62,640 bases of DNA from an uncultured Bdellovibrio sp. (GTDB taxonomy: Bacteria > Bdellovibrionota > Bdellovibrionia > Bdellovibrionales > Bdellovibrionaceae). The DNA is taken from NCBI GenBank assembly GCA_963932905.1, contig CAWVRN010000029.1, forward strand, positions 1 through 62,640, read 5' to 3'. How positions within the stretch are numbered: position 1 is the stretch's first letter; every line of letters starts with the position of its first letter. Position numbers and translations under genes: made by a program. Below, piece by piece: positions 1-62,640 of this stretch. Under the pieces are notes generated by a model, which searched no databases, had not been told where the DNA came from, and saw only the letters and a list, made by a program, of their open reading frames with translations.

Positions 1-54
1 ACTGTCTTTCCAATAGATTTTAGCTTCTTAGCCGCAAGCTAAGGAGCCAGTTCT
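1..54 (-). repeat. Partial copy (cut by window edge) of the REP/REPIN-like element at 33721-33980
   Basis: Reverse complement matches 33720-33773 at 53 of 54 nt; contains hairpin CTTAGC-CGCAA-GCTAAG. Confidence 0.9.
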
Positions 55-126
55 AGGCTTTTTAGATCCAGATAAAGAAAAATTCATTGGATAATAGCTA
101 AGCGGCTTTTTATTCTAGCTGTATCT

Positions 127-621
127 ATGCAAAAAAAATTATTGATCGTCGATGACGAGGCAGACATTCGTGATACTTTAGCAGAGACGCTCAAAGTACT
201 GGGGGCAGAGATTTATTTGGCTCAGGATGGGATTGAGGCGCTTGGGGTGATTCAATCCCTTAAAATCACGGCCGTTATTAGTGACGTGAACATGCCTTTG
301 ATGAAAGGCACAGAGTTATTAAGCAAAATCCGCGAACTGGGTTACCTGACTCCGTTTGTTATTTTGACTGCCTACGGCGATAAGAAAATGGCGTTAGAAG
401 CTTTGCGGTTAGGAGCCTTTGACTTTATCGACAAGCCTTGGTCGATCGATAAACTGAATTCTGTAACAGAAAAAATATTAGAAATAGGGAGCGAAATTAT
501 CTTTTGGGAAAACGAAGTTGATATTCAGCGCTCTGTTTTTAGTTACCAAGATGAAAACTCGCAAAGAATCATCGCTGCATTGACTCGTGAGCAAGGCTTT
601 GATTTCAAAAAAAAGTTATAA
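127..621 (+). CDS. Response regulator (receiver domain plus short tail)
   Basis: LLIVDDE, ISDVNMP (phospho-Asp), ILTAYG, FIDKP. Confidence 0.9.
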   Translation: MQKKLLIVDDEADIRDTLAETLKVLGAEIYLAQDGIEALGVIQSLKITAVISDVNMPLMKGTELLSKIRELGYLTPFVILTAYGDKKMALEALRLGAFDFIDKPWSIDKLNSVTEKILEIGSEIIFWENEVDIQRSVFSYQDENSQRIIAALTREQGFDFKKKL

Positions 622-703
622 ACGCGCAGCCGTTAGCCTTTAAAACAGTTGAATTCCCTGATTGGGCCTTGATATAAACATCTGATCAATTAGGGGAGAA
701 TCA

Positions 704-2851
704 ATGTTCAATATTAATCGTTTTTTTGTTGTGTCTATGTTGACGTTAGTATCTGCGGCTGGAATGGCGGCAAAAACTGCGGCTAAAGCACCAACTAATC
801 CACTACTCGTGAACTGGTGGAATGGTCCTCATGGTGGTGTGCCAGCATTTGATAAAGTTAAAATTGCCGATTTCCAACCAGCAATGGAAGAAGGGATGGC
901 TCAGGCTAGAAAAGCTATCGACGTGATTGCAAGCAATCCAAAAGAAGCTACATTTGAAAATACAATTCTTGAAATGGAAAAATCGGCACGTGTCCTTGAG
1001 CGTGTGATGACTTACTATAGTGTTTGGAGCGGTGGTTTAAACACGGCTGAATTCCAAGAAGTAGAGAAAATCATGTCGCCTAAATTAGCTGCATTCGAAG
1101 ATGAAATCATTCAAAACTCAAAATTATTCAAGCGTATTGAAGCTGTTTATAATTCTCCGGCAAAGGCGAAGTTGACAGGCGAACAACAACGTTTGGTTTG
1201 GTACCAATACAATAAGTTTATCTTAAAAGGTGCTAAGTTAGACGATAAACAAAAAGCACGCGTAAGCGAGATCAATCAACGTCTAGCTCAACTAGCAACT
1301 CAGTTCAGTCAGAATCAATTAGCTGACGAAGCTAACATTTCCATGACGTTAGATAAAGCATCGGACCTTGACGGTTTGCCTCAAGCATTGATCGATGCCG
1401 CGGCTGAAGAAGCCGCGAACCAAAAGAAGCCAGGAAAATGGGTTTTGACTAACACTCGTTCTAGCATTGAGCCGTACTTAACTTATGCAACCAACCGTGA
1501 TCTTCGTGAGAAAGCATTTAAGATGTGGACATCGCGTGGTGATAACGGCAATGCGAATGACAACAATAAAGTTATCCCTGAAGTTCTAAAACTACGCACA
1601 GAACGTTCTAAAATTTTAGGTTTTGAAACCTACGCACATTGGAATTTAGCCGATAACATGGCTAAAGACCCAGCTAAAGCCATGGATTTAATGATGCAGG
1701 TTTGGAAACCAGCCGTGGTTCAAGTCAAAGCGGAAGTTAAAGACATGCAAGCCATCGTTGACCAAGAAAAGGGTGGCTTTAAAATTCAGCCTTGGGATTA
1801 TCGTTTTTACGCAGAAAAAGTTCGTAAGGCTAAATATGATCTAGACATGAATGCGGTTAAGCCATACTTGCAATTGTCACAAATTCAAAAAGGTTTGTTT
1901 TTCACGGCCGAAAAACTTTTCGGTTTGAAATTTAAACAATTGAAAGGAGTCCCTGTATTTCACCCAGATGTGACTGTTTACCAAGTCACTAAAGGTGGTA
2001 AAAAGGTCGGTCTATGGTATTTCGATCCTTACGCACGCCCAGGTAAAAACTCGGGTGCATGGATGAGTGCTTACCGTGAACAAAGCAAAATCGACAAGAA
2101 ACCATTAACGACGATCGTTTCTAACAATTCCAACTTTATCAAAGGTAAACCAGGCGAGCCTGTGCTGTTGTCTTGGGATGATGCTGTGACTATGTTCCAT
2201 GAATTTGGACATGCTCTGCATGGTTTAAATTCAAACGTAACATACCCAACTTTGTCTGGGACAAATGTTCCAACAGATTACGTTGAATTCCCTTCGCAGG
2301 TATTGGAAAACTACCTAGAAACTCCGGAGGTTTTGAAGCTTTTAACGAATGTTAAAGGTGAAGCGATTCCTAAAGACTTGATTGCTAAAATCGAAAAAAC
2401 AAAATCATTCAACAGCGGTTTTACAACGGTTGAATTCTTGGCTTCTGCTATCGTGGATATGAAACTTCATATGTCGCCGGATACCAATATCGATACAGCG
2501 AAGTTTGAAAAATCGGCGTTGAAAGAATTAGGAATGCCATCTGAAATCGTTATGCGCCATCGTTTGCCTGCGTTTGGTCACTTGTTCTCTGGCGAAGGCT
2601 ATGCCGCTGGATACTATAGCTACCTTTGGTCACAAGTTTTAGATCATGATGCCTATGAAGCATTTGTTGAAGCGGGTAATCCTTATGATAAAGCAACGGC
2701 TAAGAAATTAGTGGATTATGTTTTTTCTGTTGGAAATACTATCGATCAAAACGAAGGATACCGTTTATTCCGTGGCCGTGATGCTAAAGTTGATGCTTTA
2801 CTAAGAGCCCGTGGATTCCCAGTTCCTGAGCTAAAAGTTGACACTAAGTAA
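704..2851 (+). CDS. dcp: M3 family peptidyl-dipeptidase (Dcp-like), exported
   Basis: Signal peptide; FHEFGHALH zinc motif, DYVEFPSQ, GYAAGYYSYLWS; SD GGGGAG. Confidence 0.9.
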   Translation: MFNINRFFVVSMLTLVSAAGMAAKTAAKAPTNPLLVNWWNGPHGGVPAFDKVKIADFQPAMEEGMAQARKAIDVIASNPKEATFENTILEMEKSARVLERVMTYYSVWSGGLNTAEFQEVEKIMSPKLAAFEDEIIQNSKLFKRIEAVYNSPAKAKLTGEQQRLVWYQYNKFILKGAKLDDKQKARVSEINQRLAQLATQFSQNQLADEANISMTLDKASDLDGLPQALIDAAAEEAANQKKPGKWVLTNTRSSIEPYLTYATNRDLREKAFKMWTSRGDNGNANDNNKVIPEVLKLRTERSKILGFETYAHWNLADNMAKDPAKAMDLMMQVWKPAVVQVKAEVKDMQAIVDQEKGGFKIQPWDYRFYAEKVRKAKYDLDMNAVKPYLQLSQIQKGLFFTAEKLFGLKFKQLKGVPVFHPDVTVYQVTKGGKKVGLWYFDPYARPGKNSGAWMSAYREQSKIDKKPLTTIVSNNSNFIKGKPGEPVLLSWDDAVTMFHEFGHALHGLNSNVTYPTLSGTNVPTDYVEFPSQVLENYLETPEVLKLLTNVKGEAIPKDLIAKIEKTKSFNSGFTTVEFLASAIVDMKLHMSPDTNIDTAKFEKSALKELGMPSEIVMRHRLPAFGHLFSGEGYAAGYYSYLWSQVLDHDAYEAFVEAGNPYDKATAKKLVDYVFSVGNTIDQNEGYRLFRGRDAKVDALLRARGFPVPELKVDTK

Positions 2852-2879
2852 GCACTAAAGTCATAGTGTATTTGAAAAT

Positions 2880-2910
2880 GCGGGCGCCTAAAGGGTGCCC
2901 GTTCTATTTT
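2880..2910 (+). terminator. Probable intrinsic terminator after dcp
   Basis: GCGGGCGCC/GGTGCCCGT stem followed by T-rich tail. Confidence 0.6.
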
Positions 2911-2942
2911 GATTTAGGTCTAGCTAGATGGGGTTCCTAGAC

Positions 2943-2970
2943 TACACGGAATAGGGGTTTCTTCCGAAAC
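2943..2970 (+). promoter_or_regulatory. Putative sigma28 (FliA) promoter, likely leaderless
   Basis: TACA-N16-TCCGAAAC, ATG 6 nt downstream; same geometry as the sites at 6715 and 47658. Confidence 0.4.
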
Positions 2971-2976
2971 TTCTAT

Positions 2977-5424
2977 ATGGTCACAACTACCAAAATTTCA
3001 TCCCGAATGATCAGTTTGTTTCTGGCAACAACGGTTATCGTCGTTTCCCTTCTGGCGATGGTGGGGTGGCATTTTGATATCTCTATTTTAAAAACTTTGA
3101 TTCCTGGTTACATTACGATGAAATTCAATACAGCATTGGTTTTGCTGTGTTTTGGTATAGTGCAAGGCGTGTTAAGTGTAACCCGTGCTAAACGTGCAAA
3201 ACAGATCGCGCTTGGATTTCTAATTTTCGGGACAGTGATTGCGTTGGTTACTCTAGCTCAATATGTTTTTGGTGTTGATTTTAGAATTGATGAGCTTGTG
3301 TATCCAGATGTTGAAGGTATTGGGAAAACCTATCCTCCAGGGCGTTTGGCGCCGGTAACGGGTATTAACTTTTTGCTATTGAGTGTTTCCGTTTACTTGG
3401 CCTTTTTTAAAAAGCGTCCGGCCTATAAATTAAGCCAAATCGTTTTAGTAGCTACTGCCGTTATTTCCCTTCAGGCACTGGTTACCTACATTTTAGGAAT
3501 GCAGTTGTCGCCGGGTATCGCCACGCATGCCCGTATGGCAATACACACTGCGTGTTCGTTTATATTCTTGGGAGCTGGTTTTTTGTTTTTGCAGCTGTCC
3601 CGCGGGTACATGCTAGTTTTTGTCTCGTCAACCCCAGCGGGATCGTCGGCACGCAAGCTGATTAGCATGGCGATTTTGACGCCGCCTTTTTTTAGTATTT
3701 TAGAATTTTTAGGGGCCAAGTATCAGCTGTTTGGTCCTGATTTTGGTGCTGTTGTGCGCGTGATTGGAACAGCGATGATTTTTGTTGTCGTGATTTGGCG
3801 CACTACCGATCAACTGCATATGTCGGCGCGGGATCGTCGTCGTCAGCAGCACAAGTTGATTCAATCGCAACGGGATATTTTAGCGTTGATGAAGCAGGAA
3901 CAGGAAGCGACTGCGGCCAAACAAGAAGCTCTACGTATGACGAAAGTAAAATCTGATTTTCTGGCCAGTATGAGCCATGAAATTCGAACGCCGCTGAATG
4001 GTATCATGGGTATGCTCGCTTTATTATCTAACACCGAGCTAAATTCATTGCAGAAGAATCTCGTTCAAACGATGGATATGTCATCGCAAGTCTTATTGAC
4101 CCTAATCAATCAAATTTTGGATTTATCTAAAATAGAAGCTGAAAAAATCGACTTTCTAGAAAACAATTTTGAGCTGAAAGCGATTGTCGAAGGGGCGATT
4201 GCTATTGTGGAATTGTCGGCTCGTCAAAAACAGTTGATTTTAGCGCCGCAGATTCATTCCGATGCCGTGGGTTTCTATTTAGGCGATTCATTTCGTATTC
4301 AACAAGTCTTGCTAAATTTGCTGAATAATGCCGTTAAGTTTTCAGAACGTGGAATCATCACCTTGAAAATTTCAAAGTTGAAATCGGTCGGCGATGAATC
4401 AACGCTGCTATTTGAAGTCATAGATAATGGGGTTGGTGTCGATGAAGCTGGTCAAAATAAATTGTTTGAGGCTTTCTCGCGAATTGAGACATCAGGGGTT
4501 CGACCGGGTGAGGGCGGTACGGGTTTAGGATTGGCTATCTCTAAAAAATTAGTTGAATTAATGCGTGGTCGAATCGGGGTGGAAAGTAAAAAGGGTCAGG
4601 GATCGCGGTTTTTCGTTGAGTTACCTTTGAAAAATTCCAATGTGGTGTCTTTGCCAGTTTCCATGGACCAGAAATCAGGACTCATAAAAGACAAAATCTC
4701 AGGCCACGTACTTGTTGCGGAAGACAACAAAGTAAACCAACGAGTGACTTTTAGTATGCTCGAAATTTTAGGCTGTACGATTAAGGTTGTAGAGAATGGC
4801 GGGCAGGCAATTGAGGCGCTACGCAGCGAACACTTTGATATCATACTAATGGATGGTCAGATGCCCGAGATGGATGGCTACGAGGCTACGCGTCGTATTC
4901 GCAAGGGTGAGGCGGGTGATCAAAATACAAAGATCCCAATTTTGGCGGTTACGGCGAATGTTGTTCAAGGTAGTGCACAAAATTGCTATGATGCTGGTAT
5001 GAACGATTTCATCAGTAAACCGATCGATTTTGATGATTTCACGTATAAGGTAAAAAAGTGGATTTCCCGGGGGCGTAGTGTGATAGATAAGAAAGCGATA
5101 GAGACGTTGCAACAACTAGCGACGGGCGGAAATAAAAATCTTATCAAAGACTTAGTGGGTTTGTTTAAACAAGAAACCGCGTCGGTTCTAAGGAGTCTTC
5201 GTGAACAGACCGAACAGGGTGACTTCGTTGCGGCTGCGAAATTAGCTCACCATTTGAAATCTTCGTGCGCTAACCTGGGGGCGTACAAAATGCAGGAATT
5301 GACTGAAAAAATTGAAAAACTAAAAACGTCGGGGACCCGAGATCAGGTTTTGCCATTAGTGGATGCGTTGGAAAAAGAATTTCATTTAGCCTCTTCCGAA
5401 TTGCAAAAATATATGGCATCTTAA
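2977..5424 (+). CDS. Membrane hybrid sensor histidine kinase (multi-TM, HisKA, HATPase, REC, HPt)
   Basis: FLASMSHEIRTPLNG, NLLNNAVKF, GGTGLGLAI, ILMDGQMP, AHHLKSS. Confidence 0.95.
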   Translation: MVTTTKISSRMISLFLATTVIVVSLLAMVGWHFDISILKTLIPGYITMKFNTALVLLCFGIVQGVLSVTRAKRAKQIALGFLIFGTVIALVTLAQYVFGVDFRIDELVYPDVEGIGKTYPPGRLAPVTGINFLLLSVSVYLAFFKKRPAYKLSQIVLVATAVISLQALVTYILGMQLSPGIATHARMAIHTACSFIFLGAGFLFLQLSRGYMLVFVSSTPAGSSARKLISMAILTPPFFSILEFLGAKYQLFGPDFGAVVRVIGTAMIFVVVIWRTTDQLHMSARDRRRQQHKLIQSQRDILALMKQEQEATAAKQEALRMTKVKSDFLASMSHEIRTPLNGIMGMLALLSNTELNSLQKNLVQTMDMSSQVLLTLINQILDLSKIEAEKIDFLENNFELKAIVEGAIAIVELSARQKQLILAPQIHSDAVGFYLGDSFRIQQVLLNLLNNAVKFSERGIITLKISKLKSVGDESTLLFEVIDNGVGVDEAGQNKLFEAFSRIETSGVRPGEGGTGLGLAISKKLVELMRGRIGVESKKGQGSRFFVELPLKNSNVVSLPVSMDQKSGLIKDKISGHVLVAEDNKVNQRVTFSMLEILGCTIKVVENGGQAIEALRSEHFDIILMDGQMPEMDGYEATRRIRKGEAGDQNTKIPILAVTANVVQGSAQNCYDAGMNDFISKPIDFDDFTYKVKKWISRGRSVIDKKAIETLQQLATGGNKNLIKDLVGLFKQETASVLRSLREQTEQGDFVAAAKLAHHLKSSCANLGAYKMQELTEKIEKLKTSGTRDQVLPLVDALEKEFHLASSELQKYMAS

Positions 5425-5580
5425 GGATTCTGGACTTGTTTTTGATTTCGGTCGAAGTAACATAATTCAATCAACTTAATTTAACAGAAACTAGAGTTGA
5501 ATTACCGAGCATGTATATACTTAAATGAATTAGTAGGGGAGTTAATTTAATGTATTCACAAGGTGTTCTAGGATCTCGTC

Positions 5581-6306
5581 ATGGGTAGCGATAGAATTTT
5601 ATTAGTGGAAGACGCGCTGAGTATGCAATTAGTAGTACAGGCTGCAGTCGGTAGTTTGTGTACTCTGACATGTGTGACTACCATCACAGATGCAGAACGT
5701 GAACTAGCAACTGGTCCTTACGCTCTATTACTGCTTGATGTTGAGCTTCCAGACGGTAACGGTTTCGAATTTTGCAAAAAAATTCGGGATCAGCAAAGAT
5801 TTCAAAATTTACCCATCATCTTTTTAACATGGAAAGCAGACGTGGATCACCGCGTTCTTGGCTTCTCTTTGGGTGCTGATGACTACATCGTTAAACCCAT
5901 TGAACCAAAAGAGTTTTCAGCCCGTATAGAATCAAAATTAAAACGTCGTCCTCAAGGTCCGTTGCAAACAACATTTCGCAAATCAGATTTTCGCGTCGAT
6001 TTAACATCGCACAGAATTTTCTTAGTCCCGTCGGGTGGGCCAGAAACCGAACTGAATTTAACTCCGATCGAGTTCAAGTTGCTAGTGCACTTCCTAAGAA
6101 ACGAAGGTGTTGTGATTTCTCGCGAGGAATTGTTGGTCGCTGTGTGGGGTGATTCCGTTCACGTTTCTGCACATACGATCGATACCCATATTTCGTCTTT
6201 ACGTAAGAAAATTTCAATTACAGGTCATCATTTAAAAGCGGTTGTTAAGAAAGGCTATTGCTTTTCTATTCAGCCTTCGGTGGCTAAGTCTGAGGCGGGA
6301 ACTTAA
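5581..6306 (+). CDS. OmpR/PhoB-family DNA-binding response regulator
   Basis: LLDVELPDGNG, GADDYIVKP, LTPIEFKLL, TIDTHISSLRKK. Confidence 0.93.
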   Translation: MGSDRILLVEDALSMQLVVQAAVGSLCTLTCVTTITDAERELATGPYALLLLDVELPDGNGFEFCKKIRDQQRFQNLPIIFLTWKADVDHRVLGFSLGADDYIVKPIEPKEFSARIESKLKRRPQGPLQTTFRKSDFRVDLTSHRIFLVPSGGPETELNLTPIEFKLLVHFLRNEGVVISREELLVAVWGDSVHVSAHTIDTHISSLRKKISITGHHLKAVVKKGYCFSIQPSVAKSEAGT

Positions 6307-6389
6307 GTTCTCGCTCGCTCTCTCTTTCGTCGCTTTTAATTCTTACCCACGTCAGCCATTTTTTATCATCCGTTCGTTCCCTAGAGCTT

Positions 6390-6658
6390 CACCGAAAAAT
6401 CGAAGGCGTTAGGGACTGGTGATCGCTAATCAGATTGGTGTCTGTGGCGCTAAAGACTGGAATGTAAATGACCGTCGTGATGTCACCGGTTCTTCGGACG
6501 ATATTTCTTGCTACAACATCCGTGTTCCAAGACAAGAATTCAACGTATATCGTATTGATAACGGTGATACGTTATATTTCGGTACTCATGACAAATCTAA
6601 CTCTTCTGAGTCAAGACCTACCTCAATCAAGACTGAGCTGAAATACACAGCTGAATAA
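6390..6658 (+). pseudogene. Probable 3' remnant of an exported protein gene
   Basis: 79-aa ORF with GTG start and no clear SD, in-frame TAG at 6410; reads like a C-terminal domain (CGAKDW...TLYFG...RPTS) and ends in a small hairpin. Confidence 0.45.
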
Positions 6659-6714
6659 TTCGGCTCTAAAAACGTAAAGACTGAAAAAGAGTCTCGTTAT
6701 GAGGCGCTTTTTTT

Positions 6715-6742
6715 TCAAGTGAAGTGGCAGAAAAGCCGATCA
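6715..6742 (+). promoter_or_regulatory. Putative sigma28 (FliA) promoter, likely leaderless
   Basis: TCAA-N16-GCCGATCA; ATG 7 nt after the -10 element; no SD. Confidence 0.6.
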
Positions 6743-6749
6743 GTTCCAT

Positions 6750-9700
6750 ATGAAAAAATATCTAATTTATGGCCTTGGGCTGATCCTTGTATTTACAATT
6801 TCGTGTACGCGTTCAGCGAGTGATAAAAACGGCGCGCAGGTAGTTATTCAAATACCTACTAGCAGTCAACTTCAGGCAAAACTGCAAAATATTTCTGCTA
6901 ACAATTACGTAAATAAATTAATTCAAAAAAGTTCTTTGCAAACAATGAGCAGCGATCCCGCGCCAACTGGATTTGAGGGGACACGCCCGCTGAATTGTTT
7001 CGCTGTCGCGCTTTCTGGTCCAATCGAAGCGTTACGGCGTAATCATTGCTATAAGAAAGCAACAACCCTTGGTGCGCCACTTTCATTTTATGTGGGTCCT
7101 TTAAGTAAAATTGTGGGAACTGGCGCGCAAATCGTAATGGAGGATTTAGAGAGTGGGCCTGGGCGGATATTTCGATTGGTTGGTTTTCACTCTAAAAGTG
7201 GTGATTGCCCAGCATTAGAGACCAGTCACGATAATTACGGTAATGGGTATTTGATGGCTGAAACGGGTGCCATTAATTTGGAAGCTGGTAAAACAATGAC
7301 TATCCAAATGAATATGACATTTGATACCGATAAGTTTATCGATCGTTGTGATGGTCCCGATTTTCCGGAAGGCAATGGCGGTGGCAGTGGTGATAATCCA
7401 GCCACTCGTTTAGTTATCAAAAAAGATTTCTTTCCTGTTAATCAAATTGTCGAAAGCACATGTCAGGCTGTCGATATCGTAGGACAAAATGCTTATAGCG
7501 ATTATGCCAGTGTAAAATCAGCGACGACGTTTAAGTTGTTGGGCAACGGATCCGCATTAACGATGTATAGTACATATGAAAATTGTACTACAAATAGTTC
7601 CGTTAGCGAGCTGACCTTTATAGCAGGCCAAGATCGTAAACAAGTTTGGTTTATGGCGCCCTCGAAAAATGCAGCGACTTATTTAGATCTGGATATTTCA
7701 TTTGGATCGAATCCTGATGCTTTATCGAGTGGGGCGTTGGTCGGAGTCCAAGTTCGTAGCTATGACGAAAAATCATTTGAAATCTATGCGCCCCAGCGAA
7801 TTCTTGCTGAAGGCTGTTATGAAATCAAGGTCGATGCAAAGTATATGAATAATTCGATTTATTCCGCTCACTATTCACCTGCATCCATTAGCGTGACTAA
7901 CGGCAGTTTATATTCTGACTCTTCGTGCACAACACAAACTACCAGCGTGAATTTTTCAACGGGAAAATCCTCTTCACCCATTTATTTAAAAACAGCGGCT
8001 TCTTTTGGAACTAAAGTTTCAATCGTCGCTAGTTATAGCGGATTCATTGACGGTAGGAAAACGATTGAGGTAGGTTCTGGCAGTCAAACGCTGGCTAATA
8101 TTGAAGTTCGTCATAGCAATCAAACTATCATCGGCGAGTGTGTAAATGCATCCGTTACGTTTCTGAATGAAAACTACACAGCTATTGTTATACCCGCGGC
8201 TGTTATTCTCAATTTTTCCGGCGGCGGTTCAACGGCCAATTTCTTTTCCGATCAATATTGTGGGGCGAACAGTAATGGTGTTCAAGTCGCCTCGGCGGGA
8301 GTTTCGTCGACAGAATTTTCTTTTTCACCGTTGACCTATGGCATTCAGTCGATTCAGCTAACAACGACGGGTGTATCGGCCTACAGCATGAATTATTTTG
8401 CAAACTACCGGTATAAATTGTCTGTTTATGCGAACTCATACTCGATGGCTCCTGGTACGTGTGTTGGAGCCACAATTTACACCCAATATCAAAATGGATA
8501 TTCGGCGTATTTAAATACGGCAACAGCGGTATCAGTGACAACTCCGTTTCCTATGTATTCTGATTCTAGTTGTAAAAACAGTCTTGGAAACGTAGCGACG
8601 ATCCCTGCAAATTCAAATATGGTCGCCGTGTTTTTTCAGCCTGATAATCTGACTCCGATCGCAATTGATGGGAACATTGTTTTTCAAGCGCCAGGACTAT
8701 CGCAAACAAACATTTCATTTAATGTGGGTTCGCGACCGTCATTAGCAACCGTTTGGGGACTATCAGCGCATAAAGTAGCGTCGAATTTTCCACTTGATTT
8801 AAAATTATTAATGATCCCGTTCACGGGGTTACCTCCATTTGTAATCACCAAAACTGCGGGCACAGGGGTGCTCAATGGTGATATCTATTTTCCAGTAGTT
8901 GCAGAAACCGCAGCGTTCACTGTGGCCGATAATTCAGGAGTATCATTTAATTTTACAGCACAAACAGTGCAAAGTGTATTCGCTAACAATTTCACCGCAC
9001 AGCAATTGCCGGCGGGATACAGCTTTACCCGCGCTAGTGGCGGTAAGTATTACGATGCCTCCGGTACGTTGGTGGATGCCTCCGCCGGAACGCCTCGGTT
9101 TGATCGAAATCCTGATCCATCCACGTCCTACAGTTCGTTAGGGTTATTGATCGAGCCTGCTAGCACGAATTTGGTGGTATACAGCAGCTATATGTCAGCT
9201 GGTAACTGGAATAAGTCGTTTTCTAATATTGCATCGTCGTCCGTGATTCAGGATCCCGCAGGGAACAGTTATAGCGATGTGATTGCTTGGAACAATCCGA
9301 CATATACAAATATGGCTTATGCATCATCACAGGCGGTGGCGCCATCCCCTGGTTCTGTATATTCAGGTTCTGTTTTCGTGAAAAAAGATACGGCCCGTTT
9401 TGTGGGAATGAAAATTCATGAATACGGCGGCAGTTACGGATATTCCGGTGTTGTTCTGGATTTAGACACGGGAAATGTCGTGGGGATGTACGATCCTTGG
9501 AGTGGGGATGTGAGTTCAAATTTTGGTGTACAGAAATTGAAAAATGGCTGGTTTAGAATTTGGACTAACTATATGGCAAAGGGTGGTTCCGGTATTCAAC
9601 TGTATTTGTATCCTGTTTATCATGGAGGATCTACGCTCTCGCCCAATCGAGACAATACAGTGAGCGGACAGACTTATTTCTGGGGTGCGCAGCTAGAAAT

Positions 9701-10259
9701 TGGCGAGTCAGCGACTTCGTATATAGCGACGTCAGGTGCGGCCGCTTCCCGAAATGCTGACGTATTCTCTGTCGATATTAGTTCAGGAGCGCCCTCTTAT
9801 GCGTCAGCGACTGAAAGTTCCATTCGTTTTGAATACTCACGTCCTGAAGGTAGTCGACCCAACGCGGGAGCTTTGTTTGCTGTTTGTGGTTCAAATTGTG
9901 CGTCGGAACGATTTGGTGCCAATGTTTACTATGGCGATGCCGTAGGTTTTGAAATGCTGTCGGTAGGCGGTTCAGAGTACTACACATTGTATTCAAGCGG
10001 TTTTGCGGCTGTTAAGGGAATTAACAAAATCGCAATGAGTTTTTCGAGCTCTTCTTCGTATGGTTTTAACTGGGCACTGAATTCATCGGCCGGTACAAAT
10101 GCAGCTACTTATATTACAAATCATCCCACGCTTTCGGGTGGAAGGATGTATTTTGGTAGCGACTACAATGGACTGAACCAATCCACAATTCACTTGCGCA
10201 GCTATGAGTTGTGGATTGATAAAATTTCTGGTCCTGGTTTAAAGACAATGACAAAATAG
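6750..10259 (+). CDS. Large surface lipoprotein: Cys-containing beta-rich repeats plus a C-terminal phage fibre/spike-like lectin domain
   Basis: Lipobox-like VFTISC; four (Y/F)SDxxC-type modules; C-terminal FTRAS...PRFD...GLLIEPASTNL...WGAQLE...TSYIAT...RNAD signature. Confidence 0.7.
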   Translation: MKKYLIYGLGLILVFTISCTRSASDKNGAQVVIQIPTSSQLQAKLQNISANNYVNKLIQKSSLQTMSSDPAPTGFEGTRPLNCFAVALSGPIEALRRNHCYKKATTLGAPLSFYVGPLSKIVGTGAQIVMEDLESGPGRIFRLVGFHSKSGDCPALETSHDNYGNGYLMAETGAINLEAGKTMTIQMNMTFDTDKFIDRCDGPDFPEGNGGGSGDNPATRLVIKKDFFPVNQIVESTCQAVDIVGQNAYSDYASVKSATTFKLLGNGSALTMYSTYENCTTNSSVSELTFIAGQDRKQVWFMAPSKNAATYLDLDISFGSNPDALSSGALVGVQVRSYDEKSFEIYAPQRILAEGCYEIKVDAKYMNNSIYSAHYSPASISVTNGSLYSDSSCTTQTTSVNFSTGKSSSPIYLKTAASFGTKVSIVASYSGFIDGRKTIEVGSGSQTLANIEVRHSNQTIIGECVNASVTFLNENYTAIVIPAAVILNFSGGGSTANFFSDQYCGANSNGVQVASAGVSSTEFSFSPLTYGIQSIQLTTTGVSAYSMNYFANYRYKLSVYANSYSMAPGTCVGATIYTQYQNGYSAYLNTATAVSVTTPFPMYSDSSCKNSLGNVATIPANSNMVAVFFQPDNLTPIAIDGNIVFQAPGLSQTNISFNVGSRPSLATVWGLSAHKVASNFPLDLKLLMIPFTGLPPFVITKTAGTGVLNGDIYFPVVAETAAFTVADNSGVSFNFTAQTVQSVFANNFTAQQLPAGYSFTRASGGKYYDASGTLVDASAGTPRFDRNPDPSTSYSSLGLLIEPASTNLVVYSSYMSAGNWNKSFSNIASSSVIQDPAGNSYSDVIAWNNPTYTNMAYASSQAVAPSPGSVYSGSVFVKKDTARFVGMKIHEYGGSYGYSGVVLDLDTGNVVGMYDPWSGDVSSNFGVQKLKNGWFRIWTNYMAKGGSGIQLYLYPVYHGGSTLSPNRDNTVSGQTYFWGAQLEIGESATSYIATSGAAASRNADVFSVDISSGAPSYASATESSIRFEYSRPEGSRPNAGALFAVCGSNCASERFGANVYYGDAVGFEMLSVGGSEYYTLYSSGFAAVKGINKIAMSFSSSSSYGFNWALNSSAGTNAATYITNHPTLSGGRMYFGSDYNGLNQSTIHLRSYELWIDKISGPGLKTMTK

Positions 10260-10943
10260 TTATTTCTTAAGGGCGGCTTGATCGTTGACCCATTTTTGAA
10301 AGGTCTGGTTGATATCACTGATGCGACAGACCTTTTCCAAATAGTCTTCCATTTTTCTTTGCACGCTTAATCGTAATAAATTTCTAAAATCACATCGGGC
10401 ATTTAGCATCTCTGCTAACGCTTGCGATGTGGTGTAATGATTTAAAATATCTTGCTCGTTGCCTTTCATCGGATGAGTCATCTTTGTAACGTCTTTAGGA
10501 AGAGAAAGTTTTGCCATGGATTTATAATCGACTTTGCCGAAATTAGCGATGTGATTGGCCATGCCTTCTTCAAGCCATTTTGGAATCGCGTCTTTGTATT
10601 TCTGTGCCGAAGTAATATGAACTAGTTCGTGTCCAAACACGCGATCAAAATTGCTGTCGACGACTTTTGGTCCAAGTAGAATTCGATTTTGTCCACGTTG
10701 AGTAACGGCCAGTGCCATAGGACCAAGTGAATGGGCCGCTTCGAATTCTTTTTGATTTTGATACCATTTTACATCAACCCGGCGGATATCCCATTCCATA
10801 ATGCGGGTCACTGAGTCGGCAATGCGATTAACCCTGGAAAGATTTAGCCATTTCGGAGCCTCATTAAAACGGGCACAGTTTGTGAGTAGATCGGCCGAAA
10901 AACCAGTTGAAGCAAATAAAAGAGTGAAAAAATAAATCTTCAT
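10260..10943 (-). CDS. Secreted gluzincin-type zinc metallopeptidase (peptidase MA-like)
   Basis: Signal peptide; HELVH followed by PKWLEEGMA. Confidence 0.7.
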   Translation of the reverse strand: MKIYFFTLLFASTGFSADLLTNCARFNEAPKWLNLSRVNRIADSVTRIMEWDIRRVDVKWYQNQKEFEAAHSLGPMALAVTQRGQNRILLGPKVVDSNFDRVFGHELVHITSAQKYKDAIPKWLEEGMANHIANFGKVDYKSMAKLSLPKDVTKMTHPMKGNEQDILNHYTTSQALAEMLNARCDFRNLLRLSVQRKMEDYLEKVCRISDINQTFQKWVNDQAALKK

Positions 10944-12742
10944 GTTTTAAGCGGAATTTCCATTACGAAACAAGTTTGCGGATCATTCGGTACGAATCTC
11001 ATATTACCATGATGTTCGCGCATAATTCCAAGAGAAATAGATAAACCTAGCCCAGTTCCCGCGCCAGGAGCTTTGGTTGTAAAAAATGGTTCCATTAAAC
11101 GTGATTGTACATCTTGTGGGATGACCGGGCCAGTGTCACGTACATACAGCAAAAGAAAATTTTTAGTCACTTCAAAGCTGATTGATATTTCGCGGACGTC
11201 TTGATTTTTTACAGCATCCACACTGTTATTAAGAAGATTTAAAAGCACTTGCGATAGTTGGGATTCGCGGCAAACAATGACTACTTTTGGAATTTCGGCA
11301 ACTTTGAGTTGAATCGAATGGGAAAGCAAAGTTTGGCGGCATAATTCCAGCGATTCATTAAGCCAAGCGGACAAACTGACTTCAAAGAACGGGTCTTGAG
11401 TGCCATTGCGCGAAAATGATCGCAGAGAACTGATAATTTTCGCGATTCGATTTGATGTGTTCAAAATTTTCCCCAGATCTTGGCTGAGTAAATTCATATC
11501 AATTGTTTTTTGCTTGTCGACGATGCGTTTGAGTCCATTAGCTTTACCTACGATAATAGCCAGAGGGTTGTTGATCTCGTGAGCCATTCCGGCAGCCATG
11601 CGACCTAGCGCTGACATTTTTGCATTCTGTATTAGACTCTGTTGCATATAGTAGTCATTCAGAAATGCCCGACGCAGCCAAAAAACTAAAAGCGTGCATA
11701 GAAGAGAGAATACAATCAACGGTGACATTTTTTTAATGGTTAACCACTTCAATTCATTTGTGGCGACAAAATAGACCAGAGTGGAACTCAGTTCAGGAAA
11801 ATCTTCGTAGTAAACTAAATTGCTATCTAGATCTGTCAGGTTAGAAAAGTTTTGATTCTTAGAATATTTTGCCAAATTTATTAAATTAGCCGGCACCAAA
11901 TCGCTAGCTTTTGAAATTTTCTTATCTGCTGATTCGACACTGGATGGATCCGCTAACACTTGCTCTGCATGATTGTATAGGACGAGTTTACCAATTGGTA
12001 AATTACGATTCTTTAAAACTGAATTGAATTGGTCTATGGTGACATCCATAGAAACAGAGCCCTTGAATGTGTCACGATCGTAGACAGGTTCTGAATAAGT
12101 GACCATGAGTCCCAACCCAGCCTCGTCTACGTAGACCGAAGTCCAAAAACCCTGACGATTGGAATTGTTTTCAGGAAGGGCGTTTCTATAGAATTCTTTT
12201 TCAGCAACGATCGATTTAGAAAAGAAAAACTCATGTGGGTCAATGTAAGGTGCTAAATACATAAAGTCGTTACTTGTGTAATAAAACCAGGGCGAACTTT
12301 TAATTTCAAAAAGGCTAGGGGCAAAATAAGCTCCCAATTCCAATGCCATATTGATTTCAATCCGTTTGTCAGCAGAAAACGAGGCTAAACGAGAGTGAGT
12401 GGTCAGATTGCCCATCTTTTGTTGAATATAGCCGTCCGGCAGGCCCTCTAAATAGGTACCTTTGATTTTCGGATCGTACTTTAAATACTTCAGCCAGGGA
12501 CTCGTCTTCTCACGTGAAAAGAGAAAATAATTCTCTGCAAATTTTCTTCCGGTAGCAACAAATTTAGTGATCAGCTGAGTTTCCATACGAAGGCTAGCGT
12601 GGATGTCATTGAATTGATTTAAAATCGAATGACCCTGTTGAATCATACCTGAATTAAACTCGCGATAGACTGAGAACAGGATGGTTAAGCAAATGACAAA
12701 GGCGATGAGGTTTACTTTATTTTCAAAACTATCCAGTTTCAT
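10940..12742 (-). CDS. Sensor histidine kinase with periplasmic dCache domain (NtrB-like core)
   Basis: Two TMs; WTSVYVDEAGLGLMVTYSEPVY; AHEINNPL; PFFTTK, GTGLGL. Confidence 0.92.
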   Translation of the reverse strand: MKLDSFENKVNLIAFVICLTILFSVYREFNSGMIQQGHSILNQFNDIHASLRMETQLITKFVATGRKFAENYFLFSREKTSPWLKYLKYDPKIKGTYLEGLPDGYIQQKMGNLTTHSRLASFSADKRIEINMALELGAYFAPSLFEIKSSPWFYYTSNDFMYLAPYIDPHEFFFSKSIVAEKEFYRNALPENNSNRQGFWTSVYVDEAGLGLMVTYSEPVYDRDTFKGSVSMDVTIDQFNSVLKNRNLPIGKLVLYNHAEQVLADPSSVESADKKISKASDLVPANLINLAKYSKNQNFSNLTDLDSNLVYYEDFPELSSTLVYFVATNELKWLTIKKMSPLIVFSLLCTLLVFWLRRAFLNDYYMQQSLIQNAKMSALGRMAAGMAHEINNPLAIIVGKANGLKRIVDKQKTIDMNLLSQDLGKILNTSNRIAKIISSLRSFSRNGTQDPFFEVSLSAWLNESLELCRQTLLSHSIQLKVAEIPKVVIVCRESQLSQVLLNLLNNSVDAVKNQDVREISISFEVTKNFLLLYVRDTGPVIPQDVQSRLMEPFFTTKAPGAGTGLGLSISLGIMREHHGNMRFVPNDPQTCFVMEIPLKT

Positions 12743-12842
12743 ATTTTTCTCAGTTTCCGGTGAACTTGTAGCCTAACGACGGATAGTCGTTCGCGCAGCC
12801 GGTAAGGGCAGTTAAAAGCAGATTCAAAAAGCGTATATGCTT

Positions 12843-12870
12843 TTATCGGCAAGACCTCAGGAAGTATTAA
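12843..12870 (-). promoter_or_regulatory. Putative sigma28 (FliA) promoter for the kinase-peptidase operon
   Basis: Minus strand TTAA-N16-GCCGATAA (consensus -10). Confidence 0.6.
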
Positions 12871-13004
12871 AAAGATCTATGTTAAGTTATTAATTTGAAA
12901 CGGTATTTGAGTAGTGGATGTTTCATATTGATATAAGTTTTTGCTCCACTCTGGGATTCGATTTCGCTAGCCGGTCTAAGCAAGTCTTGCTACAGTTTTT
13001 TCAT

Positions 13005-14117
13005 ATGGAAATCAGCGAATTCAAATCTCATTTTTTCTACTCTAAAGAACACTGTAATTTAAACAATGCTGGTCAGGCTTTGATTCCTGATGTGAATCAA
13101 AAAATAGCGACCCAATGGCTTGAACGCTTCTATAAAGAAGGTGCTGCCTGTTCGATGGCGGGTTGGGCGCAGACCGAAGTCGTTCGTGAAAAACTGGCAA
13201 AATTTTTGGGCGCTGATGTGAATGAACTGGCCTACTTTCAGACGACGGCGTCGGCCTTGTCACAGGCTGCGTTTGGAATTCCGCTGCAAGAGGAGGATGA
13301 AATTCTAACTTGGGATCAAGAATACCCTTCTAATTTCTATCCTTGGCGGATGGCTGCACAGAATGCGGGAGCTAATGTTATTCAAATGAAATCGACACAT
13401 TGGCAGACGCCGACGGAAACGATTCTAGCCAGTGTGACATCAAAAACCAAAGTCATCGCGATTTCCTGGGTGCAATACTCGACGGGCGCGGTCAGTGACT
13501 TGGCGGCGATTTCAAAAGCAGTTAAAGGTAAAGGGATTTGGTTAGTCGCTGATATTATTCAAGGCGCTGGCGTTCGGCCTTTTAATTTCAAAGAGTGTGG
13601 TTTTGATATAGTTTGTGGAGGCAGTCATAAATGGTTGTGTTCATCCTATGGCGGCGGTTACATGCTGATCAAAAAAGAAAGACTGTTGGACATAACGCCG
13701 ATTGAATTGGGAGCCATGACATACGGTGATCCCGATACGGTGAAAAGTTTTACTAGCGAACCAAAAAAGACGCCGCACCGATTTGAACCGGGATCCAAAG
13801 CCATGATCGAAGTGAACGCGATGGGCGCCACAATAGATTTATTTAGCGAATTTGGAATTGAAAATATTTATAAAGAAGCGTCTCGGCTGGCCGATCGCCT
13901 GCGTGACGGCATCAAATCGGCGGGTGGTGAGTTGTTCTGCGCCGGTGGTCCTATCGTAAATTTCAAATTTTCCACGCCTGAAAAGCAAAAAGACATCGAA
14001 ACTAGGTTAACTTCCGCACGAATCGCCTACGCGAAACGAGGCCCTGGAGTTCGATTGTCTCCCCATGCCTATAACAAAGACGAAGAAATTGATTTGGTAC
14101 TAAACCTACTAAAATAG
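13005..14117 (+). CDS. Class V PLP-dependent aminotransferase (cysteine desulfurase-like)
   Basis: LNNAG, EYPSN, VADIIQGAG, GGSHKWL, RLSPHAYN; start moved from 12918 to ATG 13005, behind extended -10 TGCTACAGT. Confidence 0.85.
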   Translation: MEISEFKSHFFYSKEHCNLNNAGQALIPDVNQKIATQWLERFYKEGAACSMAGWAQTEVVREKLAKFLGADVNELAYFQTTASALSQAAFGIPLQEEDEILTWDQEYPSNFYPWRMAAQNAGANVIQMKSTHWQTPTETILASVTSKTKVIAISWVQYSTGAVSDLAAISKAVKGKGIWLVADIIQGAGVRPFNFKECGFDIVCGGSHKWLCSSYGGGYMLIKKERLLDITPIELGAMTYGDPDTVKSFTSEPKKTPHRFEPGSKAMIEVNAMGATIDLFSEFGIENIYKEASRLADRLRDGIKSAGGELFCAGGPIVNFKFSTPEKQKDIETRLTSARIAYAKRGPGVRLSPHAYNKDEEIDLVLNLLK

Positions 14118-14125
14118 GAACGAGT

Positions 14126-14569
14126 ATGACCCCTCAAGAATTACAAGATTTGTTGAATCAAGAAATTCCGATCACAAAATCGATGGGCCTTGATGTAATC
14201 AAGTCGACCTCCGATGAAGTGATTTTGAAATTTAAACTGGATGCAAATAAGAATCACAAAGGGACGGCGTTTGGTGGCAGTCAGTATTCTGCTTGTGCGC
14301 TGTCTTGTTATGGATTGTTTCTGGTGGGTTTGCGTGATCGTGGCTATACGACGAACAATATCGTGATTTCTGATGGGAAGATTAGTTACAACGCGCCTGT
14401 GGGGGAAAACTTTTTGGCTAAGGCATCGTGGTCTTTGGAATCTCAGACCGAGTTTTTTGATAAGCTTTCTCGTAAGCAAAAGGCTAAGGTGACTTTGAGA
14501 GCTCAAGTGGAATCTAAATCTAAGGTCTGCACGGAGTTCGAAGGGGACTTTGTCGCTATCCTCGAATAA
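14126..14569 (+). CDS. Hotdog-fold thioesterase (YiiD C-terminal-like)
   Basis: IPITKSMG, NKNHKGTAFGGS. Confidence 0.85.
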   Translation: MTPQELQDLLNQEIPITKSMGLDVIKSTSDEVILKFKLDANKNHKGTAFGGSQYSACALSCYGLFLVGLRDRGYTTNNIVISDGKISYNAPVGENFLAKASWSLESQTEFFDKLSRKQKAKVTLRAQVESKSKVCTEFEGDFVAILE

Positions 14570-14582
14570 TTGAAGACCTTAG

Positions 14583-14821
14583 TTTAAAAGTTGAGAGTTC
14601 TTTTGTGTTTCCTTCGCTAGGGCCAGGGGTGCGAGCGGGGTCTTCCTTTTTTTGAGATTTCTTTTTTAAGGTATATGGAAAAGCCTCGGCAGTCCTCGCC
14701 GGCGCTGAACGCCTGTCTGCGGAACTCATTTTTCCATATACCTTAAAAAAGAAATCTCAAAAAAAGGAAGACCGATCTTGAATTGGCGCTACGGAAATAC
14801 AAAGGGACACTCGACTTTTAA
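14583..14821 (+). repeat. Nested palindromic element A (~240 bp)
   Basis: Perfect 44-bp inverted arms 14639-14682/14730-14773 around a 47-nt loop; imperfect outer stem ~14583-14612/14793-14821. Confidence 0.9.
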
Positions 14822-14866
14822 AATTATCCAAGCGGAGACGCCTTAGTCATAATTTTTTTAATGATC

Positions 14867-14953
14867 AAAAAGAAAAACCCCGCTGGGGGAAGCAGGGTTT
14901 GTTGGGGGGAGAAGGGCCGTCTTTGGGGGAAAGACTTTGTGGCCGCTTCTGTC
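14867..14953 (-). ncRNA. Candidate ~87-nt sRNA with three C-rich tracts and an intrinsic terminator
   Basis: Sigma54 motif upstream; stem GUCUUU-CCCCC-AAAGAC, linker CCCCCC, terminator AAACCCUGCU-UCCCCC-AGCGGGGUUU then U-run; no ORF. Confidence 0.65.
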
Positions 14954-14963
14954 TTTATAGTAG

Positions 14964-14979
14964 TGCAACGACCAAGCCA
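14964..14979 (-). promoter_or_regulatory. Putative sigma54 promoter
   Basis: Minus strand TGGCTTGGTCGTTGCA: GG-N10-GC with TGGC and TTGC. Confidence 0.65.
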
Positions 14980-15116
14980 TAACGGTGTGGGTTATTTCAT
15001 TTATAAATCTAATTAAACTACTCAGGCCAAGAAAGTTACTTTTCGCGCACGACCATCACTGCGAAGTTTACGTACCAAAAAAAGATGTCTCGAAATGAAA
15101 TAAAAAAAGGGCGAAG

Positions 15117-15158
15117 CTAGGCGCTCGCAGCTAGGCGCCCCCGACTAGGCGCCCCCGA
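15117..15158 (+). repeat. 14-bp tandem repeat, 3 units
   Basis: CTAGGCGCTCGCAG, CTAGGCGCCCCCGA, CTAGGCGCCCCCGA. Confidence 0.85.
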
Positions 15159-15167
15159 CGCGGGTAA

Positions 15168-15401
15168 AAAATTGAGAATTAAGAAAATCTGTTTTTCAAA
15201 GATTTCAAATCAAGCTCGGTCTTCCTATTCTGGATTCGTGAATTAAAGGCTTGAAAAAATGAGTTCCACAGCCGGCGCAAAGCGCACGGCGAGGATTGCC
15301 GAGGCTTTTTCAAGCCTTTAATTCACGAATCCAGAATAGGAAGACCTCCATCTCGACCTGAAGCCGTCTTTGGAAAATAGATCTTCTTAACTCTCAATTT
15401 T
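15168..15401 (-). repeat. Nested palindromic element B, same family as A, opposite orientation
   Basis: Perfect 41-bp arms 15218-15258/15306-15346 around a 47-nt loop whose reverse complement closely matches loop A; ~36-bp imperfect outer stem. Confidence 0.9.
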
Positions 15402-15420
15402 GGGAATATTATTTCAAGAT

Positions 15421-16161
15421 CTAGGATGCCCCAATCTCCACAAATTCACGAACAAACTCTGTCTTGGGTGATTTCTGAATCTCCAAAGGCGTCCCAATTT
15501 GCTCGATTTGTCCTTTGTTCATCACAACAACCTTGTCACTCATTTGAAAGGCTTCTCTTTGATCATGTGTCACGTAAACCAAAGTCAGTTTCAAACGCTG
15601 CTGAATTTCTCTAATGTCTCGTCGCATTTTTTCGCGCAGCTTGGCATCCAGATTTGACAGAGGTTCGTCTAACAAAAGAATTCTTGGTTTCATCACCAGG
15701 CCCCGCGCTAAAGCCACGCGTTGCTGTTGGCCGCCCGACAATTCATTAGGTTTTCTTTTATCTAAGCCATCGAGTTCGACGATTTTTAATACGTCTGAGA
15801 CTTCTTTCAGGATTGTGCTCTTATTTAGTTTTTGAAACTTCAACGGGTAGGCCACGTTTTCAAAAACATTCATGTGCGGCCAAACGGCGTAGGACTGAAA
15901 CATCATTCCGACGTGGCGTTTTTCAGGTGGTAAGTATTTTTTATTTTCTGGATCAGACACAATATCGTTGTCGAACTTGATTACACCATGGGTGTTTTCT
16001 TCTAAGCCAGCAATCATTCGTAGTGTAGTTGTCTTGCCGCAGCCAGAAGGACCTAGAAAACTGACGAATTCACCATTTGCGATAGAAAGGTTGAAATCTT
16101 TTACGGCCCAGATATTACCGTTAAATAGTTTTCCGACGTTAGTAAACTGTAACTGACTCAT
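15421..16161 (-). CDS. ABC transporter ATP-binding protein (FbpC/PotA-like)
   Basis: GPSGCGKTT, LSGGQQQR, LLLDEP, YVTHD. Confidence 0.95.
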   Translation of the reverse strand: MSQLQFTNVGKLFNGNIWAVKDFNLSIANGEFVSFLGPSGCGKTTTLRMIAGLEENTHGVIKFDNDIVSDPENKKYLPPEKRHVGMMFQSYAVWPHMNVFENVAYPLKFQKLNKSTILKEVSDVLKIVELDGLDKRKPNELSGGQQQRVALARGLVMKPRILLLDEPLSNLDAKLREKMRRDIREIQQRLKLTLVYVTHDQREAFQMSDKVVVMNKGQIEQIGTPLEIQKSPKTEFVREFVEIGAS

Positions 16162-17783
16162 AGTCCGTAGCGTCCTTTCGATAATTTTTTTAGAGCGAAG
16201 TTAAGACTGAAAATAATAAATACGACTAATAATGATAACACCGAAGCGCCGCCGCCAGCGACGTCGGAATATTCCTGGAGCGAAAATATTAACGTGCCCA
16301 CTGTCTCTAGTCCTGGGCCAGTCAGTAATATTGTCATCGTCAGTTCACTCATGACCGGCATGAAAATAAAAAATGCCGATGCGATAAGAGAAGATTTTAA
16401 GAGGGGTAGATAAATCGTGCACAGTACGGCGTGAAAGCCGGCACCGGAAACACGTGCGGCTTCTTCAAGTGACGGATGAATTTGCGAATAGCCATCTTGC
16501 ATAGTCTTAATACTTAAACTCATGTATTTTACGATGTAAGCGATTAGTATCATTCCTAGAGTGTTGTACAGCGAGGGACCGATTCCAAAGTAGCCCTGGC
16601 TGAATGTCAAAATCAGCGCGAGGGCTAGGACGCTACCCGGTGTTGAAAATGGAATCGATGCCAATATTCCCGGAAGACTGCGGCCGCGTAAAACGGTCTT
16701 AACGGGGAAATAGGCGGCGAAAAAACTAAATACAGTGCAAATGGCCGCCGCGCTGAATCCCAAAACTAAAGAGTTTGTGATGGCGCGAAGAGTTTCTTCC
16801 GTTTGGAATAGTACGCGATAAAAATTATTGAAACTTAAATTGTCCAGTGACCAGTGACCCTGAACCGAACTCAATGCGGAAATCAGTAAACCCAACAGTG
16901 GTAATATAAACACGGCAAACAATAACACGGAAAGTAAAATGAAAACGGGCCAAGTCGCCTGCCTTAAAGGCAAAAGTGATGGGCGTGTTGATTTACCACC
17001 TACCAAATAGGATTTTTGTTTTTCCATCGTATTTTGAACAATGAAAAGCAGAACAAGCGTTGCGATCATTAGTAAAACAGAAACACCGACAGCCATCTGA
17101 ACACCTTGTGCTGTGCCCATACGCTGAGAGGTGTATATTTGTGTTGTCATTAAATACAAACGAGCTGGTCCACCAATCATGGCCGGTACGCCAAAACTAG
17201 CGGCCGTTGCTAAAAAAGATAACACAAATCCGTTAAAAATCGCTGGACGCAGCAGCGGCAAAGAAATATCGCGAAACACGTGCCATGCATTCGCACCCGA
17301 TAGTCGAGCGGCTTCTTCCAGTGATGAATCCATGCGGTCGAGTGCTGTCAGAGTGGTGAGTAAAACAAATGTAAACAAGAAGCTGGTTTCAACCCAAACG
17401 AGTCCCCAAAACGAATAAATATTCAGACCCAAACCAAAAACAGTATTTAATATACCGCTATTGGGATTAGCTAAAATAATCCATCCAATCGCACCCACAT
17501 AGGGTGGGATAGCATAGGGTAGGCAGAACCAAGTCCTCAGTTTTTCCTTAAATGGTAAATGAGTGCGGGTTAGTAGCCATGCCAGTGGTACACCCAAAAC
17601 AACGCAGCAGAAGCCAACGGCAAGGGACACTGATATCGTATTTTGAATGGCTTTGATTTGATTGGGATGAGTCAAAATCTCTAAAAATTGTGAATGGCTT
17701 GGTAAGCTGACCAGATACGCTAGCGGTGCGATGAAAATCAATAGGACCACTAGCCATACGAAAGAATATAAAATTTTACGCAT
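16158..17783 (-). CDS. ABC transporter permease (FbpB/ThiP-like, duplicated domain)
   Basis: Multi-TM with two EAA loops (LEEAARLSGA, LEEAARVSGA). Confidence 0.92.
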   Translation of the reverse strand: MRKILYSFVWLVVLLIFIAPLAYLVSLPSHSQFLEILTHPNQIKAIQNTISVSLAVGFCCVVLGVPLAWLLTRTHLPFKEKLRTWFCLPYAIPPYVGAIGWIILANPNSGILNTVFGLGLNIYSFWGLVWVETSFLFTFVLLTTLTALDRMDSSLEEAARLSGANAWHVFRDISLPLLRPAIFNGFVLSFLATAASFGVPAMIGGPARLYLMTTQIYTSQRMGTAQGVQMAVGVSVLLMIATLVLLFIVQNTMEKQKSYLVGGKSTRPSLLPLRQATWPVFILLSVLLFAVFILPLLGLLISALSSVQGHWSLDNLSFNNFYRVLFQTEETLRAITNSLVLGFSAAAICTVFSFFAAYFPVKTVLRGRSLPGILASIPFSTPGSVLALALILTFSQGYFGIGPSLYNTLGMILIAYIVKYMSLSIKTMQDGYSQIHPSLEEAARVSGAGFHAVLCTIYLPLLKSSLIASAFFIFMPVMSELTMTILLTGPGLETVGTLIFSLQEYSDVAGGGASVLSLLVVFIIFSLNFALKKLSKGRYGL

Positions 17784-18790
17784 TAGAATACGATTTTAGA
17801 AAACTCGTCTTTGATTTTTTCGCGAGACGACATGGTTTCCTTCACAAATTCTTTTGACCAGCTGGGGGCCGTTTTCATCACGACTGAAAATTCAGGTGCA
17901 CCGACGGGAGCGGGTCCGCCTGGAACCGACGGGTACATGAAAGATTTTGCCATCGCTTCTTGGCCTTTTTGTGCAAAAAACCAGTCAGCTATTTTTTTCG
18001 CGATCGTTTGGTCGCCCTCTTTTTTAATGATTCCAAGTACATTGGATTGAACAATGGCGCCATCTTCCGGCAACGTGTGTTTAACTCGTGGATCGGTTGT
18101 TGAAAGACGTAATACATTTTCTAAAAGGACGATGCCAACGGGGCGTTCTTTACTTTGCAATCTGCGTACAACTCCGGAATTGCCACCTTCCGCAATTAAA
18201 TCATTTTTGCGAAGGTCTTTGAAAAAATCCCAACCGTACAATTTTGCTAGGAAAGCAACCGTCGTAAACGCGGTACCAGATGCTAAAGGACTGCCCGTCG
18301 AGATTTTGCCTTTCCATTTTGGCAGAGTTAATTCTTTGAACGACTTAGGTGCGTCTTTTTCCGCCACAACATCAGAATTGTAAGCTAGGACCATAATGGG
18401 GAAACTCACAGTGGTAAAAGCCCCATCTGTATTTTTGAAAGCTGAATCCACTTTATCTGAGTTGGCGGGTTTATAATTTAATAATTTGTTTTGGGTCGCC
18501 ATTGTTTCAAACCAAAAGCGATCAGAAAATATTAAAACATCGGCTTGAATTTTTCCGGCCATGTCTTCGGCTTGAACTTTGGCGGCGACATCTTCTGAGC
18601 CCGCTTGATAAAAATTAAATTTTACACCGGGGAATTCTTTTTCTAACTGCGGTTGAATTTCAGCCACTGTATCTTTGTATAGCGAGGTGTAAATCCAAAC
18701 GGTCGGTTCCGATGATTTGTTTGTGCATGAAGAGAGTGCAAATGTGCCGATGGCCGCAGCTAAAAGAAAGGCTAAACTCGTTTTTTTCAT
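17783..18790 (-). CDS. ABC transporter substrate-binding lipoprotein (Fe3+/thiamine class)
   Basis: Lipobox LSSC; WIYTS, PKSFKEL...WKGKI, SPLASGT; operon context. Confidence 0.88.
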   Translation of the reverse strand: MKKTSLAFLLAAAIGTFALSSCTNKSSEPTVWIYTSLYKDTVAEIQPQLEKEFPGVKFNFYQAGSEDVAAKVQAEDMAGKIQADVLIFSDRFWFETMATQNKLLNYKPANSDKVDSAFKNTDGAFTTVSFPIMVLAYNSDVVAEKDAPKSFKELTLPKWKGKISTGSPLASGTAFTTVAFLAKLYGWDFFKDLRKNDLIAEGGNSGVVRRLQSKERPVGIVLLENVLRLSTTDPRVKHTLPEDGAIVQSNVLGIIKKEGDQTIAKKIADWFFAQKGQEAMAKSFMYPSVPGGPAPVGAPEFSVVMKTAPSWSKEFVKETMSSREKIKDEFSKIVF

Positions 18791-18885
18791 AGCACCAAGT
18801 AGACCAAATAAACTTAATTTCGTGCAATCATTCTTGCCAGTGACGCCCCGTTATATTATATGATGATTGTGTTAAGGAAATACCT

Positions 18886-19275
18886 ATGAAAACAAGTGCA
18901 GAATTGAAAGAACAATTAGGACAAATTTCATCCGCAATGGCGCGTGTTCATAAAACCATTATGGAAAATGAAATGGAACTGCGTGAACTAAAAACGATGA
19001 AACCACTGGGTCCAAATGAACGCCTGCAAGTATTGTTGAATGATCCGGAGTTTGCGTGGCTTAGAAGTTTAAGCCAATTGATGAGCACTGTGGACGAAGT
19101 CTATTTCCAAAAAGAACCAATTGAAAATGATCAAGTCGAGGTTTTAAAAAAGTCTGTGAACGAACTTTTGATTCAAGTCACAGATACACCTTTTTCTAAG
19201 AAATATCGCAGTCTAATTCCTGTTGTTCCTGATTTGATGTTGCATCATGGATTATTAAAACAAGCTCTGAATTGA
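18886..19275 (+). CDS. Hypothetical helical protein
   Basis: SD AAGGA; clean 129-aa ORF (LLNDPEFAWLRSLS). Confidence 0.75.
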   Translation: MKTSAELKEQLGQISSAMARVHKTIMENEMELRELKTMKPLGPNERLQVLLNDPEFAWLRSLSQLMSTVDEVYFQKEPIENDQVEVLKKSVNELLIQVTDTPFSKKYRSLIPVVPDLMLHHGLLKQALN

Positions 19276-19458
19276 AATTGCCGGTTAACATCTTGAGGTA
19301 AATGGCAGCGCTTAAAGGGGACATATTCCTCTCAAGACATGACGAGAGCGAAATTAGCCTAGGTTCGCTGTTGGAACGCAATTTGTACTAGTGGTTGGCG
19401 TAACTAAAGATGAAGCGATGGCGCTTCATCAAAGACGTTTCAATACAAGGAGCAAACG

Positions 19459-19653
19459 ATGGCGAATTCAAAAAATCAAAACTTCCCTCAGAAACCAAAC
19501 AAAGAATCACTCAGCCAAAAAGCAGGTGATATGGTTGAGCGCGCTGGCGAAAAAATTAAAAACGCCGGAGCTGAAAAGCTGGGGAGTGCCGTTTATAAAG
19601 CGGGTAATAAGCTTGAACATATGGACGAAAAAAACAAAAAATCGTCTCACTAG
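19459..19653 (+). CDS. Small hydrophilic protein, general-stress/CsbD-like
   Basis: SD AAGGAG; KAGDMVERAGEKI...KAGNKLEH pattern. Confidence 0.65.
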   Translation: MANSKNQNFPQKPNKESLSQKAGDMVERAGEKIKNAGAEKLGSAVYKAGNKLEHMDEKNKKSSH

Positions 19654-19694
19654 TAAACTAAATAGTATTTAGTTTAATTAGTTCGAAGACGTCA

Positions 19695-19737
19695 GGAAGG
19701 TGGGGTATCCGATGTGATATTTCACCTTCCTTATTTT
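19695..19737. terminator. Hairpin between convergent genes
   Basis: GGAAGGTGGGGTATC/GATATTTCACCTTCC then TTATTTT. Confidence 0.55.
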
Positions 19738-20657
19738 TAGGGTGCAGCCACGATGCGTGTAGGGATCGGCACATTGCAAATTTCGATCTTATCAGCACGG
19801 TAGGCGAACCATTCTTCTGGGCGATGGCGGCGTGACTGAATCACATCTAAAAAAGTTTTAGAATCTGTTTTCATGATTTCTAAATTTGTACGTTCGCGCT
19901 CAGGAACTTCGCTAGCTAAGCGAACTGATTTGATTCCAACAAATGGTTGGTTCTTTTCATAAAACCCAAGTGGTCCTTTGCCTCGTGGTAGTGAAGAAAA
20001 TAAGTCCATTCCATAAACGACTCTGCCTAACAAGGTCACGTTGCGATCCAGGTGGCGAGGCGCGTGTCCGATCACGGCGTACAGTTCTGAACCACCACCA
20101 CTGTCTGTTGGATTGTCGCGACCAGAACCAACAGCACCATAACAGTGCAATAACCAACCTCGTTTTGTTTTCAAATCGCGCGCTACCGGGAAGCCATCCA
20201 CGAAGCCAACTTCGGGAGCATAGACATCACCATCTTTTAGTTTCACAAAGGGCTTCTTCGTGTCCCATGGGCTGTCAAATTCTGCGGGCAATTTAGGTTT
20301 CGCGTTCTTTATCGTTTTTTTTAATTCTGGTTTTTCGCTATTGGGATCGGCCCATTGAACGACGTAGTTGTCTTGGGTGCGCACAATGGCCAAGCCATCC
20401 CAATATTTTTCCTTTATAAATGCCTTAACATTTTCAACATGGTTTGGTGCAAATCCAGGCGCGAGTTCAATGATCACACGGCCGCTGTTTAATTCCATGT
20501 ACACCGTGTTTTCAGGATTCAGGGGACGCCAGTCTGATTTAGCGGACTGTTCAATCACTTCGGCCATGGAACGTAGTTTAGGTTGTTCTTTAGGTTTAGC
20601 GGCTGACTGTGCGAAACAGATGTAGAAAAAACTAGCTAAGATGATAAACCACTTCAT
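19737..20657 (-). CDS. Exported cyclophilin-type peptidyl-prolyl isomerase
   Basis: [40 protein letters not shown]; start at MKWFII with SD GGAGA. Confidence 0.85.
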
Positions 20658-20706
20658 AAAAGTCTCCCATGGCGCTAGGATGTCATATATTAAATTTGGA
20701 GGCAAA

Positions 20707-21342
20707 TTGCGATTTCAAGCCGATGCATTTCTTTTTGATCTGGATGGAACATTGATTAATTCCATTGCGGTCGTGAATCGCGTTTGGTCGCAGTGGGCAA
20801 TTGACCAGGGATTAGACCCTAACGAAGTCGTCACCAATTGTCATGGTCGTAGATCTTTGGATACGATAAAAATGTTCGCCCCGCATTTGCCTCAACCGGA
20901 AGCCAATAATGAATTTATAGATCGTGAAGCGGCAGATACCGAAGGTTTAAAAGTGCTTCCGGGTGCGATTGATTTTTTAAATACCTTGCCGCCAGATCGC
21001 TGGGCCATCGTTACTTCGTGTACGATAAAATTGGCCAAGGTTAGGATGGAATTTCTAAATATTCCACGACCTAAAGTGATTGTCGTAGGTGAAGATGTCA
21101 CAAACGGTAAGCCAGACCCGCAGGGTTTTTTACTGGCAGCGAGAAAATTAGGATTCGCACCAGAAAATTGTGTCGTTTTTGAAGATGCGCCTGCTGGTGT
21201 TCAAGCTGGTCAACGTGCAGGAATGAAAGTAGTTACGGTTACGGCCGTAAATTCCCACACGGACAAAGGCGATGCCTTTATTCGTGATTATCTATCAATT
21301 AAACTAGTATCGACGTCGCCGTTAGTGATCGATACTTTTTGA
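20707..21342 (+). CDS. HAD-superfamily phosphatase (YfbT-like)
   Basis: FDLDGTL, IVTS, GKPDP, FEDAPAG; probable TTG start after GGAGG. Confidence 0.9.
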   Translation: MRFQADAFLFDLDGTLINSIAVVNRVWSQWAIDQGLDPNEVVTNCHGRRSLDTIKMFAPHLPQPEANNEFIDREAADTEGLKVLPGAIDFLNTLPPDRWAIVTSCTIKLAKVRMEFLNIPRPKVIVVGEDVTNGKPDPQGFLLAARKLGFAPENCVVFEDAPAGVQAGQRAGMKVVTVTAVNSHTDKGDAFIRDYLSIKLVSTSPLVIDTF

Positions 21343-21409
21343 CTGTATTTTATAGGGACTGTTAAATATACTCGTTGGAAACGGTGTTTTTGAATGAGGG
21401 GTAGACTCA

Positions 21410-22360
21410 ATGTCGGCGTATAAATATGTTTATTGGTTTAAACGGATTCGACCTAATTCTTATAAGCCCGTTATTTTGATTACTGGTTGTGCGTCAGGGA
21501 TTGGGTTAGAATTGGCCAAGTTGTTCACTAGTATTCCCAATTATCGCGTGGTCATTACGGCCCGTAAAAACTCAATTAATAAATTGTTGGATCAGTTTTC
21601 ACCCCGTGAAAATCTGCGTATCTATGAACTCGATATCACAGATGATGTATCCAGGAAAAGTGTGGTCTCAAAAATTTGCAATGAATGGGAAGGAGTTGAT
21701 ATTTTAATTAACAACGCCGGAATATCGTATCGCTCAGTGATCGAACATATGACCAGTGAAGATGAATCTTTACAAATGGCCACGAATTATTTTGGACCGA
21801 TGTCACTGATCCGTTCCGTATTGCCAAACATGCGCAAGAAAGGTCGTGGTAAAATTATAAATATCAGTTCAGTCAGTGGGATGTTGGCGATGCCGACCAT
21901 GTCATCGTATTCGGCCTCTAAGGCGGCTTTGGAAGGTGCCAGTGAAGCTCTATGGTATGAAATGCGTCCGTTTGGTATCGACGTGTCGTTGGTGCAACCG
22001 GGATTCATTCATTCAGAATCATTTAAAAATGTTCGCTACACTGAACGTGGTCGTCAATCCGAAGAGGGTAATGATGAATATTCGCAATTTTATAAATCGA
22101 TGAAACCATTTATATCAAAATTAATGGGACTGTCGCGAACATCGGCTGGATCGGTGGCAAATTTAATTTTGCTTGTCGTGCAAACAGAACGTCCACCGTT
22201 GTGGGTGCCTGCGGGGTTGGGTGCCGAATTCTTTTATTACTTGCGACGATTAATGCCACGACGATTGTTGCATCCTTTGTTGTTCCGCTTTTTACCTGGT
22301 GTAAAACATTGGGGTGAAGGATTTTCTAGAAAACGTAAAACAACATTTTGGGATTTCTAA
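21410..22360 (+). CDS. Short-chain dehydrogenase/reductase
   Basis: ITGCASGIG, NNAG, YSASK. Confidence 0.93.
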   Translation: MSAYKYVYWFKRIRPNSYKPVILITGCASGIGLELAKLFTSIPNYRVVITARKNSINKLLDQFSPRENLRIYELDITDDVSRKSVVSKICNEWEGVDILINNAGISYRSVIEHMTSEDESLQMATNYFGPMSLIRSVLPNMRKKGRGKIINISSVSGMLAMPTMSSYSASKAALEGASEALWYEMRPFGIDVSLVQPGFIHSESFKNVRYTERGRQSEEGNDEYSQFYKSMKPFISKLMGLSRTSAGSVANLILLVVQTERPPLWVPAGLGAEFFYYLRRLMPRRLLHPLLFRFLPGVKHWGEGFSRKRKTTFWDF

Positions 22361-22372
22361 AGGAATGTTGAA

Positions 22373-22897
22373 TTGAAAAAACGCATTCTATTGCTTGGGT
22401 CCATTGCTTCAGGGAAAACGGCACTTGCGCGGAAACTGGCTCAGGTATTGTCGTTTCCGATCATTCATGTAGACCAAATCGAGTTCAATTCTGATTTGAC
22501 AAAAAAAAATCTTGATCAGATTCGAAGCGAATTAAAATCGGCACTGGATCGTCCGGAGTGGATTTTAGACGGTCACGGACCGCTGGATATGCTGCCAGCG
22601 CATTTGAAAACAGCCGATGTCATTATTTATATAGACTTTCCACTATGGCATAATATGGGATGGCTAGTAAAACGACAGCTCGGTATTCTGATAAAGCCTC
22701 GATCCGAGATGCCTGTCGGGGTAAGGGAATGGCGATGGGATCATTTTAAAAAGATGTATCAGACTTTAAAAAAACAACATCGCCTTATGAATCCAGAGTT
22801 ACTAAGGATTTTAAATAGACCTGAAAACCAATCTAAACTTATACATGTTAAGACTCGCAATCAATTGAAACAAGTGGTTAACAAGGTATCAAGCTGA
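22373..22897 (+). CDS. Adenylate kinase-like P-loop protein (FlaR/topology-modulation family)
   Basis: GSIASGKT, IHVDQI, WILDG, ADVIIYID. Confidence 0.8.
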   Translation: MKKRILLLGSIASGKTALARKLAQVLSFPIIHVDQIEFNSDLTKKNLDQIRSELKSALDRPEWILDGHGPLDMLPAHLKTADVIIYIDFPLWHNMGWLVKRQLGILIKPRSEMPVGVREWRWDHFKKMYQTLKKQHRLMNPELLRILNRPENQSKLIHVKTRNQLKQVVNKVSS

Positions 22898-23013
22898 GGC
22901 GCTCTTCAAACGTCTGAGAATTTTACGGGTGCTCCCGCTATTGACGAACTCTTTTGAGAACAAGTGTGGAAAAGGATTTTTTGATACATAAAAATGTTCT
23001 AAACTAAAATTCT

Positions 23014-23916
23014 ATGAAGAAAAGTATTTTATCTCCAGTTCTGATATTTTCGCTGATCGTAAGTACGGCTGGGTGCGCTTACTATTTTAAAGAACAGTTT
23101 GCGCTCTATTCTATCAAGGTGGACCAACTGGTTGGTATCAAACTCGACAAAGAGCAAACTTTCCGTATCGCCCGAGCCAAACCACTGAAAATTTTTAGAC
23201 CACCCCGAGTAGTCCCTGATTTCGCTGTATTTGCCGCTGCGGCTTTAAAAGCCACTTTGCAGATAAAAACTGATAATGCCGAATCGCCTAAAAAGGCGAT
23301 ACCAGAATCTATGCGTGAAGATGCGAAGAAAGTGGACGCTATCGAACAACTGGCAGGCATTTATATCAAAGATGCTTACCTTGTTGGTGAAATGAATGTG
23401 TTTAGCTATGTATCATCGACACTGACCGCGCGTTTGCTGGCTGTGTACAATGCATTGGTGACCTACGACAAGCCGACACGAAATTCGATACAATTGAAAG
23501 ACACTGTGAAGATGGCACTCCTTGAAAATAGTGACACTACATATTTCGAAATTATGATTACATTTGAAGATACGTTAAGTGCGTTTCCTGATGTGGCTTT
23601 AACATTTCTTTCATTGATGGACGAATTGAAGGTGACCCAAGAAGAAAAGGTGGCTTATTTTTCAAAGTACCTAGATCGCAAACTGGTACAAAGAAAAACG
23701 GCAATGGATGAAGAGCGTGATCGCTGCATTGCTGTGGCACTGGAGAAGCTGAGACGTCTTGGTATTGATGAATCACGAATTCAGAAAATTGTGGATAATT
23801 TTATTGATCAGAATGGGGACGATCCTCGACAACGTCGGCAGGCGTTGTTGCTTTCTAATACTTATCGGCCGGAGCCGACGGATGGTGAGTGGCTAGATTC
23901 AGACTCTGGCGAATAA
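23014..23916 (+). CDS. Hypothetical exported or membrane-anchored protein
   Basis: 300-aa ORF with hydrophobic N-terminus (possible lipobox TAGC). Confidence 0.7.
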   Translation: MKKSILSPVLIFSLIVSTAGCAYYFKEQFALYSIKVDQLVGIKLDKEQTFRIARAKPLKIFRPPRVVPDFAVFAAAALKATLQIKTDNAESPKKAIPESMREDAKKVDAIEQLAGIYIKDAYLVGEMNVFSYVSSTLTARLLAVYNALVTYDKPTRNSIQLKDTVKMALLENSDTTYFEIMITFEDTLSAFPDVALTFLSLMDELKVTQEEKVAYFSKYLDRKLVQRKTAMDEERDRCIAVALEKLRRLGIDESRIQKIVDNFIDQNGDDPRQRRQALLLSNTYRPEPTDGEWLDSDSGE

Positions 23917-24109
23917 TTGAAAATGTCTTTTTAGATTTTCTTGTGATTTTAGTTCTAGTGTTTCTATGTATTGGAGCGGAGTATAGTCGATCGGGCAAAA
24001 CTCCTGACATCTGTGGCATTTTTCCCTAAAAGTTAAGTTAAATGAAATCTACACGTTCTGACCTTGGGCCGACGGTTTGCACTCGTTTAAAAGTACAAGG
24101 AGGTTTGAT

Positions 24110-24301
24110 ATGGAAATGAATAAGCCAACAACAAATGCTAAGTTAGGGAAAGAAGAGGCCCTTTTGAAAATTAAAGCCATCAAAGATACCAATGAGGATG
24201 CTTATTCTCGCATTAATCAAATTGCCTTTCAGCAAAATTACAAAGCGCTTATCGGGCACTTTAAAAAAGATATCAGTTTTTCGACGCAGCATCTAAGATA
24301 G
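24110..24301 (+). CDS. Small hypothetical protein (63 aa)
   Basis: Strong SD AAGGAGG before ATG 24110; terminator follows. Confidence 0.65.
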   Translation: MEMNKPTTNAKLGKEEALLKIKAIKDTNEDAYSRINQIAFQQNYKALIGHFKKDISFSTQHLR

Positions 24302-24335
24302 ATTTTTAGTAATTTTTATAGAACGACACTTATTG

Positions 24336-24367
24336 GCCCTATCGCAAGATAGGGCTTTTTTATTTTT
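24336..24367 (+). terminator. Intrinsic terminator
   Basis: GCCCTATC-GCAA-GATAGGGC followed by T-run. Confidence 0.85.
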
Positions 24368-24396
24368 CTATTTCATGACTATTTATTTATGTTTAT

Positions 24397-27300
24397 TTAT
24401 ATTGGGGTTGGTAGCCCCAGATGTGTCGTTGGTGTTTTTTCGATTAGGGTAACGACAACATGATGTTCACGCTTATCATTCACCAATAAAATTTCTGATT
24501 CAGATAAAAGGCGTCCCTCTTGTTCTATTTTCACAGCGCCCTTACGACATCCATTGGGATTTCTAACCTCGATAGTGTATTGGGTGTCTTTGTGGCGGTA
24601 TTTTATCTCAAATGCACGCCACGTTTCTGGAATGCATGGATTGATTTTTAGTTTATCACCACGTAGTTGAAATCCTAAAATAGATTCTAAAGCGGCACGG
24701 TAATACCATGACGACGAACCTGTGTACCAACTCCATCCACCGCGGCCCACATAGGGTGGCTCGCCATAAACATCGCCGGCAAGAACGTACGGTTCGATTT
24801 TGTATTCCAGAGTATCATTCTGCGCTTGTGAATGTAGAATAGGATTTATCATGTTGTAGAACTCCATCGCTTTGTCACCGTGGCCGAGTTCCGCGAATGC
24901 CATGATTACCCAAATCGCCGCATGCGTATACTGACCGCCATTTTCACGAACGCCGGGAATGTAGCCTTTGATGTAACCGGGGTTTTTTGCTCCTTTATCA
25001 AATGGAGGTGTAAGCAGAAGTATTAACTTAGAATCTTTTTTTACCAAATATTTTTCTACATTCTGCATGGCTTGTTGAATTCTTTTTTCGTCACCTGCTT
25101 TTGAAATGACCGCCCACGATTGAGAAATTGAATCAATTTTACATTCATCACTTTGCTGCGATCCTACCGGCGTGCCATCATCAAAATAGGCGCGGCGATA
25201 CCATTCACCATCCCAACCACTTGATTCTAAGGATTGTTTTAACTGTTCCATATGAGCGCGATATTTGGTTTGATCGATCGTTGGCAAGTGAGGCATGAAA
25301 TCATCCAGCACTTTATATAAGAACCAACCTAACCAAACGCTTTCACCTTGACCATGAACTCCGATGCGATTCATTCCATCGTTCCAATCACCCGTACCAA
25401 TCAAGGGCAATCCATGCTGTCCAACAGGGAGAGAGCGATTGATAGCGCGGATACAGTGGTCAAGGATACTCGCTGATTCTTGCGATACCGATGGCTGCGT
25501 GTAGGAATCCTCTTGTCCTGGATTCAGAAGTGGAGCTTCGATAAAATGAGTTTTCTCGTCCAAGATCGATTGATCCCCTGTGGTTTGGATATAGAAGCTG
25601 ACGACCAGAGGCAGCCACAATAAATCATCTGACATCGTGGTGCGGATACCGCGACCTGTGGGAGGATGCCACCAGTGTTGAACATCGCCTTCTTTAAATT
25701 GGCGTTCGGAGGCGCGAATAATTTGTTCGCGTGCTAGTTTTGGATCGGAATACACAAAGGCCATGCAATCTTGCAATTGGTCGCGAAAACCATACGCACC
25801 GCCAGATTGATAGAATGCCGTTCGCGCCCAGTAGCGACAGGACAAAGTTTGGTACAGTAACCATCGATTCATTAAAATATTAAGCGAGGGTTCCGGAGTT
25901 TTTATCTGCACAGTTGAAATCAGATCGTCCCAGTATTTCACTGCGTCCAAATAGGCTTTCTTAACTTTATCAATATTTTCATACCGCTGTATCAACTGCC
26001 GCGCTAGCTCGTGCGATTCTGTTTGTCCAAGCAAAATCGAAACTTCGAATTCTTGCCCAGGGGCTATTTCCACAGAGGATTGCAGAACGGCACACGGGTC
26101 TTGTCCCGTGCCGTATTTTTTAGATAGTCCCTGACGTTTCAGGGCGATCGGGTCCGCATAGTTGCCGTTACGACCAATAAATTCTTTGCGACTGCACGTG
26201 AATGTAATATCAGTTGTACTGATATCGGCAAATGCAACTTTATTCGCAAATTCATTGTCATGTGGGTTTTTTGCGAAGATGGCGCCACTGTCGGGATCGA
26301 AGTCACAAATCAAATACGCGGCTGTTTTCTCACGGCGGGTTCCTAAGACCCACTCTGTGTAGCTAGTAATTGATATTTTTCGGTTACGTGCCGATGTGTT
26401 TTTTATCTTCAATAGTGAAATCTTCACGGTGTCGTCGATGGGAACAAACATCGTTAACCTGTGTTCGAATTCATGACTGTTATGTTCAAACACAGAATAG
26501 CCTTGGCCATGACGAATGATGTAGGAATTTTCACTTCGGATGGGAAGAGGCGTGGGAGTCCACACTTCACCCGTCTCGTCATCGCGCAGGTAAATGATCT
26601 CGCCCGGTGGATCTATGATCGGGTCGTTTGACCATGGCGTCAGGCGATTCGCTTGGCTGTTGGCATTCCAAGTAAAACCAGAGCCGGCTTCACTGATTTG
26701 GAAACCAAATCCACGTCGGTTACCGATAACATTGATCCACGGTGCTGGAGTCCAATGATCTTGCTTTAATATCGTCACGTACTCACGGCCATCACGCGTG
26801 AAGCCCCCGTAACCGTTGAAAAATTCTAAATCCATTTTTGGAGGCGGTGTAGATCGTAGATTCTTTTTATCGGGAATTTTGTCTGCGTATTTAAAGTTCG
26901 CTAATGGTGGGTATTTTTCTTCGGTTGGTCGACGATTAATCTGTTCTTCTAGAGGCTCGCTGGCGACCAGTGAAACTCGCGAAACCGCTAGGATATGGGC
27001 CAAGTCTTTCTCTGGAGTAATGTTCTTGCGCAAGACAAAAATGCCGCCATTTTTATTCAACCAACCTTGACTGCCTGTCGAACGTATCTGCTGATGAAGT
27101 TCGTCTTGAACATCTTGAAAATAGTTGGATTCATGTTCATTGATGATGACGAAATCATAGACAAGACCTTTAAGTCGCAAGTATTCATGGCAACGCAAAA
27201 GTTTTCTAACAACGGCCATATCCTTTTGATCGTCGATACGGACCGCTACGATAGGCAAGTCGCCGCCAATGCCACTTGGCCACAGGCTGGATTGCTGATT

Positions 27301-30300
27301 GGTGTTGGCTACGCGTTGATGAGTGGGCGGACGTAGTGACGGTTCCGAGTACAGGATTCTTTCAGCGAGTCGCTGATACAAATAAGCCGTTTGTGAATCA
27401 ATATTAAGATGACGAAGATCTACTTGGGCTTGAGTCCAAGCACGCTTAGACTCACGATCAAATGCGTGGATATCGTGATAGCGATCGGCAAGTTCTAAGG
27501 CTTTTTCTTTGGATTGAGTTAGACCCGTGGTGAATGCGACTTGAACTTTCCCGTGCTCTGGAAGTTCAACTTGAATACGCAATGACAAAATAGGATCGAT
27601 GGCAGCACCAGTTTCGTTTGATAGATTTCGATCTTCTAATAAGGCCAAAGCTTTGCTAATCGAACGTCCTCGGCCAATAAAGTTGTTTCTATCTGTTTCA
27701 TATTGAATATTTGACATAATGTTGCCGTCAGCAACGACGGCATGCAAACTCCAATTTTCAACTTCGTGAATGGAACGTTTACGTCGTTTTGCCAGCAGCG
27801 CATTTTTCGACGCCAGATATTCTGTTTGTATAAATAATTTGCTAAATGCCTGGTGGTCTAAATCATTGTTTGGCGGATTCAGGGTTGGCTCTAGATAGCT
27901 CGTCAATTCTATCGTTTTTGCCTTACCTGAATGATTCGTTAACGTTATATGACGAATTTCAACGTTGTCCTCTGGGGCAACAATAATTTGCGTGTGTGTA
28001 GATACATCGCCGTCACGACGTCGAAATTCCGCTTTGTCTTCGCTGAACGTGACTTGATATTCTTCTGGCAGACTGGGCAATGGCTGGAAGCCGGATGACC
28101 AAAGGACTTTGTCTGATTTGTTTTTAATAAATATGAAACTTCCTAAGTGATCGCGAGTGGCATCTTCACGCCAGCGAGTAACACCCACATCGCCGCATTT
28201 TGAATAACCACCACCTGCAGTTGATAACATAACAGAATAAGTGCGATTAGATAAAAGATGAGTACGTGGTGTAATTCCGTCTGGGTTGTTGTAATTTCTA
28301 ATCAGTGAACTGTTGCTCGGTTGACGATGAACTTCGATTTCAATTTCTGCGGCTTTCGGTGGAACTGGATTTACTCCGTGAGGAATGCGTTCTTGCAGAA
28401 GTAACTGAGTGGCGCGGATGCGAGGATCGGCATGGAAACGTTCACGTATGATAGATTGGTTTAACACGTTATTGATCGCAACTAGACTCATGCCTTGATG
28501 ATGGGCCATGAACGATCTAATGACGGCAAATTTTTCGTTTTGTGGCAGACGTTCACGAGTGTAGTCGACCGCTTCATAGAAACCGTGTGCGGATAGTAGG
28601 TTATCTTTAATCAACCTCTTCATGTTTTCTATTGCGGCATGAGGTTTTACCATGGCTGCTAAAACAGTCGAGTACGGGGAAATTACCAAATCATGACTTA
28701 AACCGCGTTTTAAACCAAAGCCGGGTACACCGAATGGTCCGTACTGATAATTCATTTGTAAATCACGAGCGTTATAACCCGCTTCGGAAACACCCCATGG
28801 GATACGGTGTTCGTTACCGTATGCGATTTGTCCTTCTACAACGGTGTGAACAGTTTCGTTCAGTAGAGTGTTTTTGTAATCGTGCATGACCAAGTTTGGC
28901 ATCAAATATTCAAACATGGATGCCGTCCATGAAATCAAGGCGCGACCTCCCGCCGCTGGTACAAGTTGGCGGCCGAGTCTGAACCAATGTTCTTGAGGTA
29001 CATCACCTTTGGCAATGGCAACGAAGCTAGCTAAGCGCGCCTCAGACCCCAGTAGATCGTATGAACTGTGGTCAAAACGATTTTCACTGACATTGTATCC
29101 GATCGAAAATACTTCGCGTTTCTTGTCCAGCAAGAAATTGAAGTTCATTTCGTTAAATAATTTATTTATCTGCTCGGCGCAAGACTGCGCTTGGTTAAAA
29201 AATTCTTCTAGCGACGATTGCGCGTGTAGAACTTGTTCTAACAATTTGCGAAGAGAATCTATGATAGCCGTTGGGGCGCGTTTTTCGGCGCTGGTTGCTT
29301 TGATAAGTTCGTTTAGGTCCTCTACGGCGGATCGGTAATTAGTTTGTAAGTGAAATAGGTCAGATTCTGTTCGTACTGAATGGATCAGTTGTTTCCATTT
29401 CAAACCGAGCAAGGGCATAATATCACTGAGTTGTTTTTCCATCGGAACATATATATCTTGAGCCCATGGCGATTTCTCTAGAATTTCGATTTGTTGCACT
29501 GTAATTTGATCAAGTCCTAAGTTCATCCACATCAAAATTTCTTCGGTGGAATTATTGCTGAAATTTAAAATGTAATTTTTGGCTTTTTCAAAAGATTGAC
29601 GAAGTGATTTCAGGTGGATGATCCAATGACTAAAATCATGCGTCGACGGTTCACACAGGCGTTGCTTGCAGTCACGGAAAAGCGCCAGCAAAGGGCGAGC
29701 CGCATCTTCTTGTGGAATTAACTCATGTTCGACAATTCTGATTATATCACCTAATCCAAGTAGAAATTTAGAATCAACGATTTTTGATTTCGGCACGTCT
29801 AAACAGGTTTGGCGTGCCACGACTAGGTAGCCTGCCAAGTTTCCGCTATCGACAGTAGAAACATACTTAGGGTACAGCGGGGTCAACGTCTTAGTGTCAT
29901 ACCAGTTAAGTAGGTGCCCTTCGTGACGCTCTAATTTAACCATTGATTGCAACGTTTGAGTCAGGCGGTTTAGCATTTGGGTCGTGTTTATAAATCCGAA
30001 ATCGCGGGCGGAAGAAATCGTCATTAAATACAAGCCAATATTGGTAGGAGACGTACGATGTGCTGTTACCACGCTTGGAATCAATTGATGGTTGTCGGGC
30101 GGTAGCCAGTTATCGTCTTGGCTGACAAAGTCTTCAAAATAGTGCCACGTGCGACGAGCAATTTGCCTTAGTAAATTTTGATCTTCGGAAGGGATAGGTT
30201 TTTGCTCGCGCGAAATTTGACGACTAATGAGTTTTGCTGCAAAAGGATAGGACATCCAGACGGCAATAGTTAGTGCCCATTCTGTTGACGCCACTTCATT

Positions 30301-33108
30301 TTGGCTGGCAAACAAGACAAGTATGCTCGTCAACACCAATTCCGTCGGCAGACTAGTTTGCCATAGTGGCTTTTTTGTGCCGCTGATTTGTTTTTCCATC
30401 TGCGCCGCTGTTGACCATTCTAATAAACGAGAGTGAGAAAAGTAACGACGGTAAAAAACGCGGCAAATCGCATCCACATGAATAACCGCTTGATGAGCCA
30501 GGAACCACAGGTGAAAGAGTATTTGGTAGATGTGAATTTTAATATTACCTAAAAAACCATCCCAGCGTCCTTGGCTTTTGCCAAACATTAACTTCAACGT
30601 ATTCATCCCACTTTGGATCACAACAGGGAGAGCAATCAGCGCTATGACTAGACTAAACCAAAACGCTGGTGTTCCAGGCAAGGCAATCAGCGAAAGCGTC
30701 AACAATAAAAACGTGGATGGGGACACTAGGCTTCGGCGCAAATTATCAAATATTTTCCAACGTGAAATTAACGGTGTTCCTGATTTTAAAAACCAAGGCA
30801 TCGCTTGCCAATCACCACGGGTCCAGCGATGTTGGCGTGTGAAAAATGTATGATAGGATTGCGGGTAATCGTCGATAAGTTCGATGTCGCTTAAAAGAGC
30901 AGTGCGCGAAAAAATGCCTTCTAATAAATCATGACTCAGAATCGTATTCTCTGGGAAACGGTCTTTCAGTGCCGCTTCAAACGCGTCTACATCATAGAGT
31001 CCTTTGCCAGTGTAGGAACCTTCATAAAACAAATCTTGATAAACGTCTGATACAGCCGTGGTGTAAGGATCAATACCCACATAGCCAGAGAAAATTTTAG
31101 CAAACAGGGATAGTGATGAACTTTCTAACGAAACTCCAATACGTGGTTGTAGAATGCCATAGCCTTCAGTGATACGGCCTGTTGCTTTGTCAAATACGGC
31201 GCGATTTAGCGGATGCAGGGCCGTTCCGATTAATTTAGCTGCGGTATCGCGGGGCATACGCGTATCTGCGTCGACGGTGATAACGTAGCGAATGTTTCTA
31301 AGAAAACTTGAAGGCGCTGTGCTGACACTAAAACTGGTATCGGTTTTACCGCGTAGGAGAGAATTGAATTCGTGGATTTTTCCGCGCTTTCTTTCCCAGC
31401 CCATCCAACAATTTTCAGAATCATTCCATTGACGGCGACGATGGAAAATATAGAAATGGGGATTGCCATTTTCAAGTACATATTTTTGATTCAATAAATC
31501 AATGCCGCGTAGAGCGAAATTTAGGATATTCTCATCTTCATCTGTGGTCTCGCTGTCAGCATCGGTATAGTCGGTAACTAGCGCAAACGATATTTGGGGA
31601 TCAGAATTGCCCAAGTAATGAATTTCCATTTTCTCTAGCAATTCAGCAACGGTCTTGCGGCCCGCTAACATACAAGGAATGATGACCATCGTTTTTGCTT
31701 CAGGAGGAATGCCATTAGATAGATCTAATTTTGGTAATCGTTTGGGATGAAGGATGTGAGTTAAAATAAAATTCGTCAGTCCTAACGCAAGCTCACTGGC
31801 TGGAATCAATGTTAAAAAAGCGATACCTATCAAGGCCCAGATGCCGACACCATAGTCGCGACTGTAATTTAGTGGCACCATCAGAATCAGAATTAGGAAA
31901 ATGCTAATCAATGAAAAGTAAGTTAGATTTTTATTTGCCTGTAAAGTGGTTGATAGCCAGTTTTGTTTGTATCCCAGACTCTGACTGAGTAGATGAAAGC
32001 CGTCACCGATTACATAGTACCCAACATGAGAGGTTTTTTCGTTGGTGCCTTTTGCCGCCCTTTTAATGATGTCATCAGCAATAGCTATTTCGGAGGTTTG
32101 TGTTTTTTTGCTAAGTTTTTCGATGATATGTCGATATTGATCTCGAGTTTGGAAATCCAGTTGTCGGTAGATGGGATCTTGTTCCAATATACGATCTACA
32201 CGACTAAGGCTTTCAATAAATTCGCGCCAGTTTAAGCTCGACAGCAATCGCATGCTGGTGATTATGTTTGCAACGGTAACTTGGTTGGCGACTTGACGTT
32301 GTAAAGTTGCCCGGACAGTGGCTTCTGCCGAAGAATCTTTTTTGTTTAAATAGGTTTCTAAAACTTCAAGTGCAGGCCAGATTTCTGGTTCTTGATCGCG
32401 TAGTCGTTTTGCCAGTTGAGCCATGTAAACAATATCGTCGTGTTCTGATTGTTCAAGTTGCGATTTTAGTTCCGCAATCAGTATTTTAAATTTTTCTTTG
32501 TCGACTACGTTGTCGAATAATTGATCGGCAAATCGATTTGCTAAACTGCGTTTATCGTGATCGACAACGGTGCGAACAGCAAGGCGGCGCAGATTTTCTA
32601 CCAGCACCAATCGCAGTGTGATCGGTAGCGCCCACAGTTCACCAATCGTTAACGAACATGTTTTTTGATATGATGAAAAGAAGCGACGAATTGTTTCTGG
32701 TTCTAGTTCGCTGTCAGTATGTGCAATCAGCGCCAGCGCCAAAGCATAAATGCGCGGGTAACCGGTAAGGTCACCCACAGCTAATTTGGGCAATTCCTTA
32801 TAATAAGATGGAGGTAAATCCTCTTGTATTTCACGCAGCTGATCTTCAACAATATGAAAATTGTCGGTCAGCCATTCTGCGGCCGGAGGAATAGATTCTT
32901 TACGCTGCATAGATTCTGTCAATGAACGATAGGCTTCGACTAGTCGTTTACCGTTTTCCCGCATACGGGGCAGCAGAGGTTGAAATACGGAGGGATCTCC
33001 GCTGACTTTTAGCTCACCAGCTAAATAAGAAGCGTACTCTTCTAGTCTCTCGACGCTGTAGAGTTCACCACGGATTGCATTTTCTAACTGTTGTTCCGTG
33101 ATTTTCAA
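24397..33108 (-). CDS. ndvB: Cyclic beta-1,2-glucan synthase (Cgs/NdvB/ChvB; GT84 plus GH94 domains)
   Basis: 2903 aa; AEWLTDNF, GWERKRGK, LSHDLLEG, RQHRW, RTSPTNIG, YDLLGSEARL, QSGGAYGFRDQLQD, GDWNDGMN, RENGGQYTHAA. Confidence 0.95.
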   Translation of the reverse strand: MKITEQQLENAIRGELYSVERLEEYASYLAGELKVSGDPSVFQPLLPRMRENGKRLVEAYRSLTESMQRKESIPPAAEWLTDNFHIVEDQLREIQEDLPPSYYKELPKLAVGDLTGYPRIYALALALIAHTDSELEPETIRRFFSSYQKTCSLTIGELWALPITLRLVLVENLRRLAVRTVVDHDKRSLANRFADQLFDNVVDKEKFKILIAELKSQLEQSEHDDIVYMAQLAKRLRDQEPEIWPALEVLETYLNKKDSSAEATVRATLQRQVANQVTVANIITSMRLLSSLNWREFIESLSRVDRILEQDPIYRQLDFQTRDQYRHIIEKLSKKTQTSEIAIADDIIKRAAKGTNEKTSHVGYYVIGDGFHLLSQSLGYKQNWLSTTLQANKNLTYFSLISIFLILILMVPLNYSRDYGVGIWALIGIAFLTLIPASELALGLTNFILTHILHPKRLPKLDLSNGIPPEAKTMVIIPCMLAGRKTVAELLEKMEIHYLGNSDPQISFALVTDYTDADSETTDEDENILNFALRGIDLLNQKYVLENGNPHFYIFHRRRQWNDSENCWMGWERKRGKIHEFNSLLRGKTDTSFSVSTAPSSFLRNIRYVITVDADTRMPRDTAAKLIGTALHPLNRAVFDKATGRITEGYGILQPRIGVSLESSSLSLFAKIFSGYVGIDPYTTAVSDVYQDLFYEGSYTGKGLYDVDAFEAALKDRFPENTILSHDLLEGIFSRTALLSDIELIDDYPQSYHTFFTRQHRWTRGDWQAMPWFLKSGTPLISRWKIFDNLRRSLVSPSTFLLLTLSLIALPGTPAFWFSLVIALIALPVVIQSGMNTLKLMFGKSQGRWDGFLGNIKIHIYQILFHLWFLAHQAVIHVDAICRVFYRRYFSHSRLLEWSTAAQMEKQISGTKKPLWQTSLPTELVLTSILVLFASQNEVASTEWALTIAVWMSYPFAAKLISRQISREQKPIPSEDQNLLRQIARRTWHYFEDFVSQDDNWLPPDNHQLIPSVVTAHRTSPTNIGLYLMTISSARDFGFINTTQMLNRLTQTLQSMVKLERHEGHLLNWYDTKTLTPLYPKYVSTVDSGNLAGYLVVARQTCLDVPKSKIVDSKFLLGLGDIIRIVEHELIPQEDAARPLLALFRDCKQRLCEPSTHDFSHWIIHLKSLRQSFEKAKNYILNFSNNSTEEILMWMNLGLDQITVQQIEILEKSPWAQDIYVPMEKQLSDIMPLLGLKWKQLIHSVRTESDLFHLQTNYRSAVEDLNELIKATSAEKRAPTAIIDSLRKLLEQVLHAQSSLEEFFNQAQSCAEQINKLFNEMNFNFLLDKKREVFSIGYNVSENRFDHSSYDLLGSEARLASFVAIAKGDVPQEHWFRLGRQLVPAAGGRALISWTASMFEYLMPNLVMHDYKNTLLNETVHTVVEGQIAYGNEHRIPWGVSEAGYNARDLQMNYQYGPFGVPGFGLKRGLSHDLVISPYSTVLAAMVKPHAAIENMKRLIKDNLLSAHGFYEAVDYTRERLPQNEKFAVIRSFMAHHQGMSLVAINNVLNQSIIRERFHADPRIRATQLLLQERIPHGVNPVPPKAAEIEIEVHRQPSNSSLIRNYNNPDGITPRTHLLSNRTYSVMLSTAGGGYSKCGDVGVTRWREDATRDHLGSFIFIKNKSDKVLWSSGFQPLPSLPEEYQVTFSEDKAEFRRRDGDVSTHTQIIVAPEDNVEIRHITLTNHSGKAKTIELTSYLEPTLNPPNNDLDHQAFSKLFIQTEYLASKNALLAKRRKRSIHEVENWSLHAVVADGNIMSNIQYETDRNNFIGRGRSISKALALLEDRNLSNETGAAIDPILSLRIQVELPEHGKVQVAFTTGLTQSKEKALELADRYHDIHAFDRESKRAWTQAQVDLRHLNIDSQTAYLYQRLAERILYSEPSLRPPTHQRVANTNQQSSLWPSGIGGDLPIVAVRIDDQKDMAVVRKLLRCHEYLRLKGLVYDFVIINEHESNYFQDVQDELHQQIRSTGSQGWLNKNGGIFVLRKNITPEKDLAHILAVSRVSLVASEPLEEQINRRPTEEKYPPLANFKYADKIPDKKNLRSTPPPKMDLEFFNGYGGFTRDGREYVTILKQDHWTPAPWINVIGNRRGFGFQISEAGSGFTWNANSQANRLTPWSNDPIIDPPGEIIYLRDDETGEVWTPTPLPIRSENSYIIRHGQGYSVFEHNSHEFEHRLTMFVPIDDTVKISLLKIKNTSARNRKISITSYTEWVLGTRREKTAAYLICDFDPDSGAIFAKNPHDNEFANKVAFADISTTDITFTCSRKEFIGRNGNYADPIALKRQGLSKKYGTGQDPCAVLQSSVEIAPGQEFEVSILLGQTESHELARQLIQRYENIDKVKKAYLDAVKYWDDLISTVQIKTPEPSLNILMNRWLLYQTLSCRYWARTAFYQSGGAYGFRDQLQDCMAFVYSDPKLAREQIIRASERQFKEGDVQHWWHPPTGRGIRTTMSDDLLWLPLVVSFYIQTTGDQSILDEKTHFIEAPLLNPGQEDSYTQPSVSQESASILDHCIRAINRSLPVGQHGLPLIGTGDWNDGMNRIGVHGQGESVWLGWFLYKVLDDFMPHLPTIDQTKYRAHMEQLKQSLESSGWDGEWYRRAYFDDGTPVGSQQSDECKIDSISQSWAVISKAGDEKRIQQAMQNVEKYLVKKDSKLILLLTPPFDKGAKNPGYIKGYIPGVRENGGQYTHAAIWVIMAFAELGHGDKAMEFYNMINPILHSQAQNDTLEYKIEPYVLAGDVYGEPPYVGRGGWSWYTGSSSWYYRAALESILGFQLRGDKLKINPCIPETWRAFEIKYRHKDTQYTIEVRNPNGCRKGAVKIEQEGRLLSESEILLVNDKREHHVVVTLIEKTPTTHLGLPTPI

Positions 33109-33569
33109 ACGTGTTTGGCCTTTTCAAAAATAGGCGTTGGTTTTGGCGGGATGTTGCCGCGGATACGATCGCGTAAACCCGATGAACTAAAACCGTGCTT
33201 GCGATCGATAAAATGAATGGCAATATCGCTAAGACCTTTGCCCGTGTAGTCCTTGTTGCGATAGTCCTCACCTAAGAAACGCACGTGAGGTTTTTCGTTG
33301 ATCAACATTAAGTATAAATCATCTTCCGTTTCGTAAGGGATGACTTTGTTAATATATTTGCAACCGGTGAGTTTAATATAGCGCTCGTAGGCTGACTCCA
33401 CCGGTTTGTTTTTTTGATCGCGTTCATTTGAAGGGTCGATATGTAAACCCACGATTAAATAGTCGCAATTATCTGCACATTCTTTTAGCATCATCATGTG
33501 ACCAGCATGAGGTCCCAAATCAAATGCTCCCGCTATAAAACCTTTTTTGGCTTCGCTAGTGACTTCCAT
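33105..33569 (-). CDS. Cytidylyltransferase (TagD/glycerol-3-phosphate CT-like)
   Basis: GAFDLGPHAGH (HxGH), CDYLIVGL, IPYETE, RKHGFSSSGLR; stop overlaps the cgs TTG start. Confidence 0.85.
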   Translation of the reverse strand: MEVTSEAKKGFIAGAFDLGPHAGHMMMLKECADNCDYLIVGLHIDPSNERDQKNKPVESAYERYIKLTGCKYINKVIPYETEDDLYLMLINEKPHVRFLGEDYRNKDYTGKGLSDIAIHFIDRKHGFSSSGLRDRIRGNIPPKPTPIFEKAKHV

Positions 33570-33695
33570 AGTGATGTTCCCTTTTGCCTTGTTAGACTAT
33601 AACGGGGCTATATGCTACAGTGGTGTAGTTAATTTCCCCAAGATTTTGTCTCTTCTTCGCGTAATGGCTTTTTGGCCGTTGCTGGTTTGTTTATC

Positions 33696-33712
33696 AGCAT
33701 AGAAAGTGCCAA
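33696..33712 (-). promoter_or_regulatory. Putative sigma54 promoter of the cytidylyltransferase-cgs operon
   Basis: Minus strand TTGGCACTTTCTATGCT matches TGGCAC-N5-(T/A)TGC. Confidence 0.7.
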
Positions 33713-33720
33713 CCGAGAAA

Positions 33721-33980
33721 GAACTGGCTCCTTAGCTTGCGGCTAAGAAGCTAAATTCTATTGGAAAGACAGTTGTTTAGTTGAAATTTAAAAGCGCTGT
33801 CTTGAAACAGTTTTTCAAAAGAAAAATTATTATCCGAATTAACTCGGAATACATTCGAGTTTCGATCCCTCAAAAAAAGCGAGCGTGTTGAATCTTTCTG
33901 GGTTTTAGATAGCACGTTTTAAATTCACTTGATTTGACGATATCTTACTTGGCCTTAGCCGCAGGCTAAGGGGCCAGTTC
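33721..33980. mobile_element. 260-bp non-autonomous REPIN/MITE-like element
   Basis: 27-bp terminal inverted repeats GAACTGGCYCCTTAGCYTGCGGCTAAG (2 mismatches), each with an internal hairpin; degenerate inner IR; second copy at 1-54. Confidence 0.7.
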
Positions 33981-34503
33981 ACAGATCAATCAATTCCGTA
34001 TACATAATATCCCGGTCGCCCGAAGGATCGGAAACAACGGTCGCTACTTCGCCCCAAAACGGAATCTCTTTCGAAGTGCAATTCACAGCAAACGCTTGCC
34101 CAGTAACCGGGCCGATTCGATAGGTTTTGCATGTGCTTTGGTATGTGCCCACCTTCAACTTAAGCGTCGTTTTTTTCTGTCCGATATAAAAAGCGGTGTC
34201 TGCTGGATAGAAATCGACGTGAGTGTAGTTTGGAATTTGTCCAGAGCATTGACTCGCGACGGTTTTATCGTTCTTCGTGTTGACTATGTACTGGCAAACT
34301 TTAACCTGGTTTCCAAGATAGATGGTTTCTTCTACCTTGGCTTTATTTTCAGTGACTTCAATTACCTTTAGAATTTTCGAGCCGCTATATTGGCGGCCTT
34401 CGATTTTGAAACCGGCTGCTGAGTTTAATTTCCATTTTGTGCTGTCGGCGTTAGCTAGTATTGAACTGGCGATAATTAAGACTGCGGCGGCAAAGTGTTT
34501 CAT
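33979..34503 (-). CDS. Hypothetical secreted protein
   Basis: Signal peptide MKHFAAAVLIIASSILANA; SD AAGGA. Confidence 0.75.
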   Translation of the reverse strand: MKHFAAAVLIIASSILANADSTKWKLNSAAGFKIEGRQYSGSKILKVIEVTENKAKVEETIYLGNQVKVCQYIVNTKNDKTVASQCSGQIPNYTHVDFYPADTAFYIGQKKTTLKLKVGTYQSTCKTYRIGPVTGQAFAVNCTSKEIPFWGEVATVVSDPSGDRDIMYTELIDL

Positions 34504-34799
34504 ACTCGATCCTTTTTAAATATTACGGACAGCAACTACCATCATATTTATTTTCTGATCGACGGCAATAGGCTTCTGATGCTGCTGATCTAAATGCGGA
34601 TGTGAATACGCAAGATTTCATACGCTTCTTCTGGAATGTTTAAATTTTGTTTGTTTTGTAAGCAAAATAGACAAAATGATAGAGGAGGTGATAGTTGCAA
34701 ACATTTTCCCACTTGGAAAAAATTTTTTATGGCACTGTGTTTTTGTTTGCGGAACGAAGCAACTCGACGGACAGTTATAGACGTCTCGGGGGGGATTCA

Positions 34800-35600
34800 A
34801 TGAACTATCTATTAAGCTGTATTTGCTTAACATTTTCTATTTTTACATCGGCCGGAGTCTACACAAGTTCGGCACCATTACATTCGGCGTCGCGCGGGTA
34901 TCGTGAGCCAGCGGCATCGGCTCTGCAACGTTATCGCCAGCGCTTAGCTCTATACGGGGTGAGAGCGATTCAGGAAGACACTCCATTAGGGCAAGCTAAG
35001 CCTATAGATATGCTCAGTTATGAACGTGTCCCTGCTTACCAAAGTGTGACGGTGGCAGCTCAAGCGTTTGCTAAACTTCGTGATACAAAATTTATCAAAG
35101 ATTCGAACCATAATATGGTTCGACGTTCAAGCTGGTTGTACCCAGATGATGGTTGTTTTGCACGCGCGGCGCTGGCAGTTCAAAACTTAAAAACGTGGAA
35201 AATGCCGGCTCCGGCGAAGCTTTTTATCTTTGGAAATCTAACTGTTAAGACAAACAATTCACCTAATGGTTCCGTTAGCTGGTGGTACCACGTTGTTCCG
35301 ATCGTAATGGTGGGGCAGCAACCTGTGGTTTTTGATCCTGCGATCAATTCTGCTGGCCCGATGTATTTAAAAGATTGGATTGCGACTATGACTACCAATT
35401 TAAAAACGGTGTCATTTAGTATCTGCAAACCATCCTCTTACGCACCCTCAAGCCCCTGCGCAGCAGATTCAAATTCTAGTGATCCGGCGCTGGATCATCA
35501 AATGATGTATCTAACCGCCGAATGGGACCGTGTGACTGAAATGAAACGCGATCCAACAAAAGAATTGGGTGATTATCCACCATGGTCTAGACGACGCTAA
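34800..35600 (+). CDS. Secreted protein-glutamine glutaminase-family protein
   Basis: YPDDGCFARA (Cys), WWYHVVP (His), VFDP (Asp); start at MNYLL after G-rich SD. Confidence 0.8.
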   Translation: MNYLLSCICLTFSIFTSAGVYTSSAPLHSASRGYREPAASALQRYRQRLALYGVRAIQEDTPLGQAKPIDMLSYERVPAYQSVTVAAQAFAKLRDTKFIKDSNHNMVRRSSWLYPDDGCFARAALAVQNLKTWKMPAPAKLFIFGNLTVKTNNSPNGSVSWWYHVVPIVMVGQQPVVFDPAINSAGPMYLKDWIATMTTNLKTVSFSICKPSSYAPSSPCAADSNSSDPALDHQMMYLTAEWDRVTEMKRDPTKELGDYPPWSRRR

Positions 35601-35635
35601 AATCAGCGATAGCTCGACGTAGAGATCGGAAGAAT

Positions 35636-35671
35636 AAATAAAAAAGCCGCAAACAGGGCGGCTTGCGGCTT
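35636..35671 (-). terminator. Terminator of the argJ-argR-hss operon
   Basis: AAGCCGCAA...TTGCGGCTT stem with an A-run on + (U-run on -). Confidence 0.6.
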
Positions 35672-35704
35672 CTAGGAGGAACAGTAAGACTACGAAAGGG
35701 TGTC

Positions 35705-37150
35705 TTAACGTACTAACGTATTTTTAAACTGCCATGGATCTGTGTGATCCAAATCTTCTTTGAAGAATTTGTTCGCACCATTCACTGGATTCCAATCCGT
35801 GTAGAACCCGTTCACTGGACCCAAATAAGGCGACTGGAATTCTAAACAGCGTTTGAAATCCATTTCGTCGGCTTCTACGATGCCGGCTTTTGGGTTTTCA
35901 AGTGCCCAAGCTATACCTGCTATCACCGCGGAAGTAACTTGCAGACCCGTTGCATTTTGGTAAGGTGCAATCGCGCGAGTTTCTTCAATCGTTAATTGAG
36001 ATCCATACCAATATGCATTCTTCGCGTGACCGTACAGCAAAACACCCAGTTCATCCATACCATCGACGATTTCATTTTCGTCCAGGATATGATGTTCTGG
36101 TTGACGTTCACCGCCAGCACCAAACATTTCTTCTAAAGACAAAATCGCATCGTTTGCCGGATGGTAGGCGTAATGGCATGTCGGACGGTAGGTCGCATTT
36201 TTACCAGTGCCCACAGTGAAGTAATCAGAAATAGAAATAGCTTCATTGTGAGTCACAAGGCGAGCGTACTGAGGCCCCGGAGTTGGGCACCAACTTTTTA
36301 CACGCGTGTTCGCGCCCGGTTGTTGTAAGTAGATCGCAGCTTGGCAACCAGTTTCATGCTGTTTACCGTTAGCGGGCATCCATTTTTCAAATGTACCCCA
36401 GCCAAGTTCTGCGGGCTGCATACCTTCTGATACGAAACCTTCAACAGACCACGTGTTCACAAAGTGATTCATTGGTTTTGGTTTGTCAGCGCGTTGAGTG
36501 TCGCGTTCCGCAATATGAATACCTTTAACGCCTACTTTTTGCATCAACAGCGCCCACTCTTGGCGAGTTTTCGGAGTCGTGAATGTCATTTTTAAATCTG
36601 TGGCTAAATTCACAAGTGCTTGTTTCACAAACCAAGACACCATGCCTGGATTAGCTCCGCAGCAAGAAACCGCCGTCACGCCGCCGGGGCTAAGGCGTTT
36701 TTCTTCAAGAACTGTCTCACGAAGCGCATAATTTGTACGAGCTGCCGAGGATTTTGAATCATCAAAATAAAACCCAGCCCATGGTTCTACCACTGTATCG
36801 ATGTAGTGCACATCTAAATCACGGCAGAACTTCATAACATCAAGTGAACATACGTCGACAGACAAGTTCACACAGAAACCACGACCTGTGCCGCCAGTTA
36901 AGAGAGGCTTAAGCACGTCTTTGTAGTTAGCTTCGGTTAAACCCGTTTTGATAAAACGAATGCCGCGTTCATCAAGTAGTTTGCGATCACGATCGGAAGG
37001 ATCGATTACGGTAAGACGTTCTTTATCAAATTTAAAATGGCGCTCAAGTAATGGTAGAGTGCCGCGACCGATAGAACCAAAGCCAATCATCACGATAGGG
37101 CCGGTGATTTCACCGTAGTTCTTGTTTGGAACTGTGTATTTTTTTGTCAT
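35705..37150 (-). CDS. hss: Homospermidine synthase
   Basis: IVMIGFGSIG, NLSVD, CCGANPG, IHIAERDTQ, NTWSVEGF, HNEAISI, QNATGLQV, DPWQF. Confidence 0.95.
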   Translation of the reverse strand: MTKKYTVPNKNYGEITGPIVMIGFGSIGRGTLPLLERHFKFDKERLTVIDPSDRDRKLLDERGIRFIKTGLTEANYKDVLKPLLTGGTGRGFCVNLSVDVCSLDVMKFCRDLDVHYIDTVVEPWAGFYFDDSKSSAARTNYALRETVLEEKRLSPGGVTAVSCCGANPGMVSWFVKQALVNLATDLKMTFTTPKTRQEWALLMQKVGVKGIHIAERDTQRADKPKPMNHFVNTWSVEGFVSEGMQPAELGWGTFEKWMPANGKQHETGCQAAIYLQQPGANTRVKSWCPTPGPQYARLVTHNEAISISDYFTVGTGKNATYRPTCHYAYHPANDAILSLEEMFGAGGERQPEHHILDENEIVDGMDELGVLLYGHAKNAYWYGSQLTIEETRAIAPYQNATGLQVTSAVIAGIAWALENPKAGIVEADEMDFKRCLEFQSPYLGPVNGFYTDWNPVNGANKFFKEDLDHTDPWQFKNTLVR

Positions 37151-37193
37151 CTGAATTCTCCTTTTAAAAAACTTTTATTCTTTGCTTCAATGG

Positions 37194-37661
37194 TTACAGA
37201 AACTCTTCTTTGATTTTCTTAACCAGAGCCGCGATTTTCTTGGTCGATTGCGGGGCCACGAAAATCGTATCATCCCCTGACACCGTTCCTAAAATACCGA
37301 GTGGCTCGCGTAATCCATCCATGCGCGCCGCCAATAAGCTGGCTGCTCCGGGAGTGGTATGAACCACCACCATGGATTCGTTGTATTCTACTTGTAGAAC
37401 TAGTCCGGAAAGGTCCAAATTAAAACTCGCGTGCATTGGGCGATGATCTTCCGGTAAATAGTAAACAATTTCACCTTCTGCATTTGTCGCCTTGATCGCA
37501 CCGATTCGGCGCAAGTCACGTGACACCGTACTTTGAGTCACGTCAAAGCGTTTCTTGCGAAGCGATTCACTCAGCTCTTCTTGGGTACTGGCTTCGCCTT
37601 CACGAATCAACTGGCGCAGAACCGCAAGACGGTCCTGCGAATCTATAATTTTCTCTTCCAT
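37194..37661 (-). CDS. argR: Arginine repressor
   Basis: TQEEL, VTQSTVSRDL, GTVSGDDTIF. Confidence 0.95.
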   Translation of the reverse strand: MEEKIIDSQDRLAVLRQLIREGEASTQEELSESLRKKRFDVTQSTVSRDLRRIGAIKATNAEGEIVYYLPEDHRPMHASFNLDLSGLVLQVEYNESMVVVHTTPGAASLLAARMDGLREPLGILGTVSGDDTIFVAPQSTKKIAALVKKIKEEFL

Positions 37662-37699
37662 AGTTTCCTCCTACGCTTAGGCATCCTGTTTGGGATGAA

Positions 37700-38896
37700 T
37701 CACGAGTATTCGGTATTAATGTCGACGTATTTACGCGATAGATCGCAGCCCCAAGCTGTGGCCGTGTGTTTTCCAGAATAGAAATTGATTTCGACCTTAA
37801 CGATAGATTGCTTGAGTAACGTTTTGATTTCGTCGCGCGGGAAGGCGACCGGTTGTCCTTTTTCGAACAACAGCACGCCTTGCAGTTTTAACGTCATCTT
37901 TTCTAAGTGTTCTTCGGGAACTTCTTCCGCACCTAAACGCGCTAAAATTCGACCCCAGTTAGGGTCTTCACCGTGTACTGCTGTCTTAATTAACGGGGAC
38001 AAAGTGATTCCGCGAGCCGCTTTCCTGGCCACGTGCAAATCACTGGCGCCTTTAAGCACGACTTCGATTAATTTTGAGGCCCCTTCGCCATCCGCCGCGA
38101 TTGATTTTGCCAAGAAAATGGCGATGTCTTCAAACGCCGCTTCAAATTTCTGAACGTCTTTGTCTGTTTCTAGGCCAAAACCAGAAGCACCGTTAGCCAT
38201 CACGAAACAGCAGTCGTTAGTTGATGTGTCGCCATCCACGCTGATCATGTTGAAGCTTACGTCTGCGGCCTTTTTAATCAAAGTCGCTGCATGGTCCGTA
38301 GTTAATTTTGCATCTGTTAATATATAGCCCAACATTGTCGCCATGTTCGGGTGAATCATGCCGGAACCTTTGCTGATGCCAGTGATGCGAATGGGACCAC
38401 TTGATAAGTTCACAACTGTCGTCACGGTTTTAGGAACTAGATCCGTAGTTAAAATAGCTGTGGCGAAACTCTCTGCGCAGTCATTGGCGCGAGTAATAAG
38501 CTCGGGCATTGAGGGCAGGATTTTATCTGTATCTAATTGTTCGCCGATTTTTCCTGTGCTAGCCACTAACACTTGTTTCGTGTCGCATTTAAGACTTTTT
38601 GCAAGGGCTGACACCATCATCATGTTTTTCTCTACGCCCTCAGAACCTGTGGCTGCGTTGGCTTGGCCAGAATTTGTGATGATTGCTAAAATATTATCCG
38701 CAGGCAAAAGAGCTTGAGTGTAACGAACGGGTGCTGCACGAGATGTGCTCTGAGTAAATACTCCAGCAGCGACCGCCGGAACCTCTGATAACAATAAGCC
38801 CATGTCGGGACGATAGCGACGAACGCCGCAATTGATTCCACTCGCTAAGAAGCCTTTGGGTAAAGGTGTTCTGCGTACTCCGGGTCCTAAAGTCAT
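37700..38896 (-). CDS. argJ: Ornithine acetyltransferase / glutamate N-acetyltransferase
   Basis: NSGQANAATG, KGSGMIHPNMATML (autocleavage Thr), VDGDTSTND, DGEGA, DPNWGRI, WGCDLS. Confidence 0.95.
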   Translation of the reverse strand: MTLGPGVRRTPLPKGFLASGINCGVRRYRPDMGLLLSEVPAVAAGVFTQSTSRAAPVRYTQALLPADNILAIITNSGQANAATGSEGVEKNMMMVSALAKSLKCDTKQVLVASTGKIGEQLDTDKILPSMPELITRANDCAESFATAILTTDLVPKTVTTVVNLSSGPIRITGISKGSGMIHPNMATMLGYILTDAKLTTDHAATLIKKAADVSFNMISVDGDTSTNDCCFVMANGASGFGLETDKDVQKFEAAFEDIAIFLAKSIAADGEGASKLIEVVLKGASDLHVARKAARGITLSPLIKTAVHGEDPNWGRILARLGAEEVPEEHLEKMTLKLQGVLLFEKGQPVAFPRDEIKTLLKQSIVKVEINFYSGKHTATAWGCDLSRKYVDINTEYS

Positions 38897-38972
38897 TTTA
38901 AACCTCCTAGTGGGTTTAAGTTTTTAGTAGCGTGCGGATCAATTTTTTCCGTCACACTTCCGGTTTTTCTTC

Positions 38973-39011
38973 CGTGCATAATTATGCCTATGGGGTGCAT
39001 AATGAGGCAGG
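38973..39011. promoter_or_regulatory. Tandem ARG boxes overlapping the argJ promoter
   Basis: cgTGCATAATTATGCcta and ggTGCATAATGAGGCAgg with 21-bp period; minus-strand TTGACG(39022-27)-N17-CATTAT(38999-39004). Confidence 0.8.
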
Positions 39012-39053
39012 ATAAAACCCCCGTCAATGTTTTATTTGCTATTAGATCAAAAA

Positions 39054-39071
39054 AATGCATAATTAGTCTCA
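39054..39071 (+). promoter_or_regulatory. Single ARG-box-like site over the decarboxylase -10
   Basis: aaTGCATAATTAGtctca; TTGCTA-N16-CATAAT. Confidence 0.55.
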
Positions 39072-39135
39072 TTATGACTTTTTAAGATTTTCGGATTTTA
39101 AGAGTCTACTTTTTGGGCGACAGCCTGGAGGTCCT

Positions 39136-41385
39136 ATGAAGTTCAGATTTCCCATCGTAATTATCGACGAAGATTTTCGCACAGAAAATGCCAGTGGCAC
39201 CGGGATTCGCGCACTAGCAGCGGCGATCGAGAAAGAAGGTTCCGAAGTTTTGGGCGTAACTAGTTACGGAGATTTGACGGCATTTGCTCAGCACCAAAGT
39301 CACGCTTCGGCGTTTTTGTTATCTATAGATGATGAAGAATTCGGCGGTGGCAGCGCGGAAGAAATTCAAACCGCACTGAAAAGTTTACGTGCGTTTATCG
39401 AAGAAATTCGGTTCAAGAACGCTGATATCCCGATTTTCTTGTACGGTGAAACCAGAACCTCACGACATATTCCCAACGATGTCCTTCGCCAGCTTCACGG
39501 TTTTATTCACATGCACGAAGATACGCCTGAATTCGTGGCCAGACATATTATCAGGGAAACTCGCGCTTATTTGGACGGCGTAGCGCCGCCGTTTTTCAAA
39601 GCGCTGCTTAATTATGCACAAAATGGATCGTACTCATGGCATTGCCCGGGGCATTCGGGCGGCGTTGCGTTTTTGAAATCGCCAGTAGGGCAAATGTTCC
39701 ACCAATTCTTCGGCGAAAACATGCTTCGCGCCGATGTCTGCAATGCTGTCGATGAATTGGGGCAGCTTTTGGATCACTCGGGCCCGGTGGCAGCGTCAGA
39801 ACGAAACGCAGCCAGAATTTTTAATGCCGATCATTTGTACTTTGTGACCAATGGGACGTCGACATCGAATAAAATTGTGTGGCACTCTATGGTTGGTCCG
39901 GATGACATCGTCGTTGTGGATCGTAACTGCCACAAATCTAATCTTCACGCCATCATGATGACGGGCGCAGTTCCGGTGTTTTTAACACCGACGCGTAATC
40001 ATTACGGTATTATCGGTCCAATTCCAGAAAATGAATTCACTATGGAAAGCATTCAGAAGAAAATCGATGCGCATCCCTTTATTAAAGACAAAACTAAGAA
40101 ACCTCGTATTTTGACGATCACGCAAAGCACTTACGATGGTGTCAGCTATAACGTGGAATCGATAAAGAAAAAACTGGATGGTAAAATTCATGCGCTTCAT
40201 TTCGATGAAGCTTGGCTTCCGCACGCCGCTTTTCATGAATTTTACAAAGATATGCACGCGATTGGTAAAGATCGTCCACGAACCAAAGATTCTTTGATTT
40301 TTGCCACTCAGTCCACGCACAAGATGCTGGCGGGCTTAAGTCAGGCATCACAAATTTTGATCGCTGAATCAGAAAATAAAAAACTAAACGAAAGTATCTT
40401 CAACGAAGCGTTCTTGATGCACACATCGACTAGTCCGCAGTACGCGATCATTGCATCGTGCGACGTTGCAGCCGCGATGATGGAAGGCCCGGGGGGCGCC
40501 GCTCTTGTTGAAGAAAGTATTAGTGAATCGATGGATTTTCGTCGAGCGATGCATAAAGTAGATAATGAATGGGGCAGTGACTGGTGGTTCAAAGTATGGG
40601 GACCTGATGACATCGTCGATGAAGGCATCGGTTCGCGCGAACATTGGGTGCTTAAACCTGAAGACGACTGGCACGGATTTAATCACTTAAGTGATGGTTT
40701 TAATATGCTAGACCCATTGAAAGCCACGATCATCACGCCGGGGTTAGGCTTAAACGGTGAGTTTGATGAAACGGGTATTCCGGCGGCTATCGTTACAAAA
40801 TATTTAGCCGAACATGGAGTTATCGTCGAGAAATGCGGGTTGTATTCCTTCTTTGTGATGTTCACTATTGGTATCACAAAAGGTCGCTGGAACACTTTGC
40901 TAGCTGGACTTCAGCAGTTCAAAGATGATTATGATCGCAACCAGCCCATGTGGAAGATCTTACCAAAATTCGTAGCGCAAAATCCAAAATACGAGCGCAT
41001 GGGGTTGCGCGATTTGTGTAAGCAGATTCACGGAGCATACAAAGAAGCCAACATCGCAAAAATGACAACAGAGATCTATGTCTCTGATATCAAACCGGCG
41101 ATGAAACCGTCAGATGCGTTCGCGAAAATGGCCCATGGTGAAATCGAACGCATTGAAATTGATAACTTAGATGGCAAGGTGACGGCGGTATTGCTGACGC
41201 CGTACCCTCCGGGAATTCCGTTACTGGTTCCCGGCGAGCGATTTAATAAAACGATCGTCGATTATTTAAAATTTGCGCGCGATATGAATGTGCGCTTACC
41301 TGGATTTGAAACAGATATTCACGGTCTTTTCACCGAAGTGGTGGGTGGAGTGAAGCGCTATTACGTCGACTGTGTGACGGTTTAG
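39136..41385 (+). CDS. Orn/Lys/Arg decarboxylase, fold type I with wing domain (LdcA/SpeC-like)
   Basis: MKFRFPIVIIDEDFR, WHCPGH, NGTSTSNK, DRNCHKS, FDEAW, TQSTHK (PLP Lys), PYPPGIP. Confidence 0.93.
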   Translation: MKFRFPIVIIDEDFRTENASGTGIRALAAAIEKEGSEVLGVTSYGDLTAFAQHQSHASAFLLSIDDEEFGGGSAEEIQTALKSLRAFIEEIRFKNADIPIFLYGETRTSRHIPNDVLRQLHGFIHMHEDTPEFVARHIIRETRAYLDGVAPPFFKALLNYAQNGSYSWHCPGHSGGVAFLKSPVGQMFHQFFGENMLRADVCNAVDELGQLLDHSGPVAASERNAARIFNADHLYFVTNGTSTSNKIVWHSMVGPDDIVVVDRNCHKSNLHAIMMTGAVPVFLTPTRNHYGIIGPIPENEFTMESIQKKIDAHPFIKDKTKKPRILTITQSTYDGVSYNVESIKKKLDGKIHALHFDEAWLPHAAFHEFYKDMHAIGKDRPRTKDSLIFATQSTHKMLAGLSQASQILIAESENKKLNESIFNEAFLMHTSTSPQYAIIASCDVAAAMMEGPGGAALVEESISESMDFRRAMHKVDNEWGSDWWFKVWGPDDIVDEGIGSREHWVLKPEDDWHGFNHLSDGFNMLDPLKATIITPGLGLNGEFDETGIPAAIVTKYLAEHGVIVEKCGLYSFFVMFTIGITKGRWNTLLAGLQQFKDDYDRNQPMWKILPKFVAQNPKYERMGLRDLCKQIHGAYKEANIAKMTTEIYVSDIKPAMKPSDAFAKMAHGEIERIEIDNLDGKVTAVLLTPYPPGIPLLVPGERFNKTIVDYLKFARDMNVRLPGFETDIHGLFTEVVGGVKRYYVDCVTV

Positions 41386-41396
41386 AGTGTAAAGTT

Positions 41397-41996
41397 CTAA
41401 AACCCTACGTTTAAAAATGGAGCAATGGCAAACAAACCTTTTTCGTTGAAATTCAAAAGACCAATTTGCACGCCGTGCAAGTTGGTCGCTGAATTCACAA
41501 GGCCAATCTGCAATCCATAAACTTCACGAGCTTTATTGTAAACACCGACTTGTATTCCATATATATCGGTAAATGGAGTATAGTTAGCTGCGGCTAGTCC
41601 CACACCGATCAAACGACTTTCACCGCCGTTGTAATTCAAACCGAGGGCGGCTTGTAAACCAACCACGTGAGTTTTTCCTGTGTTAATATTAGTTAAACCG
41701 GCGAATTGTAATCCCACGGTATTCGTTTCACCTTTGGTGTAGTTGAAAATTCCTGAAATACCGATCCCGGTGAACGTTTGTTCTGTAATATTACCGATAA
41801 CACCTAAATCGACGCCGTATAAATCACGGTGCTGACCCCAAAGTAAACTGATGCGGGCACCAGTAACCGAGAAATCATCCGGAGGAAATTGCAGTGGCGG
41901 AACGATATTCAGCGATAAAGGACTGATCGCTGCCAGTGTTTTAAATCCAAAAGACAGCAGTAAGGCTAATGTAAGTAAGCGTATTTTTTTTATCAT
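41397..41996 (-). CDS. Exported Gly-rich beta-repeat protein (LA_2272-like)
   Basis: Signal peptide; repeated GxQxGxxN units; C-terminal PFLNVGF. Confidence 0.75.
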   Translation of the reverse strand: MIKKIRLLTLALLLSFGFKTLAAISPLSLNIVPPLQFPPDDFSVTGARISLLWGQHRDLYGVDLGVIGNITEQTFTGIGISGIFNYTKGETNTVGLQFAGLTNINTGKTHVVGLQAALGLNYNGGESRLIGVGLAAANYTPFTDIYGIQVGVYNKAREVYGLQIGLVNSATNLHGVQIGLLNFNEKGLFAIAPFLNVGF

Positions 41997-42044
41997 ACAG
42001 TCATTCTATTGGGATTTGCTTCGAATGCAAATTTTCTCAGGACG

Positions 42045-42410
42045 TTAGTTTGGCAAGGTTTCAATAATTTTCAGTTTTTCATAAAGCCAATTTTTTGATT
42101 TCACAACTGTGCCGTTCGGCAATTGAATCAAATAATCTTGTCCAGAGATCGAAGATTTTGAAGCAATTTTTTCGATAAACATCACCGCCGTCCAATCTGA
42201 TTTCTTAGGAGCAAACCAGGAATTCGCTGCCTGATCCAATTTATCACGTAAATGTTTAGCTGCTTCAATAGAATTGTATGATTGGCCATTGCGAATGAAA
42301 GTGACATTGGAATTTTGAACGATCACGATTAAACGTTCGATTTTATCAAGTTCTGAAATAGCCGCAAACGAAAATAAGGGAATGATTAGAAAAAGTAGAA
42401 ATGCTTTCAT
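42045..42410 (-). CDS. DUF5329-like exported protein
   Basis: FIRNG...EAAKHLRDK...FIEKIASKSSISG; start MKAFLL after GAGG. Confidence 0.75.
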   Translation of the reverse strand: MKAFLLFLIIPLFSFAAISELDKIERLIVIVQNSNVTFIRNGQSYNSIEAAKHLRDKLDQAANSWFAPKKSDWTAVMFIEKIASKSSISGQDYLIQLPNGTVVKSKNWLYEKLKIIETLPN

Positions 42411-42556
42411 AATTACCTCGTTTTTTGATCTCATCTGTATCAGGATGAGTCTAAGTTGCGACCAAAGGCAAGTTATAGATATAAATATATTAAAACCTGA
42501 TTCAAATCATATTTTGATTCAGTGTAGCGGTGTAGTTTTTAACAAAGGAGTCTTTC

Positions 42557-43753
42557 ATGAGATTTGGACCGTTCGCATTTCTTTTTTCAGTGGCTTTGAG
42601 TTTAGGTATCGGCTGTGGATCAGTTGTCAAGAAACCCCATGAGACGGGGGAAGTTTCAAAAAAGTTTGATGATAAGATGTCTGCCACGGAAAGCTGGCAA
42701 GATCAGATGAAGGCGCTGGAGAAAAATCTAGTCGAAATTTATCCACTTGTGCTAAACCCAGAGGAATTTGAAAGTCAGAAAAACGATAAAAAAATCAGTG
42801 ACAATTTAAAACGGTTAAACGCCGTTGCTGCAAAAGTGAATCATTCACCGATGACAGTGATGAACGATCCTACGCTCGCCTTCATCTCATTCGATTTTCG
42901 TCAGCAGTTAGGAAATGTAGATCGTGCGTTTTCTTTGGGTAAAAAAAATTACGCTCGATTTGAGCTCTTAAAAATGACTCAGTACTGTATCGAGTGTCAT
43001 ACGCAATCAAATAAAGGCCCGAGTTTTGGTTATAGTCAGTTTTCAAACAAAATCCAGACTCTTCCGGCCATCACTCAAGCAGAAATTTATGTGGCCACGC
43101 GACGTTTTGATGAGGCCCTGAAAAGTTATCAAGATTTTTTTAATCAGACGGATACAAGCTGGGATGTTCAATTTAAGGCGGAACAAGCGATTCACAATTC
43201 CTTATCTATTTTGATTCGCTACAAACGTGATCCTGAAGCAACCAAAGTATTTTTGGAAAAGGTTCAAAAAGTGGGCTTTGTTCCTCTGTATTTAAAAACA
43301 ATGATTCCTGTATGGCAAGCCGATGTTAAAAAATGGGCTGCAGAATCTAAAGCGATGAAGCCGTCATTAAGTATTGTGAAAATTTGGATCGATCGATCTA
43401 ATTCTAGGATGTTTGAATATGGACGTTTAGGTTCCGAGGTTTGGAATCAGCTTGCCATCAGTTATTTACATGAGTTTTTAGAGAGCACTCGATTTAAACC
43501 CTACAAAGCGGATGTTCTTTGGCTGCTTGGTGCTAGTTATATCAATGGTTTAAATTCCTATCAAAGCAGTTTGGGTGAAAAATATTTAGAAGTCTGTATC
43601 CGCACCTTTCCCAATTCGTTTTCAGCCCATCGCTGTTATTTTAAATTGGAAGAGTATGTTTACGATACCAATACTGGGACAGCGGGCACATTTTTATCTA
43701 TTGAAGACGAACGTCGGTTAAAAGAACTAAAGGCTCTGTCCGAGCCTAAATAG
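42557..43753 (+). CDS. Lipoprotein with one c-type heme motif and TPR-like helices
   Basis: Lipobox-like GIGC; CIECH; SD AAGGAG. Confidence 0.7.
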   Translation: MRFGPFAFLFSVALSLGIGCGSVVKKPHETGEVSKKFDDKMSATESWQDQMKALEKNLVEIYPLVLNPEEFESQKNDKKISDNLKRLNAVAAKVNHSPMTVMNDPTLAFISFDFRQQLGNVDRAFSLGKKNYARFELLKMTQYCIECHTQSNKGPSFGYSQFSNKIQTLPAITQAEIYVATRRFDEALKSYQDFFNQTDTSWDVQFKAEQAIHNSLSILIRYKRDPEATKVFLEKVQKVGFVPLYLKTMIPVWQADVKKWAAESKAMKPSLSIVKIWIDRSNSRMFEYGRLGSEVWNQLAISYLHEFLESTRFKPYKADVLWLLGASYINGLNSYQSSLGEKYLEVCIRTFPNSFSAHRCYFKLEEYVYDTNTGTAGTFLSIEDERRLKELKALSEPK

Positions 43754-44215
43754 TTAGTAACGAAATAGTGGCGACCAACGTGAGTTTTTCTTTAAACGAA
43801 GCTCAAGTGTATCGTTGCTTTGTGCGCAAAACATTCCCGCTAATGCTTCGATAACCAAATCATTGGCTTCGATCCTAAATCGATTCTGAGCGGGTTCTTT
43901 ATCTTTGACGGAAATACCTGACGGGCATCCGGTACTTAGCTTTGACTTCAGTTTTCCAAATTGAATTTGGTCAGCCACAATTTGATAGGTGCCTTCACTT
44001 GTAACCATACAGTTAGGCATCAAGGTCATGGTTTGGCTGACTGTCGTGTCTGTGAAAACCATAGATAAGCTTTCTAACAATGGCTTCACTTTGACGGGAA
44101 CTTGGCCAGAGAGTTTACATTGGGCACTGACTGTCGTCCATGCTCCAGTTAAATTAACCGATGTATGACCAGTGAACGGGGCCATAACTAACACTAATAA
44201 AAACAAATTTTTCAT
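43754..44215 (-). CDS. Secreted lipocalin-like hypothetical protein
   Basis: Signal peptide; LTGAW motif; GTYQI. Confidence 0.6.
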   Translation of the reverse strand: MKNLFLLVLVMAPFTGHTSVNLTGAWTTVSAQCKLSGQVPVKVKPLLESLSMVFTDTTVSQTMTLMPNCMVTSEGTYQIVADQIQFGKLKSKLSTGCPSGISVKDKEPAQNRFRIEANDLVIEALAGMFCAQSNDTLELRLKKNSRWSPLFRY

Positions 44216-44272
44216 AAAACCTCGCTTTTAACTGTTCATTCATCAAACGCAAAGGTTTGGCAATTAGAAACG

Positions 44273-45487
44273 TTAACCTTCGACTCTGAACAGCGCAAAC
44301 TTCAGATAGCGAAGTTCTGGCATCGCCAGTGGGTAAGGATGATCTGACGGTTGGGCACCAAGGCGAACCAGCGTCCCGCGTTTTCCTGCTTTAGAGAAAG
44401 CTTCGCGTGTAATTTCTAAAAATGCTTCGGTATCGATGTGGCTTGAGCACGAACTGGCCGCAAATAACCCATTTTCTTTTACTAGTTTGATCGAATTAGA
44501 ATAAATTTTAGTGTAAGCAACCGTTGCTTGGGGAACCGATTTTTCATTGGGCGCAAAACTGGGAGGATCCGTGATAACGATATCAAATTTGTGCTTCAGT
44601 GCGATTTGTTTATCTACGTATTCGAATGCGTCGGCGGCAACGTCGATATGTTCCGTTTTAAACTGATTGATTTCAAAATTTCGTTTTACATTTTCGATTG
44701 CTACCTTAGCGATATCCACACTGGTGACTTGGGTAGCTCCGCCGGCAGCAGCAAACAAAGAAAACCCGCCGGTATAGCTAAATAGGTTTAAAACCGTGGC
44801 GTCTTTAGCGAAAGTCTTAATGGCTAAGCGATTGTCGCGTTGATCAAGGAAAAATCCGGTCTTGGCTGCATCGCGAATGTTCGATGAGAATAACAAGTCG
44901 TTTTCTTTAAAAATCGTCTCGGTGGGGAGTTGCCCAACTAAGTTCGTTCCTTTCTCATCGGCGTCGTTACGGCGTTTTAAATATACACATTTAATTTGTG
45001 GAAATTCTTTTACGATTTTCTCGGCGATGTGCTGACTATTCCACACAGATTCCATGACGGGGTGGTCATGTTTGATCACCGCGACGTCGTTGTAAATATC
45101 CACAACTAATCCAGGAACGCCGTCGCCTTCACCGTTGAACAAACGAAACGAATTTGTTTTTTCTAAATCAAAACTTTGGCGAATTTTCACAGCGTTTTTC
45201 CACTGGCGTTCGCTCCATAGCTCAAATGTTTTGGCGGCGCTATTTTTTCGAAAGTAGGGCTCGTCGCTGAGGCAAAACAATCTAAACCGCAGTTGCGTGT
45301 CGCCTTGATAAACCCCGAACCCAATTAATTCTTTTTTGTAGTAGAGCGCCCGAAGTCCCGTAGAGCTAGCGCCAAGGTCTTCGACTCCGCCAGCAAATAT
45401 CCAGCGATGGCCACGTTTAAGATGTTTTAGGACATCTCGGGTCAACTGTATGGATGGAATTGGTTCTGGCGAGCGAACAAACGACAT
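44273..45487 (-). CDS. RlmI-like class I SAM-dependent rRNA methyltransferase
   Basis: FNGEGDGVPGLVVD, KTGFFLDQRDNR, LNLFSYTGGF, DPPSF, DHP...YLK. Confidence 0.9.
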   Translation of the reverse strand: MSFVRSPEPIPSIQLTRDVLKHLKRGHRWIFAGGVEDLGASSTGLRALYYKKELIGFGVYQGDTQLRFRLFCLSDEPYFRKNSAAKTFELWSERQWKNAVKIRQSFDLEKTNSFRLFNGEGDGVPGLVVDIYNDVAVIKHDHPVMESVWNSQHIAEKIVKEFPQIKCVYLKRRNDADEKGTNLVGQLPTETIFKENDLLFSSNIRDAAKTGFFLDQRDNRLAIKTFAKDATVLNLFSYTGGFSLFAAAGGATQVTSVDIAKVAIENVKRNFEINQFKTEHIDVAADAFEYVDKQIALKHKFDIVITDPPSFAPNEKSVPQATVAYTKIYSNSIKLVKENGLFAASSCSSHIDTEAFLEITREAFSKAGKRGTLVRLGAQPSDHPYPLAMPELRYLKFALFRVEG

Positions 45488-45491
45488 GATC

Positions 45492-45749
45492 TTAGTAACC
45501 TAAAATATCAACGTACGTAATGCCTTTGGCAATAGCCGAAGATGGCTTTGCACGCTGACCTTTGATCTGAATGCGCCCATCTAAAAACAATTGTTTTAAA
45601 GCGTTTCTTGAAATTGCTTGAAGAGTTGGATTTTCAGTTTGTTCTTTCAAAACCATAAGCAATTTATTATCCATGCGACTTAGGCGGGAATGAACTTCAA
45701 TTGTTACGCGAAATGATTTAGCGGGCTGTGGGGGAATGCGATCGTTCAT
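45492..45749 (-). CDS. Small S4-like RNA-binding protein
   Basis: RMDNKL...SRNALKQLFLDGRIQIKGQRAKPS. Confidence 0.7.
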   Translation of the reverse strand: MNDRIPPQPAKSFRVTIEVHSRLSRMDNKLLMVLKEQTENPTLQAISRNALKQLFLDGRIQIKGQRAKPSSAIAKGITYVDILGY

Positions 45750-45894
45750 AAGTGTATCTCCGGAAGTTTCATATTATAGCCAAAAATGGCGTTTTTGACG
45801 TCTACTATTTCAAAAATGAATAAATTTTCTAGGTATTTGCGAAATTTTTTCAACTGCTAGGTGATAGCCAAAGATGTGGTATAAGGGCTTCACT

Positions 45895-47253
45895 ATGAAT
45901 TTACATGTTATGATTTCCGCTCTAGCGGCGGCCGCAGTTTTAATGGGTTGTAATTATCACCGCAATGATTTGCAGTTAGATAAAGAAAACGAAACGAAAA
46001 GTGATTTCTATATTGCGGTGGAGGAAAATCCAAACGCTAGCCCGGCTCAAATGCGTAGGGAGCTGAGCCAGTTTTTCTTGGTTGAGCAATTTACGGTTGG
46101 TGCTAATGATTCTATGATCAGGGCTTTAAAATCCAACCCTCCGGGCGGTATTCTGTTTTGGAATGGCGGTGGTGATGATTCTGAAAAACTAAAAGCATCG
46201 ATTCAGACCTATTCAGTGGCTGCGAAAAAACTAGGTTTAAAACCACTCTTGTTTTCGACCGATTACGAAGGCGGGGCCTACAATAAAACTCCATTTCACT
46301 CATTCATTCCAGGCGTTCAGCGTTTTTCAACTGGATTTACAAAACTGGCTCATCCACGTTGGTTAGGTGAATCTATTAAAACCTACGGATTGGAATTATG
46401 CGGATTGCACGGTAAACTGATCGCCAAGGAACTCAAAGTCGTTGGTATCAATTATCCTCTGTCCGTAGTCAGTGATTTAGCAACGCAAGCTCTGACGTCT
46501 GTTCGTGGAATTTCCAAAGATGCAGGCAAGGTTTCAGCCTGTGTAGTTGAAATAAACAAGCAATTCATTCAACAAAAAGATATCATTTTTGTAACGAAGC
46601 ATTTTCCCGGTATCGGTCTTACTAAAGGTGATACACATGAGGGGGTCGTGACTTCAGATGTGGTTGATCCCGCGAAATTGTTGATGCATTTAAAGCCATT
46701 TGACGACTTGATTAAATCTACCAAGGTTCAAGCGCATGAAGAAAGTCTAAGCATCATGACCACACATGCGAAATTTAAGGGATATGATCCCAATAATTTA
46801 ACAACGGAATCTCGTCTTGTAGCTCATGGTTTGTTAAAGGAAAAAATGCAGTTTGCCGGTCTGGTGGTTAGTGATGCCATGTGGATGGGCGATTACGGCC
46901 AATTGCAGAGTATCGACCTGATGCCGGTGTATTTAAATGCTTTTATTTCCGGTATGGACCTTTTGATGATCCCGGGGGGGCGTTTTAAAGAAGCTGTAGC
47001 TTACTTTCGCCGGGTATTCGATAAAAAACTAACCGATGAAGAGCGCCTAAAACTGGTAGAAAAAATGCAGCTCAGTTTTGAAGATGTTCATGTGCTGTTC
47101 ATCGCACGTCTTCAAGAAGCGATAGCTACGCATCAAGCGGTTCGTGGTGTGATCAAACATCCACACGAATTTATTGAGTCCATGACTCCCGTAGAAACCA
47201 CCACTAAGGATCAAGAACGTTACTACGAAATTTTAAACGCTTTGGGAGGTTAG
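45895..47253 (+). CDS. GH3 beta-N-acetylhexosaminidase (NagZ-like), lipoprotein
   Basis: Lipobox LMGC; STDYEGG, KHFPGIGLTKGDTH, VSDAMWM. Confidence 0.85.
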   Translation: MNLHVMISALAAAAVLMGCNYHRNDLQLDKENETKSDFYIAVEENPNASPAQMRRELSQFFLVEQFTVGANDSMIRALKSNPPGGILFWNGGGDDSEKLKASIQTYSVAAKKLGLKPLLFSTDYEGGAYNKTPFHSFIPGVQRFSTGFTKLAHPRWLGESIKTYGLELCGLHGKLIAKELKVVGINYPLSVVSDLATQALTSVRGISKDAGKVSACVVEINKQFIQQKDIIFVTKHFPGIGLTKGDTHEGVVTSDVVDPAKLLMHLKPFDDLIKSTKVQAHEESLSIMTTHAKFKGYDPNNLTTESRLVAHGLLKEKMQFAGLVVSDAMWMGDYGQLQSIDLMPVYLNAFISGMDLLMIPGGRFKEAVAYFRRVFDKKLTDEERLKLVEKMQLSFEDVHVLFIARLQEAIATHQAVRGVIKHPHEFIESMTPVETTTKDQERYYEILNALGG

Positions 47254-47279
47254 TTCGACCTGTCTATGGGCCGGTTGAA

Positions 47280-47651
47280 CTATTGAAGCCTTAGTTCCAC
47301 TTCGACTTCGCCAGCCGCAATCATATTTAACTCTTTGGCGGCGGCATAAGATAAATCAATCACACGTCGTGAAACAAACGGACCGCGATCATTAATCCTA
47401 ACCACCACTGTTTGACCGGTTGTCTTGCTATGAACCACAACGCGAGTTCCAAAAGGCAGTGTTTTATGGGCCGCAGTTAGTTCGTACATATCGTACTTTT
47501 CTCCGCTAGCGGTGCTGCGACCATGAAATTTTTTGCCGTACCAGGACGCGTAACCAGTTTCAAAAAAGGTACCCTTGGGCGTGGTTGAACACGACGATAA
47601 AAATAGGGTCATCATTAAGAATACGCCTATAAAGCGCATGGTCTGAATCAT
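47280..47651 (-). CDS. rlpA: RlpA-family lytic transglycosylase lipoprotein (DPBB domain only)
   Basis: [38 protein letters not shown]. Confidence 0.93.
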
Positions 47652-47657
47652 AGCTAT

Positions 47658-47685
47658 CTATCGGCAAAATCAGGCTTTCGCTTTA
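47658..47685 (-). promoter_or_regulatory. Putative sigma28 (FliA) promoter, likely leaderless
   Basis: Minus strand TAAA-N16-GCCGATAG, ATG 6 nt downstream. Confidence 0.65.
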
Positions 47686-47877
47686 ACTTAGAAGTGCTAC
47701 TTTAATGACTACAATTAAGCCAGTTTCCAATGCTTTAGCATAAACTCTGTAGGAAAAACTTGCACAAACTTGAGCTTAAAAATGCGCCTAAAGCCATTGC
47801 CCTAATATAGCCATTGACCTTTATAAGTCGCTTCTCTAAAAGATTCTTAACAACGGGTCTAAATAAAGGGGAGATAT

Positions 47878-49032
47878 ATGTTCTCTAATGCAGTTAAGAT
47901 GTTGATTTTAGTTTCAGTTGGTATCAGTTCAGTAAGTCTGGCTGTCTATCTTCCGCCTAAAACAATTCCAGCGAACGAAGTGCCAAACACAATCCGCGTA
48001 ATGAGCTACAATGTTGAAAATCTATTCGATACAGTTCATGACCAAGGTAAGAACGATTACGAATTTTTACCAAACAGCAATCCTGAAAAAGCAAAATTCT
48101 GCCAAAAAAGTCCAGATCCAAAACGTTGTATGTCTGTGGATTGGACACAGCCCCGCTACTTGCAAAAACTAGCACAAATCAGAAATGTATTTGCAGCGAT
48201 CCCGGGAGGATATCCGCAAATCATGGGTCTTATCGAAGTTGAAAATGAAAACGTAGTGAAGCAACTAGCGTCAGTTCTTGGTTTTAAAGGTCAGGTGACC
48301 ACAAACAGTCCCGATGAGCGCGGTATCGACGTAGCGTTGATGTACAACGAATCAGCGAAATTGAAATTTGTAAATGCGAATTCAATTCGTATTGATCCAT
48401 CTAAATTAGGCAAACCAACTCGCGATATCTTGGAAGTGAATTTCAAAGTGTTGACAAGTGGTGGTTGGCAAGCGCTGGCTATCTACATGAATCACTGGCC
48501 ATCGCAAAATAATCCCGTGCAGTCGCGCATTGTAGCGGCGCAAACATTAGCTCCGATCGTGAAAGCAAAAATAGCTTCGGGCGCTAGTGTAATCATCATG
48601 GGTGACTTCAATACGGTAGCTAAAGATAATCCAAATCCTTTGAATTTATTCTCTCAAACTGCAGGCGTTTATGATTTAGATCCTGTGTTTAGAAAGAACG
48701 CTCCGACAGCAGGTATCGATTTAAAGCTAGTGCCACCGGGAACGTATTTTTATCCAGGTAGCAATGCTCAACCAGCGATGTCTTGGGATGCTTTGGATCA
48801 TTTCTATGTGTCACCATCAATGGTGACTCGTAGTTCGATGATTGTGGACTGGTCAAGTTATCGCATTTTCTCGCATCCTGGTTTAACGACGTCGTATACT
48901 TACAAATCGGGCCCGTATGCTGGGAAAACCGTAAACGACGTGCCTTTCCGCTATAATCATATGGCGGATAAACCGCAGCAAGCTGGTTACAGCGATCATT
49001 TCCCAATTTTAGTTGATATTAAACTTTTATAG
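47878..49032 (+). CDS. Secreted endonuclease/exonuclease/phosphatase-family protein
   Basis: Signal peptide; SYNVENLFD, IEVEN, NHWPS, MGDFN, LDHF, YSDHFP. Confidence 0.92.
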   Translation: MFSNAVKMLILVSVGISSVSLAVYLPPKTIPANEVPNTIRVMSYNVENLFDTVHDQGKNDYEFLPNSNPEKAKFCQKSPDPKRCMSVDWTQPRYLQKLAQIRNVFAAIPGGYPQIMGLIEVENENVVKQLASVLGFKGQVTTNSPDERGIDVALMYNESAKLKFVNANSIRIDPSKLGKPTRDILEVNFKVLTSGGWQALAIYMNHWPSQNNPVQSRIVAAQTLAPIVKAKIASGASVIIMGDFNTVAKDNPNPLNLFSQTAGVYDLDPVFRKNAPTAGIDLKLVPPGTYFYPGSNAQPAMSWDALDHFYVSPSMVTRSSMIVDWSSYRIFSHPGLTTSYTYKSGPYAGKTVNDVPFRYNHMADKPQQAGYSDHFPILVDIKLL

Positions 49033-49064
49033 TTTTTATTAAGGTAGAAGTTTTGGTTTTATTT

Positions 49065-49095
49065 AAACGGTGACTATTGGATCACCGTTTTTTTT
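49065..49095 (+). terminator. Intrinsic terminator
   Basis: AAACGGTGA...TCACCGTTT followed by T-run. Confidence 0.85.
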
Positions 49096-49241
49096 GTGTG
49101 CGTAGGATTCTTCAGGGGAGCGCTGTTTGTTGGTCTGGAAAACTCGACTGAAGGTGGTAAAAAAATGACGAGTCCGAAAAAGAATATATTCAGAGTAATT
49201 GACCTGCGAACTTAAGTAGAGTTTGGCTAAAGCTTCTAAAT

Positions 49242-49985
49242 CTAAGGTTTTTTTTGAGCGCTGATAGAATATTTATTTAGTAATTCTGCGTACTTTTTGG
49301 ATTTTCTAATTTTAGCTAAGCCTAAATTAAAACTGTCCCTTAATTTTGCGTTTTTGAACATGATGACATAGGACGTGGTCTTGAATAAATCATGAATAGA
49401 AATCTCTTCCTTTATGCCAGAGTCTTCTTTGAATTGTCTTTGATAGTGTTGAATAATCAAAATATCGCCTATGATAACGTCGACACGTTTTTTTAAAAGT
49501 TGCATAACTTGAAGTTTTTGTTCTGCCACTTCGACATAGTTCGAATTCGTGTTGGCCATAGATTCAAAGTCGGGTCCTAAAATTTTTTGCGCCGTTTGAA
49601 AGGCAGCCACCGAGTAGTTTGCCAAATCCGACGGTTTTTCAATTTTTAAATGACGATCTTTAAGGGAGGCAGCGACATTGTGATAGTCTATGTAGGGATC
49701 AGACGGATATCCATCTAAAGTTTTTTCGAGTTTGTTAGTGGCGCCGTCCACATCTCCAGACTTAAGCATTATTTCGCCGCGGTTGAGCGGAGCAAAGGTG
49801 GGTTTAAAATCAATGCCCACGGCTTTGAAAGCCTCGCGAATGATTTCGCACTCCAGCCCACTCTCGGTATCCGTAAAAATGTAAGGAGGCTTAGTCAGCC
49901 CCATTGCAATTTTGGCTTCGTTATTTTTTGCATGGCCAACGGCTAAACTCAGAAGGGTCAACAGGACTAAAAACAGTTTCATCAT
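49242..49985 (-). CDS. Periplasmic substrate-binding protein (family 3-like), orphan
   Basis: Signal peptide; PPYIF...GLECEI, RVDVIIGD, FNLGLAKI. Confidence 0.8.
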   Translation of the reverse strand: MMKLFLVLLTLLSLAVGHAKNNEAKIAMGLTKPPYIFTDTESGLECEIIREAFKAVGIDFKPTFAPLNRGEIMLKSGDVDGATNKLEKTLDGYPSDPYIDYHNVAASLKDRHLKIEKPSDLANYSVAAFQTAQKILGPDFESMANTNSNYVEVAEQKLQVMQLLKKRVDVIIGDILIIQHYQRQFKEDSGIKEEISIHDLFKTTSYVIMFKNAKLRDSFNLGLAKIRKSKKYAELLNKYSISAQKKP

Positions 49986-50056
49986 TAATTTACGGTAGCA
50001 ATCTATAGTCGGAAGGCAATCGAGGAAAACAGAAATAAGACAAATTGACAGTTTTT

Positions 50057-52612
50057 TTAGGACTTTTTCTGCCCATTTGTGTCTAAAGAAATGGAAATGA
50101 CGTTTTTAGCACGTTTCTTTGAGAGCCAATTCCAGAAACTAATAAATACGAAGACTAAAATAGAAATGGCTAGCGAGAATATAAATTCATGTATTTGCAG
50201 AGGGCCAAAGTGAAACAGGGTTCGTATTGTATGGAGCTGGGTGACCAGTAGCAGTCCGGATGCTACACCCACGATAACAAGTATATTTGGAATCTTTTTG
50301 AATATCATTCCGAGTTGGCGAAGGGAACCGCCACTCATGTCAGCGAAGATAAGGCCGATATTGCTCATGGCTAAAACGATGAAAGCAAAAGCCCTGGCTC
50401 TGTCTGGGGCATCACTATTGATATGGGTATCATACCAAAGCACTGCGGTGACAACTCCCAAAATTAAGACTCCCTGTAAAAAACTTCGCAACAGATCTTT
50501 GCCTGAAAAAAGTCGTGTGTTTAGGGACCTGGGTGGTATTTCCATAGCGCCGTCATCGGCAGTCTGCGATTCAAACATGAGTGAGCAGGCAGGATCAATA
50601 ATGAGCTCTAGAAAGACAATATGCACAGGTAGTAGAATCAGCGGCCAATTAAAAATAACAGGCAATATGGACAGCCCAGCAATGGGCACATGAATGGAAA
50701 CAATATAGCTCATGGCTTTTCTAATGTTATTGAAAATCAAACGGCCTCGCTCGATGCCGGAAACTATCGATGCAAAATTGTCATCAAGAAGAACTATGTC
50801 AGAGGCCTCTCTGGCAACATCAGTGCCTCTTGCTCCCATGGAAATGCCTATGTCAGCCCACTTAAGACTGGGAGCATCGTTGACTCCGTCTCCGGTCATT
50901 GCGACGACGTGACCCAAGTCTTTCAATAGTTTAACAATTCTAAGTTTCTGATCAGGAACCATGCGGGCAAAAACATGTGCGGATTTTAATCGCTCACTGA
51001 GTTCCTGATCTGATAATGATTTAAGTTCTGAGCCAGTAATCAAGGAATTCAGAGTGTCTATACCTGCTTGACCCGCAATTTTTAGAGCTGTCTCTGGATA
51101 ATCTCCGGTCATCATGATGACTCGAATTCCCGCTTTTCTGCACATTTGAACGGCGTTAGGAACTTCAGGGCGAAGGGGATCTTCTAAGCCTATTAAGCCC
51201 ATCCATTGAAACTCAAACTCATGTTGAGCAGCGGGTAGTTGATTCTTTGAGAATGAGGCTTTAGCAACCCCTAGGACTCTTAAGCCGCTCTTCGCCATTT
51301 CTTTTGTTGTCTCTAACACTTTTCGAGATTGAGTCGGATCAAGGTGACAAAGATCCACAATGGCTTCCGGTGCTCCTTTTGAAGCGATCACATAAGAGTC
51401 TGATTTTGGGTTTTTCCAAACACATGACATGGCAAGAAGTTTGTCCGAAAGGGCATAGTCACGAATGAGCTCCCAATCCTGATGAATATGATCCTTTCCC
51501 CATTTGTTTTCTTCGACCATTCTGCGAATGGCCTTTTCCATGGGATCGAACGGATCACGATGACTCGCCAGCACCCCAAGTTCGGCGACTTCATGAAATT
51601 CTTCAGGTAAATTTGGCGACGAGTTCGGATCTATGCTGATTGAGGAATGGGAGTTATTTAAGCTAGAGACTGTCATTCGATTTTCGGTTAAGGTGCCAGT
51701 CTTATCCACGCACAGTACTGTCACGGCACCTAGTCGTTCAATAGAGCCGGGGCGGCGAATCAGAACTTGAATTTTAGAAAGTCTCCAAGCCCCCATCGCT
51801 AAAAAAATAGTAAGTACGACTGGGAACTCCTCTGGCAGAAGTGCCATTTGCGTAGCCAAACCTACTAGAAAAGCTTGCATCCAATTTTGGTGAGACAAAC
51901 CATAAAGGACAATGACGCCAATGCAGATGAGTGCGCCGGACCATGCGAATAAACGCACGATCTGACGAATTTCTTTTGTAAGATTTAATTCTTCCGGTTC
52001 GATCTCTTGAAGACTTTTTCCAATTTTTCCAACTTCTGTGTCTACTCCTGTTTTTATCACCCGAAAAAATGCGGTCCCACTCACTACTAATGTGCTTGAA
52101 AAGACGTTGTCATTTAGGGACTTCTTGGCTGGGAATGACTCGCCAGTCAGAAGGGACTCGTCAATAGTCAGATTGGATGATTGCAGGATAGAGCCGTCAG
52201 CAGGGACTCTGTCGCCCTCATGGAGAGCCACAAGATCACCAGGAACCAGCTGATTGGCGGGAATTCTTTTCTCAATACCATTTCGAATCACTAAGGCGCG
52301 AGGACTGGATAGTTCCCTCAGTGCGGCTAAGGCTTTCTCTGATTTATGTTCTTGGTAAAATGATATTCCAATAACAACGAATACCGAGGCCCCCAGCATT
52401 ATCCCTTCGCCGAAATCGCCCATAATTAAATAGATAATTGCCGCAGCAATGAGAAGCAACAGCATAGGTTCTTTTAGCAGTTTAGAGCTTCGAACCCAAA
52501 AATTTTCTTTTTTGGATTGTGGTAATTCGTTGTGGCCCGTTCGAGTTAATCGGTCTGCCGCTTCTGAGTCACTTAGTCCTTTGAAAAGCAACTGATTCTT
52601 CATGTTAAACAT
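50057..52612 (-). CDS. P-type cation-translocating ATPase (type II, Ca2+-like)
   Basis: LTGES, PEEFP, DKTGTLT, KGAPE, MTGDY, TGDGVND. Confidence 0.95.
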   Translation of the reverse strand: MFNMKNQLLFKGLSDSEAADRLTRTGHNELPQSKKENFWVRSSKLLKEPMLLLLIAAAIIYLIMGDFGEGIMLGASVFVVIGISFYQEHKSEKALAALRELSSPRALVIRNGIEKRIPANQLVPGDLVALHEGDRVPADGSILQSSNLTIDESLLTGESFPAKKSLNDNVFSSTLVVSGTAFFRVIKTGVDTEVGKIGKSLQEIEPEELNLTKEIRQIVRLFAWSGALICIGVIVLYGLSHQNWMQAFLVGLATQMALLPEEFPVVLTIFLAMGAWRLSKIQVLIRRPGSIERLGAVTVLCVDKTGTLTENRMTVSSLNNSHSSISIDPNSSPNLPEEFHEVAELGVLASHRDPFDPMEKAIRRMVEENKWGKDHIHQDWELIRDYALSDKLLAMSCVWKNPKSDSYVIASKGAPEAIVDLCHLDPTQSRKVLETTKEMAKSGLRVLGVAKASFSKNQLPAAQHEFEFQWMGLIGLEDPLRPEVPNAVQMCRKAGIRVIMMTGDYPETALKIAGQAGIDTLNSLITGSELKSLSDQELSERLKSAHVFARMVPDQKLRIVKLLKDLGHVVAMTGDGVNDAPSLKWADIGISMGARGTDVAREASDIVLLDDNFASIVSGIERGRLIFNNIRKAMSYIVSIHVPIAGLSILPVIFNWPLILLPVHIVFLELIIDPACSLMFESQTADDGAMEIPPRSLNTRLFSGKDLLRSFLQGVLILGVVTAVLWYDTHINSDAPDRARAFAFIVLAMSNIGLIFADMSGGSLRQLGMIFKKIPNILVIVGVASGLLLVTQLHTIRTLFHFGPLQIHEFIFSLAISILVFVFISFWNWLSKKRAKNVISISLDTNGQKKS

Positions 52613-52630
52613 GGATGCAACCCGTTGCCG

Positions 52631-53107
52631 TCAATGGCCGTTGTCCAAAATTACATTCTGATCAATCGTTCCACGAACTTCGGGGTGTGAAATTTTACCG
52701 CCCAAATTGCTTGTTCGTCCTATCAATACTAGCGAAATAAAATTTAGAATCAATGTCGAGATTAACATCATTTTTGTAGTCGTCGTCTTCTTGCCGTATA
52801 TCCATAGGGTACCTGCCGCAGCCAAAGCCGTTAGTCCAATAAACCAAATCGCCAATTCGGCGGCTTCTTCGTGAGCCTCGACAAGTTTCTCTGAAAAGCC
52901 CGGAAGCTTTTCAATTATTTCCTCTGCGGGTTCTCCCGCGAGATAGGTAGGAACAGAAAGTAGTCCCGACACTAGAATAATGAACAAGCCTACTTTTGCG
53001 TAATTCTCATTGGATCGAAACAGTCCAAGGGCCAAAATAAAAAAAGAGAATGCCAATCCAACTAAGGGAAAATGATTCAGCACTAGGTGTATATGTGCTG
53101 CGTTCAT
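52631..53107 (-). CDS. Four-TM His-containing membrane protein (DUF2231-like)
   Basis: HIHLVLNHFP, AGEPAEE, VEAHEEAA, GGKISHPE; start MNAAH. Confidence 0.75.
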   Translation of the reverse strand: MNAAHIHLVLNHFPLVGLAFSFFILALGLFRSNENYAKVGLFIILVSGLLSVPTYLAGEPAEEIIEKLPGFSEKLVEAHEEAAELAIWFIGLTALAAAGTLWIYGKKTTTTKMMLISTLILNFISLVLIGRTSNLGGKISHPEVRGTIDQNVILDNGH

Positions 53108-53411
53108 GAGGCCATCTTTCTTAGCGTTACGATTTGATTGCCTAAAATTCCTGGGTTTTCCACAAAACTCTCCTAGTGCCGGTGTCGTTCCAAACGTGGA
53201 TACTGCACTAGCTCTGCCAGCTTCTCCCCACTTTAAACACAGTCTGGAAAGATTTTGAGACAAACTGTCATCAGTTGAATCCTTTTTGTCCCATCATGAA
53301 TGGTTTAAGCGATCACTCGATCATCTGTTGCAAGCATTAGAATGGCTTTGGTGAAGGTAGGTCGATCTGAGTGGTATATGGCTGGTGAGGCGGACCTTAA
53401 AAAGTAATTCC

Positions 53412-53485
53412 TTGACTAATTAGGACAGTTGTCCTATATTTCAATCAAACTAGGACAAGTGTCCTAGTTTGATTGAAATATAGGA
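53412..53485 (+). promoter_or_regulatory. Sigma70 promoter with two TetR-type operators inside a 54-bp palindrome
   Basis: TTGACT-N17-TATATT; TAGGAC-N4-GTCCTA at 53421-53436 and 53451-53466; perfect 26-bp arms 53432-53457/53460-53485. Confidence 0.85.
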
Positions 53486-53509
53486 TGCTGTAGGCAGGTA
53501 GGAGAATTC

Positions 53510-54583
53510 ATGTCTAAAAATATTTTCGAATCGTTTAAACTTGGTGATTTACCACTGGAAAATCGTATTATCATGGCCCCTATGACTCGAAACCGAGCCG
53601 AAAGAGATGGACTTGTTTCCAATATGATGGTGACGCATTATCAACAGCGATCTGGAGCCGGGCTTATTATCACGGAATCAGTTCCTGTATCAGAACAAGC
53701 CATTGGTTATCCGATGACTCCTGGCATTTATAATGAATCTCAAAGCAAAAGCTGGAAAAACCTGACGGATGTTGTTCACAAAGAAGGTTCTCATATTTTT
53801 ATTCAGCTTCAGCACTGTGGTCGCATTTCGCACCCAAGCATGCAGCCCAATGGGGAACTACCTGTCGCTCCATCCGCATTAAAAGCGCTAGGCCAGGCTG
53901 TGACGTATTCTGGTATGCAAGAGTTTGTGACTCCGCGAGCTCTGGAAACGACAGAGATACCGAATCTTGTCGAACAGTTTAAAAATAGCGCGACTTTGGC
54001 TAAGCAGGCTGGATTCGATGGAATTGAAATTCATGGTGCCAATGGGTATATCATAGATCAATTTCTTCGCGATGGAAGCAACCAGAGAAAGGATATTTAC
54101 GGCGGATCTGTTCAAAATCGGATGCGTTTATTAAATGAAATTCTCGATGCCGTCAGTTCTGTTTGGCCAACTCAAAGAATAGGCGTTCGCTTAACTCCTG
54201 AAAATAGTTTCAATTCGATGTCTGATTCTAATCCTCAATCACATTTTGAATATTTTGTGGAACAACTCGGTCTCCGCAAATTAGCCTACGTGCACGTACT
54301 TGAAGGAGACATGATGACAAAAATAAGTTCGGTTAATTATCGTTCTCTACGAGCTAAGTTTAGCGGAGCTTATATAGCAAACAACGGCTATGATCTTTCA
54401 CGTGCGAATGCGGCCATTCAAACGGGAGCTGCTGACTTAATCGCATTTGGTGTGCCATTTTTATCTAATCCTGATCTTGTTTATCGACTTAAGGAAGGTC
54501 TGCCGCTGAATCAAGTTGATCCTTCCACATTTTATGGTGGAGGTGAAAAAGGATATATTGATTATCCTTTTTATTCAAAGTGA
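53510..54583 (+). CDS. nemA: Old yellow enzyme alkene reductase (NemA-like)
   Basis: NRIIMAPMTR, QLQHCGR, EIHGANGY, FYGGGEKGYIDYP. Confidence 0.9.
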   Translation: MSKNIFESFKLGDLPLENRIIMAPMTRNRAERDGLVSNMMVTHYQQRSGAGLIITESVPVSEQAIGYPMTPGIYNESQSKSWKNLTDVVHKEGSHIFIQLQHCGRISHPSMQPNGELPVAPSALKALGQAVTYSGMQEFVTPRALETTEIPNLVEQFKNSATLAKQAGFDGIEIHGANGYIIDQFLRDGSNQRKDIYGGSVQNRMRLLNEILDAVSSVWPTQRIGVRLTPENSFNSMSDSNPQSHFEYFVEQLGLRKLAYVHVLEGDMMTKISSVNYRSLRAKFSGAYIANNGYDLSRANAAIQTGAADLIAFGVPFLSNPDLVYRLKEGLPLNQVDPSTFYGGGEKGYIDYPFYSK

Positions 54584-54615
54584 TCGGGAAATAAGACTTT
54601 TTAATAGAGGTGTAT

Positions 54616-55185
54616 ATGGCCATAGATAAATCAACTCGTGAGCACATCGTTGAATCGGCTGATCGACTTTTTTACCACAGAGGTTTTGAACATACGTCTT
54701 TTGCAGACATTGCAGATGAGGTAAAAATCTCTCGCGGAAATTTTTATCATCACTTTAAGTCCAAAGATGAAATTCTTGAGGCGGTCATAGAACTACGTCT
54801 CGATCGCACACAACAGATGTTAGATAGTTGGGAATCGGATGGTCAAAACCCGACAGAGCGGATTAGAAAATTTGTCCATATACTTATTATGAATCAGACG
54901 AAAATAAAACTCTACGGTTGCCCGGTAGGAACTCTGTGTACTGAGTTAGCTAAGTTGAACCACGTCTCTAAACCTCACGCGAATAAATTGATGACATTAT
55001 TCAGGACGTGGCTTGCTAAACAATTTATAGCGGCAGGACGCAAAAAAGATTCAGATGAATTGGCCATGCATCTTCTTGCCCGTAGCCAGGGAGTTGCGAC
55101 ATTAGTCAACACTTTTCATGATGAAAAGTTTGTTAAAAGCGAAGTCCGTCGTATGGAAGAATGGCTAACATCTCAAATTTCTTAA
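54616..55185 (+). CDS. TetR-family regulator (NemR-like)
   Basis: TetR HTH (GFEHTSFADIA...GNFYHHFKSK); GCPVGTL Cys motif. Confidence 0.9.
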   Translation: MAIDKSTREHIVESADRLFYHRGFEHTSFADIADEVKISRGNFYHHFKSKDEILEAVIELRLDRTQQMLDSWESDGQNPTERIRKFVHILIMNQTKIKLYGCPVGTLCTELAKLNHVSKPHANKLMTLFRTWLAKQFIAAGRKKDSDELAMHLLARSQGVATLVNTFHDEKFVKSEVRRMEEWLTSQIS

Positions 55186-55207
55186 ATATTTTTTTGGAGA
55201 ATGAATT

Positions 55208-55498
55208 ATGTTTGTTGTTTTGTTGAAGTTTTCTAGTCATCGCGATCAGGCGGGTAAGTTTATGGACGGGCATATGAAGTGGCTGAAGCAAGGATTCAAT
55301 GACGGAATATTTTTGCTTTCAGGAACCATTAAGCCGAGGTTGGGAGGCGCGATTATAGCGAATAATACATCTTTGAATGAACTTTCTAAGAGAGTGGATT
55401 CCGATCCATTCGTTATTGAAAAAATCGTAACGGCCGAGATTGTTGAAATTGAGCCCGGCAAAGCCGATCAGAGGTTCGATTTTCTCTTAAAGGGGTAA
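55208..55498 (+). CDS. YciI-family protein
   Basis: HMKWL...LLSG...GGAII...DPF. Confidence 0.85.
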   Translation: MFVVLLKFSSHRDQAGKFMDGHMKWLKQGFNDGIFLLSGTIKPRLGGAIIANNTSLNELSKRVDSDPFVIEKIVTAEIVEIEPGKADQRFDFLLKG

Positions 55499-55515
55499 AA
55501 CATAAGTAGGACTCA

Positions 55516-56063
55516 TCAGCTTCGTTTTCTAAACTCAGACGGAGAAAGTCCTACTTCTCGAATAAAAATTTTCCTAAATGATGAAACATCGCTAAGACCA
55601 ATTTTTTCAACAATTTCTTCGAGGCTAAATCTTTTTGTTCTCAGTAACCTTTTGGCTAGCTCAATTCGTTTTTGCTGAAGTAGTTGGTTAGGCGTCAGTC
55701 CACACTGTTCGACAACTTGCCTTTGAAAATTTCTTTGACTTGTATTCATTTGCTTTGCCATTTGAGAAACTTGAATTTTTCGATGGATATTTGCTTCAAT
55801 CCAGCTATATAGTTTTTTAAATCTAGGGTTGTTATCGTCTCTATCGAGTTCAGTACTTGAGTAGATGGATTGACTTTGTCGAGTTGTGTCCGCCAAAATT
55901 CTTTGTGCGACCGTCCTGGCGAGGTTCGTTCCAAAAGTTTTACCGACAATAGACAATGTTAAATCAACAAACGCTAAATATCCTCCGCTTGTTATTATTT
56001 TTTCGTTTTCAATCAGCATGGCGTTACTATCCCAATTGACTGAAGGGTAACGAAAATGAGCTG
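55516..56063 (-). pseudogene. 5'-truncated GlxA-family (DJ-1/PfpI plus AraC) regulator
   Basis: Frame begins mid-DJ-1 domain (RYPSVNWDSNAMLIENEKIITSGG) immediately after the previous stop codon; AraC HTH intact. Confidence 0.75.
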
Positions 56064-56064
56064 A

Positions 56065-56796
56065 TCAAAAAGCCGTCGCAATACATGCTTTACCGTTGAT
56101 AAACGTATGTAAGTGGCCTGTGTTTTCTAAAAAAGTAATTTGGACTTTGTTATTCTTGGTATTTAGCACAATTTTTAATGTACCCTTATTTGTTTGATCT
56201 CTGAAATGCTTGTTAAATTCTGAATCCATTTCATTTAGTGGGGACGTATTGGCTGCTGGATTTAATGCAGGTCTGCTAAAACGAGCTCCACTTGGAAATG
56301 CATATTCAAGTCTAGCAAATCCTAAATTGGGCCCAAAACTAACATAAAATTTTTTTTCATCACCGGGTAAATCTGAACTTAGAGGCGTACAATTTTTACT
56401 ATAAAAATCTTCTTCTTCAAATAGTCTTTTTTGAATACAAGGTTCTCTGTTAACAGCCTTACCATCCATACTGATAATTCCATTTTTAACTGTAACATTC
56501 ATTTTCTGATTCCCCAAATCGCTTTCGTAAGATTTCACAGGTTTTCCGTGTTTGAAACTTAAAATTAGATTTTTTAATTGATATGTATATCCTGTTGATC
56601 CAGGCAAAGATTCAGTGAGCCACGCTTCCTCATTTTTGCTTTTAAAAATATATTTGCTGCCTTTGACAAGGCCATTGACTTCACATTGAAACATTCCGGC
56701 TTGTGCATCTTCTGCCGCCTGAAGTGTTGCGTTGGCAAAAGCAAAACTATATTTAAAAGTTGAAATCGTGAGTATCGCTAGCAAAATGAATTTCAT
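56065..56796 (-). CDS. Hypothetical secreted protein
   Basis: Signal peptide MKFILLAILTISTFKYSFA; AT-rich. Confidence 0.65.
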   Translation of the reverse strand: MKFILLAILTISTFKYSFAFANATLQAAEDAQAGMFQCEVNGLVKGSKYIFKSKNEEAWLTESLPGSTGYTYQLKNLILSFKHGKPVKSYESDLGNQKMNVTVKNGIISMDGKAVNREPCIQKRLFEEEDFYSKNCTPLSSDLPGDEKKFYVSFGPNLGFARLEYAFPSGARFSRPALNPAANTSPLNEMDSEFNKHFRDQTNKGTLKIVLNTKNNKVQITFLENTGHLHTFINGKACIATAF

Positions 56797-57056
56797 AAAA
56801 AAGTCTTCTTCCTGTTTGTTTAAGTCCGTTGTTTGAATAGAGCTGAGTCGAGGGTAAATATAAAGCTTACTCAACTAAATAACAAAACTTCTTAAACAAA
56901 AAGAAGACTAAGCGGCGTAAGTAGCTAATTTTATGTTTGATTTGGCGTTAGTAACGATTCGCTGAGTAAATCTCTACAAAATGTTCATTAAATATTTGAG
57001 TGCCTGAGGGCATTCGGCTACAATTCACCCTGTTTAATTTTACTTAGAGGTTTTCT

Positions 57057-58529
57057 ATGAGTCTTTCTAATAAATCTATTTTTTTGTTATTAGGTTTTTA
57101 CTTGGCCAGTTCGGTGGGACTTGCATTAGACCACTCCAGGCCTAAAACATGTACATCTTTGAATGATTTCAGCGGTCTGAACGAAACCTGTGTTGCGGCC
57201 GTTGTAAAACCTTTAACAGAAGAAGAGTTTCGCCAAGCTCTTTTGGTAGCAAAAGAAAAGGGATTGAAAGTTTCAATGGCTGGCCAGCAACACAGCTTAG
57301 GTGGGCACTCATTGGTACGAAACGGGTTAGTCATCGATATAAAAAAATATAATAGGATTATTGGTTTTGATAGTCGCACCCATGAAATCACGGTTCAATC
57401 AGGGGCGACATGGAAAGACATTCAAACATTCTTGGATCCAAAAGGGTTTGCTGTCGATGTTATGCAAAATTTTAATTTCTTCACAGTAGCTGGCAGCTTA
57501 AGTGCCAATGCGGGCGGCCTAAATACACAATCTAGTTCCATTTCTTCAAATGTAGTGTCGATCAAAATCATGTTACACGATGGCCAAGTCGTTACAGCTA
57601 GCCGCCATCAAAATAGTGAGCTTTTTAGCGCCGTCCTTGGTGGCTATGGGCTGTTTGGGATAATCCTTGAAGCCACTTTGAAAGTTACGGATAACGTTCT
57701 TTATAAAACAAAAGTTTGGAGAATGAATTACAAACAGTTCCCCGAATTTTTTGAAAAAAATTTAGCTCAAAATCCAAATGGAATGTTTCAAAATTATATC
57801 TCGATTGCGCCAAAGTCTTTTATGCAAGAAATGGTTGTGATGACCTACGAAGCGCAATCAGAGGTTGCTGAGGTTCCCCAATTAAAAGAAAATAAAGTTG
57901 AAAAAGCTACCGCACCTGTTATCGGATGGCTTTTGAATAAAGGAAAAAGTGATTCCTTCTGGAAAAATATCGCTTGGTTTTTAGAATATCGAGTTTCGAC
58001 GTGGATTCTTCCTGAAACGACAACTCGAAATCAAGTCATGAGTGCGCAAATGCCACCGTTGGCAAAGCACAAAAACGGTGAAGCATTTATTCTGCAAGTT
58101 TATCAGATGCCAAAATCAGAATTCGTAAACTTCTTGGATCGCCTTCGTACGGTAGCGCAGAAACATCATGCACCGATTGTTACGGCATCAGTGCTTCATT
58201 TAAAAAACGATGAAACAGTTTTTTTAAGTGCAACAGCGGGCGAGGATAGATTCACCATCGTACTAGGATTAGTGCAAGAAATAGATCCCGAAGCGGAACA
58301 AAAGATGACTGCATTTCACCGCGAGATGATTGATGAGGCCATCAAGCTCAGAGGGGCAGCCTATTTGACTCATAGAATGTCCTATACTCCCACTCAATTG
58401 CGCCAAATGTACCCTCAGATCGATCAATTCTTTGCACTAAAAAGAAAATATGATCCCAATACAGTATTCAGTAACCATTTTTATGAAAAATATGGAATGA
58501 GTGAAGAGATTAAATTTCAGAGTTTGTGA
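57057..58529 (+). CDS. Secreted FAD-linked oxidoreductase (VAO/ALO family)
   Basis: AGQQHSLGG, VQSGATW, TVAGSLSANA, GGYGLFGII, KRKYDP...FSN. Confidence 0.88.
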   Translation: MSLSNKSIFLLLGFYLASSVGLALDHSRPKTCTSLNDFSGLNETCVAAVVKPLTEEEFRQALLVAKEKGLKVSMAGQQHSLGGHSLVRNGLVIDIKKYNRIIGFDSRTHEITVQSGATWKDIQTFLDPKGFAVDVMQNFNFFTVAGSLSANAGGLNTQSSSISSNVVSIKIMLHDGQVVTASRHQNSELFSAVLGGYGLFGIILEATLKVTDNVLYKTKVWRMNYKQFPEFFEKNLAQNPNGMFQNYISIAPKSFMQEMVVMTYEAQSEVAEVPQLKENKVEKATAPVIGWLLNKGKSDSFWKNIAWFLEYRVSTWILPETTTRNQVMSAQMPPLAKHKNGEAFILQVYQMPKSEFVNFLDRLRTVAQKHHAPIVTASVLHLKNDETVFLSATAGEDRFTIVLGLVQEIDPEAEQKMTAFHREMIDEAIKLRGAAYLTHRMSYTPTQLRQMYPQIDQFFALKRKYDPNTVFSNHFYEKYGMSEEIKFQSL

Positions 58530-58641
58530 GTGTTAGAAGTAGAACCGTAGAACCATTAGTAATTCCATTTTGTTTTTCTAGAGTTTGCAGGTCTATCTCT
58601 GGGGTGTAAGTGCATTCGTTTTAATAAAACGGTCCTTTTAG

Positions 58642-59394
58642 CTAATGGCAGAGGTTTTTAAATACCATTTTATATTCAGCCAAAGTGCTAAGACCGACCG
58701 ATTTTCTAAGCTCATCAACTTTTTCAGGGTTTTCAATCGGTAGCGGTTCCCATTGTCCAGGACCAACACATCGACCTTGGGTACCATATCGCTGAAGCTT
58801 TCTTTTGTTTGGGTCACCAAATGATGAAGCTACGCGATCATATAGATAGGCATAGTTTGAAGGCTTTGTTTCATTTAATGGCCACAACTTTTCTAATATT
58901 TTGAGTACATTTTCTTGGAACTCGTGATCCTGATCTGCATGTTGAACTAATAGCCAAGCTTGACTCTCGGTATTTGCTCCGAATTCACTTATTTTAAACC
59001 AAGTATAGATTTTAAGAAGTTCTTTGAGATCAGCGGTGTTTTCAGAATCGACAGTCGCAGACTTTAATGAAAATTGTTTATGAAATTCATTTTTTTCATC
59101 TGGGGTATATGAGCTATTCAACGGTGTGTCCCAAAATTTTCTCATGTATTGGTCAATTTTAACCATGTTGTCGATCTTATTTTTAACCCATGTTTTGTTA
59201 GTTGGTTCCTGTGGTTGTAGTAAAAAATCAGATTTCATTTTTAGAATATTTTTATCATAGGTTGTAAGGTCACGCTCAACACGTGGATATAGCATTGCTG
59301 AAGTAGTATTATAAATTAGAATAAATGAAAAAATAACTGCAAAAAAAATCTGTTTTGCTTTTGTTTTGTTCACGATATTCTGTTTCGGGGTCAT
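58642..59394 (-). CDS. DUF6624-like exported protein
   Basis: DQYMR, D.ENT, AWLLVQHAD, YAYLYDRV, QRYGTQ, VDELRKSVGL. Confidence 0.8.
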   Translation of the reverse strand: MTPKQNIVNKTKAKQIFFAVIFSFILIYNTTSAMLYPRVERDLTTYDKNILKMKSDFLLQPQEPTNKTWVKNKIDNMVKIDQYMRKFWDTPLNSSYTPDEKNEFHKQFSLKSATVDSENTADLKELLKIYTWFKISEFGANTESQAWLLVQHADQDHEFQENVLKILEKLWPLNETKPSNYAYLYDRVASSFGDPNKRKLQRYGTQGRCVGPGQWEPLPIENPEKVDELRKSVGLSTLAEYKMVFKNLCH

Positions 59395-59749
59395 TTAGAG
59401 AGTATATCTTTATCATCTTAATTTTGAAACGCCGAACTAGATTTTCGCATAGCCTTATTTTGAGATTTAACTAAAATGTATACAGGTGTTAAGTTGATCG
59501 ATCAGCATATTGAGCTTTCGATCAAAGGTTTAGTTTTAAAGTCCGACTTCGGGTCAGACATTCAAATAAAAATCGAAAAATCTATCGAACTAGAACCGAT
59601 ACTTAGAATTTTTTGAGGAAAAGTCAGAGAAAAAATTGGGGTGATGTTAGGGAATTGAGCAATTTCAATTACTTAGGTGTTTTTTTGGGTCTAAAGAAGG
59701 ATCAAACAGTCGATTATTTTTCCCTTAAGTCGAATATAACCCTTCCGAT

Positions 59750-59802
59750 ATTAATAAAGTGGGAAGTTCCCACTTTATTAATTGGCCCACTTAGGGTATA
59801 AT
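59750..59802 (+). promoter_or_regulatory. Palindromic operator and -10 of the TA operon
   Basis: Perfect 16-bp arms ATTAATAAAGTGGGAA-G-TTCCCACTTTATTAAT; extra CCCACTT half-site; TATAAT at 59797-59802. Confidence 0.75.
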
Positions 59803-59825
59803 AAGTTATTACGGGGGCATAACAT

Positions 59826-60101
59826 ATGGGAGCTAAAAAAATGATCGATGTAAATAGAGTTGCAGATAGCAAAGGTCGTATTTCCCTCGGAGATAAGTTC
59901 TCTGGCAAACAATTTATAGTTGAAGAAAAGGCTAATGGCGAGATTTTACTAAAGCCTGCTGTGACAGTTCCAATTCAAGAAGAATGGTTATGGAAGAATA
60001 TGGACGCAATGAAAAAGGTGCAGACTGGACTCGGTCAGTTAAGGTCACCTAAGAGGAAATCAAGAGGATCATTCGCTAAATTTGTTAAAGACGAAAAGTA
60101 A
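59826..60101 (+). CDS. AbrB/MazE-like antitoxin
   Basis: DSKGRISLG...GEILLKP...EEWLWKN. Confidence 0.8.
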   Translation: MGAKKMIDVNRVADSKGRISLGDKFSGKQFIVEEKANGEILLKPAVTVPIQEEWLWKNMDAMKKVQTGLGQLRSPKRKSRGSFAKFVKDEK

Positions 60102-60112
60102 GATAAAAAGTC

Positions 60113-60409
60113 ATGAGTTTTACCTTAAAATTTACAGAGCAGGGAGATTCTGACTTAGGTGAGCTAGAAAAAGCTCGAAGCAAACAAGGCATCCTGAAAG
60201 CAGTTCAAAAATGTTTAGGTTATTTAGAGGTCAATCCAAAACATCCCAGTTTAAAAACCCACAAGTTCAATTCCTTGACTGGTCCTAATGGAGAAGATGT
60301 TTTTGAGGCTTATGCCCAGAACAACACACCGGGCGCTTATAGAGTTTTCTCGTGTTATGGGCCTGCGGCTAAAGAAATCACAATTATCGCTATAACACCA
60401 CATCCTTAA
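60113..60409 (+). CDS. RelE/ParE-superfamily toxin
   Basis: NPKHPSLKTHK, FEAYAQN...AYRVF, ITIIAITPHP; follows the antitoxin. Confidence 0.8.
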   Translation: MSFTLKFTEQGDSDLGELEKARSKQGILKAVQKCLGYLEVNPKHPSLKTHKFNSLTGPNGEDVFEAYAQNNTPGAYRVFSCYGPAAKEITIIAITPHP

Positions 60410-60448
60410 TGTTTTCGCAATATGCTACTGGATTGACAAATAAAGTTT

Positions 60449-60828
60449 GGAGGTTGCTTTGATGCTTGGAAGTCGGCCGAAGGATTGCATTTAATACAAA
60501 TTCAAGGAAACTCAATCTGGAGAGGTATCAGTTACGATCGCCCTTTAGTTAAAGATGAAAAAGCACGCCAACAGCAGTAGGTGGAAAGAATTTTTTCAAA
60601 GAGGGTAAAGGTATTCCCAAGCCATTGTTACTTGTACGACACGCAGGACACGGAAGCTGGGATGATGATTGCAATGCTATTCTTGGACTAACTAAAATGA
60701 ATTGGAATAACGACGGCCTCTATGATTTTTTGCCTGTGACCTTGGGATATTCAGAGGTTTTGGCGCGAACGGTAAAACGAATTCCTGATCTCGCTCCGAG
60801 ACCTTACGAATTCAGGTACTTCATGTGA
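60449..60828 (+). pseudogene. Prokaryotic Argonaute PIWI-domain C-terminal remnant (two frames, internal deletion)
   Basis: Frame 1 GCFDAWKSAEGLHLIQIQGNSIWRG; frame 2 FKEGKGIPKPLLLVRHAG...ILGLTKMNWNNDGLYDFLPVTLGYSEVLA...PYEFRYFM. Confidence 0.85.
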
Positions 60829-60838
60829 TGAGGATAAA

Positions 60839-61021
60839 ATGATTTCTAATAAAATCGAAAAAAATTTATTCTATTCATGGCAAAGTGACTCGGACGAAAG
60901 AGCTAATAAATTTCTCCAAAGAGATATTTTGAAAACAGCAATGAAAGCGATTCGCAAATCCGAACCGGAGTTGGCGATTAGAATAGAGTCAGACGCAACT
61001 GGATTAACTGGGAGGCTTTAA
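60839..61021 (+). pseudogene. 3'-truncated FYSWQSD-type (TIR/nucleoside-deoxyribosyltransferase-like) protein
   Basis: SD GAGGA; LFYSWQSD...N...IESDATGLTG, then stop where the domain would continue. Confidence 0.7.
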
Positions 61022-61035
61022 TGACTCTCAGAAAA

Positions 61036-61602
61036 CTAATTTGTATATTTAACTAAGATCCCAAAGTTACGAAAATTACAACTTCCATTCAAATTAGGAT
61101 TTGCTACAAATTGAAAAGTGACTTCGACATCAGTTGATTGAATCTTACCGATGGCTGTAATTTCAAATTGAGTTTCATCAAGTCTGCAAAGATTTCCAGT
61201 GTAACCCTCGGTGTAGATAATGGTAGCACCATTAAACTTTGATAGTAAATTTTGTTTTTCAGTTATATTTAAAGGGGAAGAGCTTTTAGAAAATAGTTTT
61301 TCAACTGAAGATTCATTGAGAATACCAACCTGGTAAGTATTCAGAAACTCTGGTCCTACGATTTTAGAGATTTCAAATTTTCCTGACTCAGAAAACAAAC
61401 CAAAAAGTGCGGCATTGTCTGAGTCTCCAAATTCTCTGATTAAACCAAATTTTTCAAAATTAATTTCAGCTTTTTTGTTTGGTTCATTTTTGTCGTTAGG
61501 GGATTGGATGGTTGGAGTTGGTGATTGTGGCGAAGATGAATCACTATTTTTAGAACATCCAACAAGTAAAAGAATTCCGATTAAAAACGTAAAAGATTTC
61601 AT
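61036..61602 (-). CDS. Hypothetical lipoprotein
   Basis: MKSFTFLIGILLLVGC lipobox, Ser/Pro linker, G-run SD. Confidence 0.75.
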   Translation of the reverse strand: MKSFTFLIGILLLVGCSKNSDSSSPQSPTPTIQSPNDKNEPNKKAEINFEKFGLIREFGDSDNAALFGLFSESGKFEISKIVGPEFLNTYQVGILNESSVEKLFSKSSSPLNITEKQNLLSKFNGATIIYTEGYTGNLCRLDETQFEITAIGKIQSTDVEVTFQFVANPNLNGSCNFRNFGILVKYTN

Positions 61603-62179
61603 AGTCCCCCCGCTAAGATTCGTAATATCGATAGCATTAATAGGATGTGCTGTAAACAAATGATGTGGGATTGACTTTCGGCATGGTTAAACAACTTAGA
61701 ACCATTAAAAAACTACAAGCTTGAATAATAATCATGTGTATAGTGTGAGGTCTCCACAGTTTGTTTTTATAGGCTATACAGCCATTGGCTTGATGTTTAA
61801 GATTCAAATACTTTTTACATAATTACTTAGGTTGTCCGTTTATTTGAAATTTGTGTAAAACCTTATAGCGGGCGAACCCTATTTGCCAACCAACTGATGG
61901 TTTAACCACCTAAAACTCATACCACCATGTTGATGGGCTTTGGCAGCATTGGTTGAGGCTTAGTTTGGATACAGAAATGCAAAGCCATTTTGGAATTTCA
62001 AATGGATAAACTATTTCAAAATTAAAAATATGTTCAGTCGGGCAGACCTTTTTAGGTCGGTAGCCTCACACTACTGAAGCGTGGCGTTCCGCTGGAGTCT
62101 TCTGGTCTTCTTGTTTAAATTTGCCAATGGTGCATCTTGGGATATTTACAATGGGGCTAAGCTAAATTATGCTATCAAG

Positions 62180-62608
62180 ATGAATCTCACAAAAAAGCAA
62201 ATATTAGACGCTGTCATCGAAGCCCATGAAATTGAAAAAAAGAGATGCGAAGAAACGGCGAAAACGTTTAAAGATAGAAAATCATTTCCTCAGGTCTCAG
62301 AAGAACAACTTTTAAAAGCAGCAAGAATTGTTAAGGCGCTAGAAGTCTTGCGGAGTTTTTCTAATTCTCCGGTAAAGAATTGCAAGCTTGTTGCTGAAGG
62401 GTTAGTGCTGCGAGCTTTGAATTCTATTTATGGTGAGCAGTTCTATTTCTTTTTTAAACAACCGGAAATTCCTTTTGTTTCTATTTCTCAGAAAATCACT
62501 GTGGCGATTGTCGATGCGGGTAAATTCAATCCGCGTAAAGTTGGTGAAATAAGAATCCACCAACAGGGGCGATCCGGTGAGGAATTTGAGGTTCATAACG
62601 GGTCTTAG
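62180..62608 (+). CDS. Hypothetical protein
   Basis: Open frame from MNLTKKQ; no recognised motif; start uncertain. Confidence 0.5.
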   Translation: MNLTKKQILDAVIEAHEIEKKRCEETAKTFKDRKSFPQVSEEQLLKAARIVKALEVLRSFSNSPVKNCKLVAEGLVLRALNSIYGEQFYFFFKQPEIPFVSISQKITVAIVDAGKFNPRKVGEIRIHQQGRSGEEFEVHNGS

Positions 62609-62640
62609 TGGGAAGCAATTAGTCATAAAAAAAGGAGCAT

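Follow-up and report, generated by a model that had tools for sequence, protein, structure and literature searches.

The minus strand of the DNA analysed here (62,640 nucleotides, hereafter the window) very probably carries a real, uncatalogued small RNA gene of sigma54 type, whose predicted 87-nt product holds three unpaired runs of C. The reading preferred for this poly-C RNA, with a probability of about two in three, is that of a C-seed translational repressor of mRNAs with G-run Shine-Dalgarno (SD) sites. The poly-C family is new as a conserved, uncatalogued non-coding gene of Bdellovibrio-like predators; the C-seed design of an sRNA is already known elsewhere.

Locus, sequence and predicted fold

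The features of the locus are as follows.

14964..14979, minus strand: sigma54-type -24/-12 promoter TGG-N8-TTGCA; sequence TGGCTTGGTCGTTGCA, read 14979-14964
14867..14953, minus strand: predicted 87-nt sRNA of the three-C-run class, from fold, covariation, and homology limited to promoter and RNA
14910..14950, minus strand: 5' stem-loop presenting C-run 1, from fold and covariation; shortened or absent in other classes
14925..14929, minus strand: C-run 1, a C5 loop and predicted seed; four C's invariant in the alignment, unpaired probability at least about 0.9
14904..14909, minus strand: C-run 2, a C6 single-stranded linker and predicted seed; unpaired, and found in every one of the 16 aligned copies, though not always at the same length
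14875..14900, minus strand: intrinsic terminator hairpin whose C5 loop is C-run 3 (14885-14889); U-tail to 14867
15070..15103, no strand assigned: two imperfect palindromes in tandem (consensus RYGTCTCA-N3-TGAGACRY), which may serve as an upstream activator site ~120-150 nt before +1

A minus-strand -24/-12 promoter followed by a stem with a C5 loop, an unpaired C6 linker and a terminator whose loop is rich in C had been described in the original prediction, and sequence and fold are as it described them. Transcription of the poly-C RNA and its start are predicted from sequence: sigma54 geometry would place +1 at G14953, with GG at -25/-24 and GC at -13/-12. The fold is stable on the minus strand (z = -4.3, with 0/200 shuffles as stable) compared with the plus strand (z = -1.6), and three C5 runs spaced 8-22 nt apart occur once in the window and in 0/100 shuffles. 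Taken by itself, the promoter pattern is no more frequent in the window than chance would have it (4 matches vs 2.9 expected), so the weight of the promoter comes from its conservation. Terminator-like hairpins with a loop of C4 or longer number only 3 of 431 in the source genome (G000), and two of these three are the 87-nt element and its paralogue. A search of the window for tRNA and tmRNA found none. In one sequencing run of uncertain type, a single 239-nt contig of depth 2.3 spans 14717-14939, which carries no weight either way.

Conservation of the three-C-run class

The original prediction had staked itself on conservation of the promoter and loops in relatives, and both are conserved in 9/9 same-genus genomes. 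A 211-nt DNA query matched all nine, with 1-3 copies per genome, and 0/27 other genera of the family; the second three-run copy in the source genome is on contig C15. The DNA alignments of the same-genus matches are confined to promoter and RNA, while the neighbouring genes change. TGG-N8-TTGCA is invariant in 16/16 aligned copies, with a variable 8-nt spacer.

An alignment of the RNA alone (16 homologues) has 96.8% of its cells paired, and 10/26 pairs change on both sides; 0/500 shuffles reach this, a result that is not a probability, since the sequences are related. Pairing drops to 34-61% in slid controls. Within the terminator stem 6/11 pairs change on both sides and 99.4% of cells are paired; in the 5' stem, 4/9 outer pairs change on both sides and 5/6 inner pairs never vary. 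The C-runs and promoter boxes are thus fixed while the stems covary, with C-runs that vary in length and flanks that are not fixed. This comparative evidence, a conserved promoter together with covarying stems, bears out the earlier proposal of a stand-alone sigma54-type sRNA gene with three unpaired C-runs.

A covariance model (R1) built from the RNA alone, without the promoter, recovered further members in other genera, and YGG-N10-GC stands at the right distance upstream of 8/9 of its best non-training loci. Below ~34 bits its matches are mostly ordinary terminators (11/11 loci, L038-L048, have no promoter), and its tally of 82/151 genomes is therefore not used as a distribution. Searching 185,579 species genomes for the exact pattern produced 38 matches. 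Fifteen contain all three C-runs and the terminator, all from genomes titled Bdellovibrio, Pseudobdellovibrio, (Pseudo)bdellovibrionaceae or Bdellovibrionales; the remaining 23 are without the rest of the anatomy. Eight metagenomic contigs were also found, 6 of them scoring as full members, some being probably the same sequences as genome copies. The three-run classes are patchy, with 19/151 family genomes matched at E<1e-8 (many of which had supplied training sequences) and further members in families f2, f5, f6 and f8, where the sequence was inspected at five loci; it was also inspected at L141-L143.

Of 33 three-run loci, 16 are followed by an ORF on the opposite strand and 14 by one on the same strand, with none downstream in 3. 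The varied neighbours and the frequency of opposite ORFs therefore favour a stand-alone gene. One locus (L017, G009:C52:11243-11296) is a truncated copy, with the promoter and the 5' half to C-run 1 followed by unrelated sequence; it is either a pseudogene or an assembly artefact.

Core form and shorter classes

Shorter classes came to light once the promoter was built into a covariance model. One, of ~70 nt, has a small first hairpin; another, of ~55 nt, lacks it; and in the core form, which the source genome carries on contig C8, a C6 run at the 5' end is followed by a single hairpin, whose long loop is C-rich, and by a U-tail. The classes have in common the promoter, the C-runs and, stepwise, a CCAGG/CCTGG stem. 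Between classes the stems differ completely, and the C-runs persist and stay unpaired. Because they form such a stepwise series (not a tree), the classes probably share a common descent.

The core form is widespread. In its alignment 99.6% of cells are paired and 3/10 pairs change on both sides. The core model, trained on 23 sequences, matched 137/151 family genomes (113/118 of high quality) and 20/23 other genomes of the same order, and 0/127 outside the order. All 32 genomes sampled from genus g9, which is probably Bdellovibrio, have the core form.

The position of the core form gives some room to a cis-acting element, in which the sigma54 promoter would drive a leader or attenuator of a downstream gene, or the hairpin would terminate the upstream ABC-transporter operon. 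In most cases an Amidase_3 gene on the same strand follows the core form at 40-110 nt, and some three-run copies also precede same-strand genes. In genus g1, at L159 (G000:C8:129761-129854, minus strand) and its same-genus orthologues, the core U-tail is displaced ~4 nt from the stem, unlike in other genera; here the core RNA may read through into the amidase gene, g1 being the genus with the extra three-run copies. In g9, however, the amidase gene is divergent and upstream of the core form. The next gene downstream of the 87-nt element in the window is convergent (a YiiD-like thioesterase, ending at 14569), as are many of the downstream ORFs counted above in relation to their three-run copies, and the ABC-transporter operon upstream has a terminator-like site of its own at 15128-15111. 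A cis-acting role is accordingly quite improbable.

Amplified copies point the same way. One genome (G324) holds four tandem units of ~420 bp, each with an upstream palindrome, a promoter and a ~55-nt C-rich RNA (L306, G324:C1:1674522-1675863, minus strand), with no ORF between units evident in the sequence inspected, and G370 holds two tandem units of palindrome, promoter and RNA. The whole transcription unit has been amplified, which therefore fits a dose-dependent trans-acting RNA.

Least probable of all, at a few chances in a hundred, is that the element is a selfish repeat, a small ORF or a type I antitoxin, or that its motifs came together by chance. Location and copy number are indeed variable, the element sits between repeat hairpins, and short ORFs of 40 aa (minus strand) and 51 aa (plus strand) overlap it. 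The single-copy core form, however, is kept across the order; changes in C-run length would shift any reading frame; and the 40-aa ORF starts inside the promoter. Neighbours differ between loci with no shared small ORF evident in a listing that runs from 80 aa upwards, and viral contigs gave 0 matches to the one exact core pattern searched.

Other C-rich elements were also noticed. L045, L157, L053 and L063 are modules of a C-linker and C-loop terminator directly after stop codons, in which no promoter was seen; they are possible 3'-UTR-derived relatives, or a possible source, of the poly-C family. At G000:C1 ~275330-275420 (minus strand), L204, L067 and L068, two hairpins have CCCCUCC loops, which are truly anti-SD-like, with a terminator at the end. 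In both G000 and G017 they stand at one and the same position ahead of murA; the G017 copy follows a 131-aa ORF, and the G000 copy has a sigma54-like promoter upstream. This element could belong to a second family of C-rich RNAs, as an sRNA derived from a 3'-UTR.

Comparison with known small RNAs

Rfam 15 at the gathering threshold gave 0 matches in the window, and 13 homologue loci gave only a tRNA; E-value scans of the element and the core paralogue yielded only sub-threshold matches. The literature on Bdellovibrio sRNAs, sigma54 and C-rich RNAs, within a coverage that stopped short of most subscription papers, the intergenic-RNA tables of PMC3818213 and Table S2 part 2 of PMC3627812, contained no description of the poly-C family.

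Cuckoo RNAs (alpha-r14) are tandem hairpins with CCUCCUCCC loops. The three-run class has pure C-run loops instead, and no Rfam match to cuckoo RNAs was obtained. These RNAs and Pxr had been offered earlier as parallels; LhrC and sX13 are closer in anatomy and would be the nearest analogues.

LhrC1-5 of Listeria monocytogenes (RF00616) resemble the poly-C RNA in three unpaired C-rich sites (first loop, linker, terminator loop) and in several copies; the sites are redundant and the RNAs Hfq-independent (PMC4132741). They are 111-114 nt long with CUCCC/UCCC sites, whereas the RNA described here has 87 nt, pure C5-6 runs, a sigma54-type promoter and a host in a different phylum. The LhrC covariance model gave 0 matches at E<=1 in the source genome, and its best score in 5 genomes was 25 bits against a gathering threshold of 110. 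The Xanthomonas RNA sX13 has three C-rich loops, is associated with G-rich motifs near start codons and is Hfq-independent (PMC3771888). Its three loops are apical and its gene is at the polA locus, in contrast to the loop-linker-loop order here, and no Rfam match to it covers the element at E<=5.

Further systems share some traits. The C-rich loops of 6C bind mRNAs without a chaperone, with dnaB as a target (PMC6486639); the likeness of this actinobacterial 6C/B11 RNA (RF01066) extends to dnaB, which keeps a G4 site here. Its model reached 18.6 bits against a gathering threshold of 47 (E 2.9) on the core paralogue, with no match on the window copy. RepG and CJnc190 of Helicobacter and Campylobacter direct a C/U-rich loop against G-rich ribosome-binding sites in organisms without Hfq (PMC8687705), and the paralogues CjNC1/CjNC4 are predicted to target sigma54-dependent genes (PMC4626219). 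CjNC1/4 are sigma28-driven and CJnc190 is processed by RNase III, and no Rfam match to RepG, CJnc190 or CjNC was found here.

Pxr of Myxococcus xanthus has a predicted sigma54 promoter and enhancer, depends on an essential loop C, works without Hfq and gates a life-cycle transition (PMC5684412). The likeness of Pxr (RF01812) lies in the sigma54 promoter, the absence of Hfq and the sigma54 life-cycle parallel. Its model gave 0 matches at E<=1 in 5 genomes; pxr adjoins pxrR/pxrK, whereas the neighbours here vary, with no Sigma54_activat domain among 10 window and 20 selected neighbour proteins. Among published B. bacteriovorus sRNAs (APsRNA1-7, merRNA), 0/8 sequences in Fig. S1 of PMC3627812 have the poly-C anatomy by eye. 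The hit-locus sRNA of Bdellovibrio bacteriovorus, at 261 nt (PMC3818213) against 87 nt here, is set apart by published description rather than by sequence.

Predicted targets: G-run ribosome-binding sites

The three C tracts had been called anti-SD-like. The tracts are present, but as pure C-runs and not as the anti-SD CCUCC, and would thus prefer GGGG(G) sites to GGAGG. The 16S end in a relative is the canonical CCUCC; G-run sites are therefore a minority dialect. All four G-run ribosome sites named in advance exist in the window (693-700, 34788-34794, ~47868, and 61606-61611 on the minus strand), and the gene behind the first encodes a Dcp-like M3 peptidase that falls below the NCBIfam equivalog cut-off.

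Target statistics were obtained with in-house heuristics for gene calls, starts and signal peptides. Among 980 unambiguous starts, G5 is at the SD position in 24, GGAGG in 63 and CCCCC in 0. G5 precedes 150 and G4 precedes 238 of the 4138 called genes; this makes 3.6% with G5 and 9.4% with G4 or longer, compared with a G motif at the ribosome-binding site of ~5% of genes in the host of sX13 (PMC3771888).

Secreted proteins, foreseen earlier as the target class, are weakly favoured. Heuristic signal peptides were found in 75/150 G5 genes vs 100/304 GGAGG genes (p 5e-4), with a similar bias in operon-leading genes and a non-significant one in internal genes. Against this, the kept G-run sites described below include housekeeping and respiratory genes, and G-run sites are also common in lineages where the RNA was not found. 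G5 was also found in 13/66 genes with a sigma54 promoter vs 106/2538 others; against GGAGG alone this bias is marginal (p 0.045-0.075, uncorrected). Six of 20 called activator genes have a G5 site, the six representing about three paralogue groups. The G5 gene next to csrA is presumably fliW, named from its N-terminal sequence.

Between G000 and G017, orthologues kept the G-run type in 22/47 pairs vs 20/191, in a set of 725 pairs from 2.0 of the 3.7 Mb of G017 (58% median identity); this is equally a retention of GGAG-type sites and does not distinguish targeting by the sRNA from selection on the strength of initiation. The kept sites include rpoD, dnaB (a G4 site in both genomes compared), a DksA-like gene, coxB, the gene for cytochrome oxidase subunit III, ccoS and a TolQ/ExbB-like gene. 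The ratio of G5 to GGAGG starts, worked out by hand and with overlapping matches that inflate G5, was 0.25-2.04 (median 0.60) in 21 carriers; examples from phylum members that gave no match to the core RNA ranged from 0.07 to 1.75. Across the phylum, G5-type starts thus show no separation by presence of the core RNA; members where it was not found could have other C-rich RNAs, one candidate being L144.

When sites were ranked by pairing energy, 52/60 of the best lay in G4/G5-SD genes, a ranking that is circular by design and that scanned only windows of -40..+15. No long or compensatory complementarity to any target was seen in the target analysis. Hfq (PF17209) and ProQ (PF04352) have no match in G000, one genome that is 98.6% complete; it does encode a KhpA/B domain and CsrA. 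Because the orthologue comparison is ambiguous and G5 is about as common where no core RNA was found, pairing with G-run sites rests mainly on anatomy and precedent, and the target evidence is suggestive. For sX13 itself, a G motif did not guarantee regulation (PMC3771888).

The same data leave a modest place for another role, in which the RNA is real and sigma54-driven but titrates a protein such as the KH-domain KhpA/B or Rho, as a poly(C) decoy, and does not pair with mRNA. Repeated identical unpaired motifs and amplified copies are typical of protein sponges such as CsrB and RsmZ. The poly-C RNA has both; its C-runs vary in length between unfixed flanks, a KhpA/B domain is encoded, and the frequency of G-run SDs does not track the RNA. 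CsrA is not the expected ligand, since the loops have no GGA. Against a decoy stand the studied RNAs of like anatomy (LhrC, sX13, 6C and CJnc190), which act on G-rich mRNA sites, and the fact that some genes have G-run ribosome sites at precisely the SD position. The decoy is rather unlikely on balance.

Slightly less probable still is pairing with G-rich RNA mainly for ends other than blocking ribosome sites, with the poly-C RNA serving as an sRNA sponge, a decay trigger, or a cover on G-rich enhancers in leaders or coding regions. According to PMC3771888, sX13 acts partly through G-motifs outside the SD; a few of the top-ranked predicted sites here are likewise outside it, and support for SD targeting is weak. 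The predominance of G4/G5-SD genes among the best predicted sites speaks for the SD, with the circularity and narrow windows already stated. Repression through G-run SD sites remains the preferred reading.

Transcriptional input

Several traits expected of a sigma54-dependent sRNA of the Qrr/Pxr/GlmY kind are found: a conserved GG-N10-GC at -24/-12, and rpoN (sigma54) and activators in the genome, where 23 activator-domain matches were counted. Most of 17 upstream regions of the three-run class contain the palindrome RYGTCTCA-N3-TGAGACRY at a nearly fixed distance. A position-anchored search gave a leave-one-out score of 202 vs a maximum of 27 in 30 shuffles, with 4/17 sequences below zero; an unanchored Gibbs search for an upstream motif was barely above shuffles (189 vs 147-166). 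In the window the first site is at 15070-15088 and the second at 15085-15103, the degenerate pattern used for the latter being not above chance in the window.

The palindrome is not confined to these RNA genes. Of its 100 strongest sites in the genome, 60 fall between genes, though genes cover 88% of G000. It precedes genes that resemble, by their N-termini, those for type IV pilin, Flp pilin and flagellins (examples are G000 C5:97555, C1:412329 and C2:21102), and signal-peptide proteins behind it number 44/85 vs 721/2519. Because most genes behind it have no detected sigma54 promoter, and half-sites similar to it occur in published attack-phase promoters (PMC3627812, Table S2 part 1), this putative site may belong to a global regulator rather than act as an enhancer. 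The core class has a different upstream motif, GACAATTGTC...TGTC-N9-GACA, which suggests separate inputs for the classes; it also favours secreted-protein genes (74/126 vs 691/2478). The palindrome was also considered as a mark of the G5-SD regulon, as in a feed-forward loop, but this found no support (G5:GGAGG 8:10 vs 111:204, p 0.45).

Proposed mechanism and significance

Sigma54 polymerase, activated through the upstream palindrome by some regulator, would transcribe the 87-nt RNA from a stand-alone, often multi-copy gene of the Bdellovibrionales. By pairing of its three unpaired C-runs with GGGG(G) ribosome-binding sites, and with no need of Hfq, the RNA would repress the translation of many mRNAs. 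The predicted target pool, ~150 (G5) to 390 (G4 or longer) genes, leans towards secreted and sigma54-driven genes and includes several sigma54 activators and growth genes (rpoD, dnaB); feedback through the activators is possible. Beyond the core RNA, the extra three-run copies would supply a second input and raise the dose.

A bolder extension is speculative and, taken as a whole, doubtful. It holds that sigma54-driven poly-C RNAs of the Bdellovibrionales, each class under a separate activator site and adjustable through copy number, read a second SD 'dialect', silence the G-run genes together while sparing GGAGG genes, and gate the switch between attack phase and intra-prey growth. If true, the silenced set would comprise secreted enzymes, sigma54 activators, rpoD, dnaB and respiratory genes. 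In PMC3627812, the attack/growth switch of Bdellovibrio is described as unknown, and most of the sRNAs it reports are confined to a single species. With its obvious seed and a predicted target list, an RNA driven by sigma54 and present across the order would be a precise genetic handle on Bdellovibrio, and the family is valuable as one that is order-wide and testable in a laboratory predator. It would combine redundant C seeds as in LhrC with multi-copy sigma54 control as in Qrr and Pxr, in a lineage without Hfq.

Other features of the window

The original prediction placed the RNA between two hairpin elements. Both flanking hairpins are present, the position of the RNA between them is incidental, and they are a separate repeat family. 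This family of ~130-nt repeats includes 14639-14773 and 15218-15346 of the window and has at least 11 copies, with others on contigs C5, C9, C13, C17, C19 and C36 of G000. In each copy a conserved ~55-nt core lies between two long arms, which are perfect complements of each other but change in sequence from one copy to the next. Five copies end in GGTCTTCC...GGAAGACC; the repeats are REP/REPIN-like, and the pair in the window is oppositely oriented. Short imperfect tandem repeats (CTAGGCGCCCCCGA-like) with a minus-strand terminator-like site lie at 15106-15165, a single copy in the genome. Further away, the window contains a secreted protein of 1169 aa at 6750-10259 (plus strand), for which a Pfam search gave no match, and an ORF of 2903 aa at 24397-33108 (minus strand).

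Follow-up and report, generated by a model that had tools for sequence, protein, structure and literature searches.

Features of the locus

We analyzed a stretch of 62,640 nucleotides from the draft genome of an uncultured Bdellovibrio species (hereafter the window). Near the end of the window there are two truncated genes. One derives from a prokaryotic Argonaute (pAgo) gene. The other derives from a family that we refer to as FYSWQSD, after a motif close to the N terminus of its members. A toxin-antitoxin-like cassette precedes them and a remnant of a small gene follows. The features are:

59750-59782, no strand assigned: perfect palindrome ATTAATAAAGTGGGAA/TTCCCACTTTATTAAT, 16+16 nt (33-nt span), 44 nt upstream of the two-gene cassette
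59826-60101, plus strand: 91-aa ORF, first gene of the toxin-antitoxin-like pair; putative antitoxin, from its position only
60113-60409, plus strand: 98-aa ORF, candidate RelE/ParE-like toxin (nearest ESM Atlas clusters are type II toxin-antitoxin RelE/ParE, score 0.98)
60449-60571, plus strand: pAgo remnant, piece 1, frame 1; matches PIWI residues ~328-368 in a short pAgo of ~480 aa, N-terminal part gone
60565-60828, plus strand: pAgo remnant, piece 2, frame 3; matches residues ~394-480, native stop codon kept
60830-60834, plus strand: Shine-Dalgarno-like GAGGA, 4 nt ahead of the FYSWQSD start codon, read directly from the DNA
60839-61021, plus strand: stump of a FYSWQSD-family gene, TIR-like (PF10137-type), 60 codons, containing LFYSWQSD; assigned with phmmer and a family HMM
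61885-61950, minus strand: 22-codon small-gene remnant, AAKAHQHGGMSFRWLNHQLVGK; tblastn match (86% over 22 aa, E 1.2e-9) of a 63-aa ORF from genome G002

A pAgo gene in two out-of-frame pieces

We found that the region from 60449 to 60828 contains two pieces from the C terminus of a short pAgo, which lie in different reading frames. Read directly, frame 1 from 60437 to 60580 gives ..GCFDAWKSAEGLHLIQIQGNSIWRGISYDRPLVKDEKARQQQ, with a stop codon after it. Frame 3 from 60559 to 60828 gives KSTPTAVGGKNFFKEGKGIPKPLLLVRHAGHGSWDDDCNAILGLTKMNWNNDGLYDFLPVTLGYSEVLARTVKRIPDLAPRPYEFRYFM and then a stop; it is open from 60559 until the TGA at 60826-60828 and reads ..PTAVGGKNFFKEGKGIPKPLLLVRHAGHGSWDDDCNAILGLTKMNWNNDGLYDFLPVTLGYSEVLARTVKRIPDLAPRPYEFRYFM. 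Piece 2 (89 aa) matched the PADLOC short-pAgo profile PDLC02377 ('pAgo_I, Class I') with an E value of 2.9e-36, at positions 376-457 of 457. Piece 1 matched the same profile with an E value of 4.7e-5, at positions 310-342. By these scores, the similarity of both pieces to pAgo is far beyond chance. Pfam at E≤1 gave no match for either pAgo piece or for the FYSWQSD stump. Pfam and NCBIfam were uninformative on the fragments, and their identities came directly from PADLOC and from custom HMMs.

We also built an HMM of 480 positions from 21 intact relatives. It placed piece 1 at positions 328-368 (E 1.7e-12) and piece 2 at positions 394-480. Positions 1-327 and 369-393 are missing. That is, ~128 of ~480 residues are left, split over two frames, instead of a complete MID and PIWI region of ~470-480 aa in one frame. 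The first-pass annotation of this DNA, made from the sequence alone, had extended a 67-aa ORF upstream and recognized in it a decayed pAgo C terminus, in agreement with the PDLC02377 matches to both pieces. It had also proposed an internal deletion near 60565. That proposal was correct, since the HMM positions and the frame switch put the junction within 60565-60571, with ~25 residues lost between the pieces.

Of 546 candidate homologs, 433 matched at E≤1e-3, and almost all of the latter are Piwi proteins of 465-488 aa. The best of these were 475-483 aa long and 73-91% identical. The closest, P0001, is an intact protein of 479 aa with 91% identity over 99% of piece 2. P0001, P0002 and P0003, all from Logan assemblies, are the closest intact pAgos and are 78-91% identical over the stump. 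A homology search had been suggested as the way to check the pAgo reading, and the matches of both fragments to the short-pAgo profile, together with the recovery of P0001, bore that reading out.

Piece 2 also aligned with residues 391-473 of PDB chain 8in8_C. This is the extreme C terminus of the chain and includes ..Y.FR.FM. The sequence of 8in8_C is common to PDB entries 8jkz, 8jl0, 8y7z, 8y80 and 8y82, and the pAgo piece matched the 8jkz chain with an E value of 5.2e-19. According to the available text of two reports, 8JKZ, 8JL0 and 8Y7Z are structures of the SPARSA system (GsSir2/Ago, Sir2-APAZ/short pAgo) of Geobacter sulfurreducens (PMC10781750, PMC11452484). Based on these matches, 60449-60828 is a stump left by a pseudogene for the pAgo subunit of SPARSA, a system made up of a short pAgo and SIR2-APAZ. 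The copy is dead and no function can remain; the first-pass annotation had called it almost certainly dead.

Loss of the SIR2-APAZ partner

Intact relatives of the pAgo stump are usually preceded by a gene for SIR2-APAZ. We compared the best 80 of 561 confirmed pAgo matches in species genomes; near-duplicates are included in this set (e.g., four of Sphingomonas type), and the genomic contexts of P0001-P0003 fall outside it. An HMM for SIR2-APAZ detected a same-strand ORF that ends at the pAgo start in 77 of the 80 intact loci. One other locus had SIR2-APAZ ~1 kb upstream, and the last two had no upstream DNA. Five upstream ORFs were tested against the PADLOC profile PDLC02419 (Aga_SIR2-PNTD1-PNTD2) and all five matched, with E values from 4e-153 to 1e-182. 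Genes downstream of pAgo were variable among the 80 relatives.

We looked for the same partner at the locus and in the genome around it. The SIR2-APAZ HMM found nothing credible, either in the window (best E 0.53) or in the 4.55-Mb genome (best E 0.25), and no second pAgo was found elsewhere in the genome. The position upstream of the pAgo stump is taken by the toxin-antitoxin cassette. The stump has lost its real partner, SIR2-APAZ. In an intact SPARSA system, a heterodimer of guide-RNA-loaded pAgo and SIR2-APAZ recognizes invader DNA, oligomerizes and depletes NAD+ by way of the SIR2 domain. Depletion of NAD+ upon RNA-guided detection of invader DNA is described in the available text on SPARSA (PMC10781750, PMC11452484).

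The downstream ORF is the start of a FYSWQSD-family gene

The TGA of the pAgo piece at 60826-60828 is followed by TGAGGATAAA and then by the ATG at 60839 (direct reading). The gap between stop and ATG is 10 nt and both ORFs are on the same strand. A gene cut short, 10 nt past the stop and with its own Shine-Dalgarno motif, had been described here; GAGGA at 60830-60834 and the 60-codon ORF from 60839 fit that description. Homology to other proteins extends to about codon 58 (..GLTG), after which there are only RL and a stop.

We searched 1.84 billion representative proteins with the stump (phmmer) and obtained 25 non-self matches at E≤1e-3, the best with 46% identity and an E value of 3.4e-7. 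The matching proteins were mostly 307-401 aa long, with ~340-350 aa as the commonest size, and aligned at their extreme N termini. An HMM of the N-terminal domain of the family matched the stump with an E value of 3.7e-17, at positions 3-54 only. A tblastn search of plasmids with the stump gave no match. A word-indexed search of a database of 5.8 billion clusters, which includes the source of P0001, gave no relative of the stump longer than 105 aa at E≤1e-3. From these alignments, 60839-61021 represents the first ~55 codons of a gene that is unrelated to pAgo and belongs to a stand-alone family.

The invariant columns in an alignment of the family are F7, W10, Q11, S12, D13, G54, D75, N90, N92, E96, G98 and D126. 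E96 is within NPNVLxELG, and the C-terminal regions past D126 could not be aligned. The stump breaks off near residue 58, ahead of D75, N90/N92, E96 and D126, and thereby lacks what is probably the active site. Because the break precedes the invariant Glu, the stump cannot be catalytic.

The FYSWQSD family

We found 555 loci of the FYSWQSD family in species genomes and 37 on viral contigs. Total lengths of the proteins range from 166 to 607 aa, and ~310-600 aa is typical. PF10137 (CAP12/Pycsar TIR) matched 56 of 59 N-terminal domains at E≤0.01, and the nucleoside 2-deoxyribosyltransferase family PF05014 matched five of the 59. For full-length proteins, PF10137 was found in 15 of 16 at E≤0.01, only 8 of the 16 reaching the gathering score of 24.7, and for further family members it was found in 26 of 40 at E≤1e-3. 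The stump itself has no Pfam match and is tied to these domains by the family HMM. PADLOC gave weak matches of the family to CBASS TIR effectors, PycTIR and the candidate PDC-S35. Neighbors of the family in the ESM Atlas were hypothetical proteins bearing PF10137. Aga/APAZ profiles had no match in any of the 16 full-length proteins (E≤0.01), PF13271 (DUF4062) had none in the 59 domains, and the best matches of the family profiles to PDB sequences were at chance level (E 0.86 and 1.3), with nothing credible among them. The downstream ORF had originally been called a TIR/NDT-like N terminus. With PF10137 in 56 and PF05014 in 5 of the 59 domains, matches that are weak but consistent, that label seems fair for the family.

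We also looked at what lies next to these genes. Among 141 immediate neighbors of 72 FYSWQSD loci there was no conserved neighbor; the sole clusters of neighbors were within Streptococcus (7 and 6 members) and within Nostocales (4 members). After 17 near-duplicate rows were set aside, 24 of 124 neighbors (19%) matched defense profiles at E≤1e-8, including IetA, GajA/B-like, PD-T4-6, HEC-06, SoFic and DrmC. Varied neighbors together with matches to defense profiles are the pattern of a stand-alone gene in defense islands. The proteins combine a conserved PF10137-type TIR-like core with a highly variable C-terminal region. Based on these results we infer that the family is most likely a one-gene, sensor-plus-NADase abortive-infection protein.

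A literature search on the motif YSWQSD found no paper. The family is widespread and unnamed, with a TIR-like core and a variable tail, and the locus points to it. Intact members from elsewhere would be reasonable candidates for phage-defense screens.

One member has a neighbor of a different kind. At locus L104 (7260-8345, plus strand), from a Bacteroidota MAG, a 362-aa ORF comes after the FYSWQSD gene, and the C terminus of this ORF matches Aga_Helical-REase (PDLC02411, E 2e-32). Despite this match to a pAgo-associated profile, there is no pAgo within 6 kb.

The two genes are not a conserved pair

We tested for co-occurrence of the two genes in both directions. With the FYSWQSD HMM, there was no match near pAgo in 80 genome loci (±6 kb) or in 19 loci on viral contigs (±5 kb). 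With the pAgo HMM, there was no match near FYSWQSD genes in 80 genome loci (the best 80 of 555) or in 37 loci on viral contigs. Each set of 80 comprises the best-scoring of ~560 matches, with near-duplicate genomes among them. Positive controls for these scans were detected in 80/80, 80/80, 19/19 and 37/37 loci. A tblastn search with the stump, combined with a motif search, gave only two matches on the pAgo loci, both at chance level (E 2.5 and 8.4).

We also scanned for the junction itself with a degenerate DNA pattern, MNWN[NH]D-gap-FY.WQSD, which finds exact motif matches within a fixed range of gaps. The metagenome collection contained one match, and this match carries the window's own ORFs. 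There were no matches in 185,579 species genomes (gaps of 98-189 nt) and none in the viral contigs. The pairing of pAgo and FYSWQSD is not conserved among the loci examined, a result read directly from these counts.

It is possible that the two stumps descend from a functional operon in which a catalytically inactive pAgo was accompanied by a downstream FYSWQSD TIR-like protein, acting as the effector or as a third component in addition to SIR2-APAZ. The first-pass annotation had favored such an ancestor, a pAgo with a downstream stand-alone TIR/NDT-like effector, as a pair that had not been characterized. The two genes share a strand, 10 nt separate them and the second has its own Shine-Dalgarno motif, just as expected of a true operon partner, and TIR-type NADases are bona fide effectors of pAgo in SPARTA, according to the available text on that system. 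However, the 10-nt gap carries little weight, because other FYSWQSD genes, too, can closely follow a gene on the same strand: such a gene, unrelated, lies within 30 nt upstream of 5 of 70 FYSWQSD genes, and it is a different gene each time. The annotation had proposed counting how often a FYSWQSD gene follows pAgo, and the count was 0 of 99 pAgo loci and, in reverse, 0 of 117 FYSWQSD loci. It had also said that its proposal should be dropped if the closest intact pAgos lack the downstream gene, and the gene was absent from all 80 genome loci and 19 viral loci; P0001-P0003, whose contexts are outside this set, are the one place left for the operon among the pAgo relatives. In addition, no other locus in three collections has the junction pattern, the partner of the clade is SIR2-APAZ, encoded upstream in 77 of 80 loci, all 16 full-length FYSWQSD proteins are free of APAZ/Aga matches, and the 5.8-billion-cluster database, P0001's source included, holds no stump match above 105 aa at the threshold used. 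We consider an ancestral operon improbable.

Another reading combines two ideas. One is that the sub-clade of P0001 is a rare lineage of SPARSA systems with a third gene, of the FYSWQSD family and translated in close connection with the others, that may have supplied a second NAD-degrading or signaling effector, with this locus as its sole visible trace. Separately, the FYSWQSD family would be an unstudied one-gene defense family with a TIR core, akin to Evangelion. We consider this reading distinctly improbable. The reading that we prefer is that a SPARSA pAgo stump lies beside the stump of an unrelated one-gene family in a decayed mobile defense island, and we regard it as very probably correct. 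The two stumps are ordinary genomic debris and do not represent a new Argonaute system.

The arrangement is present in other sequence data

The genome is in draft form, with 58 contigs, and the window ends in a repeat that is common to other contig ends. A juxtaposition produced by faulty assembly or binning might be suspected for these reasons, but public sequencing runs from three different studies (X1, X5 and X8) contain the same arrangement. In run X1, one record spans 59600-60953 and a second spans 60944-61700. A record from run X8 (60389-60581) covers the 5' break and the internal deletion, and a record from run X5 (60722-61013) covers the pAgo stop and the FYSWQSD start. The X1, X5 and X8 records are at least 99% identical to the window, and a metagenome contig, L167, has the same ORFs. 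A chimera is extremely unlikely, and the locus is not an assembly artifact.

In the public runs we found only the decayed form and no intact relative (X5, X6 and X8 were covered in part). A contig from run X6, a variant 95-99% identical to the window, has an extra 1-nt deletion at 60726 in the pAgo piece. The deletion is consistent with continuing neutral decay, although it comes from a single contig with a depth of 4.2 and is possibly an error.

These data also bear on whether the two short ORFs, of 67 aa and 60 aa, were kept for a new function of their own, for example as a small regulatory or decoy protein. Both ORFs are open, and the one of 60 aa starts with ATG behind a good Shine-Dalgarno motif. 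The arrangement also recurs at ≥99% identity in public runs of three studies as well as in a metagenome contig. Near-identity, however, indicates one population and not conservation across species, and the arrangement is absent from 60 relatives. Moreover, the FYSWQSD stump is without every invariant core residue past G54, and in the variant contig the pAgo piece has lost 1 nt, which shifts the frame. There is only a slim chance that the ORFs were retained for a function.

Comparison with known systems

Of the known systems, SPARSA is the one to which the pAgo stump is assigned. We take its short pAgo to belong to clade S1B and the pAgo of SPARTA to clade S2A (S1A is also used). By sequence, the stump falls in the SIR2-associated short-pAgo clade (PDLC02377, E 2.9e-36) and aligns with the C terminus of the solved chain. 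It differs from SPARSA in that the copy in the window is without SIR2-APAZ and is reduced to ~128 of ~480 residues in two frames. SPARSA is an already known system with a published structure and mechanism, and the locus in itself matters little.

SPARTA (short pAgo plus TIR-APAZ) resembles the locus in that the short pAgo of the window adjoins a gene with a TIR-type domain. In SPARTA, however, the TIR domain is fused to APAZ and encoded upstream, whereas the window has its TIR-like gene downstream, and no APAZ match was found for the family of this gene. We rejected membership in SPARTA: the pAgo stump scores best on Class I (SIR2-linked) profiles, and all 16 FYSWQSD proteins are without Aga/APAZ. 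We also rejected a long-B pAgo with a downstream effector (BPAN-type). The nearest relatives are short pAgos of ~480 aa, and their downstream genes are variable, with no FYSWQSD gene in the 80 loci.

The FYSWQSD core resembles CBASS Cap12, PycTIR and PDC-S35 in its weak matches to PF10137 and in its invariant Glu within NPNVLxELG; its scores on the PF10137 and PADLOC profiles are mostly near or below the curated cut-offs. Unlike Cap12 and PycTIR, the family is without a cyclic-nucleotide sensor (no SAVED, STING or cNMP matches). In the family, the TIR-like core is N-terminal, its first strand is F-Y-S-W-Q-S-D, and the C termini are variable and unannotated. Evangelion is a single-gene defense system with DUF4062, as given in the available part of a preprint (bioRxiv 10.64898/2026.06.25.731849). 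On that description it belongs to a different Pfam family, PF13271, which matched 0 of 59 FYSWQSD domains.

Surroundings of the two stumps

The cassette upstream of the pAgo stump occurs elsewhere in the genus. The region 59642-60405 is 87% identical in nucleotide sequence to congeneric G001:C19, which has the same two ORFs, different neighbors and no pAgo after them. The palindrome at 59750-59782 recurs in the G001 copy (96% over 28 nt) and is possibly an operator or a terminator. The 91-aa and 98-aa ORFs had no match in Pfam, NCBIfam or PADLOC, and the 98-aa ORF had none among PDB sequences. Its identification as a candidate RelE/ParE-like toxin is a lead, not proof.

Downstream of the FYSWQSD stump there is a convergent 207-aa lipoprotein-like ORF, and beyond it the remnant at 61885-61950, which corresponds to the C-terminal part of a small gene of 60-63 aa. 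In genome G002 the order is pAgo (plus strand), small gene (minus strand) and tyrosine integrase (minus strand), and in G009 the integrase and the small gene are adjacent. The order of pAgo (plus) followed by small gene (minus) is common to the window and G002. The pAgo of G002 is a fused SIR2-APAZ-pAgo (PADLOC PDLC02420, E 1.3e-208), as is that of G005, and this is another type of short pAgo than the window stump. Among 60 relatives, only three had a pAgo-like match (43%, 43% and 31% identity) and none had the FYSWQSD gene.

The small gene is hydrophobic (..GREAAKAHQHGGMSFKWLN..), encodes 60-63 aa and is present in several copies across the genus, for example in L003 (1770-1961, minus strand) and L175 (1482-1664, minus strand). 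In L003 (G002:C504, 1-1743) and in G005:C267, the fused SIR2-APAZ-pAgo is cut by the start of the contig and is followed by the small gene and the integrase.

Our preferred reading is that the block is the remainder of a small defense island, probably carried by an integrase element. No part of it is a working immune system now. SIR2-APAZ is gone, pAgo has lost its first two thirds, and the remaining third has a deletion of ~25 codons and a frameshift. The stumps would be adjacent because defense genes cluster on mobile islands and not because they functioned jointly. We infer the island from the stumps only, since no integrase was found in the window and the 30 kb before the block contain ordinary metabolic and regulatory genes, with no other recognizable defense gene. 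Scans for Rfam families and tRNAs (59300-62640 and 55000-62640) found nothing, the base composition of the block does not set it apart, and synteny across the genus is too poor for defining the borders of an island. Taken with the order of genes in G002, the block suggests an eroded integrase-borne island. The locus documents the decay of a defense system, with a toxin-antitoxin cassette and debris linked to an integrase close by; in other species of the genus, a fused SIR2-APAZ-pAgo resides on an element that bears an integrase.

Several repeats are present in this part of the window. A direct repeat (59454-59477 and 61036-61059, 79% of 24 nt) flanks the toxin-antitoxin cassette and both stumps. 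We did not call it an attachment site, since it is too weak in AT-rich DNA; it may be a relic of an old attachment-site duplication or due to chance. The last 55 bases of the window (62586-62640) are identical to stretches at the ends of or within contigs C35, C20, C41 and C54 of the same genome, and similar stretches are present in congeners. A second repeat of ~60 nt (62051-62110) has multiple copies in the genus. Both sequences are probably dispersed repeats that caused breaks in the assembly.
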